A stretch of 64,000 nucleotides of DNA from Anaeromyxobacter sp. (GTDB taxonomy: Bacteria; Myxococcota; Myxococcia; Myxococcales; Anaeromyxobacteraceae): contig JASGJN010000016.1 in assembly GCA_049840735.1 (NCBI GenBank), positions 1-64,000 of the forward strand. Direction: 5' to 3'. Both the position numbers and the translations under genes were made by a program. Below, piece by piece: positions 1 to 64,000 of the stretch. Position 1 is the stretch's first letter. The number at the start of each line of letters is the position of its first letter. The notes under the pieces are model-generated. The model had not been told where the DNA came from. It searched no databases and worked only from the letters and a program-made list of their open reading frames with translations.

Positions 1-574
1 CTCGGCGTGGGCCACCTCGTCGGCGCCCGCGGCCGGGTCCTCCTTCACCACCGAGAGGTGCCGGATGGCCTCGAAGACCGCCTGGTCCTCCGCCGAGGCG
101 ATGGCCCTAAGCCGGCCTCGCCGGCCGCCTGGAGGTAGGCCGCGTAGGTGGCGTCGGCGATGAAGGGGGCATGGCCGGCGCTCTCGTGGACGATGTCCGG
201 CGCAGGCGTGTAGGCGATGTGCTGGTGGGTCCGGATGTCGGCGGCGATGGCCAGCACCCGCCGGCCCTGCAGCTCGGTGAAGACCGCCGGCGGGATGAAC
301 CCGCGCACCGCCACCGCCGACCAGCCCACCCGCGAGAGCTTAGGTTCATCTCGTCCAGGCTGGGGATCCGCTTCACCTCGATGCCGGTCGCCGCCAGGCC
401 GGCCAGGTAGCGCGGGTGGGCGCGCTCCCGCAGGTGGGCGGTCAGCCGGCGCAGCACGTGGCGCCAGACGGCGTGGTCGCGCGGGGTGTAGGCCGCGTAG
501 TCCTGCGCCACCACGTAGCGGCGCAGGTGTGGCGGCAGCCCGGCGATGGCCTGGTCGGTCGGCGACGGCGGCAT
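1..574 (-). CDS. phhA: Aromatic amino acid (phenylalanine 4-) hydroxylase, N-terminal part; runs off the left edge; frameshifts at ~340 and ~110
   Basis: ORF 107..574 (QDYAAYTPRDHAVWRHV...IPSLDEMN) continues in the frame of ORF 45..596 (GWSAVAVRGFIPPAVF...YTPAPDIVHESAGHAP), which holds the PD-x-x-HE-x-x-GH-x-P iron-binding motif. Confidence 0.85.
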
Positions 575-629
575 GGCTCCACCTCCCGGAAGTCAATCTG
601 GCGCCGGCGGCCGCGCGCCGCGCCTCTCT

Positions 630-2173
630 CTAACGGCCGCGCCCCGGTCCGCCAGCCCCTCCCGGCCCGGCCGCGTGGGGCCCGTCCGGCTCCACCCGCC
701 CCGACGCGACGCGCCAGCGCGACGCGGTGCACCGGGCGGCGAAGCCGGCGTCGTGCGAGACCAGCAGGAGGGCGCCGGGGTAGGCCTCCAGCGCCCGCTC
801 TAGCCGCTCGATGGTGGGGAGGTCGAGGTGGTTGGTGGGCTCGTCCAGCGAAGAGCCCCCAGGCGTGCCGGCCCAGCCCGGCCGCCAGCACCAGCTTGCG
901 CGCCTCCCCCGGCGACGGGTCCTGCGAGGCCAGCAGCCGCGCCGGGTCGGTCCCCAGCGCGGCCACCAGCTGCAGCACGCGCCCGCGCACGTCGGCCGGC
1001 AGCGCCCTCACCTGGGCGAGGAGCCGCCGCCCCTCGCCGGCCGGCAGCTCCTGCGGCAGCACCAGCAGCCGCTCCGGCGGCAGCGCCGCCCGGGCCAGCA
1101 GCGCCCCCAGCAGCGTGGTCTTCCCGGCGCCGTTCGGCCCCTCCACCCAGAATCCGGTCCTGGCGCCCGAGCCGCACGTGGACGTCGCGCAGCACGGGGT
1201 GCGGCCCGGCCCGCACCTCGTCCGCGTCGAGCGAGAGCAGCACCGGGCGCGGTGCCCGCTCGAACCCCAGGAACACGCTCCGGCCCAGCTCGGCCTCGGG
1301 GGGCGCCTCCGGGACCGCCTCCCGCGCGCGCTCGGCCGCCGCGCGCAGCCGACCGACGTCGGCGCCCAGCCGGTCCTCGGCCCAGGCGCGCCGGGTCTTG
1401 GCGCCCAGCGTGCGGGCGTCGCTGTCCGCCGGATCGCGGTGGCGGCCGCTGCGGGCGCGATCGGCGGCCCCCTGGGCCCGGCGCGCCTCGGCCAGCCGCT
1501 GGCCGGCGCGCGCCACCTCGGCCTGGGCCGCGGCCCTGCGGTCGCGGGCCGCCGCCGCCTCCGCCTCCCAGACCGCCCGCGCCGCGCCGTACGGCGCCTC
1601 GTGCAGGCGCGCGCGGCCGGCGTGGAGGCGCAGCGTCCGAGGGCAGAGCGCCTCCATCAGCGCGCGGTCGTGCGACACCACCAGCCCCACGCCGCGGAAG
1701 CGACGCAGCGCCTCCAGCGCCAGCGCGCGGGTGGCGGCGTCGGCGTGGTTGGTGGGCTCGTCGAGCAGCAGCAGCCCGGGCTCGGCCAGGAGCGCGCCGC
1801 CCAGCTGCCAGCGGCGGCGCTGCCCGGGCGAGAGCGTCGGCCAGCGCTCCAGGTCCGCCGGGGAGAGCTGGAGCACGCCCAGCAGCCGGCGCGCCTCGCC
1901 CCCCTCGCCTGCGGCCAGCGCCGCCTCGGCCTCGCCCGGCGCGTCCACGCCCTGCGGGCAGAGGAGCACGCGCGCGCCGGGCGGCTCCAGGCGGATCCGC
2001 CCGCCGGCCGGCGCGAGCTGGCCGGACAGGAGCCGGAGCAGCGTGGTCTTCCCGGCGCCGTTCTCGCCCACCACGGCGGTCCAGCCGGCGGGCAGGCGGA
2101 GGGTGATCTCCTCGAGGAGAGGGACGGTGTCGGCGTGCGCGAACGAGACGCGCTCGAGCGAGACGGCGGGCAT
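630..2173 (-). CDS. ABC-F family ATP-binding protein (two ABC domains, no membrane domain); frameshifts at ~1150 and ~850
   Basis: Walker A motifs GENGAGKT and GPNGAGKT, two LDEPTNH Walker B motifs, two VSHD H-loops and a helical linker between the domains; TAG stop at 630-632. Confidence 0.85.
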
Positions 2174-2438
2174 GGAGGGCTCCTGGGGCCGCTCGCGCCG
2201 GGCGCGAGGGCGGGCGCGCGAAGGGCGCGCCGGGCGGCGTGGATGACGTGGGGCGGGCCGGTCTTTCCAGGAGCTAGGCCATGGGGCGCACCGCGGACGG
2301 TGCGGCGCCTCGTGTACCGGCTCCGCGCGGCGCCCGCAAGCCCCGCCTCGGGACCGCCGCCGGCGGAGGGGGTGCGCACCCTGTAGGCATGGACCTCCGC
2401 GCCTCCCGCTCCGCCCCCGCGCGTGGCCCGAGCGCGGC

Positions 2439-4068
2439 TCACGCCGGCGGCGGCGACCCTTGCCAGTCGTCCGCGGCCGGGCGCGGGCCGGACAGGAGCA
2501 GCTCCTCCAGCGCGTCCGGCGCCACCGGCTTCACCAGCAGCGCGTCGAAGCCGGACGCCCGCGCCCGGCGCCGGTCCTCCTCCGCGCCGTAGCCGGTCAG
2601 CGCGACCAGCTGCAGCGAGGCGCCGCCCGGCCCGGCCCGCAGGGCCCGGGCCAGCTCGTGGCCGGTCATCCCGGGCAGCCCGAGATTGCACAGCACCAGG
2701 TCCGGCCGGAACGCCGCGACCGCCTCCATCGCCGCCCGGCCGTCCCGCGCCACCTCCACGGCGTGGCCGGACAGCGCCAGCAGGTCGCGGAGCGTCTGGG
2801 CCGCGTCCGCGTTGTCCTCCACCACCAGGATCCGCCGCGCCCCCGCGACGGCGCCGGACCGGGCCGGCCGGCCGGCCGCCGGCTGCGCGTCCAGCAGCAG
2901 CGGGAGCCGGACGGCGAACTCCGCGCCGTGCCCCGGGCCGTCGCTGCGGGCCTCGATGGACCCGCCGTGCAGCTCCACCAGCCCCTTGGCGAGCGCGAGC
3001 CCCAGCCCCAGCCCGCCCCGGCTCCGGTCCAGCGTCTGGTCCCCCTGCGCGAAGGGCTGGAAGATGCGCTCCAGCATGTCGGCGGAGATGCCGGCGCCGT
3101 CGTCGCTGATCCGGACCACCGCCTGGGCGCCGGGCCCGGTGGCGACGCTCACCTCGACGCGGCCACCCGGCCGGTTGAACTTGACCGCGTTGCCGAGCAG
3201 GTTGCCCAGCACCTGCGCGAGGCGGACCGCGTCGCCGTCCACCCAGAGCGGCGCGGGGTCGAGGCTGAGCCCGAGCTCGACCTGGGCCCGGGCGAAGACC
3301 GAGCGGTGGTCCTCCACGGTGGACTGGAGCACCTGCGCCAGGTCCACCCGGCTGCGCCTGAGCCGGATCTTCCCGCTCGTCACCCGCGTCGCGTCCAGCA
3401 GGTCGTCCACCAGGCGGGAGAGGTGCTGGAACTGGCGCGCCAGCACGCCCAAGGCGCGCTGCCCCTGCTCGCTGGCAGGGTCCACCCGCTCCAGCAGGAA
3501 CAGGGCGTTGCCCATGGGCGCCAGCGGGTTGCGCAGCTCGTGGGAGAGCAGCCCCAGGAAGTGCGTCTGCCGCGCCAGCGCCTGGCTCAGCGACTCAGCC
3601 ACCCGGCGCTGCTTATGCTCCAGGCGCAGGGCCGTGAAGTAGGCGCCGAGCTGCGACGCCACCACCGCGAGCAGCTGCAGGTCCTCCTCGCCGTAGGCCC
3701 CGTCGTCCCGCTCCACCAGCAGCACGCCGACGACCTGCTCGAACGAGATGAGCGGCACCGCCAGGCGGGCCTGCCCTCCCTCCGGGGCGACCGCCCGAAT
3801 CCTCCCCCGCGCTGCGATCCACCAGCAGCTCCAGCAGCGCCAGCGCGCTCCGCTCCATCCGCCGGCGGTCCTCCTCCCGGCCCGGCGGCTCATGCAGCGC
3901 GGCCGGGACCGCCCCGCCGGGCGCGGGCAGGAGCGTGCAGCGGTCGTAGGGGACCAGGTTGCGCAGCGTGTGGAGCGCGCGCCGGGCCCGCGCCTCGGCG
4001 TCCACGCCCGACTCGAGCGCGTGCGCGAGGTCCGCCAGCCAGGAGGTGACGCGCGAGGGGGCCGTCAT
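2439..4068 (-). CDS. Hybrid sensor histidine kinase (GAF-like, HisKA, HATPase, receiver); frameshift at ~3800
   Basis: H-box LSHELRNPL, N-box NLLGNAVKF, G-boxes DDGAGI and GGLGLGL, C-terminal receiver. The N-terminus lies in ORF 3613..4068, whose start overlaps the stop of the KaiC-like gene. Confidence 0.85.
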
Positions 4069-5534
4069 GTCGGCTTCCCGGCTGAGCTGGGGACGCCCGT
4101 CAGCACCCCGCGCAGCTCCCGGAAGGGGGACCGCTCCGACACCTGCAGCCCCTGGGGGCCGATGGTCATGCCCCGCACCTCGGTGTCCACGTCCACGCCG
4201 CGCGCCTTGATGATGGAGATGGCGCGCTCCAGCCGGCCGCCGAGCTCGACGTAGCGGAGCTGGATGACGTTGTCGCAGGCGAAGGAGACGCCGTGCCCGG
4301 ACAGCTGCCCCGTCCCCAGCAGCTCGGGGATCTCCATGGTGACCACCAGCGTCACCCCGGCGCGGCGGAGGTGCTTCGCGAGGGCGTAGACGAACTCCTT
4401 GTACCGGCGCTCGGAGATGGCCCCCAGGGCCAGGCTGGTGAGGCTGTCGAGGACCACCCGCTTCACCCCGGCGTTCCCGATCTCGTCGCGGACCTGCTGC
4501 AGGAAGCGATCGGTCGAGAGCTCGATGGGCGCGGCGTAGCGGATCCGGATCAGCCCCTGCTCCTCGAGCGCGGGCAGGTCGAAGGAGAAGCCGGCGGCGA
4601 TGCTCCGGATCTGATCCGGCGTCTCCTCCAGCGTGAAGAGGAGGCCCGGCTCGCCCCGGCGGGCCCCCTCGACGAGGAAGTGCAGGCCGAGGAGCGTCTT
4701 GCCGGTCCCGGTCCCGCCCATCAGCACCGTGCTGCTGGCCGCCGGGAGCCCGCCGCGCAGGAGCTGGTCCAGCTGCGTGATCCCGGTGGGCACCGGGTCA
4801 CCGCGCGGCGGCGGCCGCTCCGCGGCCGGCGGCGCGCTGACGCGCGGGATGACCCGCAGGCCGCCCGCGTCGAGCTCGAAGAAGTGGACTCCGGGCACGA
4901 ACCCCGAGCCCCGGAGCTTCTGCACCTCGATCTCGCGGATGCGCATCAGGTCCTGGGTGGCGCTGCCCATCCGGATGATCCCGTCGGCGATGGCGAACTC
5001 GGGGAGCCGGCCCTGGTCCTCCGCCGAGTACTCGCCCACCAGCAGCGTGGTGGCCCCCCAGCTCGCCATGTGCACGGCCAGGTCGAAGGTGAGCGTCCGG
5101 GTCCGGAGCGCATCTCCGGAGAGATCGTGCAGCGCCTTGTAGCTGTCGATGACCACCAGCGCGGGCTCGTCCGCCTCCACCCGCTGCGCGATGGTCTCGA
5201 CCGCGGCCTCGGGCGTCTGCCCGCGGAGCGCGCTCCCCAGGTCCACCACCTGGATCCGGTCCTCGAGCAGCGCGGCCTCGAAGAACCGGAACCCCTGCAT
5301 GTGCCGGACGAGCTTCAGCGAGGGCTCGGAGAGCGTGGTGAAGTAGATCGAGCGCTGCCCTCGCCGCGCGGCGTGGAAGAGCATCTGCAGCGCCAGCACG
5401 GTCTTGCCGGAGCCGGGCTCGCCCGACAGGAGCGTGATGGAGCGGGCGGGGATGCCGCCCTCGAGCACCGTGTCCAGGGCCGCGTCGCCGGTGCTGACCC
5501 GCTCGAGCCGGAGCCCCTCCCTCTCGCCGCTCAT
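4065..5534 (-). CDS. KaiC-like double-domain RecA-superfamily ATPase
   Basis: Two domains with GEPGSGKT/VVIDS and GGTGTGKT/VVLDS motifs, TLEE, and KLRGS/KARG arginine fingers. Confidence 0.9.
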   Translation of the reverse strand: MSGEREGLRLERVSTGDAALDTVLEGGIPARSITLLSGEPGSGKTVLALQMLFHAARRGQRSIYFTTLSEPSLKLVRHMQGFRFFEAALLEDRIQVVDLGSALRGQTPEAAVETIAQRVEADEPALVVIDSYKALHDLSGDALRTRTLTFDLAVHMASWGATTLLVGEYSAEDQGRLPEFAIADGIIRMGSATQDLMRIREIEVQKLRGSGFVPGVHFFELDAGGLRVIPRVSAPPAAERPPPRGDPVPTGITQLDQLLRGGLPAASSTVLMGGTGTGKTLLGLHFLVEGARRGEPGLLFTLEETPDQIRSIAAGFSFDLPALEEQGLIRIRYAAPIELSTDRFLQQVRDEIGNAGVKRVVLDSLTSLALGAISERRYKEFVYALAKHLRRAGVTLVVTMEIPELLGTGQLSGHGVSFACDNVIQLRYVELGGRLERAISIIKARGVDVDTEVRGMTIGPQGLQVSERSPFRELRGVLTGVPSSAGKPT

Positions 5535-5917
5535 CCCGCGTCCTCCTCGCCCGCCAGGCCGGCCTCGACCAGCTCCGCCACGCGCGCCAGGTGGCGCGAG
5601 ACCACCGGCCCGGTCAGCTCCCGGAACAGCGGCTCCAGCTCCTCGCGCACCAGCCTGCGCAGCGCCTGGACGGCGTCCGCCCGGGCAGGATCGCGCCAGT
5701 GCGCGGGGAGCACGAAGGCGTACTCCAGCCCTTCCCGGTTCACCGCGACGCCCTGCAGCTCGGGGATCCGGGGCACGGCGCGCTTGAGCGCCCTGCGCAT
5801 CAGCGCGGCGGTGGCGGGCGTGCTGATGAGCGCCACCAGCTCGTCCCAGAGCCGCTTGAACAGGTCCGCGGCGGAGCCGGGCCCGCTGCCCCGCAGCGGC
5901 GTCACCGAAGTCGTCAC
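5531..5917 (-). CDS. Small hypothetical protein, first gene of the KaiC-like operon
   Basis: 128-aa helical ORF whose stop overlaps the KaiC-like ATG by 4 bp; high-GC codon pattern. Confidence 0.7.
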   Translation of the reverse strand: MTTSVTPLRGSGPGSAADLFKRLWDELVALISTPATAALMRRALKRAVPRIPELQGVAVNREGLEYAFVLPAHWRDPARADAVQALRRLVREELEPLFRELTGPVVSRHLARVAELVEAGLAGEEDAG

Positions 5918-6084
5918 TCGGACCCCTTCGAGCGAGGGTCCGGCGGAAGGCCGGGCGCGACGCTCAGGCTGCTTCCGAGTCTAGCGGGAGGGAACCCGGG
6001 GCGAGCGTTCACCTAGGGGCGTGGGCAGAACCCCAGGTGGAAGCACCCTCCCCTCCTGGTGCTCCCGCCCGGGCACCGTGCGTT

Positions 6085-6294
6085 TCAACGCCCGGTGGCT
6101 GGACGCCCGCCCGCCAGCAGCCGCGCCGGCAGCAGCAGCGCGGCCCGCAGCGTGGCCAGCACGCCGTCCACCGCGACGCCCAGGAGCCGGAACGGCAGGA
6201 GCAGCAGCCAGACCAGCGGGTAGAGCAGGAGCGCGGCCAGGGCGAGCGGCCAGCACACCACCAGCAGCAGGGCCCACAGCAGGAAGGCGACCAT
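6085..6294 (-). CDS. Small hydrophobic membrane protein (69 aa)
   Basis: MVAFLLWALLLVVCWPLALAALLLYPLVWLLLLPFRLLG..., preceded by a GGAGG-like RBS. Confidence 0.65.
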   Translation of the reverse strand: MVAFLLWALLLVVCWPLALAALLLYPLVWLLLLPFRLLGVAVDGVLATLRAALLLPARLLAGGRPATGR

Positions 6295-6381
6295 GCCCTC
6301 CCCTACGCCGGCCGGGGCCAGGAAATTTCGACACTCCCCGCTTGCCCCGGCGGGCACGATCCCTGGAGACTCTCCTGCCTG

Positions 6382-6756
6382 ATGAGCAAGCGGCCCCACA
6401 TCCTCGTGGTCGACGACAACGAGGCCATGCGCGACAACCTGCTCGAGTGCCTGGAGCAGGAGGGCTACGCCGCGGACGCGGTGGCCGACGGCGCGGCCGC
6501 GCTGGCGCGCCTGGAGCGGGCGCCCCGGCCGGACGTGGTGCTGATGGACCTGCTCATGCCGGGGATGGACGGGCGGGCGCTGGCCGCGGCCATCCGGGCC
6601 GAGCCGCGCTGGGCCGGGGTCCGGCTGGCGCTCATCACCGGCGCCGAGCTCCGCCCGCGCGGCGTGGCCGAGGTGGACGAGGTCCTGCCCAAGCCGTTCG
6701 GCGTGGCCGAGCTGCTGGCGGCCATCCGGCGGCTGTCGCCGCCGTCCGCCGGCTGA
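6382..6756 (+). CDS. Stand-alone response regulator receiver protein
   Basis: ILVVDDN, PDVVLMDLLMP (phospho-Asp intact), LITG and KPF motifs. Confidence 0.9.
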   Translation: MSKRPHILVVDDNEAMRDNLLECLEQEGYAADAVADGAAALARLERAPRPDVVLMDLLMPGMDGRALAAAIRAEPRWAGVRLALITGAELRPRGVAEVDEVLPKPFGVAELLAAIRRLSPPSAG

Positions 6757-6811
6757 GCAGGACGCGCTGATCCGCGGGGTGGGGGCCCCGGCATTTGGCG
6801 CAGCCCCCGTT

Positions 6812-8012
6812 CTACAGATCCACGCAGTCCACGAAGAGCACCTCGGCCACGCGCCCGCGGATCTGCTCCAGCAGCTCCTGGGGCGGGCGGGCGGAGAGGT
6901 CGATGGAGGCGGAGGCGGCCTGGGCCTGGTCGAAGACCACGTTCTGCATCCCCTCCACGTTCAGCCCCGCCTCCCGGACCAGCCCCAGCACCGCCGCCAG
7001 CACGCCCACCTTGTCCTGGTGGCGCACCAGCAGCCGCGCCTTGGCCGGCGTCTTGCGGGCCAGGTTCACGCAGCTGGCCACCTCGCCGGCGCGCAGGAAC
7101 TGGGCCACCATCCGGACCGTCTCGCGGGCGATGGCGTCCTGTGCCTGCGCGGTGGACGCGCCGATGTGGTGGGTGCCGTAGACGTTGGCCAGCTGGGCCA
7201 GCGGCGGGGCGAAGTCGGCCCGCCCCTTCTCCGGCTCGCCGGCGAACACGTCGGTGGCGACCCGCAGCCGGCCGGCCTGCGCCGCCTCGAGCAGCGCCTC
7301 CTGGTCCACCACCTCGGCCCGCGCGGTGTTGATGAGCGCGGCGCCGGGCTTCATGGCGGCAAGCACCTCGCGCGAGACGAGGCCGCGGGTCTCCTTGTTG
7401 AGCGCCACGTGGAGCGTCAGGAAGTCGGCGGCGCGGGCCACGCCCAGCAGGTCCGGGGAGCGCTCCACGCCCAGGCGCTTCGCCTCCTCGTCGGTGAGCG
7501 AGCGCGACCAGGCCACCACGCGCAGGCCCAGCGCCAGGGCGCGCCGCACCACCTCCTTGCCGATGGAGCCGGTGCCCACCACGCCCAGCGTGCGGCCGAA
7601 GACCCCCGCGGCCTCGGAGAAGGTCTTCTTGTCCCACTTGCCGGCCCGCAGCTGGGCCACGTTGTCCGGGATGCGCCGGTCGAGCGCCAGCAAGAGCCCG
7701 ATGGCCAGCTCGGCCACCGCGATCGAGTTCTGGCCGGGGCAGTTGGCCACGTAGACGCCGCGGCGGGACGCGGCGGCCACGTCGATGGTGTTCACGCCGG
7801 CGCCGGCGCGGATCACCAGCGAGAGGGCCGAGGCCCGCTCGAACACGTCCGCGGTCACCTGCTTGCCGCGGACGATCAGCACGGTGGCCTCGCGGGCGGC
7901 CTCCGGCAGCTCGGCCACGGAGACGTCCGGGCGGTGATCGACGGTGACGCCGAGCGCAGCCAGAATCGGCGAGCCGCTCGGCCGGGAAGGCATCCGCGAC
8001 CAGGATCTTCAT
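6812..8012 (-). CDS. serA: D-3-phosphoglycerate dehydrogenase-like 2-hydroxyacid dehydrogenase with ACT domain; frameshift at ~7965
   Basis: Starts MKILVADAF; RAGAGVNTID, GVVGTGSIG, INTARAEVVD and HHIGAST motifs; C-terminal HQDKVGVLA ACT domain. Confidence 0.8.
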
Positions 8013-8110
8013 GAGACTCCCTCCGGCAGGTGACGGGAGAGAGCCTACCGCCGCCGCCGGCCCGGGCGGATACCGGGTCTTACCGAGGCCCGCCTGGGGG
8101 GGCGCACGAC

Positions 8111-9202
8111 TCAGGCCACCTGCCACCCGCGGGCCCTGACGGCGTCCTCCTCCAGCCGCGCAGCGAGCGCGCCCAGCGGCAGCTCGGCGTCCCCGAAGAA
8201 GAACGCGCCCAGCGCGGTGAGCGCGGAGGCGTGCTCGCGCAGCGTGCGCGACAGCCACTCCAGCCGCTGCAGCGTGCGGGGGGTGCAGGTCTGGCCGTGC
8301 AGGTCATCGAGCACGTCCAGCCGGTGCGAGCGCCACCCCTCGGCCAGGTAGAGCGCCCCCAGGTCGCCGCGGAGGCCCGACCGCCAGCGGGCCAGGATCC
8401 CCTCCAGCCACTCCAGCACCTGCGCCGAGGCCCCGCGCGCCCGCAGCGCCGCGCGGAGCCGCTCATAGGCCTGGACCGCCAGCCCCTTCTCCAGCCGGTA
8501 GGCGGCCAGCGCGGCCGAGAGCCCCTGCGACTGCTCCAGCGCCAGCAGCTGGGCGGAGAAGTTGCGGGTCTCGAACCGCTCCGCCGGGTGGAACACCGGC
8601 GCGCCCCAGCCGCCGGAGTGCGGCTGGGTGAGCGGGTCGTAGCGGTACATGTAGCCGAAGTCGAAGAGGCGGAGCTGCCGCCCGTCGTCGAGCACGTTGC
8701 CGGGGCAGAGGTCCCACTCGAAGAGCCCCTCCAGCGAGAGCTCCACCAGCACATCCAGCAGCTGGGTGATGCGCCGCTCGTCCCAGGAGGCCACCGTCTC
8801 GCCCTCGATCCAGGGCGAGAGCAGCACGCCGCGCCGGAGGCTGCCGTAGGCGGTCTCGACGATGGCGGCGAAGCGGCGGTCCCCGCCGGGCGCGGCCTGG
8901 AGCCGGGCCAGATCGGCGCGGCGCTGCAGCTCGTTCAGGAACGAGGTCTGGCCGTCCACGTTCTTGACCAGGCAGGGCACGCGGGCGCGCTTCAAGGTCC
9001 AGTCGCGCCCTCCGGCGCGCAGCCGGAAGACGCGGGCGGTGAGCCCGCCGGGCATGGCCTCCACCACCAGCGGCGAGCCCGGCTCGATCCGCGCGAGCGC
9101 GTCCGGGTCGATGGGGCTGGCCTCCGGCCGCCCCACCTCGAGCTCCGCCCCGCTCGCCACGAACGCCAGCTGCGCCGCCTGCCTCGCCTGCTCCTGGGTC
9201 AT
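8111..9202 (-). CDS. Kinase-like (APH/protein-kinase fold) phosphotransferase of unknown substrate
   Basis: GGLTARVF glycine loop, WTLKR lysine, WDLCPGNVL catalytic loop and LFDFG metal-binding motif. Confidence 0.7.
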   Translation of the reverse strand: MTQEQARQAAQLAFVASGAELEVGRPEASPIDPDALARIEPGSPLVVEAMPGGLTARVFRLRAGGRDWTLKRARVPCLVKNVDGQTSFLNELQRRADLARLQAAPGGDRRFAAIVETAYGSLRRGVLLSPWIEGETVASWDERRITQLLDVLVELSLEGLFEWDLCPGNVLDDGRQLRLFDFGYMYRYDPLTQPHSGGWGAPVFHPAERFETRNFSAQLLALEQSQGLSAALAAYRLEKGLAVQAYERLRAALRARGASAQVLEWLEGILARWRSGLRGDLGALYLAEGWRSHRLDVLDDLHGQTCTPRTLQRLEWLSRTLREHASALTALGAFFFGDAELPLGALAARLEEDAVRARGWQVA

Positions 9203-9354
9203 CGGCTGCGCCCTCCGGTGGACCGCGACGGCGCCATCCTGGCCCAGCCCCGGGCGGCGCGCGTCAACCGGGGGGTTGGATTCTCGCCGGCCGAGCCCCT
9301 CCGGCCGCCGAACCGGCCGCCCGCCCCCGCCAGGAGGCCTGCTAGGATCGTCCC

Positions 9355-11769
9355 GTGCCCGGCGCGCCGCAGCCTCCCTCCCCTGCCTCGCCCCCGCTCC
9401 GCCGCGAGCGGCTGGAGCGCCAGCTGGCCGGACCGGCCGGCGCCCGGCTCCTGCTCTTGCTGGCGCCCGGTGGCTACGGGAAGACCTGCGCCCTGCGCGC
9501 CTGGTGGGCGGGACAGCCGGCCGCGAGGGCCTGGCTGGCGGTGCCGCCGGACGGCCAGCCGACGGCGCAGGCGGTGGGTGAGGCCTGCCAGGCGGCCGGC
9601 GACGGATGGCTGGTGGTGGACGGCACCGAGCGGCTGGAGGGCGAGGGGGCGGCGCGGCTGGCAGGCGCGCTGCTCGCGCGCGGGATGGGGCGGACCATCC
9701 TGTCCGGTCGCCACGCCCGCGCCCTGCCGCTGGCGGCCTGGCGCGGCGCGGGCGCGCTGCAGGCGCTCGACGCCGCGGCGCTGGCGCTGGACGGCGCGGA
9801 GTGGGCCGCGGCGGGGCTGCCGGGCGAGGCCGCCGACTGGGGTGGCTGGTGGGGGGCACGGCTGGCGGCGGCCCGCGACGGCGCGCCGGAGGACCCGGAG
9901 CTGGCCGCCTGGCTGCGCGAGGCCTGGGCCCCGCTGCTGGAGCCGTGGCAGCGCGAGCTGGCGCTGGCCGCGGCGCTCCTCCCGGGCGCGAGCCCCGGGC
10001 AGCTGGGCGCGCTGCTGGGCTGCTCCGGCGCCGAGGCCGGGGCGCAGCTGCGGGCCGCGGCGGCCGCCCCCGGCCCGCTCGCGCCGCTGCCGCCGCTCCT
10101 CCCGCCGCGCCTGGCCGGGCCGCTGCGCGAAGCGCTGCGCGCGCGCGATCCGTCGGGCTTCGAGCGGTTCGTCCGGCTGGCGGTGGACGCCTTCCCGGGC
10201 CTGGACGCGACCGCCGCGGCCGAGGTCGCGCTGGCCTCGGGGCTGCCCGCGGCGCAGGAGCGGGTCCTGGCGTCGGCGGGGTGGACGCTGCTCTTCTCGG
10301 CCGGCCGCGGGCGGCTGCGCGCGCTGCTCGACCGCCGGCGCCGCGAGGGGGCCGGCGACGAGGTGCTGGCGCTGGCCTGGGAGGTGGAGGCGGCGCGGAT
10401 GCCGCACCTGGCCCAGGCCGGGGTGGCGGCGCTGGTGGGGGGCGCCGAGGAGGGGCCGCGGGCCCAGGCGCTGGCGCTGGAGGGCTCGATCTGCGCGCAG
10501 TACGACGACCACGCCCAGGCCGCCGAGGCGGCCGCCGCGGCGCTGCAGCGCTCCCCGGCCCCGCACCCCGCGGCCGTCCTCGCCCGCTGCGTCCTGGGCG
10601 CCGCCCTGCTGGAGCAGGGGGCCCTGGCGCCGGCCGAGGTCGCGCTGCGCGAGGCGCTGGGGGCGGCCACCCGCGACCAGCTCCCGCGGCTGCAGCTGGA
10701 CGCCTGGCACCGCCTGGCCCTCCTGGCGTGGGAGCGGGAGGACGCCGCCGGCCTGGCCGCGGCTGCGGGCGCGGTGCGCGCGCTGGCCGCGCGGCACGGG
10801 CTGGCCGACGCCCCCGATCTGGACGCGCTGGCCCGGCTGGAGGCGGCCGCCGCGCTGGCCCGGCTCGACGCCGGCGCCGCGCGCGCCGCGCTGGCGCGCG
10901 GCGACCCGGATCGCTCCACCTACGGCGCCGACGAGTCCTTCCCGCACCGGACGCTGCGGGCGCTGCTGGCGCTGGTGGAGGGGGACCTGGCCGGCCTGGA
11001 GGCGCACGTGGCGGCGCTGGAGCAGGCGCTGGGCCAGCGCTTCCTCTGCCTCAAGTGGCGCGCCGAGGCCCTGCTGCCGCGGGTGGCGCTGCGCGCGCGC
11101 CGCTCCGACGCGGCCGGGCTCTCGCGGCTGGTGGCCGCCGAGGAGGCGCGGGCCTGGCCCGCCGGGCTGCGGCGCGATCACGCCTGGCTGACGCTGGCGG
11201 GGGCGCGGCTCCTGGCCGGCGAGGCGCTGGACGCGGCCGCGCTGGCGGAGCAGGGCCGCGGCTGGCGCGCCGCGGGGGCGCTGGCGCTGGCGCGGCAGGC
11301 CGCGCTCCTCTCGGCCCTGGCCGCCGGGGATCAGGGCGCGCTGCTGGCGCAGGTCCGCGAGGGCGCGGCGCAGGGCACGGCGCTGCCCTACCTCTGGCTG
11401 GCGCCGCGCTGCGTGGGGCCCCTGGAGGCGCTGCTCGGCCATGCCGGCCTGGCCCACGACGAGCAGACCCGCACCTTCCTGCGCGGCCTGGTGCAGCGGC
11501 TGCTGGCCGCCCCGGCCGCGCCCGCCAGCCCGTGCCCGCCCGCCGCGGCGCCACCCGCCGACCTGACCCTGCGCGAGTGGGAGGTGCTCCAGCTGGTGGG
11601 CGGCCAGCTCACCAACGAGCAGATCGCGGCGCGCCTCTCGGTCTCGCTCGCCACCGTGAAGACCCACCTCAACCGCCTCTACGCCAAGCTCGGCATCCGC
11701 TCGCGGGCCGAGGCGGTGGTCCGGGCGCGCGCCCTTTCGGCGCGGCCTCCCCGGGACCTCGCGCCATGA
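9355..11769 (+). CDS. MalT-like LuxR-family (STAND) transcriptional regulator
   Basis: LRRERL...APGGYGKT Walker A, LVVD Walker B, and a C-terminal LuxR HTH (LTLREWEVL...TNEQIAARLSVSLATVKTHLNRLYAKLG). Confidence 0.85.
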   Translation: MPGAPQPPSPASPPLRRERLERQLAGPAGARLLLLLAPGGYGKTCALRAWWAGQPAARAWLAVPPDGQPTAQAVGEACQAAGDGWLVVDGTERLEGEGAARLAGALLARGMGRTILSGRHARALPLAAWRGAGALQALDAAALALDGAEWAAAGLPGEAADWGGWWGARLAAARDGAPEDPELAAWLREAWAPLLEPWQRELALAAALLPGASPGQLGALLGCSGAEAGAQLRAAAAAPGPLAPLPPLLPPRLAGPLREALRARDPSGFERFVRLAVDAFPGLDATAAAEVALASGLPAAQERVLASAGWTLLFSAGRGRLRALLDRRRREGAGDEVLALAWEVEAARMPHLAQAGVAALVGGAEEGPRAQALALEGSICAQYDDHAQAAEAAAAALQRSPAPHPAAVLARCVLGAALLEQGALAPAEVALREALGAATRDQLPRLQLDAWHRLALLAWEREDAAGLAAAAGAVRALAARHGLADAPDLDALARLEAAAALARLDAGAARAALARGDPDRSTYGADESFPHRTLRALLALVEGDLAGLEAHVAALEQALGQRFLCLKWRAEALLPRVALRARRSDAAGLSRLVAAEEARAWPAGLRRDHAWLTLAGARLLAGEALDAAALAEQGRGWRAAGALALARQAALLSALAAGDQGALLAQVREGAAQGTALPYLWLAPRCVGPLEALLGHAGLAHDEQTRTFLRGLVQRLLAAPAAPASPCPPAAAPPADLTLREWEVLQLVGGQLTNEQIAARLSVSLATVKTHLNRLYAKLGIRSRAEAVVRARALSARPPRDLAP

Positions 11770-13194
11770 CCCACCCCTGGTTCCACGACGCCGTCTTCTA
11801 CGCGCTCAACCCCGACCGCTTCGCCCGCGCGCCCGGGCCTGCGCCCGAGGGCTGGGACCCGACCGCCTTCGAGCCCTGGGACGCCGCGCCGGCGCACCGC
11901 GCCTACAAGGGCGGCAACCTGTGGGGCCTCACCGCCGCGCTGGACGACCTGGTCGAGCTGGGCGTGACCGCGCTGCTGCTCACGCCGGTGTTCCTGGGGG
12001 TGAGCCACCACCGCTACAAGACCATCGACCACCTGCGGGTGGATCCGCTCCTGGGCGGCGACGCGGCGCTGGACGCGCTGCTGGCGGCGGCGCACGCCCG
12101 CGGGCTGCGGGTGGTGCTGGACGGCGTCTTCAACCACGTCGGGCTGGGGTTCGCGCCGTTCCAGGACCTGCTGGAGTACGGCGAGCGCTCCCCCTGGCGG
12201 CGCTGGTTCCGGATTCGAGCGCTGGCCCGTGAACCCCTTCGACCAGGCCCACCCCGCCAACTACGCCTGCTGGAGCGGCAACCGCTCCATGCCGGAGCTG
12301 GACCACGCGAACCCGGCGGTGCAGGCCTACGTGCTGCAGGTGATCACCCACTGGCTGCGCCGCGGGGTGGATGGCTGGCGCTTCGACGCGCCGGAGCGGC
12401 TGCGCGATCACGCCTTCTGGCGCGAGGTGCGGCGCCAGGCCGAGGCGGCGCGCCCCGGGGCCTACCTGGTGGGCGAGAGCTGGGGCGACGCCTCCCCCTG
12501 GCTGGACGGCGCGCAGTGGCACGGCACGACCCACTACCCGCTGCTCTACGCCCTGTACCGCTTCGCGGCCGGCGCGCGGCTCGATCCGGCGGGCCTGCTC
12601 CCCTCCTCCGGCCCGCAGCCGCCGCTCGACGCCGCCGGCTTCGCCGCCGCGCTGGAGGGGCTGCTCCGGCGCGACCGCTGGCCCACGCCGCTCGCCCACC
12701 TGACCTTCCTCTCCACCCACGACGTGGGGCGCTTCCTCACCGCCGCCGGCGGCGACCGCGCCAGCCTGCGGCTGGGGGCGCTGCTCCTGTTCACGGTGCC
12801 GGGCGTGCCCTGCCTGTGGGCGGGGGACGAGGTGGGCATGACCGGCGGCCCGCCGCCGGCCAGCCGCGGCGGGTTCTGGCCGCGCGAGCGGTGGGACCTG
12901 GAGCTCCGCGACCACCACCGCGCCCTGGCGGCGCTGCGCCGCGCGCACCCGGCGCTGCGCCGCGGCGGCTACCGGACGCTGCACGCGTCGGGCGGGCTCC
13001 TGGCCTTCGAGCGCGCGGCCGAGGGGGAGCGGCTGGTGGTGCTGGCCAACGCAGGCGACGCCGCGGCGTCGGCCGTCGTCGAGCTGGGCCCGGAGCCCGC
13101 GCTGCGCTTCGGCCAGCCGGCGCTGGCGGCCGAGGGCGGCGGGCGCTGGCGCGTGGGGCTCCCGGCGCGGGCGGGGGCGGTGCTGAGGGGGTGA
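11766..13194 (+). CDS. GH13 glycosidase (neopullulanase/cyclomaltodextrinase type); frameshift at ~12220
   Basis: PDRF, GGNLWG, SHHRY, LDGVFNH, DGWRFD, YLVGE, STHDV and GDEVG motifs; ATGA overlap with the upstream regulator. Confidence 0.9.
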
Positions 13195-13209
13195 GGGAGC
13201 CGCGGTCGC

Positions 13210-14784
13210 CTAGCGCCCCGGGCCGGCGATCACGCGCCGGACCCGGGCCAGCAGCTCCGTGCCGGTGAAGGGCTTCTGCAGGAGCTCCTCCGGCGCCGGC
13301 TCGCCGCTGGCCGAGGCCATCTCGCGGCGATCGCCGGCGTAGCCGGAGGTGAAGAGCACCCTCAGCCCCGGCCAGCTGGCGCGCAGGATCTCGGCCAGGC
13401 GCCGGCCGTCGAAGCGCGGCATGATCACGTCGGTGAGGAGCAGGTCCGGGGCGCGCTCCAGCTTGCGCGCCGCCTCCACCGCCTCCGGGCCGGAGGAGGC
13501 GGCCACCACCCGGTAGCCCTCGCCGGCCAGGGCGCGCACCGCCAGCGCCCGCACCGCCGGATCGTCCTCCACCAGCAGCACCAGCTCGCGGCCGCCCTGC
13601 GGCGCGGCGGGGGCCGGCGGGGCCGCGCGGGCCTCGTCCACCGGCTCGGTCCGCGGGAAGAAGATCTCGAAGCGGGTCCCGCGCCCGGGCTCGCTCTCCA
13701 CCCGCACGCAGCCGCCGGCCTGGCTGACCGTGCCGTGGAGCGTCGCCAGCCCCAGCCCGGCCCCGCGGCCGACCTCCTTGGTGGTGAAGAACGGCTCGAA
13801 GGCCCTGGCCTTCACCTCCGGCGCCATCCCCACGCCGTCGTCCGAGACCGACAGCGCCACCCAGTCGCCGGCCGCCAGGAAGAGATCCGCCTCGCGCCCC
13901 AGCCGCACGTTGCGGGTGGCGATCACCACGTGGCCGCCGCTGGGCAGCGCGTCGCGGGCGTTGGCGGCCAGCTGCAGCAGCGCCTGGTCCACCTGCGCGG
14001 GATCGAGCCGCACCGGCCAGAGCCCCTCCTCCAGCCGCAGGGCCAGGTGCACGTCCTCGCCCAGCAGCCGGGCCAGCATCATCTCGTTGGCCTGCACCGC
14101 CTGGTTCAGGTCCAGCACCACCGGCGAGACCACCTGCTTGCGCGCGAAGGCCAGCAGCTGCTTGGTCAGCTCGCGCGCCCGGGCGCCGGCGCGGGTGATC
14201 TCCTCCAGGTCCTGCGCCGCCGGGGTGCGCCCCTCGGCCAGGTCGGAGCGGACCAGCTCGGCCGCGGAGAGGATGACGGTCAGCGCGTTGTTGAAGTCGT
14301 GCGCCACGCCGCCCGCCAGCCGGCCCACGCTCTCCAGCCGCTGCGCCTGGCGCAGCTGCTCGTCCATGCGCCGGGCGGTCACCTCGACGGTCCGGTCCAC
14401 CAGGGTGCAGGCGAAGAGCGGCGCGTCGCCGGCCAGCGCCGGCAGCGGGGCCGCGCCCAGCTCCAGCCAGCCGGCCGTGCCGTCCGGGCGCTGCAGCCGC
14501 AGCAGCCGCGGCTCCACCGGCGCGCCGGTGGCGATGGCCCGGGCGATGGGCAGCTCGGCCGCGGTCAGCTCGGCGCCGTCCTCGGACCAGAGGCGGCAGC
14601 CACCGGGGCCGGGCGCGTGGCCGACGAGCTCGGCCTCGGCCTGGCCCAGGGCGGCCTCGGCGGCCGCGTTCATGGCCAGGACGGTGCCGTCGGCGGCGTG
14701 GACCATCACGCCGTGCCTGAGCGCGCTCATCAGGGCCAGCATGGCCTGGCCCTGCGGCTCGTCGAGCGTCCGGATCGGTTTCAC
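13210..14784 (-). CDS. PAS-containing hybrid sensor histidine kinase
   Basis: PAS region, GGVAHDFNNALT H-box, FEPFFTTK and GLGLA motifs, receiver with LLLTDVIMP; start position approximate. Confidence 0.9.
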   Translation of the reverse strand: MKPIRTLDEPQGQAMLALMSALRHGVMVHAADGTVLAMNAAAEAALGQAEAELVGHAPGPGGCRLWSEDGAELTAAELPIARAIATGAPVEPRLLRLQRPDGTAGWLELGAAPLPALAGDAPLFACTLVDRTVEVTARRMDEQLRQAQRLESVGRLAGGVAHDFNNALTVILSAAELVRSDLAEGRTPAAQDLEEITRAGARARELTKQLLAFARKQVVSPVVLDLNQAVQANEMMLARLLGEDVHLALRLEEGLWPVRLDPAQVDQALLQLAANARDALPSGGHVVIATRNVRLGREADLFLAAGDWVALSVSDDGVGMAPEVKARAFEPFFTTKEVGRGAGLGLATLHGTVSQAGGCVRVESEPGRGTRFEIFFPRTEPVDEARAAPPAPAAPQGGRELVLLVEDDPAVRALAVRALAGEGYRVVAASSGPEAVEAARKLERAPDLLLTDVIMPRFDGRRLAEILRASWPGLRVLFTSGYAGDRREMASASGEPAPEELLQKPFTGTELLARVRRVIAGPGR

Positions 14785-14937
14785 GCGCAGGCTCCCTGGA
14801 GGGAGCGTATCACGCGCCGGCCGCCGGGCCAGGCCAGGTCGCACGTCAGGAGTGACCCCGGCCCCGGTGCCCCCGGTCCAGGGGACGCGACCGCTGGGCC
14901 GGCGCGCACCCGGAGGCGCGCGCCGCCGCCTGAGCGG

Positions 14938-16391
14938 CTACGGCTGGGACGCCGCGGGCAGGGCCGCCGGCGCGCCCTGGGCCGGCTGGCCGGCCGGCTG
15001 CTCCGGCGGGAGCTCCCAGCCGCCGCCCAGCGCGCGGTAGAGCTGGATGATGGTGACGATCTCGTCCCGCTCCGTCTGCACCAGGGCCGTCTCGGCGGCG
15101 AAGGACTGGCGCTGGGCGTCGAGGACCTCGAGGAAGTTGGTCACGCCGCCCTCGAAGCGGAGCCGGGCCAGGCGCTCCGCCTCCTTGCTGGAGGCGACCT
15201 CGATCTCCTGCGCCTGCCGGACCCGGGCCAGCGTGCGGTGGCTCCAGCTGGCGTCCGCCACCTCGCGCAGCGCGCCGAAGACCGTGTTGCGCCACTGCTC
15301 GCCGGTGGCCTCGATGTCGGCGCGGGCGAAGTCCTCGAAGGCCGAGAGCCGGCCGCCGTCGAAGATGGGCGCCAGGATGCCGGCGCCGATCGACGTGGCC
15401 ACCGCGTCGCCGGTGAAGATCTTGGACGGATCGAGCGCGTCCAGGGCGAGGGTGCCGGTCAGGGTGAGCGAGGGCAGCCGGTTGGCGCGCGCCACCCGGG
15501 CGCGGGCGGCGGCGGCCACCACCGCCTCCTCGGCGGCGGCCACGTCGGGCCGGCGCCGCAGCAGCGCGGTGGGCACGCCGCTCGGCAGCGCCTGCGGGAC
15601 GGCCTGGCCCAGCAGGGCCTGGCCGCGCTCGATGGGCCCGGGGTGCGGCCCAGCAGGATGCAGAGCCGGTGCTCCTGCAGCGCGATGGCGCGCTCGGTGG
15701 CCGGGATGGCCGCCTCGGCGTTGGCCCAGTCGGCGCGGGCCTGGTTCATCTCCAGGTCGTTGCCCACGCCGCCCCTGGCGCGGTTCTCGACCAGCTCGAG
15801 CGACCCGCGGCGCGCCTCGGCGGCGGCCCGGGTGATGTCCAGCTGCAGGTCGAGCGCCCGCAGCTCGATGTAGGCCTGCGCGACGGCCGCGACCAGGGAT
15901 GCGCGGGCGGCGTCGCGGAAGCCCTCGCTGGCGCGCAGGTCGGCCAGCGAGGCCTCCCTGGCGCTGCGCACCTTGCCCCAGAGGTCGAGCTCCCAGGAGA
16001 GCCCCACGCCCAGGCCATAGCGATCGCCGGTCTCGGCCAGCGGGTTCACCTGCAGCGACTCGCGGCCGTAGCTGACGTTGCCGAAGGCGTCGAGGCGGGG
16101 CCACAGCTCGGCGCCGGCGGCGCGCGCCAGGGCGGCGGACTGCACCACGCGGGTGGAGGCGACCTTGAGGTCGGGGTTGCCGGCCAGCGCCTCGCGGATG
16201 AGCTGCTGCAGCACCGGGTCGCGGACGATCTCCCACCACTTGAGATCGGCCAGCGAGGCCTCGGGGGCCTGCTGCGACTGCTCGCCGAAGCGGTGCGTCT
16301 CGGGGAGCTGGAGGTCCGGGCGCTTGTACGCCGGACCGACCACGCAGCCGGCCAGTCCGGCGAGCGCGGCGAGGGCGAGGAGGCGGTTCAC
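14938..16391 (-). CDS. Efflux outer-membrane lipoprotein (NodT/OprM type); frameshift at ~15645
   Basis: Lipobox LAGC, SWELDLWGK, LLRRRPDV and LYRALGGGW motifs; last gene of the RND operon. Confidence 0.9.
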
Positions 16392-16405
16392 GGGTGCGCT
16401 CCGGG

Positions 16406-19400
16406 TCACGGGACGGGGTGGGAGGCGGGGGCCGGCGGCGCCGCGGTCTTGGGCTTGCCGGCGGTCCTGAGCTTGAGGTTCTCGACCACCACGAAGAGGA
16501 CGGGCACCAGCAGCACGCCCAGGATGGTGGCCACCAGCATGCCGGAGAAGACGGTGACGCCCATCACCACGCGCGCCTCGGCGCCGGCGCCGGAGGCGGT
16601 CATGAGCGGCACCACGCCCAGGATGAAGGCGAAGGCCGTCATGAGGATGGGGCGGAAGCGGAGCTTGGCCGCGGTGAGGGCCGCGTCGAAGGGCGTGGCC
16701 CCCTTCTTCTCCATCTCCTCCTTGGCGAACTCGACGATCAGGATGGCGTTCTTGGCGGCCAGGCCGATCAGCATCACCAGGCCGATCTGCGCGAAGACGT
16801 TGTTGACGTACCGCTCGGCGCCGAGGCGCGCCAGCCACAGCCCCAGGAACGCGCCGAAGGCGGCGAAGGGGGTGCCCAGCACGACCGAGAACGGGAGCGC
16901 CCAGCTCTCGTACTGGGCCGCCAGGATCAGGAAGACCAGCACCATGGCCAGCACGAACACCACCGCGCCGGAGCCGGCCGCCTTCTTCTCCTGGTACGAC
17001 ACGTTGGACCAGTCGTAGCCGTAGCCCGCGTCCAGGGTCTCGTTCGCGACCTGCTCCAGCGCCTCGAGCGCCTGGGTCGAGGAGTAGCCCGGCGCCGGGA
17101 CGCCGGAGATCTCCGCCGCGCGGAACAGGTTGAAGCGGTTGGTGAACTCCGGGCCGGAGGCCGGGCCCACCTTCACCAGCGTGTCGAGCGGGACCATGTC
17201 GCCGCCGGCCGAGCGCGTGTAGAACTGCGAGAGCGAGCGGATGTCGGCGCGGTACTCGGGCTCGGCCTGCAGGAACACCTTGTAGACGCGGCCGAAGCGG
17301 TTGAAGTCGTTGACGTAGGAGGAGCCGAGGAGCGGCCCCAGCGTGCCGTTCAGCTCGGCCAGCGGCACGCCCATCTTGAGCGCCTTCTCGCGATCCACCG
17401 AGGCCATGATTTGCGGGACGGAGGCGCGGTACAGGGTGTTGATGCCGCCGATCTCCGGCCGCTTGCGGGCGGCGGCGATGAACTTCTCGGCCTCCGCCTG
17501 CAGGTCGGCCGGGGAGTTGCCGGTGCGGTCCTGGAGCATGAAGGTGAAGCCGGAGCCGGTGCCCAGGCCGGGGATGGGGGGCGGGCCGAAGGCCAGCGCC
17601 ACCGCCTCGGGGATCTCGGCCGAGAGCTTGCGGTTGAGCCGCTTGAGGATGTCGGCGGCGGTGTTGTGCTTGCCGCGCTCGCCCCAGTCCTTCAGCGAGA
17701 CGAAGAAGAAGGAGTTGTTGGAGGCGTAGGCGCCGGTGATGATCGAGAAGCCGTCCACCGCGGTGACGTACTCGACGCCCTCCTCGGCGGAGACGATCTG
17801 CTCGGCGCGCTTGGCCACCTCGGTGGTGCGCTGCAGCGAGGCCGCGTCGGGCAGCATCACGTTGACGAGCACGTAGCCGTTGTCCTCGTCCGGGAGGAAG
17901 CCGCCCGGCACGCGCATGGCCACCAGCGCCGCGCCCACCATCACGGCCAGCACCAGCACCAGGCTGCGGACCGCCTTGCCGACCAGCACGCGGGTCAGCC
18001 CCACGTAGCCGTCGGTGAACCTGCCGAAGACCTTGTTGAACCAGTTGTAGAACGGCGTGAGCAGGCTCTTCTTGCCGTGGGCCGGCTTGAGCAGCAGGGC
18101 CGAGAGCGCGGGGGAGAGCGTCAGCGCGTTGATGACCGAGAAGATGACCGAGATGGCGATGGTCAGCGCGAACTGCTGGTAGAGCCGGCCGGTCAGGCCG
18201 CCCATGAAGGCCACCGGGACGAACACCGCCGTGAGCACGAGGCCGATGGCGATCACCGGCCCGGAGACCTCCTTCATGGCGAGCTCGGTGGCCTCCTTCG
18301 GTGTCTTGCCGTGCTCGATGTGGTGCATCACGGCCTCGACCACCACGATGGCGTCGTCCACCACGATGCCGATGGCCAGCACCAGGCCCAGCAGCGAGAG
18401 CACGTTGACGCTGAAGCCCAGCAGCGGGAAGGCGATGAAGGTGCCGATGAGCGACACCGGCACGGTCATGAGCGGGATGAGCGTGGCGCGCCAGTTCTGC
18501 AGGAAGATGAACACCACCAGGATCACCAGCACCACCGCCTCGAAGAGCGTGTGGACGATCTCGTTGATGCCCTCGGAGATGGGCTTGGTGGTGTCGAGCG
18601 TGACCTTGTAGTTCACGTCGCCCGGGAACTTGCCGGACAGCTGCTCCATGGTGGCCTGGATCTTCTGCGCCACCTCGAGGGCGTTCGACCCCGGGCTCTG
18701 GTAGACGGCGATGGCGGCCGCCGGCTTGCCGTTGAGGCGGCCGGCGGCGTTGTAGAGGAGCGAGCCGAGCTGGATCCGGGCCACGTCCTTCAGCCGGATC
18801 ACCGAGCCGTCCGGCGCGGCCTTCACGATCACGTTCCCGAAGTCCTCCTCGTTGAGGAGGCGGCCCTGGGTGCGGACCACGTAGGTGAAGGAGGTGCCGG
18901 GGGGCGCCGGCGGGCCGCCGACCTGGCCGGCCGGGGTGATGGTGTTCTGCTGCTGGAGCGCGCTGGAGAGGTCGGAGACCGTCAGGTTGTAGCGCTTCAG
19001 GACGTCCGGCCGGATCCAGACGCGCATGGCGTAGTCGGAGCCGCCGAAGAGCGTCACCTGGCCCACGCCGGAGATGCGCGCCAGCGCGTCGTTGATGTTG
19101 ATGGCGCAGTAGTTGGAGAGGAACTCGGTGTCGTACTGCCCCGAGGGCGAGGTCAGGGCCAGCACCATCAGCGGGAAGGAGAGCGACTTCTTGACGTTGA
19201 CGCCCTGGGCCTTCACCGCCTGCGGCATCTGCGCGTTGGCCTGCGAGACGCGGTTCTGCGTCAGCACGTTCGACATGTCGAGGTCGGAGCCGACCTCGAA
19301 GGACACCTGCACGTTGGCGGTGCCGTCGTTCGCGTTGGTGGAGCGCATGTAGATCATGCGCTCGACGCCGTTCACCTGCTGCTCGATGGGCGTGGAGACC

Positions 19401-19579
19401 GACTGCTCCACCTCGACGGCGGAGGCGCCGTAGTAGGTGGTGCTGATCTGGATCAGCGGCGGGACGATCTCGGGGTACTGGGCGATGGGGAGGCCCTTGA
19501 GGGCCACCACGCCCACCAGCACCGTCACGATGGAGATCACCATCGCGACGATGGGGCGGCGGATGAAGAAGTTGCCCAT
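16406..19579 (-). CDS. HAE1-family RND efflux permease (AcrB/MexF-like)
   Basis: FFIRRPIVA, LPIAQYP, GIVVDDAIVVVE, KNAILIVEF and RFRPILMT motifs; 1057 aa. Confidence 0.95.
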   Translation of the reverse strand: MGNFFIRRPIVAMVISIVTVLVGVVALKGLPIAQYPEIVPPLIQISTTYYGASAVEVEQSVSTPIEQQVNGVERMIYMRSTNANDGTANVQVSFEVGSDLDMSNVLTQNRVSQANAQMPQAVKAQGVNVKKSLSFPLMVLALTSPSGQYDTEFLSNYCAININDALARISGVGQVTLFGGSDYAMRVWIRPDVLKRYNLTVSDLSSALQQQNTITPAGQVGGPPAPPGTSFTYVVRTQGRLLNEEDFGNVIVKAAPDGSVIRLKDVARIQLGSLLYNAAGRLNGKPAAAIAVYQSPGSNALEVAQKIQATMEQLSGKFPGDVNYKVTLDTTKPISEGINEIVHTLFEAVVLVILVVFIFLQNWRATLIPLMTVPVSLIGTFIAFPLLGFSVNVLSLLGLVLAIGIVVDDAIVVVEAVMHHIEHGKTPKEATELAMKEVSGPVIAIGLVLTAVFVPVAFMGGLTGRLYQQFALTIAISVIFSVINALTLSPALSALLLKPAHGKKSLLTPFYNWFNKVFGRFTDGYVGLTRVLVGKAVRSLVLVLAVMVGAALVAMRVPGGFLPDEDNGYVLVNVMLPDAASLQRTTEVAKRAEQIVSAEEGVEYVTAVDGFSIITGAYASNNSFFFVSLKDWGERGKHNTAADILKRLNRKLSAEIPEAVALAFGPPPIPGLGTGSGFTFMLQDRTGNSPADLQAEAEKFIAAARKRPEIGGINTLYRASVPQIMASVDREKALKMGVPLAELNGTLGPLLGSSYVNDFNRFGRVYKVFLQAEPEYRADIRSLSQFYTRSAGGDMVPLDTLVKVGPASGPEFTNRFNLFRAAEISGVPAPGYSSTQALEALEQVANETLDAGYGYDWSNVSYQEKKAAGSGAVVFVLAMVLVFLILAAQYESWALPFSVVLGTPFAAFGAFLGLWLARLGAERYVNNVFAQIGLVMLIGLAAKNAILIVEFAKEEMEKKGATPFDAALTAAKLRFRPILMTAFAFILGVVPLMTASGAGAEARVVMGVTVFSGMLVATILGVLLVPVLFVVVENLKLRTAGKPKTAAPPAPASHPVP

Positions 19580-19582
19580 GAC

Positions 19583-20752
19583 CTACTTCCCCTCGGCCGC
19601 AGCCGGGACCACGGCCGGCGCGCCGGCCTCGCGCACCGCCACCTGCGAGCCGTTGCGGACCTTCTGGATGCCCTCCACGACGACCCGCTCCCCCGGCTTC
19701 AGCCCCTCCTCGACCACCCAGTCCTCGCCCATGCGCGGGCCCATCTTCGTCTTGCGCATCTCGACGGCGTTCTCGGCGGTGACCACGGCGACGCTGAACG
19801 TGCCCTGCAGCTCGGTGACGGCGCGCTGCGGGACCAGCAGCGCCCCGGCGCGGCGCTCGGAGCGGAAGCGGACCTTGCCGTAGAGGCCGGGGCGGAGCGT
19901 GCGGTCCGGGTTGGCGAACGCCAGGTCCACGCGGATGGTGCCGGTGGTGGGGTCCACGGCGTTGTCGACCAGGATGACCTTGCCGCGGGCCGTGTGCACC
20001 CGGCCGTCGGCCAGGATCAGCTCGGGGCCGTCCTCGGGGGCCGGGGCCTTGGGATTGCGGTTGGCCGTCCCTCGCTCGCCCACCTGGCGCACCAGGCGCA
20101 GGTAGTCGGTCTCGGGCAGCGCCACCGAGACGCGGATGGGGTCGAGGGAGCTGACCGTGGCCAGCAGGGTGGACTCGCCGCGGCCCACCAGGCTGCCCAC
20201 CTGCTTCTCGGCCTTGGAGGCCAGGCCGGAGACCGGCGAGACCACGCGCGCGTAGGAGAGGTCGAGCTGGGACTTCTCCAGCGTCGCCCGCGCCGCCTCG
20301 AGCTGCGCCACGGCCGCCCGCTGCGCCGCCTGCGCGTTGTCGAGCTCGGCCTGGGCGACGGCCCGCTGCGCGACCAGCGGCCCGTACCGCTTCACGTCCA
20401 TCTCGGCCTTGGACAGGTTCGACTCGGCGCGCGCCACGTCGGCCCTGGCCGAGGCGACCTTGGAGGTCAGCTCGCGCGGGTCGATGGTGAAGAGGAGCTG
20501 GCCCGCCTTGACCTCTCCGCCCTCGACGTAGTCGATGGAGGCCAGGAACCCCTCCACGCGGGCGCGGATCTCGATGTCCTGCAGGCCGCGGAGCTGGCCG
20601 ACCAGCTCCGAGGCCACGTCGATGTCCTTCTGGACCACCGGCGCCACCACCACGCTGGCGGGCGGAGGGGCCGCCGGCCCGGCCGCCTTGGTGCAGGCGA
20701 ACAGGGTGAAGCTGGCTGCGAGAGCCGGGAGCAGGCGAAGGCGGCGGGACAT
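19583..20752 (-). CDS. RND periplasmic adaptor (membrane fusion protein)
   Basis: Lipobox LFAC; IEIRARVEG, GQLLFTIDP, VDPTTGT and VPQRAV motifs. Confidence 0.92.
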   Translation of the reverse strand: MSRRLRLLPALAASFTLFACTKAAGPAAPPPASVVVAPVVQKDIDVASELVGQLRGLQDIEIRARVEGFLASIDYVEGGEVKAGQLLFTIDPRELTSKVASARADVARAESNLSKAEMDVKRYGPLVAQRAVAQAELDNAQAAQRAAVAQLEAARATLEKSQLDLSYARVVSPVSGLASKAEKQVGSLVGRGESTLLATVSSLDPIRVSVALPETDYLRLVRQVGERGTANRNPKAPAPEDGPELILADGRVHTARGKVILVDNAVDPTTGTIRVDLAFANPDRTLRPGLYGKVRFRSERRAGALLVPQRAVTELQGTFSVAVVTAENAVEMRKTKMGPRMGEDWVVEEGLKPGERVVVEGIQKVRNGSQVAVREAGAPAVVPAAAEGK

Positions 20753-20972
20753 GGGAACCTCGTTGATCCGGCGGTAGGCGACGCGCCCGTTTCGGGTGCC
20801 GTCGTCGGTTTTAGCTTTGTGGGCCAATGTGGGGGAGGTCCCGGCAGGGGGGCCTGCCCTCATCCTCCCTGCGGGATCCCGTTCGAGCGGGCGGCTGGAC
20901 CGGGTCCGGTCGCCGCGGCGGGCACCAGGGGGCCCCGCCCCCGCGCAATGGGCGCGGGAACGGGCTTGGCAG

Positions 20973-21572
20973 CTACAGCTTCGGCTTCTCGATGCCGATG
21001 GCGAGCGACTCGACGTAGGTCGCGAGCAGCTTGTCGCCGACCTTCAGCTTGTCGAGCTGGACCTTCGGACCGGCGGCGACCTGGTAGCTGTTGCCGGCAG
21101 GGCCCTGGAAGGTCACCAGGCGCTTCTGCGTGTCGATGGCGGTGACCGTCACGGTGGACTGCACACCGCCCACCACGGCACCGGCCGGCGGCGCGGTGGC
21201 GCCGGCCTTGGCGCCCGCAGCCACCGCGGTGGGCTCCACGGTGGCAGAGCCCGGCGGCTGGTACTCGAGCAACAGGCCCTGCTCGGCCTCGACCACGATG
21301 GTGTCGCCGACGGCGATCTCGTCGAACCGCTTCACCTCGGGCGGCACGGCGAAGGACTCGGTGGCGCCGCCCTCGCCCTCGACCGTCATGTGCCGGGTGG
21401 CCTTGTCGATGGACTTCACCTTGACGGTGAGCTTGGCGTGGCGAGCCGCGGCGGCCTGGCCGACCACGCCGGTGTTCTCGACCATGGCGGGCGCGGCGGA
21501 GTCGGTCTGGGAGGAGCTGGTCGCGCAGGCCGCGGCGAGCGCGGCGGCGGAGAGGACGAGCGGGAAGCGCAC
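20973..21572 (-). CDS. Hypothetical lipoprotein with two similar beta-rich modules
   Basis: Signal peptide with LAAAC; VKSIDKATRHMTVEG and VTAIDTQKRLVTFQG repeats. Confidence 0.75.
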   Translation of the reverse strand: MRFPLVLSAAALAAACATSSSQTDSAAPAMVENTGVVGQAAAARHAKLTVKVKSIDKATRHMTVEGEGGATESFAVPPEVKRFDEIAVGDTIVVEAEQGLLLEYQPPGSATVEPTAVAAGAKAGATAPPAGAVVGGVQSTVTVTAIDTQKRLVTFQGPAGNSYQVAAGPKVQLDKLKVGDKLLATYVESLAIGIEKPKL

Positions 21573-21841
21573 GGGAAACTCCTGGCCTCTCGAGAGGCAA
21601 GTCGGGTGAGTGCGCGATGGTACGACAGGGCGCCCAGACCGGCGTTGGGACCAAGGTCCCATGCCGCAGCGCGCGAGAGGCGCCGGACCGGGGCGCCCTG
21701 GGAAAAGCCCGATCCGTGTCGGCGAGGCCTCGCCGAGGTGCCGGAGCGGTGAGCGGTGGACCGGGGGACGGGTGGAAGGCCTGGTCGGTCCAGGCCGAGG
21801 CCACCCCGGACCGGGCGGCCCTCCAGGTGCGCGCTGCCGGT

Positions 21842-22444
21842 TCACCGCTTGTCGTGGTCGCGCCGCAGTTGCTCCAGCGCGATCCGGACCTCTTCCTGGA
21901 TCGCCCGGCGGACGGCTGGATCGAGCCCCTGCGCCCCGCGCTCCGCGCCCGCGAGCGCGCGCTCACTCTCCGACACCCGGCGCAGCGTCTCCCTTTGCTG
22001 GCGCGTCTCCTCGCGCAGCTGCCGCCCCGCCTCGGAGTCGGCGCGCACGCGCTCGGTGCGCGCCCGCTGGGTCTCCGAGTGACGGCGCTGCTCCTCGGCC
22101 ACCATTCGAAGAAGCTCACCTGCTCCGCGGAGCTGCTCGGCGAGGACGCGATCCCTCTCCAGGGCCCGCACGAGGTCCTCCGCCTTCCGCGCGACCTCGT
22201 CGTGGAGGCGCCGGGCCTCCTCGGCTGCCTGCCGCGCCGCCTCGGCGTGCTGGGCGGCCCGCTCTGCCTGGACTCGCACGCTCTCGGCGGAGACCCTCTT
22301 CGATTCGGCGGCAATCCGCTGGCGCTCGGCTCCCTGACGCTTCCTTTCGGCCGCTTGGCCCCGCGATCTGGCTCGCCCGCTGTCGGCAACCGGGCGGCGC
22401 CGATCGGGCGGCGGCTTCTTTCTGGACGGACGTTCGGAACGCAT
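21842..22444 (-). CDS. Hypothetical coiled-coil protein
   Basis: Heptad-like AE/RQ repeats (AAERKRQGAERQRIAAESKRVSAESVRV); start codon uncertain. Confidence 0.5.
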   Translation of the reverse strand: MRSERPSRKKPPPDRRRPVADSGRARSRGQAAERKRQGAERQRIAAESKRVSAESVRVQAERAAQHAEAARQAAEEARRLHDEVARKAEDLVRALERDRVLAEQLRGAGELLRMVAEEQRRHSETQRARTERVRADSEAGRQLREETRQQRETLRRVSESERALAGAERGAQGLDPAVRRAIQEEVRIALEQLRRDHDKR

Positions 22445-22700
22445 TCCGCTCCAGACGGTATGGCATGCGCCTCGCGGAGCCCGCGCCCCCTCACGGGGCC
22501 ACTCGACCATCTGTGCGGGAGCTGCCAGCGACTCGCGTGCGACCGGGTCGCCGCCCTGCTCCAGCCTGACCGGGTGGACGCTCCGGCGCGCGTCGGAGCA
22601 GGCCGGCCGCCTTCTCCGAGCGCCTGGAAGCCGCTGAACGGCGTTCCCGTTCTGGGGTCGCAGCCCGCGCCTCTCGGACGAGCGGACCATGGCCAGACCG

Positions 22701-23228
22701 TCAGATCCAGGGCGTCTGCCGCACGAGCCGCCACGCCTGGTTTCGAGAGTCCCGCCTCGGCAGCAGCCGCGCAGGCGAGTTGGTGTCCTGGCCGGGCGCC
22801 GTGAGGTAGAGCTCGGAACCCCGCAGGCGGATGAGATAGGTCTCGTCGGGCTGCTTCAGGAACTCCCAGTGCTGTAGGCGGGTCCCCCCCATCGTCTGCT
22901 GCAGGAGGGCACCATCCGAGGCATCCAGGCTGCCGGGCTGGAACGCCTTCTGGGTGAACAGGTTCTTGACGAGGTAGGTGTCGCCCTCCAGCTGGATGAG
23001 CTGCCACGTCATGCACTCCCAGTCGTGGTGGTCGTAGAGGATGACGCCGGTCCCATCCTCGATGCCAGCGTCGAGCGGCCGCAGATCCTTGCCGCTCTGC
23101 ACGTTCTGGATGGCGTAGGTGTTCTGGTAGGCGAGCTTCTTCCGGATGTCCTTCCAGTGCCGTGCGCCGATGGGGACCGCCAGGACCACCAGCAGGACAG
23201 CCAGGACACCAAGGATGATCTTCTTCAT
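22701..23228 (-). CDS. Exported ricin-B (beta-trefoil) lectin-domain protein
   Basis: N-terminal hydrophobic signal; YAIQNVQSGKDL and QxW-type repeats (MTW, QHW, QAW). Confidence 0.8.
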   Translation of the reverse strand: MKKIILGVLAVLLVVLAVPIGARHWKDIRKKLAYQNTYAIQNVQSGKDLRPLDAGIEDGTGVILYDHHDWECMTWQLIQLEGDTYLVKNLFTQKAFQPGSLDASDGALLQQTMGGTRLQHWEFLKQPDETYLIRLRGSELYLTAPGQDTNSPARLLPRRDSRNQAWRLVRQTPWI

Positions 23229-23249
23229 GAGGATCTCCGTCCGGCGCTT

Positions 23250-24128
23250 TCAGCGCGCCGACCGCGCAACGGCCTCGGCGCAGAGCCGCTCGCTCAGCGC
23301 CCAGAGGTCCGCCGCGAGCTTCGGGTCCAGCGCCTGCCTCTGCGGCGTGACCGGCCGCCGCTTCGAGACGTACTCGCCCTGGAGCGACGCCGCCTCCGGC
23401 GAGGTCGCGAGCCAGATGAGCGAGTCGGCGCCCTGCTCCGGCGTGACCGAGAAGGGCTTCGCGAGGGCGTAGACGAGGTTCAGCAGGAGTCCCTGGTCGG
23501 ATCCGAACCCGCCGAACCGGGTGCGGACCATGCCGGGCTCGAAGCAGTTTGCCGACACGCCGGTGCCGCCGAGCCGGCGCTGGAGCTCCTTCGTGAAGAG
23601 GATGTTGGCGAGCTTCGAGGTCGCGTAGGCGTTCGGTCCCGACCCCTCCAGCGACGTCGGCGTCCTCGCGAGATCCAGCTTCCCGCGCGCCTGCATCGAG
23701 CTCGAGGTCGAGACGACGCGCGCGCCGGGCGTCTTCCGGAGCAGGTCGAGCAGGGACGTCGTGAGCTGGAAGTACGCGAGGTGGTTGAGGGCGAACGTCA
23801 GCTCGTACCCGTCGGGCCCCATGGTCGGCTTCTTGAAGGTGGCGCCGGCGTTATTCACGAGGACGTCGAGCCTGTCGTGGCTGGCCCTGAACTCCTCGGC
23901 GGCGCGCTTCACGTCGGCCATCCGCGAGAGGTCGCAGAGCAGGAGTTCGATGTTCGGGTTCCCGCTCCCGGCCTTCAGCTCCGCGAGCACCTGCTCGGTC
24001 TTCTGCCTGTTGCGGCCGACGATGGTCAGCGTCGCGCCGCGCCTCGCGAACCCGGTGGCGGCCGCCTTGCCGATGCCGTCCGTCGCGCCCGTGACGAGAA
24101 ACACCTTTCCTGCCAGGTCCTGTGCCAT
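23250..24128 (-). CDS. SDR oxidoreductase (retinol-dehydrogenase-like)
   Basis: TGATDGIG, LVNNAG and YATSK motifs. Confidence 0.92.
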   Translation of the reverse strand: MAQDLAGKVFLVTGATDGIGKAAATGFARRGATLTIVGRNRQKTEQVLAELKAGSGNPNIELLLCDLSRMADVKRAAEEFRASHDRLDVLVNNAGATFKKPTMGPDGYELTFALNHLAYFQLTTSLLDLLRKTPGARVVSTSSSMQARGKLDLARTPTSLEGSGPNAYATSKLANILFTKELQRRLGGTGVSANCFEPGMVRTRFGGFGSDQGLLLNLVYALAKPFSVTPEQGADSLIWLATSPEAASLQGEYVSKRRPVTPQRQALDPKLAADLWALSERLCAEAVARSAR

Positions 24129-24172
24129 GTGCGGTTCCATTCGTCGAGGGGCTGCGGCCGCCGTCCAGACGG

Positions 24173-24838
24173 TCAGCGGGCGCCGACCCGGTTGATGTCG
24201 GCAGACTCCAGGATGAACCGGTCCGCGCGCCCTTCGACCACGCGGAGCATGGCGCGGCCGAGGAGCTCGGACGTGGTGAACAGGAACGGGAACGCGCGCA
24301 CGAGGAGCGGCGTGAACAGGAACAGCGGCCTCAGCAGGACGATCCCGACCTGGTAACCCCGCGTGCGACTCCGGATGCCGGGGCCGGGCCGGATGAAGCC
24401 GGGCCGCACCGCGCCGGCGTGGCGGAACGGCATCGCCCGGAGCGCGCCTTCGACGCGCTGGCGCACGCGCGCCCACATCGACCGGCCGCCTGCGCCGCCG
24501 GCGGAGCAGTAGCAGAAGGAGAGCCCCGGGTTCAGGCGCAGGAGCGCTTGAGCCCACGTGAGGGTCAGCTCCTCCGTCACCCGGGCGTAGGCCGCCTCGT
24601 CGAGCCCGACGGAGCTCACGCCCACCGCCCAGATGCAGGCGTCGTAGCCGACAAGCTGGTCCTCGACCGCCGCGAGGTCGAACAGGTCCGGCAGGAGCAG
24701 CTCCCGGAGCTTCGGGTGCGAGACGCCGCCCGGGCGCCGGCCGATGGACAGCACGGCCTCGACCTCCGGCGCCGCGAGCGCCTCGCGCAGCGCGCCGGTC
24801 CCGACCATGCCCGAGGCGCCGAGGAGGATGAGCTTCAT
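24173..24838 (-). CDS. NAD(P)-binding epimerase-like atypical SDR
   Basis: MKLILLGASGMVG Rossmann start and RPGFI motif; ATGA overlap with tetR. Confidence 0.85.
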   Translation of the reverse strand: MKLILLGASGMVGTGALREALAAPEVEAVLSIGRRPGGVSHPKLRELLLPDLFDLAAVEDQLVGYDACIWAVGVSSVGLDEAAYARVTEELTLTWAQALLRLNPGLSFCYCSAGGAGGRSMWARVRQRVEGALRAMPFRHAGAVRPGFIRPGPGIRSRTRGYQVGIVLLRPLFLFTPLLVRAFPFLFTTSELLGRAMLRVVEGRADRFILESADINRVGAR

Positions 24839-25407
24839 CGGCGCGACCCTCCACGGCCGGAGGCCTTCGACGGCACGAACCGCTCCGCGAGGACGCGGAG
24901 GCGACGCTCGAGCACCTGCACCTTGGGCTGGTCTCCCAGAAGACCGTCCAGGGCGAGCAGGAAGACCTCTGCGTGCGCCTGGCTGCCCAGGATCGCCTCC
25001 ACGCACTGCAGCGCCACCTTGCGATGGCGAGCGTCGATCCCGGGGTCGATCCGCGCGCAGACGTCGAAGAACTCGGACCCCATCGGCGCGGCGGACATGT
25101 CGGACCAGGGCTCGAGCACCATGACCCGGCACACCGTCAGCAGGCGCTCCAGGGGATCCCCCTGCCCGTTCGCGGCCTCCTGCGCCTCCGGGTGCCGCGC
25201 CACGAGCCAGTGCGCGAACACGGCCGTGAAGATGTCTTCCTTGTCCTTGAAGGTCCGGTAGAGCAGCGTGCGCGAGATCCCTGCGCGCTTCGCGATGTCC
25301 TCGAGGGACGTCTTCGAGAAGCCGAAGTTGAGGAAGCACCAGCGCGCGGCCTGCAAGACCTTCGACCGGCGCTCGGCGGCATCCTGTTCGGTGAGCGCGA
25401 CGGGCAT
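24835..25407 (-). CDS. TetR/AcrR family regulator
   Basis: GFSKTSLEDIAKRAGISRTLLYRTFKDKEDIF helix-turn-helix. Confidence 0.93.
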   Translation of the reverse strand: MPVALTEQDAAERRSKVLQAARWCFLNFGFSKTSLEDIAKRAGISRTLLYRTFKDKEDIFTAVFAHWLVARHPEAQEAANGQGDPLERLLTVCRVMVLEPWSDMSAAPMGSEFFDVCARIDPGIDARHRKVALQCVEAILGSQAHAEVFLLALDGLLGDQPKVQVLERRLRVLAERFVPSKASGRGGSRR

Positions 25408-25470
25408 GCAGTGCTCCTTGCGCCAGGCCCGGGTCGAGGCGGGGTGACCCCGCGGCCGGCATCTGGCGAC

Positions 25471-25499
25471 ATCGTGACAACTTGCACGCCGCATGTCAA
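25471..25499 (-). promoter_or_regulatory. Sigma70 promoter of the tetR operon with an overlapping inverted-repeat operator
   Basis: Minus strand reads TTGACA-N17-CACGAT; dyad TGACA-N14-TGTCA at 25475-25498. Confidence 0.65.
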
Positions 25500-25682
25500 C
25501 ACGTGTCGACGCGAAAGGGAGAGGGCGCCCCGGTCCTCCACGAGGAGGGCCTGATGCCCGGGACCGCGCCCGGACGAACGTGTAGGTGCCCCGCCGGCGC
25601 CCTCGGCGGGGCCGTCAAAGGACGGACGGAGCTGCTCCCGGTCAGGCGCAGCTCCGCTCGTACGATTGCCCTGGGCCGGAAG

Positions 25683-26897
25683 CTAGAACGCGTGCACGAA
25701 CAGCCCCGACCGCAGCTTCGGCTCGAACCAGGTGCTCTTGGGCGGCATGAGCTTGCCGGCGTCGGAGACCGAGATGAGCTGGTCGATCCGCGTCGGGTGG
25801 AGGTGGATGGCGAGCGACCAGCCCTCCTCGTTCACGCGCTTCTCCAGCTCGGCCGCGCCGCGGATGCCGCCGACGAAGTCCACGTCCTTGGAGGTGCGCG
25901 GGTCCAGGATGCCGAACAGCGGCGCCAGGAGCTGGTCCTGCACGATGGAGCAGTCGAGCGCGGCCACCGGATCGTTCGCCTGGTAGCTGCCCGGGCGCGC
26001 CTTGGCCTTCCACCAGCGGCCGCCCAGGTAGAGCCCGAAGGCCAGCGAGGAGCCGGGCTGCGGCTGCGCGGCGGGCTCGAGGTCCATCACCTCGCCGATG
26101 GCGGCCAGCAGCTGCTCGGGCGAGCGGCGGCGCGGGTCGCGCACCAGCCGGTTGTAGGCCAGGATCTGCATCTGGTCGTGCGGGAAGACCACCGCCAGGA
26201 AGGCGCCGTGATCGCCCGGCTGGCCGCGCCGCGCGGCGTGGACGCGGCTGGCGGCGGCGGAGCGGTGGTGGCCGTCGGCCACGTAGAGCGCCGGCACGGC
26301 GCGGAAGAGCGCGGCGATGGCCTCGCCGGCGGCGGCCGGAACCACCCAGAGCTGGTGACCGACGCCGTCGGGCGTAACCAGGTCGTACTCCGGCGGCGCG
26401 GCCTTCACCGCCTCGACGGCGCGGTCGATCTCCGCCACCGCGCGGTAGGTCAGGAACACCGGCTCGTCGTGGGCCGAGAGGACGTCGATGTGCCGGACCC
26501 GGTCGTCCTCCTTGTCGGCCCGCGTCTTCTCGTGCTTCTTGATGACGTCGCGGTCGTACTCGTCCACCGAGGCGCAGGCCACCAGGCCGGTCTGGCGGTG
26601 GTCCCCCATCTTCTGCGCGTAGACGTAGAGGCGCGGCTCGGGGTCGGCGCGCAGCACGCCGCGCGCGATCAGCTCCTCGAGGTTCTTGCGGCCCTGCTGG
26701 TAGACCGGCTCGGTGTGCTCGTCCACGCCCTCCGCCAGGTCGATCTCCGGGCGCGAGACGCGCAGGAAGGAGTCCGCGTTCCCGGCCGCGAGCGCGCGGG
26801 CCTCGCGCGTGTTGATGACGTCGTAGGGCGGCGAGGCCACGCGGGCGGCGATGGCGGCAGGCGGGCGGAGCGCGCGGAACGGGGAGAGCGTGGCCAT
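25683..26897 (-). CDS. DUF1015 family protein
   Basis: PFRALRP, ASPPYDVI, IKKHEKT, LYVADGHHR and MPPKSTWFEPKLRSGL motifs. Confidence 0.92.
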   Translation of the reverse strand: MATLSPFRALRPPAAIAARVASPPYDVINTREARALAAGNADSFLRVSRPEIDLAEGVDEHTEPVYQQGRKNLEELIARGVLRADPEPRLYVYAQKMGDHRQTGLVACASVDEYDRDVIKKHEKTRADKEDDRVRHIDVLSAHDEPVFLTYRAVAEIDRAVEAVKAAPPEYDLVTPDGVGHQLWVVPAAAGEAIAALFRAVPALYVADGHHRSAAASRVHAARRGQPGDHGAFLAVVFPHDQMQILAYNRLVRDPRRRSPEQLLAAIGEVMDLEPAAQPQPGSSLAFGLYLGGRWWKAKARPGSYQANDPVAALDCSIVQDQLLAPLFGILDPRTSKDVDFVGGIRGAAELEKRVNEEGWSLAIHLHPTRIDQLISVSDAGKLMPPKSTWFEPKLRSGLFVHAF

Positions 26898-27105
26898 GTG
26901 CGTCGTGTCCTCTCGAGGGCGGGGGTGGGGTGTCTTAGCAGATGGCCCCCTGCGCCGCGCAAGAAATGCAGCCGCAGACATGCCCCGCGCGTCCCTTGCA
27001 CAGGGGACAAGCCATCACCGGCGCCCTGCCCTCCCCCGTCCTCTCGGTAGTCGGCCGCAAACTGCGCGGCATTTCCATGGCGCGCCGCACCCGTTCGGGA
27101 GGGAC

Positions 27106-27121
27106 GGGCACGGCCGTTGCT
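27106..27121 (+). promoter_or_regulatory. Sigma54 (-24/-12) promoter upstream of the large multiheme cytochrome
   Basis: GGGCAC-GGCCG-TTGCT with exact GG-N10-GC spacing, about 80 bp before the ATG. Confidence 0.6.
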
Positions 27122-27199
27122 CAAGGCCTCAGCCTCGACCGCTGGACACCGCCGCGGACGGCGGGAGCACACCTCCACCCCTGCTCCGCCGGAGCCTCC

Positions 27200-29209
27200 A
27201 TGTCCTCCATCCGCCGCCTGGCCCTCCCTGCCGCGATCCTGGCCCTCCTGGCCGGCTGCGACCAGGCCCGCCCGATCGCCGGGGTGGACCCGGCCGATCC
27301 AGGCGGCGTGAGCGCGCGCTGCACCTCCTGCCACGGCGACGCCAGCCGCGACGAGGTCGAGCTGCTCGTAAAGGCCGCGCCACCGGCGACGGTGAGCGGG
27401 GCCAGCGCGGGCGCCCACCTGGCGCACCTGCACGGCGGCACCTTCCGCAACGCCCTGGCCTGCGCCGACTGCCACGTGGTCCCCCAGTCCACCGGACACG
27501 CCGACGGCGCCATCGAGGTCCGCTTCGGCGCGCTGGCCAAGGCCGGCGACACCACGCCAAGCTGGAGCGGCGACACCTGCACCGTCTACTGCCACGGCGC
27601 CACGCTGGGCGCGAGCGGCGCCAGCACCACGCCGCGCTGGGACGGCGGCGCGCTCGACTGCGGCAGCTGCCACGGGGCGCCGCCGCCCTCGCACGATCCC
27701 GCCTCCACCCGCTGCGCCACCTGCCACCCCGGCACGGTCAAGGCGGACGGCACCATCGACCTCGCCAATGGGATGCACATCGACGGCAAGCTGGAGGTGA
27801 GCAGCCAGCACCCGGACGGCTGGGCCAATCCCGCCCAGCACGGGCCGGCCGCCAAGCAGGATCTCCCCGGCTGCCAGGCCTGCCACGGCGCCGACCTCGA
27901 CGGCGGCACCAGCGGCGTCTCCTGCAACGCCTGCCACGGCGGCACCGCCTGGCAGTCCAACTGCACCTTCTGCCACGGCGCCAAGCTCGCCACCTACACC
28001 GCCGGCGATCTGGCGAAGGCCGCGCCGCCCCGCGGCGCCGGCGGCGAGACCGACGGCAGCGCGCGCGCGGTGGGCGCCCACCAGGCCCACCTCGTGGCGG
28101 GCGTGCTCTCGCGGGCAGTCGCGTGCGCCGAGTGCCACGCCAGCGTGCCCACCAGCCTGGCCCACGTGGACGGGGCCACCACGCTGTCCTGGGGCACGCT
28201 GGCCCGCGGCGGCGGCGCGGCGCCCAGCTGGAACGGCACCTCCTGCGCCAACTACTGCCACGGCGCCACGCTCGGCGCCGGCGGCACGAACCACGCGCCC
28301 GCCTGGACCGGCGGCGCCGCCCAGGCCGCCTGCGGCACCTGCCACGGCGCGCCGCCTCCTGCGCCGCACGCGCAGGACACCAGCTGCGGCAGCTGCCACA
28401 CCGGCTACACCGCGACCAGCGTCAACGCGGCCACGCACATCGACGGCCACCTCGACGTGAGCGCGCTCTCCTGCACCTCCTGCCACGGCGACGCCACCCG
28501 CACCAGCAACCCGGCCGCCCCGCCGCGCGGCACGCACGGGGAGACCGCCACCACCGCCCGCGCCGTCGGCGCCCACCAGGCGCACCTCGCCGGCAACGCC
28601 ATCGCCAGGGCCGTGGCCTGCACCGAGTGCCACGCCGTCCCCAGCTCCCCCAGCCACTCCAGCGGCGCGGTGGACATGTCCTGGGGCACGCTGGCCCGCG
28701 GCGGCGGCGTGGCGCCAAGCTGGAACGGCACCACCTGCGCCAACTACTGCCACGGCGCCACGCTCGGCGCCGGCGGCACGAACCACGCGCCCGCCTGGAC
28801 CGGCGGCGCCGCCCAGGCCGCCTGCGGCACCTGCCACGGCGCGCCGCCCCCGGCGCCGCACGTCTGCAAGACGGCGTCGTGGTCCTGGTGCAACAGCCGG
28901 ACGGACTGCGGCACCTGCCACGCCGGCTACACCGGCAGCACCACCAACCTGACCACGCACGTGGACGGGGCGCTCCAGTCCGCGACCACCTGCCAGGGCT
29001 GCCACGCCACCGCCGCGCTCACCAGCCGCCACCGGCGGAGCGAGCATGTGTCCCGCTCCTGCGGCGACTGCCACCCGGGCTACACCGCCAGTGCGGTGAA
29101 CGCGACCACGCACCGCGACGGCACCGCCGAGGTCGGCAACCGGATCACGAGCTTCAACACCGCCACCCGTACCTGCACCAGCAGCTGTCACGGCTCCGAG
29201 ACCTGGTGA
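27200..29209 (+). CDS. Multiheme c-type cytochrome lipoprotein (~20 heme motifs)
   Basis: Lipobox LAGC; I count 16 CxxCH and 4 CxxxCH motifs in repeated modules. Confidence 0.92.
   Translation: MSSIRRLALPAAILALLAGCDQARPIAGVDPADPGGVSARCTSCHGDASRDEVELLVKAAPPATVSGASAGAHLAHLHGGTFRNALACADCHVVPQSTGHADGAIEVRFGALAKAGDTTPSWSGDTCTVYCHGATLGASGASTTPRWDGGALDCGSCHGAPPPSHDPASTRCATCHPGTVKADGTIDLANGMHIDGKLEVSSQHPDGWANPAQHGPAAKQDLPGCQACHGADLDGGTSGVSCNACHGGTAWQSNCTFCHGAKLATYTAGDLAKAAPPRGAGGETDGSARAVGAHQAHLVAGVLSRAVACAECHASVPTSLAHVDGATTLSWGTLARGGGAAPSWNGTSCANYCHGATLGAGGTNHAPAWTGGAAQAACGTCHGAPPPAPHAQDTSCGSCHTGYTATSVNAATHIDGHLDVSALSCTSCHGDATRTSNPAAPPRGTHGETATTARAVGAHQAHLAGNAIARAVACTECHAVPSSPSHSSGAVDMSWGTLARGGGVAPSWNGTTCANYCHGATLGAGGTNHAPAWTGGAAQAACGTCHGAPPPAPHVCKTASWSWCNSRTDCGTCHAGYTGSTTNLTTHVDGALQSATTCQGCHATAALTSRHRRSEHVSRSCGDCHPGYTASAVNATTHRDGTAEVGNRITSFNTATRTCTSSCHGSETW
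28185..28862 (+). repeat. Near-identical 186-bp internal direct repeat (28185-28370 and 28677-28862) within the cytochrome gene
   Basis: Both copies encode SWGTLARGGG.APSWNGT.CANYCHGATLGAGGTNHAPAWTGGAAQAACGTCHGAPPPAPH, with about 5 nucleotide differences and an offset of 492 bp. Confidence 0.9.
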
Positions 29210-29364
29210 GCCGGCGGCCCCTGTCCGCCGCGGGGGCGCTGCGGCCCAGCGCTTCGCGCGCGGCCGGTGCAGGCCTCCCGGCCCCCAAGCGGCCCATTTG
29301 AGGCCCTTCGTGGCCCGACCTGTGGGCTCAGGTAGGATGCATTCCCGCGACGATCAGTGCCCCT

Positions 29365-29382
29365 GCTTGAGATTGATCAAGC
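29365..29382 (+). promoter_or_regulatory. FNR/CRP-family binding site
   Basis: GCTTGAGATTGATCAAGC contains TTGAG-N4-ATCAA; a CAAACT -10-like hexamer at 29403-29408 fits class II spacing. Confidence 0.6.
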
Positions 29383-29468
29383 TTTCCCTCCTCGGATGGC
29401 GGCAAACTCGCGCACGAATCGCCCCACGTATCGGGCGGGTGGCTCTTCTGATGGCCGAGGAACTTCGA

Positions 29469-30602
29469 ATGATCCGCAATCTGAGCTGGGCGGTGCTGGG
29501 CGTGCTGGCGGTCGCAACCTTCGGGGGCTGCGACTCCGCGCGCGAGGTTCCGGTCTCGAGCAGCGTCCAGGAGTCGTGCACGCGCTGCCACGGCTACCCG
29601 CCGTCGGCCGCGACCGGCAACCCTGGGCACCCGCAGAACACGAGCTGCTCGGCCTGCCATCCGACGTCGGTCGAGGGCGACAACCAGACCATCGTCGCCG
29701 GCGGCACGCACGCCAACGGCCACGTGGACGTGTTCCAGCACCCGGCCGGCTTCGCCCAGGCCAGCCAGCACGGCCCGGCCGCGCTGCAGTGGCTCGCGGG
29801 CAGCGCCGAGGTCCCGCAGTGCGCCTCCTGCCACGGCGAGAACCTCGACGGCGGCGGCGCGCAGGTGGACTGCGGCGCCTGCCACTCGGCCCCGCACAGC
29901 GGCCGCTTCCCCAACGGCGCGCAGGCCTGGTCGGAGAACTGCACCTTCTGCCACGGCCAGCCGCAGGCGGCGTTCGACTACGAGACGCAGCTCCCCTTCG
30001 CCTCGCCCCCGGTGGCGGTGAGCCAGGCCGCCGAGGATCCGGCCATCGGCGCGCACCACAGCCACGTCTTCGGCGGCCCGCTCGCCGACGCGCAGGCCTG
30101 CGCCAGCTGCCACTCGGTCCCGCCGGCCGCCTACCCGGCCTCGCTCGACCACGTGGACGGCTCCGCCGTGCCGGTGCTGGGCGGCCTGGCCGCCGCGCAG
30201 GGCGTGACGCCCAGCTTCGACGCCGGCTCGGCCACCTGCACCACCTACTGCCACGGCAAGAGCCTCACCGCCGACAGCGCCACCTCCACGGTGGTCTTCG
30301 CCGCCGGCACCTCGCCGGCCTGGTCCGACACCGCCGGCCTGACCTGCGCCGGCTGCCACGGCGCGGTGCCCAGCTCCGGCCTGCACGCCTTCCACGTGAC
30401 CAGCCGTCACCAGGACTGCGGCACCTGCCACCAGGGCTACGAGCAGGACCAGCGGATCGTGAAGGCGCTGCACGTCAACGGCAACGCCGACGTGGTCACC
30501 GCCGACGGCCACGTCATCCCCTCCGAGAACAACGCCGACCGGCACTGGGGCGAGGCGCAGTGCGCCGACTGCCACACGCACCTCGGCATCCCGGTCCCGT
30601 AG
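29469..30602 (+). CDS. Multiheme c-type cytochrome lipoprotein (~10 heme motifs)
   Basis: Lipobox FGGC; 9 CxxCH and 1 CxxxCH motifs; modules resemble those of the upstream cytochrome. Confidence 0.9.
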   Translation: MIRNLSWAVLGVLAVATFGGCDSAREVPVSSSVQESCTRCHGYPPSAATGNPGHPQNTSCSACHPTSVEGDNQTIVAGGTHANGHVDVFQHPAGFAQASQHGPAALQWLAGSAEVPQCASCHGENLDGGGAQVDCGACHSAPHSGRFPNGAQAWSENCTFCHGQPQAAFDYETQLPFASPPVAVSQAAEDPAIGAHHSHVFGGPLADAQACASCHSVPPAAYPASLDHVDGSAVPVLGGLAAAQGVTPSFDAGSATCTTYCHGKSLTADSATSTVVFAAGTSPAWSDTAGLTCAGCHGAVPSSGLHAFHVTSRHQDCGTCHQGYEQDQRIVKALHVNGNADVVTADGHVIPSENNADRHWGEAQCADCHTHLGIPVP

Positions 30603-30765
30603 CCCAGGCTGCGCGTCTCACCCGGAGCCCGCCCGCCGGCCTCGCGCCGGCCGGCGGGTTCCGCCGTTTCGGGCCTGGCCGGAGACCTGGGCGGCCTGGG
30701 CCTGCTCCGGGCCCGCCCGCCGATTCCCGTTGCGCCCGGTGGGCCACCCTGACACCTTCGCGCCC

Positions 30766-31530
30766 ATGAAGCGCGAGCGCGACGCCAACGACCAACGGAT
30801 CGCCCTGTTCATCGACTTCGAGAACCTGGTCACCCGGACCGGCCTCTCCCCCGAGACGTTCGACCTCCAGCCGGCCCTCGACACCCTGCTCGAGAAGGGC
30901 AAGGTGGTCTTCCGCCGGGCCTACGCCGACTGGACCCGGTTCTCGGCCGCCACCCAGCGGCTGCACGACAAGGGCGTGGAGCTGGTGGACGTGCCGCCCT
31001 CCACCCGCGCCGGCAAGAACGGCGCCGACATGCGGCTGGTGATCGACGCGCTGGAGCTGGCCTACCTGCGCGAGCACATCGACACCTTCGTGATCGCGTC
31101 GGGCGACTCCGACTTCTGCCCCCTCGCCTACAAGCTGCGCGAGAACGACCGGACGGTCATCGGCATGGCGGTCAAGGAGGCCACCAGCCCGCTCTTCGTG
31201 AAGGCCTGCGACGAGTTCATCTACCTGCGCCCCGGCAGCGGGCGGAGGAAGGAGTCCTCGCGCGGCGAGAAGGAGAAGCCGGAGAAGGCGCCCACGCCCA
31301 AGGGCATCCCCGAGGTGGCCCGCGACGCCGCGGCCGCCATCCTGGCTCGCGCCGCCGGCCCGGTGAACCCGTCCGCCATCAAGGCCGCCATCGTCCGGCG
31401 CGAGCCGGACTTCGACGAGCGCGAGCACGGGTACTCCTCCTTCAGCCGCCTGCTGGAGGCCATGGAGACCGAGGGGCTCCTGCGCCGCGAGCAGGGGGCG
31501 AAGGGGCAGTGGTACGTGCTGCCGGCCTGA
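30766..31530 (+). CDS. NYN-domain protein with C-terminal OST-HTH/LOTUS domain
   Basis: IALFIDFEN, RRAYADW, GKNGADMRLVIDA, IASGDSDF and PDFDEREHGYSSFSRLL motifs. Confidence 0.92.
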   Translation: MKRERDANDQRIALFIDFENLVTRTGLSPETFDLQPALDTLLEKGKVVFRRAYADWTRFSAATQRLHDKGVELVDVPPSTRAGKNGADMRLVIDALELAYLREHIDTFVIASGDSDFCPLAYKLRENDRTVIGMAVKEATSPLFVKACDEFIYLRPGSGRRKESSRGEKEKPEKAPTPKGIPEVARDAAAAILARAAGPVNPSAIKAAIVRREPDFDEREHGYSSFSRLLEAMETEGLLRREQGAKGQWYVLPA

Positions 31531-31613
31531 GGCCTCCACCGGCCGCGCGCGGCGCCAGGACCTAGGCTTCCCAGGAACGCCCCCGCGCCCGCGACGGGCG
31601 GGAGGAAGCCCCC

Positions 31614-32489
31614 ATGCCGCAGGACCCGCGCCACGCCGAGCCGAAGCAGGAGTTCCCCAGGCAGCAGCAGTCCACGCCCGGCTCCGAGGCCCGCATGTCG
31701 CCGCGCCCGGACTTCGGCGAGGCGAGCTATCGCGGCCACGGGCGGCTGCAGGACCGGGTGGCCCTCATCACCGGCGGTGACAGCGGCATCGGCCGGGCGG
31801 TGGCGCTGGCCTTCGCCCGCGAGGGCGCGCACGTCGCCATCGCCTACCTCGACGAGCACGAGGACGCCGAGGAGACGAAGCGGCTGGTGGAGGCGGCGGA
31901 TCGCAAGGCGCTGCTCGTGGCCGGCGACCTGGCCGAGGAGGCCCTGCGCGCCCGCGCGGTGCGCGAGACGGTGGAGCGGTACAGCCGGCTGGACGTACTG
32001 GTGAACAACGCCGCCTTCCAGGGCCGGGCGGTGGAGCGGTTCGAGGACCTGGATCCGGAGCGCGTGGAGCGGACCTTCCGCGTCAACATCGTCGCCATGT
32101 TCTCGCTGGTCCGGCACGCGCTCCCGCACCTGCGCCCCGGGGCCTCCATCATCAACACCAGCTCGGTGCAGGCCTACCACCCCAACCCGCAGATCCTGGA
32201 CTACGCCGCCACCAAGGGCGCCATCCGCACCTTCACGCAGGGGCTGGCCCAGGAGCTGACCGGGCGCCGGGATCCGCGTCAACGCGGTCGCGCCGGGGCC
32301 GATCTGGACGCCGCTCATCGTGCAGTCCTTCCCGGAGCAGAAGGTCGAGCAGCACGGCCAGAACGCCCCATGGAGCGCGCCGGGCAGCCGGCCGAGGTGG
32401 CGCCCGTCTTCGTCTTCCTGGCCTCGGACGAGGCGCGCTACGTGAGCGGCGAGGTGCTGGGCGTGACCGGGGGATCGCCGCTGGCGTGA
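31614..32489 (+). CDS. SDR oxidoreductase (YghA/general stress protein 39 type) with two compensating indels at ~32265 and ~32370
   Basis: TGGDSGIG, LVNNA and YAATK motifs; the IRVNAVAPGPIWTPL segment appears in a shifted frame. Confidence 0.88.
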   Translation: MPQDPRHAEPKQEFPRQQQSTPGSEARMSPRPDFGEASYRGHGRLQDRVALITGGDSGIGRAVALAFAREGAHVAIAYLDEHEDAEETKRLVEAADRKALLVAGDLAEEALRARAVRETVERYSRLDVLVNNAAFQGRAVERFEDLDPERVERTFRVNIVAMFSLVRHALPHLRPGASIINTSSVQAYHPNPQILDYAATKGAIRTFTQGLAQELTGRRDPRQRGRAGADLDAAHRAVLPGAEGRAARPERPMERAGQPAEVAPVFVFLASDEARYVSGEVLGVTGGSPLA

Positions 32490-32558
32490 GCGGCGCGGAC
32501 GGCCGGTCGGGGTCGCCCGCTCGCCGCCGGGCCGGGCCGGCCGCAGCTTGTCTGGCGC

Positions 32559-33728
32559 ATGGGCCCCCGGGACCCGCCGCGCCTCCAGGCGCTCGCGGGG
32601 CTGCGCTTCGTCGCCGCCGCGGGCATCCTCCTGTTCCACTTCGGTGGGCCGCTCACGGCGGGCGCCCCGGCCTGGGTGGAGCGGCTGCGGGAGGGCGGCC
32701 ACGCCTGGGTCGGGCTCTTCTACCTGCTCTCCGGCTTCGTGCTGGCCCAGGCCCACCCCGCGCCCATGACCGCGCCGGAGCGGCGCGCCTTCCTGGTGGC
32801 GCGCCTGGCCCGGCTCTACCCGGCCTACCTCCTGGCCTTCCTGCTCTCCGCGCCGGCGACGCTCGCCAGGTGGGACGGCCTGGGAGCGCCCGGCGCGCTG
32901 CGGGCCGCCGTGGTGGCCGGCGCGGCCCTGCTGCTGGTCCAGGCCTGGCTGCCCATCGCGCGGCTCTGGAACCCGCCCGGCTGGTCCACCTCGGTGGTGG
33001 CCAGCTTCTACGTGGCCTTTCCGGCGCTGGTGGCGCGCCTCTCGCGCCTGCGCCGGCGCGGGCTGGCCCTGGCGCTGGGCGCGGCCTGGGGCGCCTCGCT
33101 GGCGCTGCCGCTGCTCTATCTGTGGCTGCAGCCGGAGGGGCCGGGGGCCGAGCTGCTGGCGCGCGAGCCGCGCTGGCTGGAGGCGCTCAAGTTCCACCCG
33201 CTGGCGCGCGCCGGCGAGTTCGGCGCGGGCGTGGTGCTGGGGCTGCTCCAGCAGCGCGGGCAGCTGCGGCGGGTGGGCAGCGGCGCGGCGGTCGTCGCGC
33301 TGCTCGCGGCGGCCGGGATCCTGGCCGGCGGCGCCGCCCCGTACCTGCTGCTCCACAACGGGCTCCTGGTGCCGCTCTACGCCGTGACGGTGGTGGGCCT
33401 GGCGCAGGGCGGCCGGCTGGCGCGGGCGCTGGGGAGCCGCCCGCTGGCCGCGCTGGGCGACGCCAGCTTCGCGCTCTACGCGCTGCAGTTCCCGCTCTGG
33501 CACTGGGCCCGCGTGCTGGCCGACGCGCCGCCCGACCCGGTCGGGCCCGGGTTCGTGCTCGCCTTCGCCGCGGCGGCCGCGGCGGTGTCGCTCGCGGTCT
33601 CGCGGCTGCTGGAGCGGCCGGCGCGCCGGTGGCTGCGGGCCGCGCTCACGCCGGCGCGGGCGGGTCTCCGCGCTCCGCCGGCACGCTCCGGCGGGACGGG
33701 CCGGGCGCTCCCACCAGCGCCCCCGTGA
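32559..33728 (+). CDS. Acyltransferase family 3 membrane protein
   Basis: LAGLRFVAA...FH, FYLLSGFVL, RLARLYPAY, WSTSVVASFY and LGDASFALY motifs. Confidence 0.88.
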   Translation: MGPRDPPRLQALAGLRFVAAAGILLFHFGGPLTAGAPAWVERLREGGHAWVGLFYLLSGFVLAQAHPAPMTAPERRAFLVARLARLYPAYLLAFLLSAPATLARWDGLGAPGALRAAVVAGAALLLVQAWLPIARLWNPPGWSTSVVASFYVAFPALVARLSRLRRRGLALALGAAWGASLALPLLYLWLQPEGPGAELLAREPRWLEALKFHPLARAGEFGAGVVLGLLQQRGQLRRVGSGAAVVALLAAAGILAGGAAPYLLLHNGLLVPLYAVTVVGLAQGGRLARALGSRPLAALGDASFALYALQFPLWHWARVLADAPPDPVGPGFVLAFAAAAAAVSLAVSRLLERPARRWLRAALTPARAGLRAPPARSGGTGRALPPAPP

Positions 33729-33888
33729 CGCCGAAGTAGAGCGCCGCCGTCCAGACGCTGGAGGTGATGGGGCAGGTGCCGGTGCGGCAGCCGACGAAGT
33801 GGGCGTAGGCCGCGCCGGCCAGCGCGCCGATCAGGGCGGCGAGGAGCGTGCGGCGGTGGCGGCGGAGCAGGGCGCGGGCGGTGGGCAT
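33646..33888 (-). CDS. Small membrane protein with GC-x-x-G-x-C-P-I-T motif (DUF6132-like)
   Basis: YAHFVGCRTGTCPITSS lies between two hydrophobic segments; overlaps the acyltransferase tail. Confidence 0.75.
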   Translation of the reverse strand: MPTARALLRRHRRTLLAALIGALAGAAYAHFVGCRTGTCPITSSVWTAALYFGVTGALVGAPGPSRRSVPAERGDPPAPA

Positions 33889-34102
33889 GGGGCTGGAGTC
33901 CGTCTGGCCTGGCGTGCCCGCCAGGCGGGCGAAGCCGGAGGTCAGCCGTGGGAGCCAGGCCGCGCCCGGAGGGATTCAGGTCGCGGGCAGGATCGGCCCG
34001 CCCGCGGCCCGTGGGGGACCGCGAGCGGGTCGTGCGGGGCGCGAAGGCCCTCGCCTGCGCCGGCGAGCGCCGCGCCCGACAAGCGGATGACGGACCGGCG
34101 GG

Positions 34103-34555
34103 TCAGGCCTCGATGGCCTTCTTCGCCTTCTTGGCCGCCTCGACCACCGGCGCGGCCGCGGCCGCCACGGCCGCCGGGATCTCCTTCGGCGGCTCGATCA
34201 TCTTGGCGAGCCTGTCCAGCTCGCGGGAGAGGTTCTGGACCGGCACGCGCGTGGTGGAGGCCAGGCGGGTCACCGCGGTGGCGGGCATCTCGGACATGCG
34301 GCGCACGGCCGTGGTCCGCAGCTCCTCGGCGCGGGCGCGCAGCCCGTCGAGCCGCTTGCGCAGCCCGTCCACGGTCCAGTCGTCCTTGCTGACCTTGGCG
34401 AGCTTCTCGTCGATGCCGTGCAGCGCGTCGTTGCCCGCGCCGATCACCTTGAGCAGCCGGCCACGCGCCTCGGACTCGAGCGCGTCGAAGCGCTCGGCCA
34501 GGACCATCATCGGGTTCCGGTGCGTGTTGCCATTCTTGATCGCGACCTCAGCCAT
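34103..34555 (-). CDS. Hypothetical amphipathic helical protein
   Basis: GGAGG RBS, strong codon bias and an Ala/Lys-rich tail. Confidence 0.75.
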   Translation of the reverse strand: MAEVAIKNGNTHRNPMMVLAERFDALESEARGRLLKVIGAGNDALHGIDEKLAKVSKDDWTVDGLRKRLDGLRARAEELRTTAVRRMSEMPATAVTRLASTTRVPVQNLSRELDRLAKMIEPPKEIPAAVAAAAAPVVEAAKKAKKAIEA

Positions 34556-34792
34556 GGGAGCCTCCGTGGATCACCGTCGTGAGCGTCCAGAGAGCGGAGC
34601 GGTGATGCTCGCTGACAATCGGGAGCGTAAGCTTTCCATGTTTTGACGCGGTGCGTCCATACGGGTATGTCTCAAAGAAGGCTGACCTCCTTATGGGAGT
34701 ATTTTCCGGGCCTTACCCCCCTTCCGGAGCAAGCAGGCACCTGCCTGCCAGGCGAGCAGCACGGTGTCAGACGGCGCTGCGACACTGTCCCC

Positions 34793-35602
34793 GTGCCAAG
34801 GCTCGTGACCTTCGACCTCGAGACGGTGCCCGACGAGGCGCTCGTGGCGGCGGTGGACGGCGAGCCCGGACGCCCCTACCCGGAGCAGCTGCGCCGGCTC
34901 ATGGCCGAGCGGCGGGCCCGCACGGGGGGGCGCAGCGACTTCCTCCCCCTGCCCTACCACCGGCCCGTGGCGGGCTGCCTCCTCGAGGCCGAGGTGGACG
35001 GCGGCCTCATCCACCTCACCGACGCGCTGGTCTGGACCGATCGGCGCGAGCCGGAGGCCTGCTTCCTCGAGGATGCCTGGAGCCGGCTCGACGGCGCCGC
35101 GCTGGTCTCGTTCCACGGCAAGGGGTTCGACCTCCCCGTGCTGCAGCTGCGCTCGCTCAAGCACGGCGTACGGACGCCGGCCTGGTTCGCGCCGCCGGGG
35201 CGGGCCGGCGGCGAGCACTTCGACCTGCGCGAGCTCCTGGCCGGCCCCAACGCGGCGGCGCCGCTCGACCTCTACGCCAAGCTGGTGGGGCTGCCGGGCA
35301 AGGAGGACGTGGCCGGCGAGGACGTGCAGGCGCTCTACGCGGCCGGCGCGCTGGATCGCATCGCCGCCTACTGCATGACCGACGTGGTCCAGACCTACCT
35401 GCTCTTCCTGCGGCTGCGGCTGGTGGAGGGCGCCCTCACGCCGGACGGCTACGCCGACAGCGTCGAGCAGGCGCGCGAGGCCCTGCCGCGCCTCTTCGCC
35501 CGCCGGCTCCGCGCCGGCGAGCGCGGGCCGCTGGAAGGCTTCCTCGACCGGTGCGCGCCGTTCTTCGCGCCCGCCGCCGAGCCGGTCCGCCAGGCGCTGT
35601 GA
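34793..35602 (+). CDS. PolB-like 3'-5' exonuclease (DEDD type)
   Basis: TFDLETVPD, SFHGKGFDLPVL, HFDL and YCMTDVVQT motifs. Confidence 0.88.
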   Translation: MPRLVTFDLETVPDEALVAAVDGEPGRPYPEQLRRLMAERRARTGGRSDFLPLPYHRPVAGCLLEAEVDGGLIHLTDALVWTDRREPEACFLEDAWSRLDGAALVSFHGKGFDLPVLQLRSLKHGVRTPAWFAPPGRAGGEHFDLRELLAGPNAAAPLDLYAKLVGLPGKEDVAGEDVQALYAAGALDRIAAYCMTDVVQTYLLFLRLRLVEGALTPDGYADSVEQAREALPRLFARRLRAGERGPLEGFLDRCAPFFAPAAEPVRQAL

Positions 35603-35662
35603 GCTGACCCCGCATCGCGCACGGTCGTCCTTCGCCGCAACCTACGGCGCGTTGCGCGCGCT

Positions 35663-36169
35663 TCAACCGGGGCGGAAGCCGGCCCCGCCCTCCGGCAAGG
35701 CCGGCGGGGGCGCGCCGCACAGCTCCGCCGCCTGCGCGGCCAGCGCCTCCGCGTCGGCCCGGCTCCAGCCCTCGCACACCTTGGCCACGCGCCCGCCGCG
35801 CTCCAGCAGGAGCCAGGTGGGCGTCACCAGCACCTGCAGCCGGTCGGACGCCGTCCAGGGCTCCGCGTCGAGCAGCGCCTTGACCCGGCCCGGCCAGCCG
35901 TGCGCCGCCCCGAAGGCGGCGGCCGTGGCCGCGTCCTCCTGCGCGAGGGCCGCCACGGTGAGGCCGGGGAGCGCCGCCAGGTGCGGCAGCGCCGCGGCGG
36001 CCAGCTCGCTGGCCGCGCAGTCCGCCTTGTAGACGAAGAGCAGCGCGGGGCCGCTCGCCCACAGCCCGCCCAGCGCCACGGGGGCGCGCGCCTGCGCGTC
36101 CTCCACCACGGCGTCCGGGGCCGGCGATCCAGGTGCGAGCGGCACGCCGGGATCCTGTCCTGCGCGCAC
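35663..36169 (-). CDS. Thioredoxin-fold (TlpA/AhpC-like) protein
   Basis: GSPAPD, LLFVYKADCAAS and VTPTWLL motifs, with a C-terminal FRPG. Confidence 0.7.
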   Translation of the reverse strand: MRAGQDPGVPLAPGSPAPDAVVEDAQARAPVALGGLWASGPALLFVYKADCAASELAAAALPHLAALPGLTVAALAQEDAATAAAFGAAHGWPGRVKALLDAEPWTASDRLQVLVTPTWLLLERGGRVAKVCEGWSRADAEALAAQAAELCGAPPPALPEGGAGFRPG

Positions 36170-36291
36170 CTTGGGCGCAAGGCGCCGCCGCGGTGCGCCT
36201 TCACGGAGCCACCTGCGGCGCCCGTCACCTTGGGTGCGCCGGGCCCCGCAGCCGCGCCGCGGAAACCGTCGGGGAGTCGCGCGCTTGGGGC

Positions 36292-36307
36292 TGGCATTCC
36301 CGCTGCA
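36292..36307 (+). promoter_or_regulatory. Possible sigma54 promoter
   Basis: TGGCAT-TCCCG-CTGCA with GG-N10-GC spacing, just upstream of ATG 36322. Confidence 0.4.
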
Positions 36308-36321
36308 CTGCAGCGGGCCAT

Positions 36322-36963
36322 ATGGCGGCTCGCGCCACGACCTCCCGCTCCAGGCCCTTCTCCTCGGCGATCCACGCCCTGGCCAGCCGCTCCGATCCGG
36401 GCTGCCTCATCGATCGCGAGGGCACGCTGCTCTTCGCGAACGACGCCTGGGACCGCTTCGCGCTCGAGAACGGCGGCGGCCCGTCCTGCTGCGCCGCGGC
36501 GCTGACCGGCTCGCGCATCTACGACCACGTCGCCGGCGAGGAGCCGCGCCGGATGCTGCGCATGCTGGTGGAGCGCGTGCTCCGCCAGGCGGCCCAGGCC
36601 GGGCCCCACCGCGCGGTCGCCACCTCGGAGTGCAACAGCCCGGACAGCGCGCGCCTGGTGGCGCTGCAGCTCGAGCCGGTGATGGCCGGGACGGAGGTGC
36701 TGGGGCTGGTGCTGGTGCACCGGGTGGTCCGCCAGCTCCCCGCCGCGGACGTCTACCCGGTGGTCGAGGGGCGCGACTACCACGGACCGGACGAGGCCAT
36801 CGAGCAGTGCAGCTGCTGCCGGCGCACCCGCCGCCCGGACGATCCGGCCGAGTGGGACTTCGTGCCGGCGCTGGTGGCGGTGACGCCGCGGGAGGCGCGC
36901 TTCGGTTATTGCCCGCTCTGCCGCGAGCTGCACCACGCCGGCGCGCCGGAGCGGGAGGGCTGA
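36322..36963 (+). CDS. PAS-like domain protein with C-terminal Cys cluster
   Basis: LIDREGTLLFANDAWDRFALENG and ECNSPD motifs, then QCSCCRR...YCPLC. Confidence 0.75.
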   Translation: MAARATTSRSRPFSSAIHALASRSDPGCLIDREGTLLFANDAWDRFALENGGGPSCCAAALTGSRIYDHVAGEEPRRMLRMLVERVLRQAAQAGPHRAVATSECNSPDSARLVALQLEPVMAGTEVLGLVLVHRVVRQLPAADVYPVVEGRDYHGPDEAIEQCSCCRRTRRPDDPAEWDFVPALVAVTPREARFGYCPLCRELHHAGAPEREG

Positions 36964-37052
36964 GGCGCGACTGCACCACCGCGGGCGCGGCCCGACCGGA
37001 CCGCGCGCGCGGGGCGCAGGGCAGGCGGATGGGCCGGACGGCTCCGACCGCC

Positions 37053-37805
37053 CTACGGCGTGACCACGACCGTGAGCTCGATGTGCCGCCCGTCGGCGGT
37101 CCAGGCGCTCACGTCCGACGTGCAGCTCGTTTCGCTGGCGGGGACGGTCGTCACCACGCGCAGGCGGTCGGGCTGCGGCGCGGTGACGTCCACGTCGCAG
37201 CTCCAGTCCGGCGACCATTGGAAGCGCTCGAACGGCAGCTCCGGGATGATCTCCAGCACGTCGCCGGAGCCCACGGCCACCTCGTAGATGCGCCGGCTCC
37301 CGTACCCCGCGACGCGGGTCGGCTGGATCTGCACGCCGTCGGAGGTGAAGTCCGCCTCGAGAAGCGCGAGGTCGTCGGGCACGGGCTTCACCAGGAAGTC
37401 GTAGCTCATGGTCGAGGCAGAGAGCTCATACTCGCTGGAGCAGCTCTCGTTCCGGCAGATGTGGAACGTGAGGGCCCCCACGTAGTGGCCGTCCGGGATC
37501 CCGTAACGCAGGTTCATGGCCAGGTAGTAGTGGCCGAAGCCGAGGTCGTTCACGTAGGTGTTGTTCTCGAGGACGTTGGCCGGGTCCTCGATGAGGACGC
37601 CCGCCGCCGAGCCGGGGTTCGGCGACAGCGTCACGCGCGTCCCGAAGCCCTTCGAGCCGTCATCCTCGTAGAACTCGCGGGTGATGGAGTCGGGCGAGAA
37701 CGTGGCCTCGATTGGCCCGCCGCCCCCGCCGCCCCCGCCTCCGCAAGCCGTCAGCACCACCGCGAGCGCTGCGACGGCGCCGAGCCGCTTCCCCTTGCTC
37801 TCCAT
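37053..37805 (-). CDS. Hypothetical lipoprotein
   Basis: Lipobox LTAC followed by a poly-Gly linker; acidic, beta-rich body. Confidence 0.75.
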   Translation of the reverse strand: MESKGKRLGAVAALAVVLTACGGGGGGGGGPIEATFSPDSITREFYEDDGSKGFGTRVTLSPNPGSAAGVLIEDPANVLENNTYVNDLGFGHYYLAMNLRYGIPDGHYVGALTFHICRNESCSSEYELSASTMSYDFLVKPVPDDLALLEADFTSDGVQIQPTRVAGYGSRRIYEVAVGSGDVLEIIPELPFERFQWSPDWSCDVDVTAPQPDRLRVVTTVPASETSCTSDVSAWTADGRHIELTVVVTP

Positions 37806-37884
37806 GGCTGAACCCCCTCCCTGGGGTCACGGCACTGTGCCCGAATGAGTACCTTGCCCGCCCACGGCATTCGGCCGCGACGCC

Positions 37885-38044
37885 CTCCGCTGCCCCCACA
37901 AGCGCGCGGGGCGGTTCCCGCGTCGCGGAGCCGCCCCGTTGGCTGCGATTCCTGGCGGCGCTGGTCCCGGAGGACGCGCCGATCCTCGAGCGAACCGACC
38001 TGACCCACCCTTCGCCGACGGGCGAAGGGCGGGACAGCGCCTAG
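37885..38044. mobile_element. Decayed miniature copy of the adjacent element (transposase 3' remnant fused to a right end)
   Basis: 37990-38044 matches 39533-39587 at 44/55 nt, and 37962-37980 is identical to 38129-38147. The left boundary is uncertain. Confidence 0.65.
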
Positions 38045-38340
38045 GAGCTGTCCCGAAATTCGAGCTTGAGGTTGTAGAGGAAGGCCACGGCGGCGACCGT
38101 GGATCCGAGGTGTCGCCCCCGCCGCCGGTGGTCCCGGAGGACGCGCCAGTCTTTGAGGCGAGCGAGGACGTGCTCGACCCGGGCGCGCTGTTTGCGGTGA
38201 CGGCGCCAGGCGGCGTCGGGGACGATCCGGTTGTGACGGAAGACCGGGATACGGAGGCCCAGGACTCCCCGGTATCCGCCATCGGCGAGGACGACACGGT
38301 GGCCTCGTTGCCCGGGCCACCGGCGGAAGCCAACCCTCAC
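38041..38340 (-). pseudogene. IS5-family/DDE_Tnp_4-type transposase, C-terminal fragment
   Basis: VLADGGYRG (second Asp) and RARVEHVLARLKDWRVL (Glu motif); stop lies at the left TIR; the N-terminal part is absent. Confidence 0.82.
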
Positions 38341-39584
38341 TGAACAAGATGTCAGGGTCTGGGTTCACGATGAGCGGGTGAGCGCGTCTGCCAAGCGAAC
38401 CCGTGGTCCGAACCGGCAGCGGCCCTGGACCCGCCGGCCCGAGGACGGGATCTCGGTGCTGCGGCTCGCGCTGGACGTCCACGACCCGGTGCAGCGACGT
38501 CGGCTCGAGGGGATCTTCTCCGGGGCCTACCAAGTCCGGCGCGCGCTCCAGCGGACGGCGCGGAATCGTAGGCGGGCGGCTCACCAGGGTGGAGCTGGAC
38601 GGTCAGGCCAAGGAGCGGGTCCGGGGTCGCAAGCGCCGTGAGCGACGTCGACAGCGGGCCCTGGAGCGGTCGCGCCGGGCGGCGAACCAGGCCCAGTACC
38701 GGCTCTCGAGGCGCCAGGAGAAGCGCGCCCGCCGGCGGGCCGCAGCAGGCCTCACGCCGGTCGAGGTGATCCCTGGAGGCCCGCGGCTGGCGCGGTCGGA
38801 CGGCGTCCCGCTCCAGGCCTACCGGCGGGACACGCTCTCGAAGCGCTACCGCCTCCTCCGGGCTGAGCAGGCTGCCGCTGCATCGTCGTGGACGCAGGCC
38901 CGGCGCGACCGGGCCCGGCAGGTCGCCGCCGAGGTGGTACGCACTCACGGCTATCAGCTCGCCGTCGAGGACGTGACCATCACCGCCTGGGCGCGCACCT
39001 GGGGGCGCGGGGTGGCCGCCTTCACCCCGGGGACGCTGCTCGCGGCCATCGACCGGGAGGCACGTGCCACCGCAGCCGTCGTCGGAGGCGTTGGCGGCGT
39101 GGTCAGGATCCCCACGCAGACCACCGCCCTCTCCCAGCACTGCCCCTGCGGCAACCGGGTGGAGAAGTCGCTCGCCGACCGGGTCCACCGCTGCCCTCGC
39201 TGCGGGCTGGAAGGGGACAGGGACGCCGTCTCCGCGGTCCTCGGCGCCTTCCTCGTCCTCGATCGGCCCAGCGAGCCAGCCACGGCGCGCGTCGACTACG
39301 ACGCCACCCGGCAAGCCCGCGCCGCCATCGGTAACCTTCTCGATCCTCGCTGTCGCGGGCGGCAAGACGCCCGGTCCGAGTCAACCGACCTCTTCGCCCG
39401 CGAGCCGTCCTTCGCATGGCGGACGTCCACACCGGCAAGCAAACCGGTGGCTCGGCGAATCGTCGGCACGGCCACGGGCCCAACCCGGGATGAGGCTGGC
39501 TCCGGCCAGACCACGCCCGAGCGGGCCCGATGGCGAACCGACCTGGCCCACGCTTCGCCAATTGGCGAATTGTGGGACAACTCT
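38044..39584. mobile_element. TIR-bounded IS5-like element carrying a TnpB-like gene (non-autonomous, internally deleted)
   Basis: Left TIR GGAGCTGTCCCGAAATTC versus the reverse complement of the right end AGAGTTGTCCCACAATTC (14/18 match). TA at 38042-38043 and 39585-39586 reconstitutes a CTAG target. Confidence 0.8.
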
Positions 39585-39587
39585 TAG
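38378..39587 (+). pseudogene. tnpB: TnpB/Cas12-like RuvC zinc-ribbon protein, with frame break and probable internal deletion at ~38570
   Basis: Arg-rich helical region, LAVED (RuvC-II), TALSQHCPCG...RVHRCPRCG zinc ribbon and DRDAVSA (RuvC-III). No RuvC-I motif is visible, and the N-terminal piece (38378-~38570) is in another frame. Confidence 0.75.
39370..39584 (+). ncRNA. Candidate omega-RNA-like scaffold overlapping the 3' end of the tnpB-like gene
   Basis: Nested stems: TTCGCC..GAGCC/GGCTCGGCGAA, CACCGG/CCGGTG, GTCGG/CCGAC, CGGGCCC/GGGCCCG, CTGGC/GCCAG, and a terminal CCCAC..TTCGCC-AATT-GGCGAA..GTGGG hairpin. The 5' boundary is a guess. Confidence 0.5.
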
Positions 39588-39712
39588 ACGGTCTTCTTGG
39601 CCTTGCGCTTGCGGGAGTTGCTGAGCACGCGCTTCCGCTTCGCCTGCACGCGCTTCACCTTGGACCGGTTGGACACCTTCCGCTTGGAGCGGTTGCTGCG
39701 CTGGGCGGGCAT
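39584..39712 (-). CDS. Small highly basic protein (42 aa)
   Basis: MPAQRSNRSKRKVSNRSKVKRVQAKRKRVLSNSRKRKAKKTV with an AAGGAG RBS and biased codons. Confidence 0.75.
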   Translation of the reverse strand: MPAQRSNRSKRKVSNRSKVKRVQAKRKRVLSNSRKRKAKKTV

Positions 39713-39813
39713 TCGACTCTCCTTCGTTCGCGAGGGCGGCGGCTCGCCGCCGGGTGGGGCTTCCAAAAAAGGGCGCGAGTCTCGCCGCCCCGTGGGCATC
39801 CGTCAAGGGCGGC

Positions 39814-40917
39814 TCACTCCAGCCAGTCCCGGTCCCGCAGCTTCCTCGGCAGGTACTCCTCGGTGATGAAGCTGATGCCGCGCCGGGAGAGGGCCTCCAG
39901 CTCGTACTTCTCGCCGGAGCGGACCATCTCCTGGATCTCCTTCTGCCACTTGGGCGCCTGGAACCAGGGGTACGCCAGCATCTGCTTGGCGCGCGACTGG
40001 TCCTGGTCGTTCATGGGGATGGAGACGTTGCTGGGCAGCTTGTACTTGGTCTTGTCGAACGACGACAGGCCCACGAAGCGCGCCCCGGGCACGGCCATGC
40101 GCATCGACTCGTAGGCCAGGTTGATCGAGCCCTGCTTGAGCACCGAGTAGATGTAGAAGCCCCAGGGATCGTTGTCGACCAGCACGTACACCGGCAGCTT
40201 CAGCTCGGTGTGCAGCCGCTGCACCACCCGGCGCACGCCGCGGGGCGGCTGCCCCTGGCCGGTCACGATGATGCACTTCTCGCGCTGCCAGAACTTGTCC
40301 TCGTTGAAGCGCTTCCAGACGGCGTCCTTCTCGATGAGCAGGATGTACTTCGCCTCGCTCTTGCCGAACTGGACCACGTGCTCCTCGACGATGGAGGGCA
40401 CCGACCAGCCGCCCGAGCCCATGCGGCGCAGGTCGATGGTGTCCCCGGTGTCGCGGATGGTGAGCGGGCCGACCATCGAGCCGCGCCCGGTGGCGAAGAG
40501 GTGCAGCTCCTCGCGCAGGGCGTCGATGGACACCTCCAGGTCCTCGATGATGGGATCCGACTCCTCCTGCTCCTCGAAGGTGTTCTGCTTGGTGTCCCCG
40601 AGGCCGTGCTTGGTCATGTAGTAGAGGTCGCGGATGCTCGTCGTCTTGCCGGCGTCGATGAGCTCCTTGCAGGCCTCCGAGACCAGGAACGTCTGCATGA
40701 ACTTCTTGGCCATGCTGACGTTGAAGAAGTAGCGCTTCTGGCGCTGGTTCCCCAGCTCGATGAGCCGCTTCTTCTCGTTGAAGCGGACGTTGGCCAGCGA
40801 GCGGATGGGGATCTCGAGGAACGGGTTCTTCCCGCCCTTCACGCTCTTGAGGACGCTGTCCGCCAGCTTCTCGATCTTCTGGACGGTCTGCTTGTCGATC
40901 TGGTCGAGCCTGGGCAT
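39814..40917 (-). CDS. top6A: DNA topoisomerase VI subunit A (Spo11-like)
   Basis: TSIRDLYY catalytic Tyr region, IEKDAV, TGQGQP, VDNDPWG TOPRIM motif and KYELEAL. Confidence 0.95.
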   Translation of the reverse strand: MPRLDQIDKQTVQKIEKLADSVLKSVKGGKNPFLEIPIRSLANVRFNEKKRLIELGNQRQKRYFFNVSMAKKFMQTFLVSEACKELIDAGKTTSIRDLYYMTKHGLGDTKQNTFEEQEESDPIIEDLEVSIDALREELHLFATGRGSMVGPLTIRDTGDTIDLRRMGSGGWSVPSIVEEHVVQFGKSEAKYILLIEKDAVWKRFNEDKFWQREKCIIVTGQGQPPRGVRRVVQRLHTELKLPVYVLVDNDPWGFYIYSVLKQGSINLAYESMRMAVPGARFVGLSSFDKTKYKLPSNVSIPMNDQDQSRAKQMLAYPWFQAPKWQKEIQEMVRSGEKYELEALSRRGISFITEEYLPRKLRDRDWLE

Positions 40918-40920
40918 GGC

Positions 40921-43050
40921 CTACTCCTGCTCCTCTTCCGACCGGCGCGGCCGCCGAGTGATCTTCTCCGACTGCTCCTGCAGGGCCGCGTCCTGCTCGG
41001 CCAGCTCCTGCTCGGTCACCTTGTCCGCCAGGCGCAGGAACTCGCGCTTGATGGGATCGGCGCTCCGCTTCGTGATCCGGCCGATCGACTGCGCCACCTC
41101 CTGGATGTACAGCTCGAAGAGGCTGCGGCGCTGGGCCTGGTAGTCCAGGTGCTTCTTCTTCCGGATGTGCGCGGCCAGCTTGCGCCCGCACTCCTGCGCG
41201 GCCAGCTGGATCTCGCGCATGATCTCCGGGTAGTGGGCCACGGCCTCCTTGGCCTCGCTGGTGAACGGCACCCAGACCGAGGCGATGTGGACCAGCAGCG
41301 CCATGGGGCCGACCGGCAGCGAGCCCTTGGGCTGGCTGAGCAGGTAGTTGCGCCAGTCGGTCTTGACGATGGCCTCGGTCATGCCGCAGGCGCCGCGCTG
41401 GAAGAGCAGCGGCACGCGGTTCGCGAAGCGGAACAGCTCGATGGGCTTGTCGGCGGGCCAGGAGCCGCCGTACGCGAGCCCGACCTCCACCTGGAAGGGG
41501 TTCCCGCGGTAGACCTTGGGCGGCCGCGTGACGGTGGAGATGAAGTAGTTGTGCCCCTTGATCTTCTCGACGCCCTCCTCGGGCGGCGCGTCGGGCACCT
41601 CGGGCGCGGCGGCCTTGGCCTCCTTCTCCTTCTTCGACGACTTCTTCTTCCTGGCCTGGTCGAGGTCGAGCTGCTCGTCCGCCTCCGGCCCCTCGGTCTC
41701 GATCACGTTGAGGAAGGAGATGAGCCCCTTCTTCATGAGCTCGTCGCCGATGGGCGAGAGCACCTGCGTCGGCGGCGCCATGATCTTCGTGGCGGCGATG
41801 GCCTTGTGCAGCCGGTCGGCCAGGTCGCGATCCTCGGCCAGGTCGCGGGGGCGGACCCTGGCCTTGAACCCGGCGGCCTTGACGATCTCCTCCGCCACCG
41901 GCCCCGACACGCGCGAGAAGGCGGTCTGCAGGAACCCCTTCACGTCGTGGCTCTTGGAGTCGGCCGCCATCACCATCAGGGCGCCCAGCTCGACGCCGTG
42001 CGGGTGGGGCTTGATCTCCTGCGCCTCCTTGGGCAGCTCCTCGGTGGCGCGCGGGAAGCTGAGCCGCTCCTGGCGCGGCCGCACGTAGTGGAAGGTGGCG
42101 TGCGGGTTGGAGAGGGCGGTGTGCTCGACGTAGCGGTTCACGAACCGCTGCCCCTGCTGCCAGTTGGCGACGATCTCCAGCTCCACCCGCGTGCCGTGTT
42201 CCTGGTGCCACTCGGCCAGCTCCCGGTCGGCGGTGACGACCGGGTTGTTCTTGCGGGTGTCGATCTGGATCTCGAACCAGTGGGCCGGCTTGCTCTTCGC
42301 GATCCGCGAGGTGACGCGGATGGGCTGGCCGGTGGTCAGCTGGCCGTACATGGCGGCGGCGCTGATGCCGATGCCCTGCTGGCCGCGGCTCTGCTTGAGC
42401 CGGTGGAACTTGGAGCCGTAGAGCAGCTTGCCGAAGATCTTGGGCGCCTGGGCCTTCACGATGCCGGGCCCGTTGTCCTCGATCACCACCACGAAGCGCC
42501 CCTCGCCCTTGGTCAGGTCGCCCTCGCCGCTGGGCTTGAGCGCCAGGTCGCGGACCTCGATGGTGATCTCGGGGAGGATGCCGGCCTCCTCGCAGGCGTC
42601 GAGCGAGTTGTCCACGGCCTCCTTGATGGTGGTGAGGAGGGCCTTGGAGGCGTTGTCGAAGCCGAGCAGGTGCCGGTTCTTGGTGAAGAACTCCGAGATG
42701 GAGATCTCGCGCTGCTTGGCGGCCATCTGCTCGGCGGTGGCCCGCCGGCGCGGCGCCTTCTCGACGGGCGCGGCCGGCTCGGCCTCCACCGGCTCGGGCG
42801 CGGGCGCCTCCGCGACGGGCGGCGCCGCCCTGCCCCTGGCCGCGGCCTTGCCCTTTCCCTTGCCCTTGGCCGGCGGCGGTGGGGGCGGCGCCGCGCGCCT
42901 GCCCGGAGGTGGCGCGGCCGCCTTGGCGCCACGCCCGCGCGCCGGCGTCGCCGGCACCACCAGCTCGAGCTGGCTCGGCGCCCTGCCCGCCGGCTTCACC
43001 TTCCCGCCCTTCGCCGCCTTCGCCGCCGCTGCGCTCTTCCGAGCCGCCAT
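40921..43050 (-). CDS. top6B: DNA topoisomerase VI subunit B
   Basis: REISISEFF, KEAVDNSLDACEE, EDNGPGI, QSRGQQGIGIS, KPHPHG, RFANRVPLL and VPFTSEAKE motifs. Confidence 0.95.
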   Translation of the reverse strand: MAARKSAAAAKAAKGGKVKPAGRAPSQLELVVPATPARGRGAKAAAPPPGRRAAPPPPPPAKGKGKGKAAARGRAAPPVAEAPAPEPVEAEPAAPVEKAPRRRATAEQMAAKQREISISEFFTKNRHLLGFDNASKALLTTIKEAVDNSLDACEEAGILPEITIEVRDLALKPSGEGDLTKGEGRFVVVIEDNGPGIVKAQAPKIFGKLLYGSKFHRLKQSRGQQGIGISAAAMYGQLTTGQPIRVTSRIAKSKPAHWFEIQIDTRKNNPVVTADRELAEWHQEHGTRVELEIVANWQQGQRFVNRYVEHTALSNPHATFHYVRPRQERLSFPRATEELPKEAQEIKPHPHGVELGALMVMAADSKSHDVKGFLQTAFSRVSGPVAEEIVKAAGFKARVRPRDLAEDRDLADRLHKAIAATKIMAPPTQVLSPIGDELMKKGLISFLNVIETEGPEADEQLDLDQARKKKSSKKEKEAKAAAPEVPDAPPEEGVEKIKGHNYFISTVTRPPKVYRGNPFQVEVGLAYGGSWPADKPIELFRFANRVPLLFQRGACGMTEAIVKTDWRNYLLSQPKGSLPVGPMALLVHIASVWVPFTSEAKEAVAHYPEIMREIQLAAQECGRKLAAHIRKKKHLDYQAQRRSLFELYIQEVAQSIGRITKRSADPIKREFLRLADKVTEQELAEQDAALQEQSEKITRRPRRSEEEQE

Positions 43051-43188
43051 GAGCCGTAACCTCGCGATATCTGCCGCCATCGCCCGTGTAACACGAGCGG
43101 GCGGTGGGCGCGAGAAAGCGGCAGGCGGTGGGGCGCCTGGTTTCGAGCCTGTCGGCGGGTGGTTGCGGGTGGGAGCGCGCGGTCGCTC

Positions 43189-43313
43189 CCGTTCGCGGTT
43201 CGACAAGCTCACCGCGAACGGAGGCGTGCACCGCGAACGGAGGCAGCTCACCGCGACCTGAGGCCGCTCACCGCGAGCGGAGCCAGCCCAGCCAAGGCCA
43301 GCGCCGCGAACGG
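43189..43313. repeat. REP-like hairpin plus four or five degenerate ~19-20 bp tandem copies of GCTCACCGCGAACGGAGG
   Basis: CCGTTCGCGGT-TCGACAAGCTC-ACCGCGAACGG, followed by repeated CACCGCGA(A/C/G)C(G/T)G units. Confidence 0.7.
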
Positions 43314-43324
43314 CCCTCCCCCCC

Positions 43325-43376
43325 CCGTTCGCCCTGAGCGTAGCCGGGGCCCGCGGCCCCGGCGGAGTCGAAGGGC
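43325..43376 (+). repeat. REP-like palindromic element, copy A
   Basis: CCGTTCGCCCTGAGCGTAG-[GC hairpin]-GGAGTCGAAGGGC. Confidence 0.75.
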
Positions 43377-43396
43377 AGGGACGGAACGGCCGGACG

Positions 43397-43837
43397 CTAC
43401 TGCCGCAGCGCCAGCCCGCAGCTGGTGGCGCCGCTCGTCACCACGAAGTCCGGCGCATTGAACGGCTCGCTGGTCCCGCCGTCGATGATGAGCACGTCGT
43501 AGGAGCCCTCCGTGCTCGGCGCGGTGAAGCTGCAGGCGAACGGCTGCACATCGCAGGCAGCGTCGCAGCTCCCGGTCTCGCAAGCCTGGACCCGGGTGTC
43601 GAGCTGGATGACATGCTCCGCCTCGTCCACGATGACCGCGCAGGTGGCGCCGCTCTGGTGGCAATCCGGGCAGAGGCGGACGGGCAGGTTGACCGCCTCG
43701 CCAGGGTGGGCGGAGCAGCTCGCCACCGCCTGCACGTCCGGCGGCGCCGAGGCGCAATCCTCCTCCCCACAGCTCGTGACGACGAGCGCAGAAGAGGCGA
43801 GCAAGGCAGCGAGCGCTGCGCGGCGGGTGGTGGTCAT
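43397..43837 (-). CDS. Cys-rich hypothetical lipoprotein
   Basis: Signal peptide ending VTSC, with multiple cysteines. Confidence 0.7.
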   Translation of the reverse strand: MTTTRRAALAALLASSALVVTSCGEEDCASAPPDVQAVASCSAHPGEAVNLPVRLCPDCHQSGATCAVIVDEAEHVIQLDTRVQACETGSCDAACDVQPFACSFTAPSTEGSYDVLIIDGGTSEPFNAPDFVVTSGATSCGLALRQ

Positions 43838-43955
43838 GTGCGGTCCTCCTCGACGGAACCGGCAGATCATCCCGAACTGGGGGGCCGGGGCAAGCATTCG
43901 TGCGCCGGGCGTGGGTCGAAAGGTGGGACGGCCGGGGTCCACCCTGCATTCACCC

Positions 43956-44360
43956 CTACTGGCCGCGGAGGAAGCGGGAGGCGCAGAGCGGGGCGGCGTT
44001 GCCCTGGGTGTCGAGGTCCGCCTGGGCAAACTCGATCATGCAGACGCAGCGCCCCTGATTACAGGCGGCCGGATCGCCGGGCAGGAAGAAGTACTCGCTC
44101 CTGCAGTAGGGCGCGTCAGCGGACGCGTGAGGACATTGCTGGAGATCTACATAGTCCGGCCGGCACTCGGTCTGCTGGCCGACGTAGGCGCCCTGATACG
44201 CAGCCATCATGATCAGCGCGTCATCGATGGTGGCGCCGTCCCCCGCCAGCGCGGAGCACTCGCTCGCGAACCTGTCGAAGACCTTGTGCTCCTCGCTCTT
44301 GCCGCAGGCGGCGACGAGCAGGAGCAGGAGCGCCGCCACCTGTCCACACCGGAGCCTCAT
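43956..44360 (-). CDS. Cys-rich hypothetical lipoprotein
   Basis: LLLLLVAAC lipobox, with multiple cysteines. Confidence 0.65.
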   Translation of the reverse strand: MRLRCGQVAALLLLLVAACGKSEEHKVFDRFASECSALAGDGATIDDALIMMAAYQGAYVGQQTECRPDYVDLQQCPHASADAPYCRSEYFFLPGDPAACNQGRCVCMIEFAQADLDTQGNAAPLCASRFLRGQ

Positions 44361-44446
44361 TCCTACAGGATTATCCTGCGCTTCCGGGCCTTGCCAGGGC
44401 TGCGTCGGGGCAGCTACGACTCCCTGGTGGGGTGAACGGAGGTCGC

Positions 44447-44989
44447 GTGCTGTCGATCGAGACGGTGGCGGTGGTGGGCGCGGGCGAGGCGGGCACCCGC
44501 TTCGCCGTGCTGGCGGCGCTCGCCGGCTGCTCCGTCCGCGTCCACGACACGTCCCCGGGCGCCCTGGAGCGCGGCTTCGAGGCGGTGCGGCAGCTGGTCG
44601 AGGCGGCCGGGGCCGCCGGCATGTTCACGCCCCGCGACCGGCAGCGCATCCTCGACGGCGTCCTCTTCACCACCGATCTCGACGAGGCGGTCATCGCCGC
44701 CGACCTGGTGCTGGACGCGGGCGGCGAAGGCGCGGCCGAGCGGCTGGCGCGGCTCACGGTGGTGACGCGCGCCAGCTCGCCGCTGGCCACCGTGGACGCG
44801 CCGCCCGCCGACCTGGCCCGCCTGCCGCAGCCGGGCCGGGTGCTGGCGCTGCGCCTGGCCGAGGGCGCCGGCCCGGTGCCGCAGCTGCTGGTGGTGCCCG
44901 CCGCGGCCACCGCTGCCCACGCCATCGCACGCGCCGAGGACTTCGCCCGCCGGCTCAACCGCGCGGCGCAGGCGCAGGACGCGGCCTGA
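44447..44989 (+). CDS. 3-hydroxyacyl-CoA dehydrogenase NAD-binding-domain-only protein
   Basis: [10 protein letters not shown] and [17 protein letters not shown] motifs; no C-terminal catalytic/dimerisation domain. Confidence 0.75.
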
Positions 44990-45068
44990 GTCCTCTCCCG
45001 CGCGGGCCCCCGCCGGCCGTTGCCGCCCCGCCCCTCCGGCGCTAGTAAAGCGGCCGGAGGCAACGACC

Positions 45069-45566
45069 ATGCTCGCACCGCTGCTGGCCCTCGCGCTGAC
45101 CGCGCCGCTCAAGGTGGGCGACAAGGCCCCGGACTTCACGCTCCCCGACACCGACGGCAAGCCGGTCCAGCTCTCGGCGCTGCTCCAGCGCGGCCCGGTG
45201 ATGCTGGCCTTCTACCCCAAGGCCTTCACCTCCGGCTGCACCAAGCAGAACGAGGCCTTCCGCGACAGGTTCGCCGAGGTGGAGAAGAAGGGCGCCCAGG
45301 TGGTGGGCATCTCCACCGACGACGTGGAGACCCAGCGCAGGTTCAGGGCCGAGCTGAAGCTCCCCTACCCGCTCCTCGCCGATCCGGAGGCCAAGGTGGT
45401 GAACGCGTACGTGGGCACCATCCCGGTGGTCGGGCGCGCCAACCGGGCCAACGTGATCATCGGCCAGGACGGCAAGGTGACCGGGCTGGTCGAGGGGAGC
45501 GACGCCATCGACCCCTCGTCCGCCATCTCGATGTGCCCGCTGCGCAAGGCCGGAGGCTCGCCATGA
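45069..45566 (+). CDS. Peroxiredoxin (BCP/PrxQ type)
   Basis: [27 protein letters not shown] and YPLLAD motifs. Confidence 0.92.
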
Positions 45567-45781
45567 GCCTCGCCGACACGCTGGTGGCCACGCTCCGCCG
45601 CAAGCTGCTGGGCATCTCGCCGGAGGAGATCCGCTTCACCTTCGAGGACGTCCGTGGCGAGCTGCGCGCGGTGCGCGCGGAGCTGAAGGAGGAGCTCGCC
45701 CAGCTGCGCCGCGAGCTGGACGCGCTCCCGTCCCGCCAGGACCGCACACGCGGGCCGGAGATCCCGGTCGCCGAGGCCTGA
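45563..45781 (+). CDS. Small hypothetical coiled-coil protein (72 aa)
   Basis: ATGA overlap with the peroxiredoxin gene and a GGAGG RBS. Confidence 0.65.
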
Positions 45782-45804
45782 GAGGTCCCGCCCCGCACCT
45801 GGCC

Positions 45805-45854
45805 CCATTCGGCCTGAGCGTAGCGAACCCGCAGGGCTCGCGGAGTCGAAGGCC
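45805..45854 (+). repeat. REP-like palindromic element, copy B
   Basis: CCATTCGGCCTGAGCGTAG-[hairpin]-GGAGTCGAAGGCC between convergent genes. Confidence 0.75.
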
Positions 45855-45861
45855 AGCAGCC

Positions 45862-46779
45862 TCAGCCCGGGATCCCATCCTCCACGATCACCCGCCGCAC
45901 CACCGCCTCGCCCGCCCCGGCAACGAGCCGCTCGCCCTCGCGCCAGTGCGCGCGGCGCAGGTAGCCCAGCCCCACCCGGCCGTCCGGCGTGGCCGCCGCG
46001 CTGGTCACCCGCCCCACCTCGGCGCCGCCCGGGGCGAGGAGCGGCGTGCCCGGGCCGGCCCCCTCCGGCAGCGCCAGCTGCACCAGCCCGCGCTGCAGGT
46101 GGCCGCGGGCGGTGGCCCGCACCACCACCTCCTGGCCGATGTAGCACCCCTTGGTGAAGGAGATGGCGGAGCGGGTCAGCCCCGCCTCCATGGGGAGCCG
46201 GCCCTCGTCCAGCTCGGCGCCCCAGCGCGGCTGGCCGCCCAGCACGCGCAGCGCCTCCAGCGCCGCCCCGTCCAGCGCCGGCCAGCCCTCCGCCACCAGC
46301 TCGGCGCGGAGCGCCTCCGCCTCGGCCGGCGGCAGCCAGGCCTCCAGCCCGGGCGCGCCGTGGCGGGCGGTCTCCACCCGGCGCGGGCCGCCGCGCGCGC
46401 CCAGCCGCTCCCGCGCCTGCGGCCCCAGCAGCGGCACCGCGCGCAGCGTGGCCGAGGCGTCGGCCAGCGCCACCTCGTCCATCACCACCAGCTTCTCCAG
46501 CAGCGCCTGGGTGCCGGGGCGCGCGGCCGGGTCGAGCGCCAGCAGCGCGCCGTCCTCCTCCACGCGCACGATCCCCTCGCCCACCAGGTGCCCCCTGGCC
46601 GTGAGGAAGGCGGCGTGCGCGGCCTGCCCCGGGGCGAGCCGGGCCAGGTCCTGGGTGGACATGCGGTGCAGGTAGTCCCGGGCGTCCTTGCCGGTGGCGC
46701 GCAGGAAGCCCGGCGCCAGCACCGGCCCCACGGCCGCGCCGGCGCGCGCAGCGGCCAGCTGTTCGGAGAGCGTCGTCAC
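45862..46779 (-). CDS. ygfZ: YgfZ/GcvT-like folate-binding protein
   Basis: TGKDARDYLHRMSTQD and the ISFTKGCYIGQEVV signature. Confidence 0.9.
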   Translation of the reverse strand: MTTLSEQLAAARAGAAVGPVLAPGFLRATGKDARDYLHRMSTQDLARLAPGQAAHAAFLTARGHLVGEGIVRVEEDGALLALDPAARPGTQALLEKLVVMDEVALADASATLRAVPLLGPQARERLGARGGPRRVETARHGAPGLEAWLPPAEAEALRAELVAEGWPALDGAALEALRVLGGQPRWGAELDEGRLPMEAGLTRSAISFTKGCYIGQEVVVRATARGHLQRGLVQLALPEGAGPGTPLLAPGGAEVGRVTSAAATPDGRVGLGYLRRAHWREGERLVAGAGEAVVRRVIVEDGIPG

Positions 46780-46829
46780 GCCCAGGAATTAACCGCCCGG
46801 CGGCCGCGGCTCAAGCGCCGCGAGCGGCG

Positions 46830-47690
46830 CTACCCGCGCTCGGTCAGGATCACGCCGGCCAGCACCAGCGCCCCGCCCGCCACGAACGGCCCGGTGAGCC
46901 GCTCGCCGTACACCGCCCAGGCCAGGAGCGCGGTCAGCACCGGCTGGAGGTTGGACCAGATGGCCACCCGGCTCGCGTCGGCGCGGGAGAGCGCCCAGTA
47001 GTAGAGCAGGTAGGCCACCACGCTGGTCATCGCCACCAGGTAGCCCAGGCTGGTCCAGGCCGTCCCGGAGAGCGCGGCGAAGCGGTGCAGGTCGCTCCTC
47101 CAGAGGCCCACCGGCAGGTAGATGAGGGTGCCGATCACGATGGCGGCGCTGGTGGAGACCACCGGGCCGTAGCGCTGCGCGTAGACCTTGCCGCCCACCG
47201 CGAAGAGCGCCCAGGCCACCACCGCCAGCAGGATCATCAGGTCGCCGACGAGCTGATCCGGCGAGCCGCCCAGCGCCACCAGCCCGCGCGCGCCCAGCAC
47301 CACCACCACCCCGGCGAACGCCAGCGCGATGCCGAGGAGCTTCCGCGGCGTGGCCTGCTCGCCCAGGCGCAGGCGCGCCAGCAGGAACACGAAGATGGGC
47401 GTGAGCGCGTAGAGCAGCGCGGCGTGGCCGGGCGTGGAGCGGGCCAGCCCGGCCAGGAAGAAGCCCTGGTTGAGCGGCACGGCCAGCGCGCCCAGGGCGG
47501 TGAGGCCCACGAGGTCGCGGGGCGCGATGCGCGCGCGGCGGTGCAGGAGCAGCGCGCCGAAGACCAGGCCGGCCACGCAGAAGCGGAACAGCGCCACCTC
47601 GAAGGGCGGGAGCTCGTCCAGCGCCCGCTTGGCGGCGATGTAGGTTCCGGCCGAGATGGCCGAGTGGATCAGCATGACGAGTTGGATCAC
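46830..47690 (-). CDS. DMT/EamA family transporter
   Basis: About 10 hydrophobic segments; LGEQ...KLLGI, GDLMIL and NLQPV...GERLT motifs. Confidence 0.9.
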   Translation of the reverse strand: MIQLVMLIHSAISAGTYIAAKRALDELPPFEVALFRFCVAGLVFGALLLHRRARIAPRDLVGLTALGALAVPLNQGFFLAGLARSTPGHAALLYALTPIFVFLLARLRLGEQATPRKLLGIALAFAGVVVVLGARGLVALGGSPDQLVGDLMILLAVVAWALFAVGGKVYAQRYGPVVSTSAAIVIGTLIYLPVGLWRSDLHRFAALSGTAWTSLGYLVAMTSVVAYLLYYWALSRADASRVAIWSNLQPVLTALLAWAVYGERLTGPFVAGGALVLAGVILTERG

Positions 47691-47762
47691 GGGTGGGGTT
47701 CCGTCGGAGGCGGCGGGAATGTAGACGATTCCCGGCGCGGCGCAACCCGCGGCGCGAACCCT

Positions 47763-47813
47763 GGCCTTCGACTCCGGGCCCGCCGAGGCGGGCCCTACGC
47801 TCCGGCCGAACGG
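47763..47813 (-). repeat. REP-like palindromic element, copy C
   Basis: Minus strand reads CCGTTCGGCCGGAGCGTAG-GGCCCGCCTCGGCGGGCC-CGGAGTCGAAGGCC. Confidence 0.75.
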
Positions 47814-47842
47814 AGGGTCCGCGCGCGGCGCCGGAGGCGCGC

Positions 47843-48862
47843 TCAGGCGTCGAGCTGCGCCAGCGCCCACCGCGCCGCGGCGCGGATCCCGTCGTGCGGT
47901 GAGTCGAGGTGCGCGCGCACCGCCTCGAGGTGCTCCCGCGCGCCCTGCAGCCCCACCTGCAGGAGCGCGTTGCGGACCAGCCCGTCGCGCCGGGCGCGGG
48001 CCAGCGCCGTGCCGTGCGCCCAGGCCGCGTAGCGCTCGGGGTCGAGCGAGAGGAGCGCGGAGAGCGGCAGCGCCGCCTGCCCGACGCGGGGCAGGAGCTC
48101 CGGGTCGCTGGCCTCGGGGAGCCCCTGGTTCCACGGGCAGACGGTCTGGCAGTCGTCGCAGCCGAACACCCAGCGCCCGAGCCGTCCGGCCATCTCCGGC
48201 GGGATCTCCCCCCGCCGCTCGATGGTCCAGAAGGAGATGCAGCGCCGGGCGTCCACCAGCCCGGGCTCGGGGATGGCGCCGGTGGGGCACGCCGACAGGC
48301 AGGCGGCGCAGCGGCCGCAGCGCTCCGGGAACGGCGCGTCCGGGTCGAGCTCGCGGTCGGTGAGCACCAGCGCCAGCAGCACCCAGCTGCCCCACTCCGG
48401 CGTGATGAGGCAGCCGTTCTTCCCCACCCAGCCCAGGCCGGCCCGCTGCGCCCAGACCTTCTCCATCACCGGCCCGATGTCCGCCCCGGCCCAGAGCTGG
48501 ACGCCGGGGTCGAGCGCCCGGAGCGCGGCCACCAGCAGCTTGAGCCGCTTCTTCATCACGCCGTGGTAGTCCCGGCCGCGCGCGTAGCGGGCCACCTCGC
48601 CGGTGCCCGGCGGCGGCGGGGCGGACGCGCCGGCGTGGTACGGCAGCGCCAGCGCCACCACGCTGCGCGCGCCGGGGAGGACCCGCGCCGGGTCCAGCCG
48701 CTCCGCGCGCTGGCTCCGCAGCCAGCTCATGTCCGCCTCGAAGCCGCGCGCCAGCATCCGGTCGAGGGGGCCGGGATCGAGCGGCTCGGCCCTGGCCACG
48801 CCGGCCTTCCAGAACCCGGCCTGGCGGGCGGCCTCCTTCACCTGGGCGGCGTCGAGCGGCAT
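47843..48862 (-). CDS. queG: tRNA epoxyqueuosine reductase
   Basis: RYARGRDYH, AGLGWVGKN, CGRCAACLSACPTGA, CISFWTIE and FGCDDCQTVCPWN motifs. Confidence 0.95.
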   Translation of the reverse strand: MPLDAAQVKEAARQAGFWKAGVARAEPLDPGPLDRMLARGFEADMSWLRSQRAERLDPARVLPGARSVVALALPYHAGASAPPPPGTGEVARYARGRDYHGVMKKRLKLLVAALRALDPGVQLWAGADIGPVMEKVWAQRAGLGWVGKNGCLITPEWGSWVLLALVLTDRELDPDAPFPERCGRCAACLSACPTGAIPEPGLVDARRCISFWTIERRGEIPPEMAGRLGRWVFGCDDCQTVCPWNQGLPEASDPELLPRVGQAALPLSALLSLDPERYAAWAHGTALARARRDGLVRNALLQVGLQGAREHLEAVRAHLDSPHDGIRAAARWALAQLDA

Positions 48863-48937
48863 GCGCGCTTTCTAACGCGGGAGAGGCTCCCGGCCGCCCC
48901 GTTTCCGCCCCTCCCGGATCGTCCGGCGGCTGAAATT

Positions 48938-48970
48938 TTGACGGCGATCCGATATCGGATCATACCGATC
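48938..48970 (+). promoter_or_regulatory. Putative methyltransferase promoter containing a GATC-bearing palindrome
   Basis: TTGACG-N17-CATACC, with the perfect palindrome GATCCGATATCGGATC at 48946-48961. Confidence 0.55.
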
Positions 48971-48973
48971 TCC

Positions 48974-49831
48974 ATGGCGAGAAGGCTCGAGCTGCACGCG
49001 TGGAATCAGCTGCCGAACACGGCGCAGCAGGGGCGCAGCTGGGCCATCGTCCAGGGTGACTGCCTGGAGGCCCTGGAGCGGCTGCCGCCGCACTCGGTGG
49101 ACGTGGCGTTCGCCGACCCGCCCTACCACCTGTCCAACGGCGGGACCACCTGCCAGGCCGGGAGGCGCGTCAGCGTCAACAAGGGCGGCTGGGACGCCTC
49201 CCACGGCGTCGCCGAGGACCACGCCTTCCAGGCCCGCTGGCTCGCCGCCGTGCGCCGGGTGCTGAAGCCCAGCGGCACGATCTGGGTCTCCGGCACGCAG
49301 CACGTGATCTTCTCCATCGGCTTCGCCATGCAGGAGCTGGGCTTCCACCTGCTCAACACCGTCACCTGGTACAAGCCCAACGCCTCGCCCAACCTGGCCT
49401 GCCGGATGTTCACGCACTCGACCGAGATCCTGCTCTGGGCGAGCCCGTCGAAGTCGCGCCCCCTGGCCCACCGCTTCAACTACAAGGCCATGAAGGCGGA
49501 GAACGGCGGCAAGCAGATGCGCGACCTGTGGGAGATCACCGAGCGCCCCGAGCCCGGCGGAGAGCAGGTGGTCTGGAGCCTCCCCACGCCCGGCCCGCGC
49601 GAGAAGGTCCACGGCCGCCACCCCACGCAGAAGCCGCTGGCGCTGCTCCAGCGCGTGCTGGCCGCGAGCACCTCGCCCGGCGACCTGGTGCTGGATCCGT
49701 TCTCCGGCTCGGCCACCACCGGCGTGGCCGCGCTCCAGGCCGGGTGCCGCTTCCTCGGGATGGAGCAGGACCCGGCCTACGTGGACCTGGCCGCGCGCCG
49801 CCTGCGCACGGCCGAGATCGCGCCGGAATAG
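48974..49831 (+). CDS. Orphan beta-class DNA adenine methyltransferase, DpnA (M2.DpnII)-like
   Basis: FADPPYHLSNGG, VSVNKGGWD, PNLACRMFTHSTEILLWA, GKQMRDLW, HPTQKP and DPFSGSATT motifs. Confidence 0.9.
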   Translation: MARRLELHAWNQLPNTAQQGRSWAIVQGDCLEALERLPPHSVDVAFADPPYHLSNGGTTCQAGRRVSVNKGGWDASHGVAEDHAFQARWLAAVRRVLKPSGTIWVSGTQHVIFSIGFAMQELGFHLLNTVTWYKPNASPNLACRMFTHSTEILLWASPSKSRPLAHRFNYKAMKAENGGKQMRDLWEITERPEPGGEQVVWSLPTPGPREKVHGRHPTQKPLALLQRVLAASTSPGDLVLDPFSGSATTGVAALQAGCRFLGMEQDPAYVDLAARRLRTAEIAPE

Positions 49832-49904
49832 GCCCTGCTCGATCGACACGCCTCCCTGGCTCGCGCACCGGCCCCTCCCGGATTCGCTCACGCGGCGCTC
49901 CTGC

Positions 49905-50355
49905 TCAACCCTCGAACACCTTGGCCAGGCGGCTCCGCAGCTCGTCCCTCACCGCGCGGAAGGCGCCGAGTCGCTGCTCCTCGTTCTCCCCGGCCCCGGC
50001 GGGATCGGGCAGCCCCCAGTGGACGCGGAGCGCCTTGCCAAGGAAGACCGGGCACACCTCCTCGGCGCAGAGGGTGATCACCACGTCGACGTCGGCCGGG
50101 GGGATGTCGTTGACGCTCTTCGAATACTGCCCCGAGGCGTCGATCCCGATCTCGGCCATGGCCTTCACCGCGAGGGGGTTGAGCTTGGACGGCTGTGAGC
50201 CCGCCGAGGAGAATCCTCACGGACGATGGGGCCAGCGAGCGGGCGATCCCCTCCCCCAGCTGACTGCGCGCGGAGTTCGCAACGCAGAGGAACAGGATGT
50301 GGCGGGGCCTGGACTCGCGAATCCGTGCGGCGTCCTGCTCCCAGGCAGCGGTCAA
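49905..50355 (-). CDS. arsC: Arsenate reductase (thioredoxin-coupled, LMW-PTP fold); frameshift at ~50210
   Basis: [23 protein letters not shown] and HWGLPDP motifs; TTG start overlaps the acr3 stop. Confidence 0.88.
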
Positions 50356-51500
50356 GGCATCCTCCCGGCCGCGGGGCCCTCGACGGCCACCGCGCAGTTC
50401 GCGACCTTGGCGATCTCCCCCGTCTCCCCGGGGAACCAGCGGTCGCGAAGCTTGAGGGCGACGTTCACGAGCCCGATCAGCACCGGCACCTCGACGAGCG
50501 GCCCGATGACCGCCGCGAACGCCGCACCGTGAGCCATCCCGAAGGTCGCGACCGCGACCGCGATGGCCAGCTCGAAGTTGTTGGACGCCGCGGTGAACGA
50601 GAGCGTCGCCGTCTGCCCGTAGGGCGCGCCGGCTCTCCGGCTCATCCAGAAGGAGGCGAAGAACATGAGCAGGAAGTAGACGAGGAGCGGGATGGCGATC
50701 CGGACCACGTCGAACGGCACCTGCACGATGGTCTCGCCCTTGAGCGAGAACATCACCACGATCGTGAGCAGCAGCGCGATGAGGGTGATGGGCGAGATCC
50801 TCGGGATGAAGACCCTGCGATACCACTCCTCACCCTTCCATGCCCGCAGCCCGAAGCGGCTGGCCATGCCCGCAAGGAACGGAATCCCCAAGTAGACGAA
50901 GACGCTCCGGGCGATCTGGCCGATGGTGATGTTCACCTCGGCCCCCTGGAGGCCGAGCCAGCCCGGCAGCACGGTGATGAACAGCCACGCGTACACGGAG
51001 AAGAAGAGCACCTGGAAGATCGAGTTGAAGGCGACGAGGCCGGCGCAGTACTCCGTGTCCCCCTTCGCCAGGTCGTTCCAGACGATCACCATGGCGATGC
51101 AGCGGGCCAGGCCGATCATGATCAGGCCGACCATGTACTCCGGCTTGTCACGCAGGAAGAGGACCGCCAGCGCAAACATCAGGAGCGGTCCGACGATCCA
51201 GTTCTGGACGAGTGACAGCGAGAGCACCCTCGCGTTGCGGAAGACCTGGGGCAGCTCCTCGTACCGGACCTTGGCGAGCGGCGGGTACATCATGAGGATG
51301 AGCCCGACGGCGATCGGAACGGACGTCGTCCCGACGCTCAGGCGATCCAGCGCGGGGACCACGCCCGGGACGGCCCAGCCGAGCAGGATGCCTGCGCCCA
51401 TGGCCAGGAAGATCCAGAGCGTCAGGTACCGGTCCAGGAACGAGAGGCGCCGAGCGACACCGGCGGCGGGCGGAGGGGCTGCGGTTCCGGGCTGGGACAT
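50352..51500 (-). CDS. acr3: ACR3 family arsenite efflux transporter
   Basis: [40 protein letters not shown] and GPLVEVPVL motifs. Confidence 0.95.
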
Positions 51501-51509
51501 GTGGATGTC

Positions 51510-51675
51510 GTCTCCTGGAGGCTTCCGACGAGGGACTCGAGCCGGCGGAGCGTCCGCGATTCGATGTAGCAGCAGACGCGAGGCCCGTCGATGTCCCCTC
51601 GGATCAGCCCGGCGTCCTTCAGCACCTTGAGGTGCTGGGAGGCGGTGGACTGCGCGAGCGGCAGCTCATCGAACC
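51510..51675 (-). pseudogene. arsR: ArsR-family regulator, C-terminal remnant
   Basis: [36 protein letters not shown] is present, but there is no room for the N-terminal helices before the czcA-like stop at 51708. Confidence 0.75.
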
Positions 51676-51707
51676 GCGGGGCGCCTTGGCTTTCGAGGGA
51701 AGCCCTC

Positions 51708-54700
51708 TCATGAGGCCGAGCTCCCCGGAGCACCAGGCGCCGCCGCCGCGGCGGCCCGCTCGCGCCGGCCCGCCAGCAGCGCGTAGAGCGAGGGCACCAC
51801 CAGCAGCGTGAGCAGGGTGGAGCTGACCAGGCCGCCCATGACCACCACCGCCAGCGGCTTCTGGATGTCCGCGCCGGAGCCGGTGGCGTAGAGCATGGGC
51901 AGGTGGCCGATGAAGCTGGTGAGCGCCGTCATGAGCAGCGGCCGGAAGCGCAGGCTGCAGCCCTCGGTCACGGTGTCGGCGACCGAGCAGCCCCGGGCCC
52001 GGAGCTGCTGGAAGAAGGCCACCAGCACCACCCCGTTCTGCACCGCCACCCCGAGCAGCACGATGAAGGCGACGGCGGCCGAGACGGAGAGCGGCAGGCC
52101 GAACGCCACCACCGCCACCACCCCGCCCACCAGCGCGAACGGGAGGTTGAGCAGCACCAGCCCCGCGTGCGGGACCGAGCCGAGCGCCAGGTAGAGCAGC
52201 AGGAACACCAGCGCCAGCGCAACCGGCACCACCACCGCCAGTCGCTGCATGGCCCGCTGCTGGTTCTCGAACTGGCCGCCCAGGCGCAGGAAGTAGCCGG
52301 GCGGCAGCTCCTGCTCGATGGGGCGGAGCCGGGCGCGGACGTCCTCGACGAAGCCGCCCAGGTCGCGGCCGCGGACGTTGGCCTCCACCACCACCCGGCG
52401 CATGCCGTCCTCGCGGCTGACCTGCGCGGGCGCCTCCACCAGGTCGAACCGCGCCAGCTGCCGCAGCGGCACGCGCTCGCCGTCGGGCCCCGGCACCAGG
52501 AGGTGGCCGATCTCGCTCCAGGTCGGCCCGGCGGTCCTCCGGGAACCGGACCGTGACCGCGAAGCGCCGCTCGCCCTCGATGAGCGTGGTGGCCTGGCGG
52601 CCGCCGACGGCGGTTCCGACGGTGTCGTTGACGTCGCCGACGCGGATGCCGAAACGCGCGGCGGCCTCGCGGTCGATGGCGAGATCGTGCTGGGGCAGCC
52701 CCGAGACCTGCTCCACCTTGACGTCCCCGGCGCCGGGCACCCCGGTCACGGCCGCGCCGATGCGGTCGGCGAACCCCTTGAGGACCCCGAGGTCCGGGCC
52801 GAACACCTTCACCGCCAGGTCGCTCTTCACGCCGGAGATGAGCTCGTTCACCCGGAGCGCGATGGGCTGCGAGAAGGAGAGCCGCAGCCCGGGGACCTCG
52901 CCGAGCTCGGCCCGGATGGCCTCCACCAGCTCCGCCTTGCTGCGCCCCGTGCTCCAGGCCTTGCGCGGCCGGAGCATGACGAGCAGGTCGGTCTGCTCGG
53001 GGCCCATGGGGTCCTCGGAGATCTCGGCGCGGCCGGTCTTCGACACGACCGCCTCGACCTCGGGGAAGGTCCGCAGCCGCTGCTCGAAGTAGGTGGCCAC
53101 CTCGACCGAGCCGGCCAGCGAGGCGCTGGGGAGCCGGACCACGTTGACGGCGATGGCCCCCTCGTCCAGCGGCGGCATGAACTCGGTCCCCACCAGCGGG
53201 ATTAGCGCGGCCGAGCCCAAGAGCGCGGCGGCGCTCGCGCCCAGGGTGATGCGCGGGTGCGCCACGGCGGAGGCGAGCAGCCGGAGGTAGCCCTGGTGCA
53301 GCCGGCGGACCGGCCGGAACTCGCGCTCCGGGGCCTGGCGGAGCAGCGAGGCGGAGAGGACCGGCACGCAGGTGAGCGCCACGACCAGGGAGACCAGCAG
53401 GGCGATGAGCATGGTGCTGGCGAGCGGGGCGAACATCTTCCCCTCCACCCCCTCCAGGGCGTAGAGCGGCACCAGGATCACCGCGATCACCAGCACCGAG
53501 AAGGCCACCGGGCGGGCCACCTCCCGGACCGCCATGGCGATGACGTCGTGGCGGCTGCGCTCGCGGTCCTCGGCCAGGTGCCGGCGCACGTTCTCGACCA
53601 CCACGATGGACGCGTCCACCACCATGCCGACCGAGAAGGCCAGGCCGCCCAGCGACATGAGGTTGGAGGTGAGGCCCGCCCAGCCCATCACGATGAAGGA
53701 GACCAGGAACGTGAACGGGAGGGAGAAGAGGACCACCACGGCGGTGCGCAGCTCGGCCACGAACAGGAACAGCACCACGATCACCAGCAGGCCGCCCTCG
53801 AGCAGCGCGTCCACCACGGTCTCGACGCAGGCCTCGATGAGCGAGGTGCGGTCGTAGAACACGTCGATGCGCGCGCCCGGCGGCAGGGTGCCCTGGGCCT
53901 GGGCGATGGCGCCCTTCACCCGCCCCACCACCTCGCGCGCGTTCGCGCCCTTCAGCATGATGACCATGCCGGCCACGACCTCGCCGCGGCCGTCCCGCGT
54001 GACGGCGCCCTGGCGCGGCTCGGCGCCCACCACCACGTCGGCCACGTCGCGCAGGTAGACCGGGGAGCCGTCGTGGGCGCCGAGCACGATCCGCTCGATG
54101 TCCGGGATGTCGCGCAGGAGCCCGACCCCTCGCAGGTAGGTCTGCTCCCAGCCGGCCACCACCACGCCGCCGGCGGCGTTCCCGTTGGACCGCTCGATGG
54201 CCTCGGCCACCTCGCGGACCGTGAGGTGGAACTTGAGCAGCCAATCCGGATCGACCAGGACCTGGTACTGCTTCGCCTGGCCGCCGAAGCTGTTCACCTC
54301 GTTGACGCCGGGGATGGGGCGGAGCTGCGGCGCCAGCACCCAGTCCTGCAGCGTGCGGAGCTCCATGGCGGAGAGCCCGTCGCCGGTCAGGGTGTACTGG
54401 AAGATCTCGCCCAGGCCGGTGGAGGTGGGGCCCAGCTCCGGCTCCATGCCGGGCGGGAGGTGCTCTCGCGCGCCCGCCAGGCGCTCGAAGACCACCTGCC
54501 GCGTCCAGTAGGTGTCGGCGCCGTCCTCGAACACCACCACCACCTGCGAGAGCTCGGCCTTGGAGAGGGACCGGACCTGCAGGACCCGGGGCAGGCCGCG
54601 CATCGCCTGCTCGATGGGGAAGCTGACCCGCTGCTCCACGTCCACCGCGGCCAGCCCGGGCGCCTTGGTCAGGACCATGACCTGCGTGTTGGTCACGTCC

Positions 54701-54813
54701 GGGAAGGCGTCGATGGGGAGCCGCTGCCAGGCGACGCCGCCCGCGACGGCCAGGGCCGCGGTGACGCCCAGCACCAGCAGGCGGTTCTTCAGCAACCAGT
54801 CGATGAAGGGCAT
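51708..54813 (-). CDS. czcA: Heavy-metal efflux RND permease (CzcA/CusA family); frameshift at ~52515
   Basis: [44 protein letters not shown] and [12 protein letters not shown] motifs. Confidence 0.9.
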
Positions 54814-54821
54814 GGGGGCAC

Positions 54822-56150
54822 CTAGTCCGCGCAGCCCGCGCCCATCTTGGAGCGCAGGACGTCCGACTTGAGGAGGAAGGCGCCGTCGGCGGCGAGGGTC
54901 TCGCCGCCGGCCAGGCCCGCGATCTCGACCCACTCGCCCCATCGCCGGCCAGGGGTCACCGGGCGGCGGATCCAGTACTCGCCGTGGTGCCGGAGGAACA
55001 CGAAGGACCGCCCCTCGTCGGAGAGGACGGCGCTGGCCGGGACCGCCAGCGCCTCCTCCGCGCCGGGCACGAAGACCCTCACGCCGGCGAACATGCCGGC
55101 CCGCAGGCGCGCCTCCCCGTCCGCCACGGCGACGCGGAGCTTCACGGTGCGGGTGCGCTCGTCCATGCTCGGGCCCACCAGGTCGACCTTCCCAGGGAAC
55201 GTGGTGCCCGGGAAGGCCCGCACCTCCACCTCGGCGCGGAGCGCGCCCGCACGCCTGGCCTCCAGCACGCGCCCGAGCTGGTCCTCGTGCAGATCGGCCC
55301 AGACCCACACCGAGCCGACGTCTCCCACGGTGGCGATGCTCTCCTCCGGCTTGACCAGCTCGCCCGGGACCGCGTGCAGCTCCAGCACGACGCCGTCCAC
55401 CGGTGCGCGGACCACCAGCCCGCCGGCGCCGGCGGCCTCGCGTCCCGCCGCGAGCTGGGCCGGCGAGGCGCCGAGCCGCCGCAGCCGCTCCTCCGCGCCG
55501 CGGGCGCGGATGCTGGCCTCCTCCAGCTCCTGGCGTGCGGCCAGGTACTCCTTCTCGGAGGTGATCTGCTCGGCGCGCAGCCGGGTCTGCCGGTCGGCGG
55601 CGGCCTCGGCCAGCTGCAGGGCCGCCCGGGCGGACAGGAGCTCGCTCTCGGCCTCGCCCAGCTGCACGCTCTCCAGCTCCAGCAGCGCCTGGCCGCGGCG
55701 GACGCGCTCGCCCAGCGTGGCGTGGACGCGGCGCACCACGCCCTCGACGCGCGGCGCGACGTGGGCCACGCGGCGCTCGTCCAGCCGGACCTCGCCGGTG
55801 AGCCGCACGGGCGCCTCGACCCGCCGCCGCGCGGCGGTGGCAGAGCGCACGAGCCCGGCGTCGAGGAGCTTCACGGGGACCCGGACCACGCCCACCTCGT
55901 ACCGGCACTCCTCGCAGGTGTGGGTGAGCCGGTCGTGCTCGCAGCGGGCGGCCAGCAGCTCGTCCACGGGACGGTCCAGGTCGGAGGTCTCGCCCTCCTC
56001 CGAGCCGTGGTCGTGCTCCTCCTCGCCACCCTGGACGGCGGGGGTGGGGGTGGGCGCGGCCGGGGCCGGCGGGGCTTCACCCTGCGCGCAGGCGGTGAGG
56101 AGGGCGGCGGCGACGATGAAGGGGATGACGGCGGGCTGGAGGCGGTTCAT
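54822..56150 (-). CDS. czcB: Heavy-metal RND periplasmic adaptor (CzcB-like)
   Basis: Lipobox LTAC, a His/Glu/Cys-rich N-terminus, APRVEGVV and DERTRTVKLR motifs. Confidence 0.88.
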   Translation of the reverse strand: MNRLQPAVIPFIVAAALLTACAQGEAPPAPAAPTPTPAVQGGEEEHDHGSEEGETSDLDRPVDELLAARCEHDRLTHTCEECRYEVGVVRVPVKLLDAGLVRSATAARRRVEAPVRLTGEVRLDERRVAHVAPRVEGVVRRVHATLGERVRRGQALLELESVQLGEAESELLSARAALQLAEAAADRQTRLRAEQITSEKEYLAARQELEEASIRARGAEERLRRLGASPAQLAAGREAAGAGGLVVRAPVDGVVLELHAVPGELVKPEESIATVGDVGSVWVWADLHEDQLGRVLEARRAGALRAEVEVRAFPGTTFPGKVDLVGPSMDERTRTVKLRVAVADGEARLRAGMFAGVRVFVPGAEEALAVPASAVLSDEGRSFVFLRHHGEYWIRRPVTPGRRWGEWVEIAGLAGGETLAADGAFLLKSDVLRSKMGAGCAD

Positions 56151-57364
56151 GGCAGATCCTGACCGGCGAGGAGGTGGAGCGCGCCGCACACGAGATCCCG
56201 CTCGCGGGCGCTGGAGAGGGCTTCACGGCGGGCGTCGAGCAGCACGCGGCGGGCGTCGAGGACGTCGAGCAGGCCCACCTCGCCCAGCTGGAAGGTGCGC
56301 TCCAGGGTGCGGGCCGCGGACTCGGCCAGCGGCAGCACGCTCTTCTCCTGCCGCCCGGCGCTGTCGCGCGCCCGCCTGCAGGCCGCGGCGGCGGAGGCGC
56401 GCTCCGCCTCCACGGCGCGCCGCTCGGCCTCGGCCTCCGCGGCGGCGGCCTGCGCCAGCGCCTCCGCGCGCCGGACCTCCCCGCCCTTCCAGTTCCACAG
56501 CGGCAGCTCCAGGGTGAGCCGGCCGCCGACCGCGTCGCGGTCGAGCTCGCTGGCCCGGTACGCGCCCACGCTGAACGCGGGCAGCCGCGCGCGGTGCGCC
56601 CCCACCGCGTCGGCCTGCGCCCCGGCGGCGCGGGCGAGCGCGGCCCGGACGCGCGGGTGGCGCGCCAGCCCGTCGGCCTCGGCCGGCGGGAGCTCCGGCA
56701 GCGACGGGGCGGGCGCGACCGAGCCGACCGGGCCCCCCAGCCAGGCGCCGAGCGCGGCCAGCGCCTGGTCCTGGCTGGCCTGGGCGGCCGCCACCTCGGC
56801 CCGCACCCGCTCCAGCTCCGCCTCGGTGCGGGTGATCTCGATGGGGCGCCCCTCTCCTGCCTCCACGCGGCGCCGCACCAGCCCGGCCAGCGCCTCCACC
56901 TGCTGCGCGGTCGCCACCAGCGTCGAGAGCTCGGTCTGGGCGTGCCCCGCCTCGACGAACAGCGTCCACAGCGCCACGCGCACCTCGGCGCGCAGCGCCT
57001 CGCGTCCCGCCCGCGCCTCGTCGGCGCCGGCCCGGGCGGCGTCCACCGCCGGCCCTCGCCGCGCCAGCCAGTCCAGCGGGAGCGTGACGGCCAGCTCCCA
57101 CTCGCCGCCCGCGTCGCCGCCCTCGCGCGCCTGGGCATGGCCTGCGGCCAGCTCCAGCTCCGGGTTGGGGATGGCCCCGGCCGCGGACACCGAGGCGTCG
57201 GCGGCCGAGGCGCGGGCCTGGGCCGCCGAGACGCGGGGGTCGCGCTCCAGGGCGGCCTCGATCTCCGACCAGGCCAGGGGGTGCTCGGGTGCGACCTCTG
57301 CTGCGCCGGCCACGGCGCCGCTGGCGAGCGCGATGGCGCCCGCCAGGACCTTCAGGTTCTTCAC
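56147..57364 (-). CDS. czcC: TolC-family outer-membrane protein (CzcC-like)
   Basis: Signal peptide; IPNPELEL, LPLWNW and GEVGLLDVLDARR motifs. Confidence 0.88.
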   Translation of the reverse strand: MKNLKVLAGAIALASGAVAGAAEVAPEHPLAWSEIEAALERDPRVSAAQARASAADASVSAAGAIPNPELELAAGHAQAREGGDAGGEWELAVTLPLDWLARRGPAVDAARAGADEARAGREALRAEVRVALWTLFVEAGHAQTELSTLVATAQQVEALAGLVRRRVEAGEGRPIEITRTEAELERVRAEVAAAQASQDQALAALGAWLGGPVGSVAPAPSLPELPPAEADGLARHPRVRAALARAAGAQADAVGAHRARLPAFSVGAYRASELDRDAVGGRLTLELPLWNWKGGEVRRAEALAQAAAAEAEAERRAVEAERASAAAACRRARDSAGRQEKSVLPLAESAARTLERTFQLGEVGLLDVLDARRVLLDARREALSSARERDLVCGALHLLAGQDLP

Positions 57365-57472
57365 GTCCGACTCCGGGAAAGGGTGTGGCGGACGCCGCGC
57401 ACGGCGCGGCGGCACGGGCAGGGCGACGCGCGACCGGAGGGTCGCGGTCAGCCCGGGAGCACCTTCACGGGA

Positions 57473-57793
57473 TCAGGCGATCGGCGGCCTGAACGGCCGG
57501 GACGCAGCGCCGTCGGGGTCGGGCTCGGTCACGGGGGTGAGCCCGTGCGCCGCGGGCGGCGCCTCGACCAGCGGGAGGACCACCGCGGACGAGGCCATGG
57601 CGAGGTTGGTGCAGCAGGCGCAGTGGTGCCAGACCGGGCCGCAGCCGTGCTCGGGACCCTGGCCGTCATCGCAAGGATCGCCGGCGGTGTGCGGAAGGTG
57701 CCCCTCCACGGCCACATGGACCACCGCCTCCACGGCCTCGGCGAGGTCGGGGGCGAGGCCGTTGATCAGGGCGAGGACGAGCAGCCAGCGCAC
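57473..57793 (-). CDS. CzcI/DUF2946-like leader protein with a His/Cys cluster and C-terminal RPP motif
   Basis: Hydrophobic N-terminus, EHGCGPVWHHCACC, ending RPFRPPIA; directly upstream of czcC. Confidence 0.7.
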   Translation of the reverse strand: MRWLLVLALINGLAPDLAEAVEAVVHVAVEGHLPHTAGDPCDDGQGPEHGCGPVWHHCACCTNLAMASSAVVLPLVEAPPAAHGLTPVTEPDPDGAASRPFRPPIA

Positions 57794-57973
57794 GGGCCTG
57801 GATGTTATCGAACCTGGCCGCCAGGGAGCAACCGGAAGCACGGCGCGGGCGGACGCGGCCCTGCGCGTCGCGCCCGAGTGCCCCAGCACCCGCCGCCGCT
57901 CCCGGCAGCAGGCGGGCGCCCGCCCCGCCCCGGTCCCTGCCCGGGCACCGGGGCGGTGGCTACATTCCCGACC

Positions 57974-58813
57974 GTGACCCCCACGGCCGCAGAGGCGCTG
58001 CTCCCCCTCATCGGCCTGGTCGCGTTCCTCCTCTCCACGCTGGCGATCTTCGCCGCGCGCGCGGTGCTGGTGGGACGGCCGCACACGCCGGACATCGAGA
58101 AGCGGCAGCGCTCCTTCCTGGCCAAGTTCTTCCAGGAGTGGTGGATCTGGCTCTACACGCCGGCGGAGCGGGCCTGCCTGCGCCTGCGGATCTCGCCCGA
58201 CGCCATCACCCTGGCGAGCACCGTGGTCACCGCCGGCTCGGCGGTGCTGATCGGCTTCGGGTGGCTCTCGCTGGGCGGCTGGGTCTTCCTGTTCGCGTCC
58301 TCGTTCGACTTCATCGACGGCCGGGTGGCCCGGGCCACGGGCCGGGTCAGCCGGGCCGGCGCCTTCCTCGACTCGACGCTCGATCGCGTGGGCGAGCTGC
58401 TGGTGTTCGGCGGCCTGGCGGTGGCGTTCCGCGGCACCCCGGTGCTGTTCGCGGCGCTGGGCGCCGCCGGCGCGTCGGTGCTGGTCTCCTACGCCCGGGC
58501 CCGCGGCGAGGCGCTGGGCGCCGGGGAGGCGGCCAAGGTGGGCGGGATGCAGCGGCCGGAGCGGGTGGTGGTGACCGGGGTCTCCCTCGCCCTCTCGCCC
58601 CTGGCCGAGGCCGCCTGGGGACCGGGGAGCGGACGGGGGCTGGTGGGCACGGCGCTGACCGCCCTGGCCGTCTTCGCAGCCTTCACCGCCGCCCGCCGGA
58701 CCTGGGTCATCTACCGGAGCCTGCGCGGCGCCGACCCCGCGCCCGCCGCCCGCCCGCCCTTCAGGCTCGCCGACGTCTTCCGCCTGGAGCCCCGCCGGAA
58801 GGTCGTGCGGTAG
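57974..58813 (+). CDS. CDP-alcohol phosphatidyltransferase
   Basis: DFIDGRVAR...GAFLDSTLDR signature, SYARARGE and MQRPER motifs. Confidence 0.92.
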   Translation: MTPTAAEALLPLIGLVAFLLSTLAIFAARAVLVGRPHTPDIEKRQRSFLAKFFQEWWIWLYTPAERACLRLRISPDAITLASTVVTAGSAVLIGFGWLSLGGWVFLFASSFDFIDGRVARATGRVSRAGAFLDSTLDRVGELLVFGGLAVAFRGTPVLFAALGAAGASVLVSYARARGEALGAGEAAKVGGMQRPERVVVTGVSLALSPLAEAAWGPGSGRGLVGTALTALAVFAAFTAARRTWVIYRSLRGADPAPAARPPFRLADVFRLEPRRKVVR

Positions 58814-58919
58814 GCGCCGACCTCCCGGAAGGGACGTGCGCCAGGGGGAACGCCCCGGGGACCGCCGCGCGCCTCCGGCGTTCGTTGCCGCCCCCTGGAT
58901 CGCATGGTAAGGGGGGTGC

Positions 58920-60016
58920 GTGAGAGGCCCTCCCCCGCGCCACCCCGACGAGCCCCGCGAGCAGCTCCCCGCCGTCGAAGGCTTCATCGCCGATGCCGCC
59001 GAGCTGAAACCCGGAGTGCGGGTGGTCTACCCGAACCAGGGCGTCTGCGCCGTCATCGGGCTCGAGGAGAAGGACATCGCCGGCCAGAAGCTGCAGCTGG
59101 TCCGCATGACGCGCGAGGAGGACGGCGCGACGGTGATGGTGCCGCGCAACAAGGTGCCGTCCATCGGGCTGCGCAAGGTGGCCTCGGGCGACCAGATCGA
59201 GGGCGTCTTCCACTACCTGGGCGCCGTCTTCGACGACCCCGAGCTGGACTGGAAGGTGCGCCACCGCGACAACGCCGACCGGCTCATCGCGGGCGGCATC
59301 CTGGGCGTGGCTGAGGTGGTGAAGGGGCTCCACTCGCTCTCGCGCATCCGCCCGCTGCCGGCCAAGGAGCGCGAGCAGTACGACAACGCGCGCCACCTGC
59401 TGGTGCACGAGGTGGCGGTCTCGCTGCAGGTCCCGGCCGGCGTGGCCGAGGACTACATCGACTACGCGCTCATGCCGCCGGCCGGGGTGAAGTTCGACCT
59501 CAAGCCCCCGCCGCCGCCCGTGCTGCTCCCCTCCCGCCCGAAGAAGCGCAAGGTGGTGGCGGACGAGGAGGACGGCGGGCTGGGCGATCTTGGGCTGGGC
59601 GATCTCGGCATCGACATCGACCTGGCCGGTGCGCTGGAGGGCGAGCCGGGCGACCCGGCAGCCGCCGAGGCCGGCGAGGGCGCGGAGGCCGCAGAGGGCA
59701 GCGCCGAGGGGGCCGAGGCCGCGCCCGCCGAGGGTGAAGGGGCCGAGCGCGCCGACGAGGCCGAGGAGGCGCCGGAGGACGACGGCGACGAGGCCCCCGC
59801 GCCGCGCGCGCGAAGGCCGAGAAGCCGGCGCCCAAGGCCGCCAAGGCGGCGGAGAAGGCGCCCAGGGCCGCCGCGAAGAAGGCGCCGGCGGAGAAGCCCA
59901 AGAAGGAGAAGGCGCCCGCGAAGAAGGCGGCCGCCGAGAAGCCGAAGAAGGAGAAGCCCGCCGCGAAGAAGCCCGCGGCCAAGCCGGCGGCCAAGGCCAA
60001 GGGGAAGAAGAAGTGA
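58920..60016 (+). CDS. carD: CarD with acidic region and histone H1-like basic tail; frameshift at ~59810
   Basis: CarD N-terminal domain (RVVYPNQGVC, DWKVRHR), a Glu/Ala-rich stretch, then KAPAEKPKKEK repeats in a shifted frame ending GKKK-TGA. Confidence 0.85.
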
Positions 60017-60558
60017 TCCGGATCGTCACCCTCGACAGGATCGACCCCGCCGACATGGCGTTCCTCACCCGGACGCTCTACCAGGCCTTCGGCCTGGGCA
60101 CCGAGTTCGCGGGCGAGAAGGCCGCGCCGGCCGGCGTCGAGCGCAAGGACGGCCGGCTCGACGCGGTCAAGCTGCTGCGCGAGGTGGAGGGCATCCGCAC
60201 CTACGCCGACGACCGCGTCCTCTACATCACGGCCGCGCCGCTGGCGCTGCCGGAGGGGCCGCTGGGCGAGCCGCCGTGCTGGGGCTTCGCCGACTACGGC
60301 AAGGAGCGCGCGGTCATCTCCACGGCCCGCTTCCCGGCGCGCGGGGTGACCGAGTCCTCCGTCGAGGCCTGGCAGCGCCGGCTGGCGCGCGAGGCCACCC
60401 ACGCCATCGGGCACCTCTGGGACCTGCACCACTGCTACGACGCGCGCTGCGCCATGCATCCCTCGTGGTCCCCTGCCCTGCCGGCGCAGCCGGAGATGGA
60501 CCTGTGCACGTTCTGCCGCGACAAGAGCGAGCGCCGGATCCGGCTGGCCAAGACCTAG
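60013..60558 (+). CDS. carG: CarG, zinc-binding archaemetzincin-like adaptor
   Basis: HAIGH-LWDL-HHC-x4-CAM...CTFC motif lacking the catalytic Glu; GTGA overlap with carD. Confidence 0.85.
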   Translation: MIRIVTLDRIDPADMAFLTRTLYQAFGLGTEFAGEKAAPAGVERKDGRLDAVKLLREVEGIRTYADDRVLYITAAPLALPEGPLGEPPCWGFADYGKERAVISTARFPARGVTESSVEAWQRRLAREATHAIGHLWDLHHCYDARCAMHPSWSPALPAQPEMDLCTFCRDKSERRIRLAKT

Positions 60559-60565
60559 CCGCCCC

Positions 60566-61582
60566 GTGACGAGCCCCGAGCCGTCCGACCCGCCGACCCC
60601 GCCAGGCCCCCGCGCGCTGCTGCGGCTCCTGGCGCGGCCGCTCCTCGCCCTGGCCCGCGCGCTGGCGGCGCTCGCCGCCTGGCCGTGGCGCCACCGCCCG
60701 CCGGCGGCGCGCGGGCTGGCCTGCGGGTTCGCCGGCCTGGTCCTGGCGCTGGGGCTCCTCGGCACGCTCTTCCCGCTGGTGCTGCGGAGCCTGCTCCCCT
60801 CCGCGCTGGACTGGGACGGCGCCGGCGCGCTGCTGGCCCGCGACGGCCGCCCCGGCGACGTGGTGGTGGTCTCGCCCCCCTGGGCTGAGCGGATCCGCCT
60901 GGAGGCGCCCGCCGCGCTGCCGGCGCTGAGCCAGCCCCGCTACGCCGGCGAGGCGCTGGCCGGCGTGCGCCGCGTCTGGCTGGTCTCGCTCCCGGACGCC
61001 CCCGGCTTCAGCTGGGACCCCGAGCTCGACCTGCTGGAGCGCGCGGCCCGGAGCGCCCCGCCGCTGCAGCTGGGCGCGCTGCAGCTCACCCGCTACGACC
61101 TGTCCTTCCCCGAGCGCCCGCTGGCGTTCCTCCCCGACCGGCTGGCCGGCGCCGTGGTGACCACCGGCGGCGAGCCCTGCCCGGCCGACGCCGCCGGGCG
61201 CTTCCGCTGCGGCGCGGCGCCGGGCCAGGGGCCGGGCTGGAGCGTCTGGCGTGCCATGCGCGAGGTGGAGGGCGTGCCCCGCCCCTGCCTGGTGGTGGAG
61301 GGGCCCGGCGCGGGCGAGGTGACCGTGGAGCTGCCCGACGTGCCGGTCGGGAAGGTGCTCCGCGGCCACGCCGGACCGCTGGGCCCGGCCTGGAGCGCCG
61401 GGGGGACCACCCGGCTCGAGCTGCTCGCCGACGGCGAGGCGCTGGGCGCGGCCGAGCTGCAGCCGGACGGCTGGCGCACCTTCCGGCTCGACACCAGCCG
61501 GTTCGCGGACGGGACGCACCGGCTGCAGCTCCGGCTGAGCCCGGCCCAGCCGCTCTGCGTCGAGGCGGTGACGCTCCCATGA
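60566..61582 (+). CDS. Hypothetical membrane-anchored protein
   Basis: N-terminal transmembrane segment and beta-rich C-terminal domain; translationally coupled to the next gene. Confidence 0.65.
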   Translation: MTSPEPSDPPTPPGPRALLRLLARPLLALARALAALAAWPWRHRPPAARGLACGFAGLVLALGLLGTLFPLVLRSLLPSALDWDGAGALLARDGRPGDVVVVSPPWAERIRLEAPAALPALSQPRYAGEALAGVRRVWLVSLPDAPGFSWDPELDLLERAARSAPPLQLGALQLTRYDLSFPERPLAFLPDRLAGAVVTTGGEPCPADAAGRFRCGAAPGQGPGWSVWRAMREVEGVPRPCLVVEGPGAGEVTVELPDVPVGKVLRGHAGPLGPAWSAGGTTRLELLADGEALGAAELQPDGWRTFRLDTSRFADGTHRLQLRLSPAQPLCVEAVTLP

Positions 61583-63291
61583 TCGACCCCCTCCCCGGCG
61601 CCCTGCGCCAGCGCCTGGCCGTGCTCGGCGCGGGTCCGCGCCGCCTGGCGCTCCTCTGGGCGGCGCTGGTCTTCGCGCTGGCCGCCGCGCTGGGGGGCGG
61701 GCCCGGGATCTCCGCGGACGAGGCCGCCACCTTCTCGGCGGCCGTGCCTGCGCTGGGCGGCGGCGCCGCCGCGCCGGAGCTTGCGCCGCTGCCGGCCCTG
61801 CTGGCCCGGCTGTCCCACGCCGCGCTGGGCGGCCTCTCCCACCTCCACGCGCTGCGCCTGCCCGCCGCCGCCGCGGCCGCGCTCCTCGCCGCCGGCGTGG
61901 CCTTCCTGGCCCACCGGCTGGCCGGGCGCAGCGCCGCGCTGCTGGCGCCGGGGCTGGCCCTGCTGGCCCCGCGCCTGCTGCACGCCGCGCTCACCGCGCC
62001 GCAGGACGCGCTGGCCGCCGCGCTGGGGCTGGCCACGGTGATCGCCTACCGCCGCTCGGCGGCCGCGCCCACGGCGCTCCGGCGGCTGCAGGCCGGCGTG
62101 GCCACCGGCGTGCTCTTCGGCCTGGCCGTGGCGGCCCGGCTCGACGCCGCGCTCCTGCTGCCGGCGCTGGCGCTCCACGCGCTGCTGGCGCCGGCGCTCC
62201 GCCGCCGTCGCGCCGTGAACCGGGGCGAGCCGCCCCCGCCGCCGGCCCGTCCCTCCGCCTGGGGCCCGCACCCGCCGCGGACCGAGCCGCAGCACACGCC
62301 GGTGGAGGCGCTGCGGGCCGTGACGCGCCCCGAGGTGCTGGAGGCCGGGCTGCGCGGCATCCCCTTCGCGCTGGCCGGGATGGTGGTGGCCGGCCCGCTG
62401 GTGGTGGCGCTGGCCTGGCCCTGGCTGCTGGGCGCGCCGCTCCACCCGCTGCAGCGCCCGCTGGCGGCGGTCGCCGCGCTGCGCGGCCTCCCCGCCGGCG
62501 CCGGGCTGGCCGCCCTGCTCCCGCACCCGCGGGCCTGGGGCGCGCCCGCGCTGGAGACCGCGCTGGCGCTCCCCGCCGCGCTGGGGCTGGCCTTCGCCGC
62601 GGGCCTCGTGCACGCCCTCTTCCGGCTGGTCCGCGCGGTGCGCGGCGCGCCCGGGGTGAGCGACGAGCTGCTGCTGCTCATCGCCGCGCTGGCGCCGCTG
62701 GCGTCGGCGCAGCTGGGGCTGTCGCCGCCCGGCCCCGGGCTCCGCCCCTGGCTCCTGTCCTTCCCGTTCCTGGCCGTGCTGGCCGCGCGCGCCACCGTCT
62801 CGGCCGCCCACCACGCCTGGCCGCGGCGGGCGGGCGCGCTCACGGCCGCGCTGACCGCGGGGCTGCTGCTGCCCTCGCTGGTCGCCGCGGTGCATGCCTG
62901 GCCGCACGGCGGCTCGGCCTGGGGCGAGCTGGCCGGCGGCGCGCCCGGCGCCGCCTCGGCGGGGCGGCCGCGGCAGGAGGGCGGCGAGGCGGCCGTGGCG
63001 CTGCTGCCGGAGCTGGCCGCACGCGCCCGCCCCGGCGCGCGCGTGGCGCTGGCCGGCGTGGCCCCCGCCGCCGCGCGGCTCTACGCGCTGGACGGCCGGC
63101 TGCGCCCGGACCTGGCGCTGGTGGAGCGCCCGGAGGAGGCGGATCTCGTGCTGGCGGCGCTGGACGGTCGCTCCCGCGACGCCGAGTACCAGGCGTGGTC
63201 GGCGCTCCAGACCGCCACGCCCGCCGCGGCCGCCTTCCTGGACGACGTGCCGCTGGCCTTCGTCTACGCGCGCCCCGGCGCCTGGCGCTGA
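61579..63291 (+). CDS. Polytopic membrane protein, GT-C (ArnT/PMT-like) glycosyltransferase-like
   Basis: ISADEA motif after the first transmembrane helix, LRLP and many transmembrane segments. Confidence 0.6.
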   Translation: MIDPLPGALRQRLAVLGAGPRRLALLWAALVFALAAALGGGPGISADEAATFSAAVPALGGGAAAPELAPLPALLARLSHAALGGLSHLHALRLPAAAAAALLAAGVAFLAHRLAGRSAALLAPGLALLAPRLLHAALTAPQDALAAALGLATVIAYRRSAAAPTALRRLQAGVATGVLFGLAVAARLDAALLLPALALHALLAPALRRRRAVNRGEPPPPPARPSAWGPHPPRTEPQHTPVEALRAVTRPEVLEAGLRGIPFALAGMVVAGPLVVALAWPWLLGAPLHPLQRPLAAVAALRGLPAGAGLAALLPHPRAWGAPALETALALPAALGLAFAAGLVHALFRLVRAVRGAPGVSDELLLLIAALAPLASAQLGLSPPGPGLRPWLLSFPFLAVLAARATVSAAHHAWPRRAGALTAALTAGLLLPSLVAAVHAWPHGGSAWGELAGGAPGAASAGRPRQEGGEAAVALLPELAARARPGARVALAGVAPAAARLYALDGRLRPDLALVERPEEADLVLAALDGRSRDAEYQAWSALQTATPAAAAFLDDVPLAFVYARPGAWR

Positions 63292-63392
63292 GGCGCCCGC
63301 CGTCGCCGCGGAACCAGGAGCCGCGCGGCGCTCGCCCGTCCTTCTTGCGCCTTCGTTTCACCCTCGGTGGCCCGGCTCGCCCCCGACCGGAG

Positions 63393-63416
63393 CGTGAACT
63401 CCTTGACGGACGTCAA
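63393..63416 (+). promoter_or_regulatory. Overlapping Rex-like and FNR-like palindromes upstream of hoxE
   Basis: CGTGAA-CTCC-TTGACG at 63393-63408 and TTGAC-GGAC-GTCAA at 63403-63416. Confidence 0.5.
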
Positions 63417-63519
63417 CGACCGCGGCGCCGGCGCGCGGGGCGCCGCGCACACGCTGCGTGCATCCCTACGTGTTTTCTGCGCGTGACCTTCTCGAACGAG
63501 AGGTCGATGATTTCGGTCC

Positions 63520-64000
63520 ATGACGGCCACCGCGCAGACCATTCCCTCCCCGAAGGGCGACAAGGGCGGCGACAAGCGGCTGAAGATGCTGGACGCGGCC
63601 ATGCGGCGCCAGCAGTACCAGCCGGACGCGCTGCTCGAGGTGCTGCACTCCGCGCAGGAGCTCTACGGGTTCCTCTCGCCCGAGGTGCTCAGGCACATCG
63701 GGCGAAGCCTGAGGGTCCCGCCCTCGCGCGTGTTCGGGGTCGCCACCTTCTACAACCACTTCTCGCTCAAGCCGAAGGGCGAGCACACCTGCACCGTGTG
63801 CATGGGGACCGCCTGCTACGTGAAGGGCGCGGGCGAGATCCTCGAGACCTTGAAGAAGGACCTGGGGCTGCCCAAGGGCGGCACCACGCCCGACGGCAAG
63901 GTCTCGGTGGTGGTGGCCCGCTGCGTGGGCGCGTGCGGCATCGCGCCGGCGGTGGTCTACGACCAGGAGATCGTCGGTGGCCAGCAGCCGGACGCAGCCG
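63520..64000 (+). CDS. hoxE: Bidirectional hydrogenase diaphorase subunit HoxE (NuoE-like); runs off the right edge and is missing from the ORF track
   Basis: Read by hand: DKRLKMLDAAMRRQQYQPDALLEVLHSAQELYG...VATFY...CTVCMGTACYVKG...RCVGACGIAP (2Fe-2S motif). Confidence 0.85.
   Translation, partial: MTATAQTIPSPKGDKGGDKRLKMLDAAMRRQQYQPDALLEVLHSAQELYGFLSPEVLRHIGRSLRVPPSRVFGVATFYNHFSLKPKGEHTCTVCMGTACYVKGAGEILETLKKDLGLPKGGTTPDGKVSVVVARCVGACGIAPAVVYDQEIVGGQQPDAA

Follow-up and report, generated by a model that had tools for sequence, protein, structure and literature searches.

TnpB proteins of the IS200/IS605 and IS607 elements (ISDra2, ISXfa1) carry a RuvC triad and a zinc ribbon, and are accompanied by a structured RNA which runs over the 3' end of the gene into the flank. 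These elements have a Y1 or serine transposase, are devoid of TIRs and target duplication, and encode shorter proteins, in contrast to the element described here, which has a DDE transposase, TIRs and a TA duplication. In IS607 a fixed flank base is taken into the scaffold, according to the consulted text of PMC10711439, and in Fanzors of eukaryotic TIR transposons the 3' TSD lies inside the RNA scaffold and the 5' TSD is part of the TAM, according to the consulted sections of a 2026 review (PMC13565253); both sources provide precedent for flank or TSD bases inside a scaffold. TnpB has also been catalogued beside DDE transposases. Altae-Tran et al. 2023 reported six DDE-transposase TnpB groups (DDE-1 to DDE-6), all with inverted terminal repeats (PMC10691335), and in the portion of that text consulted DDE-6 (IS630) is given in detail and DDE-5 in one line. 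The 2026 review, in the sections consulted, puts ISL2, IS630 and IS1031 among the DDE-linked TnpB groups, and regards DDE and TnpB pairs as rare in prokaryotes and as a poor fit to the restorative-homing model (PMC13565253). Why a cut-and-paste DDE element keeps an RNA-guided nuclease is the question on which the present family bears.

Here we analysed a stretch of 64,000 nucleotides from Anaeromyxobacter sp. (the window) and show that positions 38044-39584 are a non-autonomous copy, with two deletions, of an IS5-family (IS1373-like) element of ~2.8 kb that carries a DDE transposase and TnpB. It resembles DDE-1 to DDE-6, as these appear in the consulted text of PMC10691335, in having TnpB beside a DDE transposase, inverted repeats, the TnpB 3' end at the element end, and solo or deleted copies that retain those ends. 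The same portion of text describes neither an IS5 layout nor a CTAG/TA target and is silent on stop-codon bias, an RNA model and a TAM; the figures, tables and Additional Files 10-11 of that paper may already show the family. A literature search, in which subscription journals were largely uncovered, found no functional study of the family's target, RNA or TAM. The preliminary description of this DNA had proposed a distinct family pairing a DDE transposase with TnpB; the family did prove coherent, with shared TIRs and the transposase linked at 64/68 loci, and is not new in kind given the precedent in the consulted text of PMC10691335. The pairing itself being known, what is added here is a model of guide, TAM and self-avoidance that is concrete enough to be put to the test.

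A decayed copy of the element in the window

The left TIR (38044-38062, plus strand, on the transposase stop side) recurs as the same end in other copies, and the right TIR (39566-39584, minus strand, on the TnpB stop side) has its terminal T at 39584. Comparison of 38045-38062 with the reverse complement of 39566-39583 found 15 of 18 bases identical, and CTA on the outer side of each, which bears out the 18-bp imperfect repeats noticed earlier. The TA seen on both sides, read as a CTAG target, was located at 38042-38043 and 39585-39586, and the empty-site pairs of relatives (see below) agree with this reading; the right TA would also be part of the predicted RNA scaffold (CUUA, 39583-39586), as judged from the RNA alignment. 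In an intact element the transposase and TnpB genes point outwards from the middle, each with its stop codon in a TIR, and in the window, as claimed earlier, the minus-strand frame stops at one TIR after FRDSS and the plus-strand frame at the other after LWDNS.

The minus-strand frame (38041-38301) is the C-terminal remnant of an IS5-family transposase, with the second D and the E kept and the HTH and first D lost. It corresponds to residues 194-279 of P0124, the full frame at locus L003, with 81% identity, and the reported motif ADGGY...RARVEH is present (Pfam DDE_Tnp_1, E 3.8e-6). On the plus strand, the C-terminal half of TnpB (38576-39587; 85% identity to P0004 369-707) holds the RuvC-II E, a C4 zinc ribbon, the RuvC-III D and a disordered tail. 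The motifs on which this protein had been recognised were located at 38964 (VED), 39141 (CPC), 39192 (CPRC) and 39216 (DRD), and the frame matched Pfam Cas12f1-like_TNB (PF07282; E 3.5e-6, above its cut-off), for the zinc ribbon between RuvC-II and RuvC-III. The N-terminus, missed earlier, survives in another frame at 38378-38575 on the plus strand as a fragment of the first ~65 codons (82% identity to P0004 47-122). Between the two lies the junction of a ~775 bp internal deletion (38575/38576), where 775 bases are missing relative to the copy on contig C26 and 773 relative to that on C20. RuvC-I, which had not been visible in the window copy, is absent because of this deletion, which removed the middle of TnpB including GIDVN and shifted the frame. 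The preliminary description had held the copy to be probably inactive; with RuvC-I deleted, the frame shifted and the transposase reduced to its C-terminal remnant, the window copy is, as judged from its sequence, non-autonomous and nuclease-dead, while both ends and the 3' RNA region are whole. The window copy in itself is ordinary decay.

Four further copies with both ends and unlike flanks are present in the same genome assembly (G000), on contigs C26 (2322 bp), C20 (2250 bp), C22 (1047 bp) and C13 (553 bp), lengths that include four terminal bases; the element in the window is therefore not a chance arrangement. The copy on C20 encodes an intact TnpB (P0004), 661 aa long from the start used in the window. 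A whole transposase was not found in this assembly, which is 94% complete, every copy in it being deleted there. A partial copy on contig C2 (52615-53331) has an internal inversion and an altered right junction.

Spread and relationships of the family

A TnpB profile search gave 234 clusters at E 1e-30 or better, and a search among longer proteins gave 380 matches, of which the 120 listed were 588-776 aa in length. Our locus set comprised 85 loci (5 genome, 80 metagenome), 68 of which included the TnpB start and 500 bases upstream. A divergent transposase was found beside TnpB in 64 of these 68 (near-duplicates kept), in line with the DDE transposase within 1 kb and the inverted terminal repeats by which the DDE-associated TnpB groups of Altae-Tran et al. 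2023 are defined. The paired loci come from Myxococcota-like and Actinomycetota hosts, and the sequences around them are unrelated, which shows that the element moves; the neighbours seen were the transposase on the upstream side of TnpB and, downstream, host DNA of varied kinds. Whole elements were about 2.75-2.84 kb, with both ends and unrelated flanks, and locus L003 has both genes intact. The homologues thus agree with the suggestion that full-length copies would sit divergently from an IS5 transposase between the same TIRs with variable flanks. TnpB also matched five plasmid records, and all four annotated ones (Euzebya, Mycobacteroides, two Mycobacterium) carry the divergent transposase gene; in the fifth, an unannotated Streptomyces plasmid record, the right end alone was found. 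The element is patchy within its own phylum (6/401 genomes), and no relative of TnpB or of the transposase was found in viral contigs. The copy at locus L005 (444-4931) is swollen to 4488 bp because ~1.7 kb of extra DNA, probably a nested element, separates the transposase from TnpB.

The family transposase (~250 aa) matched DDE_Tnp_4 with a score of 36.4 against a cut-off of 24.8 and HTH_Tnp_4 below cut-off, and fell short of the curated NCBIfam IS5_4 cut-off (47 vs 140). Over 142 aa, its identity to records bearing the annotation IS1373 was ~48%. We take IS1373 to belong to the ISL2 subgroup of ISfinder. The family may well be the ISL2-linked group already catalogued by Altae-Tran et al. 2023. 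With IS1373-like Streptomyces elements it shares near-identical short consensus TIRs, CTAG/CTAA junctions and a short duplication at CTAG (two clean pairs of nine); unlike the present two-gene elements of about 2.75-2.84 kb, those are ~0.85 kb with a single gene, lack TnpB and the RNA, and have a start-side end that is free to vary.

Full-length TnpB of the family is ~660 aa, long for a TnpB. Among 143 homologues of at least 580 aa, the RuvC D/E/D residues are kept in 142, 142 and 141 and the zinc ribbon cysteines in 140-142. An AlphaFold model of P0004 (pLDDT 75) matched Cas12m2, Cas12f and TnpB (E 1e-9 to 5e-7; TM by query 0.31-0.37), with Cas12m2 giving the top matches (best E 1e-9), and the tail 629-707 was disordered in the model (pLDDT <50). 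Together with the Pfam match, this is in keeping with the TnpB/Cas12 assignment made earlier. Curated or sequence-based matches were weak: NCBIfam guided_TnpB was not reached (38.8 bits vs 100), IS607_TnpB scored 24-32 bits vs 350, and UnCas12m4a gave E 0.33. By sequence and fold comparison, we place the protein as a divergent clade of the TnpB/Cas12 superfamily. Cas12m and Cas12f, the best structural matches, are CRISPR effectors, whereas here the protein belongs to a mobile element with a putative end-encoded RNA and has an intact triad. On a mycobacterial plasmid (locus L156), an IS607 element (5164-6704) encoding a TnpB of its own is separated by 700 bp from a family copy. Profile comparison with this neighbouring IS607 TnpB was not significant (E 0.6), and therefore no origin is claimed for the family TnpB.

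Target site, predicted RNA and the two ends

Nine pairs of occupied and empty loci were aligned between two genomes (G195 vs G198). CTAG with an exact gain of 2 bases was seen in two pairs (L130/L165, L137/L166), which supplies the empty CTAG sites looked for in relatives. Two other pairs (L139, L134) showed CTAG with a gain of 3, with one base of offset at the left junction; CTAG was kept with a diverged left flank in one (L142), and was absent from the other genome, diverged there, in four. Of 40 left flanks, 20 had a host gene whose own frame stopped at the junction (other frames 3, not coding-like 17), as did 38 of 63 right flanks (other frames 5, not coding-like 20). As host genes end in frame at each junction, both junctions carry host bases. 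These sequences fit insertion with duplication of TA at a CTAG target, which in most cases is a host stop codon, and the 3-base gain in two pairs leaves some doubt on the two-base duplication. A model without duplication, in which CTAA and TTAG are wholly element-borne, was ruled out by the in-frame host stops at both junctions and the two clean pairs. The host gene survives insertion, since its stop codon is hit but a stop is left in place; thus, in the window, the stop TAA of a small basic protein gene (39584-39799, minus strand; frame also in relatives) is formed at the right junction and the gene is spared. CTAG occurs in the window's genome at 0.22 of expectation. No empty site was found for the window copy, the orthologous loci of other genus members having diverged too far around the stop codon, nor for the mycobacterial and Streptomyces plasmid copies or locus L005. 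One DNA sequencing run, of which a small share was taken, covered 6/30 bins and was not used as evidence.

To the right, conservation ends sharply after CTTAG, with variable flank beyond. We aligned 50 right-end sequences (46 mutually <90% identical, 4 from plasmids). RNAalifold gave 30 nested pairs, 27 of them with double-sided changes, and these covarying positions show that the last ~230 nt of the element hold a conserved RNA structure under the disordered protein tail. By analogy this RNA is a predicted omegaRNA, the scaffold of which would span 39356-39587 on the plus strand (fold z -3.6), with an uncertain 5' boundary. A four-pair pseudoknot is plausible between UGAG (39491-39494, plus strand) and CUUA, which consists of the last two element bases and the duplicated TA. 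UGAG and CUUA pair in 48 of the 50 sequences (98% of cells), two mycobacterial ones breaking two of the four pairs; the pseudoknot is without covariation support because its columns hardly vary, with no double or compensatory change. The structure including it had 92.7% of cells paired, reached by 0/500 shuffles, against 29-42% in slid controls, a comparison in which the structure has an advantage as it was derived from the same alignment. The predicted guide would be the right flank (39588-39607, plus strand), antisense to the host gene end, by analogy with IS200/605 and IS607 TnpB. Rfam gave no omegaRNA family match; its sub-threshold microRNA match on a hairpin at 37998-38039 was taken as chance.

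The two ends differ in variability. The TnpB-side end was CTTAG in all 78 distinct junctions. At the transposase-side end, base 4 differed in 13 and base 5 in 8 of 52 ends, these being the ends beginning CTA among 57 (the other five comprised two that were out of register and three in which CTA itself was changed). For base 4 the difference between left and right gave a Fisher P of 2.4e-6, overstated because of kinship; a quick 41-row tree, used for counting changes alone, put the base-4 change at no fewer than 8 events. Among 41 two-ended elements, 15 deviated at the left end alone, and in no case did the right end deviate. As a TnpB-less control we took 14 Streptomyces relatives, in 10 of which the start-side end was detectable; there the matching end was CTAAG in 3 and had G at base 4 in 4. 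In both genes base 4 falls on a silent position of its codon. Since the right end is fixed while the left end and the TnpB-less relatives vary at a silent position, the freeze of the right end is, on this small control set, tied to TnpB carriage. Left base 4 changes quickly, also inside a single genome, and the cause may be the joining chemistry and not drift. At loci L047 and L048, TnpB is identical and left-end base 4 is G in one and A in the other. Beside the left ends of L083, L027 and L041 and the right end of L044 there are additional CTAA units, in places several in a row, which could be either footprints left by rounds of insertion and excision or slips in the assembly.

Proposed role of the nuclease and the neighbourhood

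We favour, with somewhat better than even confidence, the reading that the window holds a dead copy of a DDE element that stably carries TnpB, and that this RNA-guided nuclease cuts empty CTAG plus flank and spares its own TTAG plus flank. Cleavage, TAM and omegaRNA expression are all predicted here, by analogy with IS200/605, IS607 and Fanzor systems. The re-cutting of the empty site, raised as a possibility in the preliminary description, would thereby acquire a specific TAM and guide. In such a scheme the UGAG:CUUA pseudoknot would use the last two element bases and the duplicated TA, with the fixed G next, and the host DNA beyond CTTAG would serve as guide. TnpB would recognise CTAG, the TAM, together with the right flank, a combination expected only at an empty allele, either precisely excised or never occupied. 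A double-strand break there could be repaired from the occupied copy, so that the element would be restored or spread. The occupied junction, TTAG plus flank, would be spared by being one base off. A T-to-C change at the right junction would cost the pseudoknot one of its pairs and at the same time turn the junction into a self-target. Exactly that change is borne by a degenerate, older mini-copy of ~155 bp, missed earlier, which lies directly upstream in the same orientation (37889-38044, plus strand) and consists of a left-end-like start, a transposase 3' piece and a right-end-like stretch (37990-38044); the present copy sits in the resulting CTAG. Its alignment scores were 91 and 89, against 78 and 52 for the best of 300 shuffles, with 80% identity over 55 nt. 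The sequence suggests that the site was hit twice, the present copy apparently having inserted into a CTAG that came from the mini-copy junction. No match of CTAG plus at least 10 bases of guide was found in the window's genome for any of the 5 copies, an absence of self-targets that is expected by chance since CTAG is rare there. The pseudoknot alone could account for the fixed right end, without a role in self-avoidance.

It is possible, with a probability well below that of the favoured reading, that TnpB and its RNA are functional and RNA-guided for a purpose other than empty-site restoration, such as steering or throttling transposition, or Cas12m-like binding without cutting. The length of the protein and the Cas12m2 top matches point this way, as does what the consulted sections of the 2026 review give as the weak point of the homing model for DDE elements, namely that excision may leave a footprint or a break and not regenerate CTAG (PMC13565253). 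However, hardly any homologue departs from the catalytic triad, Cas12m, Cas12f and TnpB score much alike in the fold comparison, and there are relatives that lack TnpB but have the same ends and CTAG-like junctions, so that TnpB is not needed for targeting.

We consider it improbable that the TAM and guide start lie elsewhere, with the scaffold ending at the element boundary, the guide beginning with TAG, and self-avoidance depending on some unrelated motif or on bases that lie further to the left. That would match the IS200/605 arrangement as given in the consulted text of PMC10711439 and would suit a pseudoknot devoid of compensatory changes, and left-flank bases -1 to -6, which were only tabulated, could hold a weak motif; but no base left of CTA is fixed, so that the TAM would be a single C, and the UGAG:CUUA pairing is nearly universal in the alignment. 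Chance nesting of a foreign TnpB in an IS5 as inert cargo, to which the deleted transposases of all copies in the window's own assembly, where no intact one was found, and the 4 of 68 loci without a transposase match (L004, L035, L045, L067) might point, is largely refuted by the counts of linkage and conservation and is very unlikely, given the identical layout across phyla, the conserved catalytic residues, an RNA structure fused to the terminal repeat, and an open transposase frame of at least 225 aa reaching the left end in 22 of 45 loci.

Returning to selective cutting of the empty site, we give an even chance to the broader proposal that a bacterial TIR lineage, present in at least two phyla, reached the Fanzor solution independently, with the TSD in the scaffold, the pseudoknot kept, the whole CTAG target as TAM, and C-versus-T discrimination between empty and occupied sites freezing one TIR and leaving the other to drift. 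The family resembles Fanzors in its TIR ends; unlike it, Fanzors are eukaryotic, and Fanzor1 lost the pseudoknot that the present family appears to keep. The parallel comes with sharp predictions on scaffold end, TAM and self-avoidance, and the family offers intact parts (both genes at L003, the P0004 TnpB) along with a natural TnpB-less control in the IS1373-like elements. If true, it would provide a prokaryotic model for RNA-guided nucleases serving cut-and-paste elements, and a CTAG-TAM nuclease.

In the neighbourhood of the copy, the region of about 37000-39587 looks acquired, because a PAS-like gene abuts the small basic gene in several relatives. A lipoprotein-like ORF of 250 aa at 37053-37805 had no Pfam match. 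The product of 39584-39799 is very basic, has no Pfam match either, and is conserved beside topoisomerase VI A in genus relatives. Beyond it, 39814-43251 encodes topoisomerase VI subunits A and B in this bacterial genome, subunit B having a long low-complexity N-terminal part.
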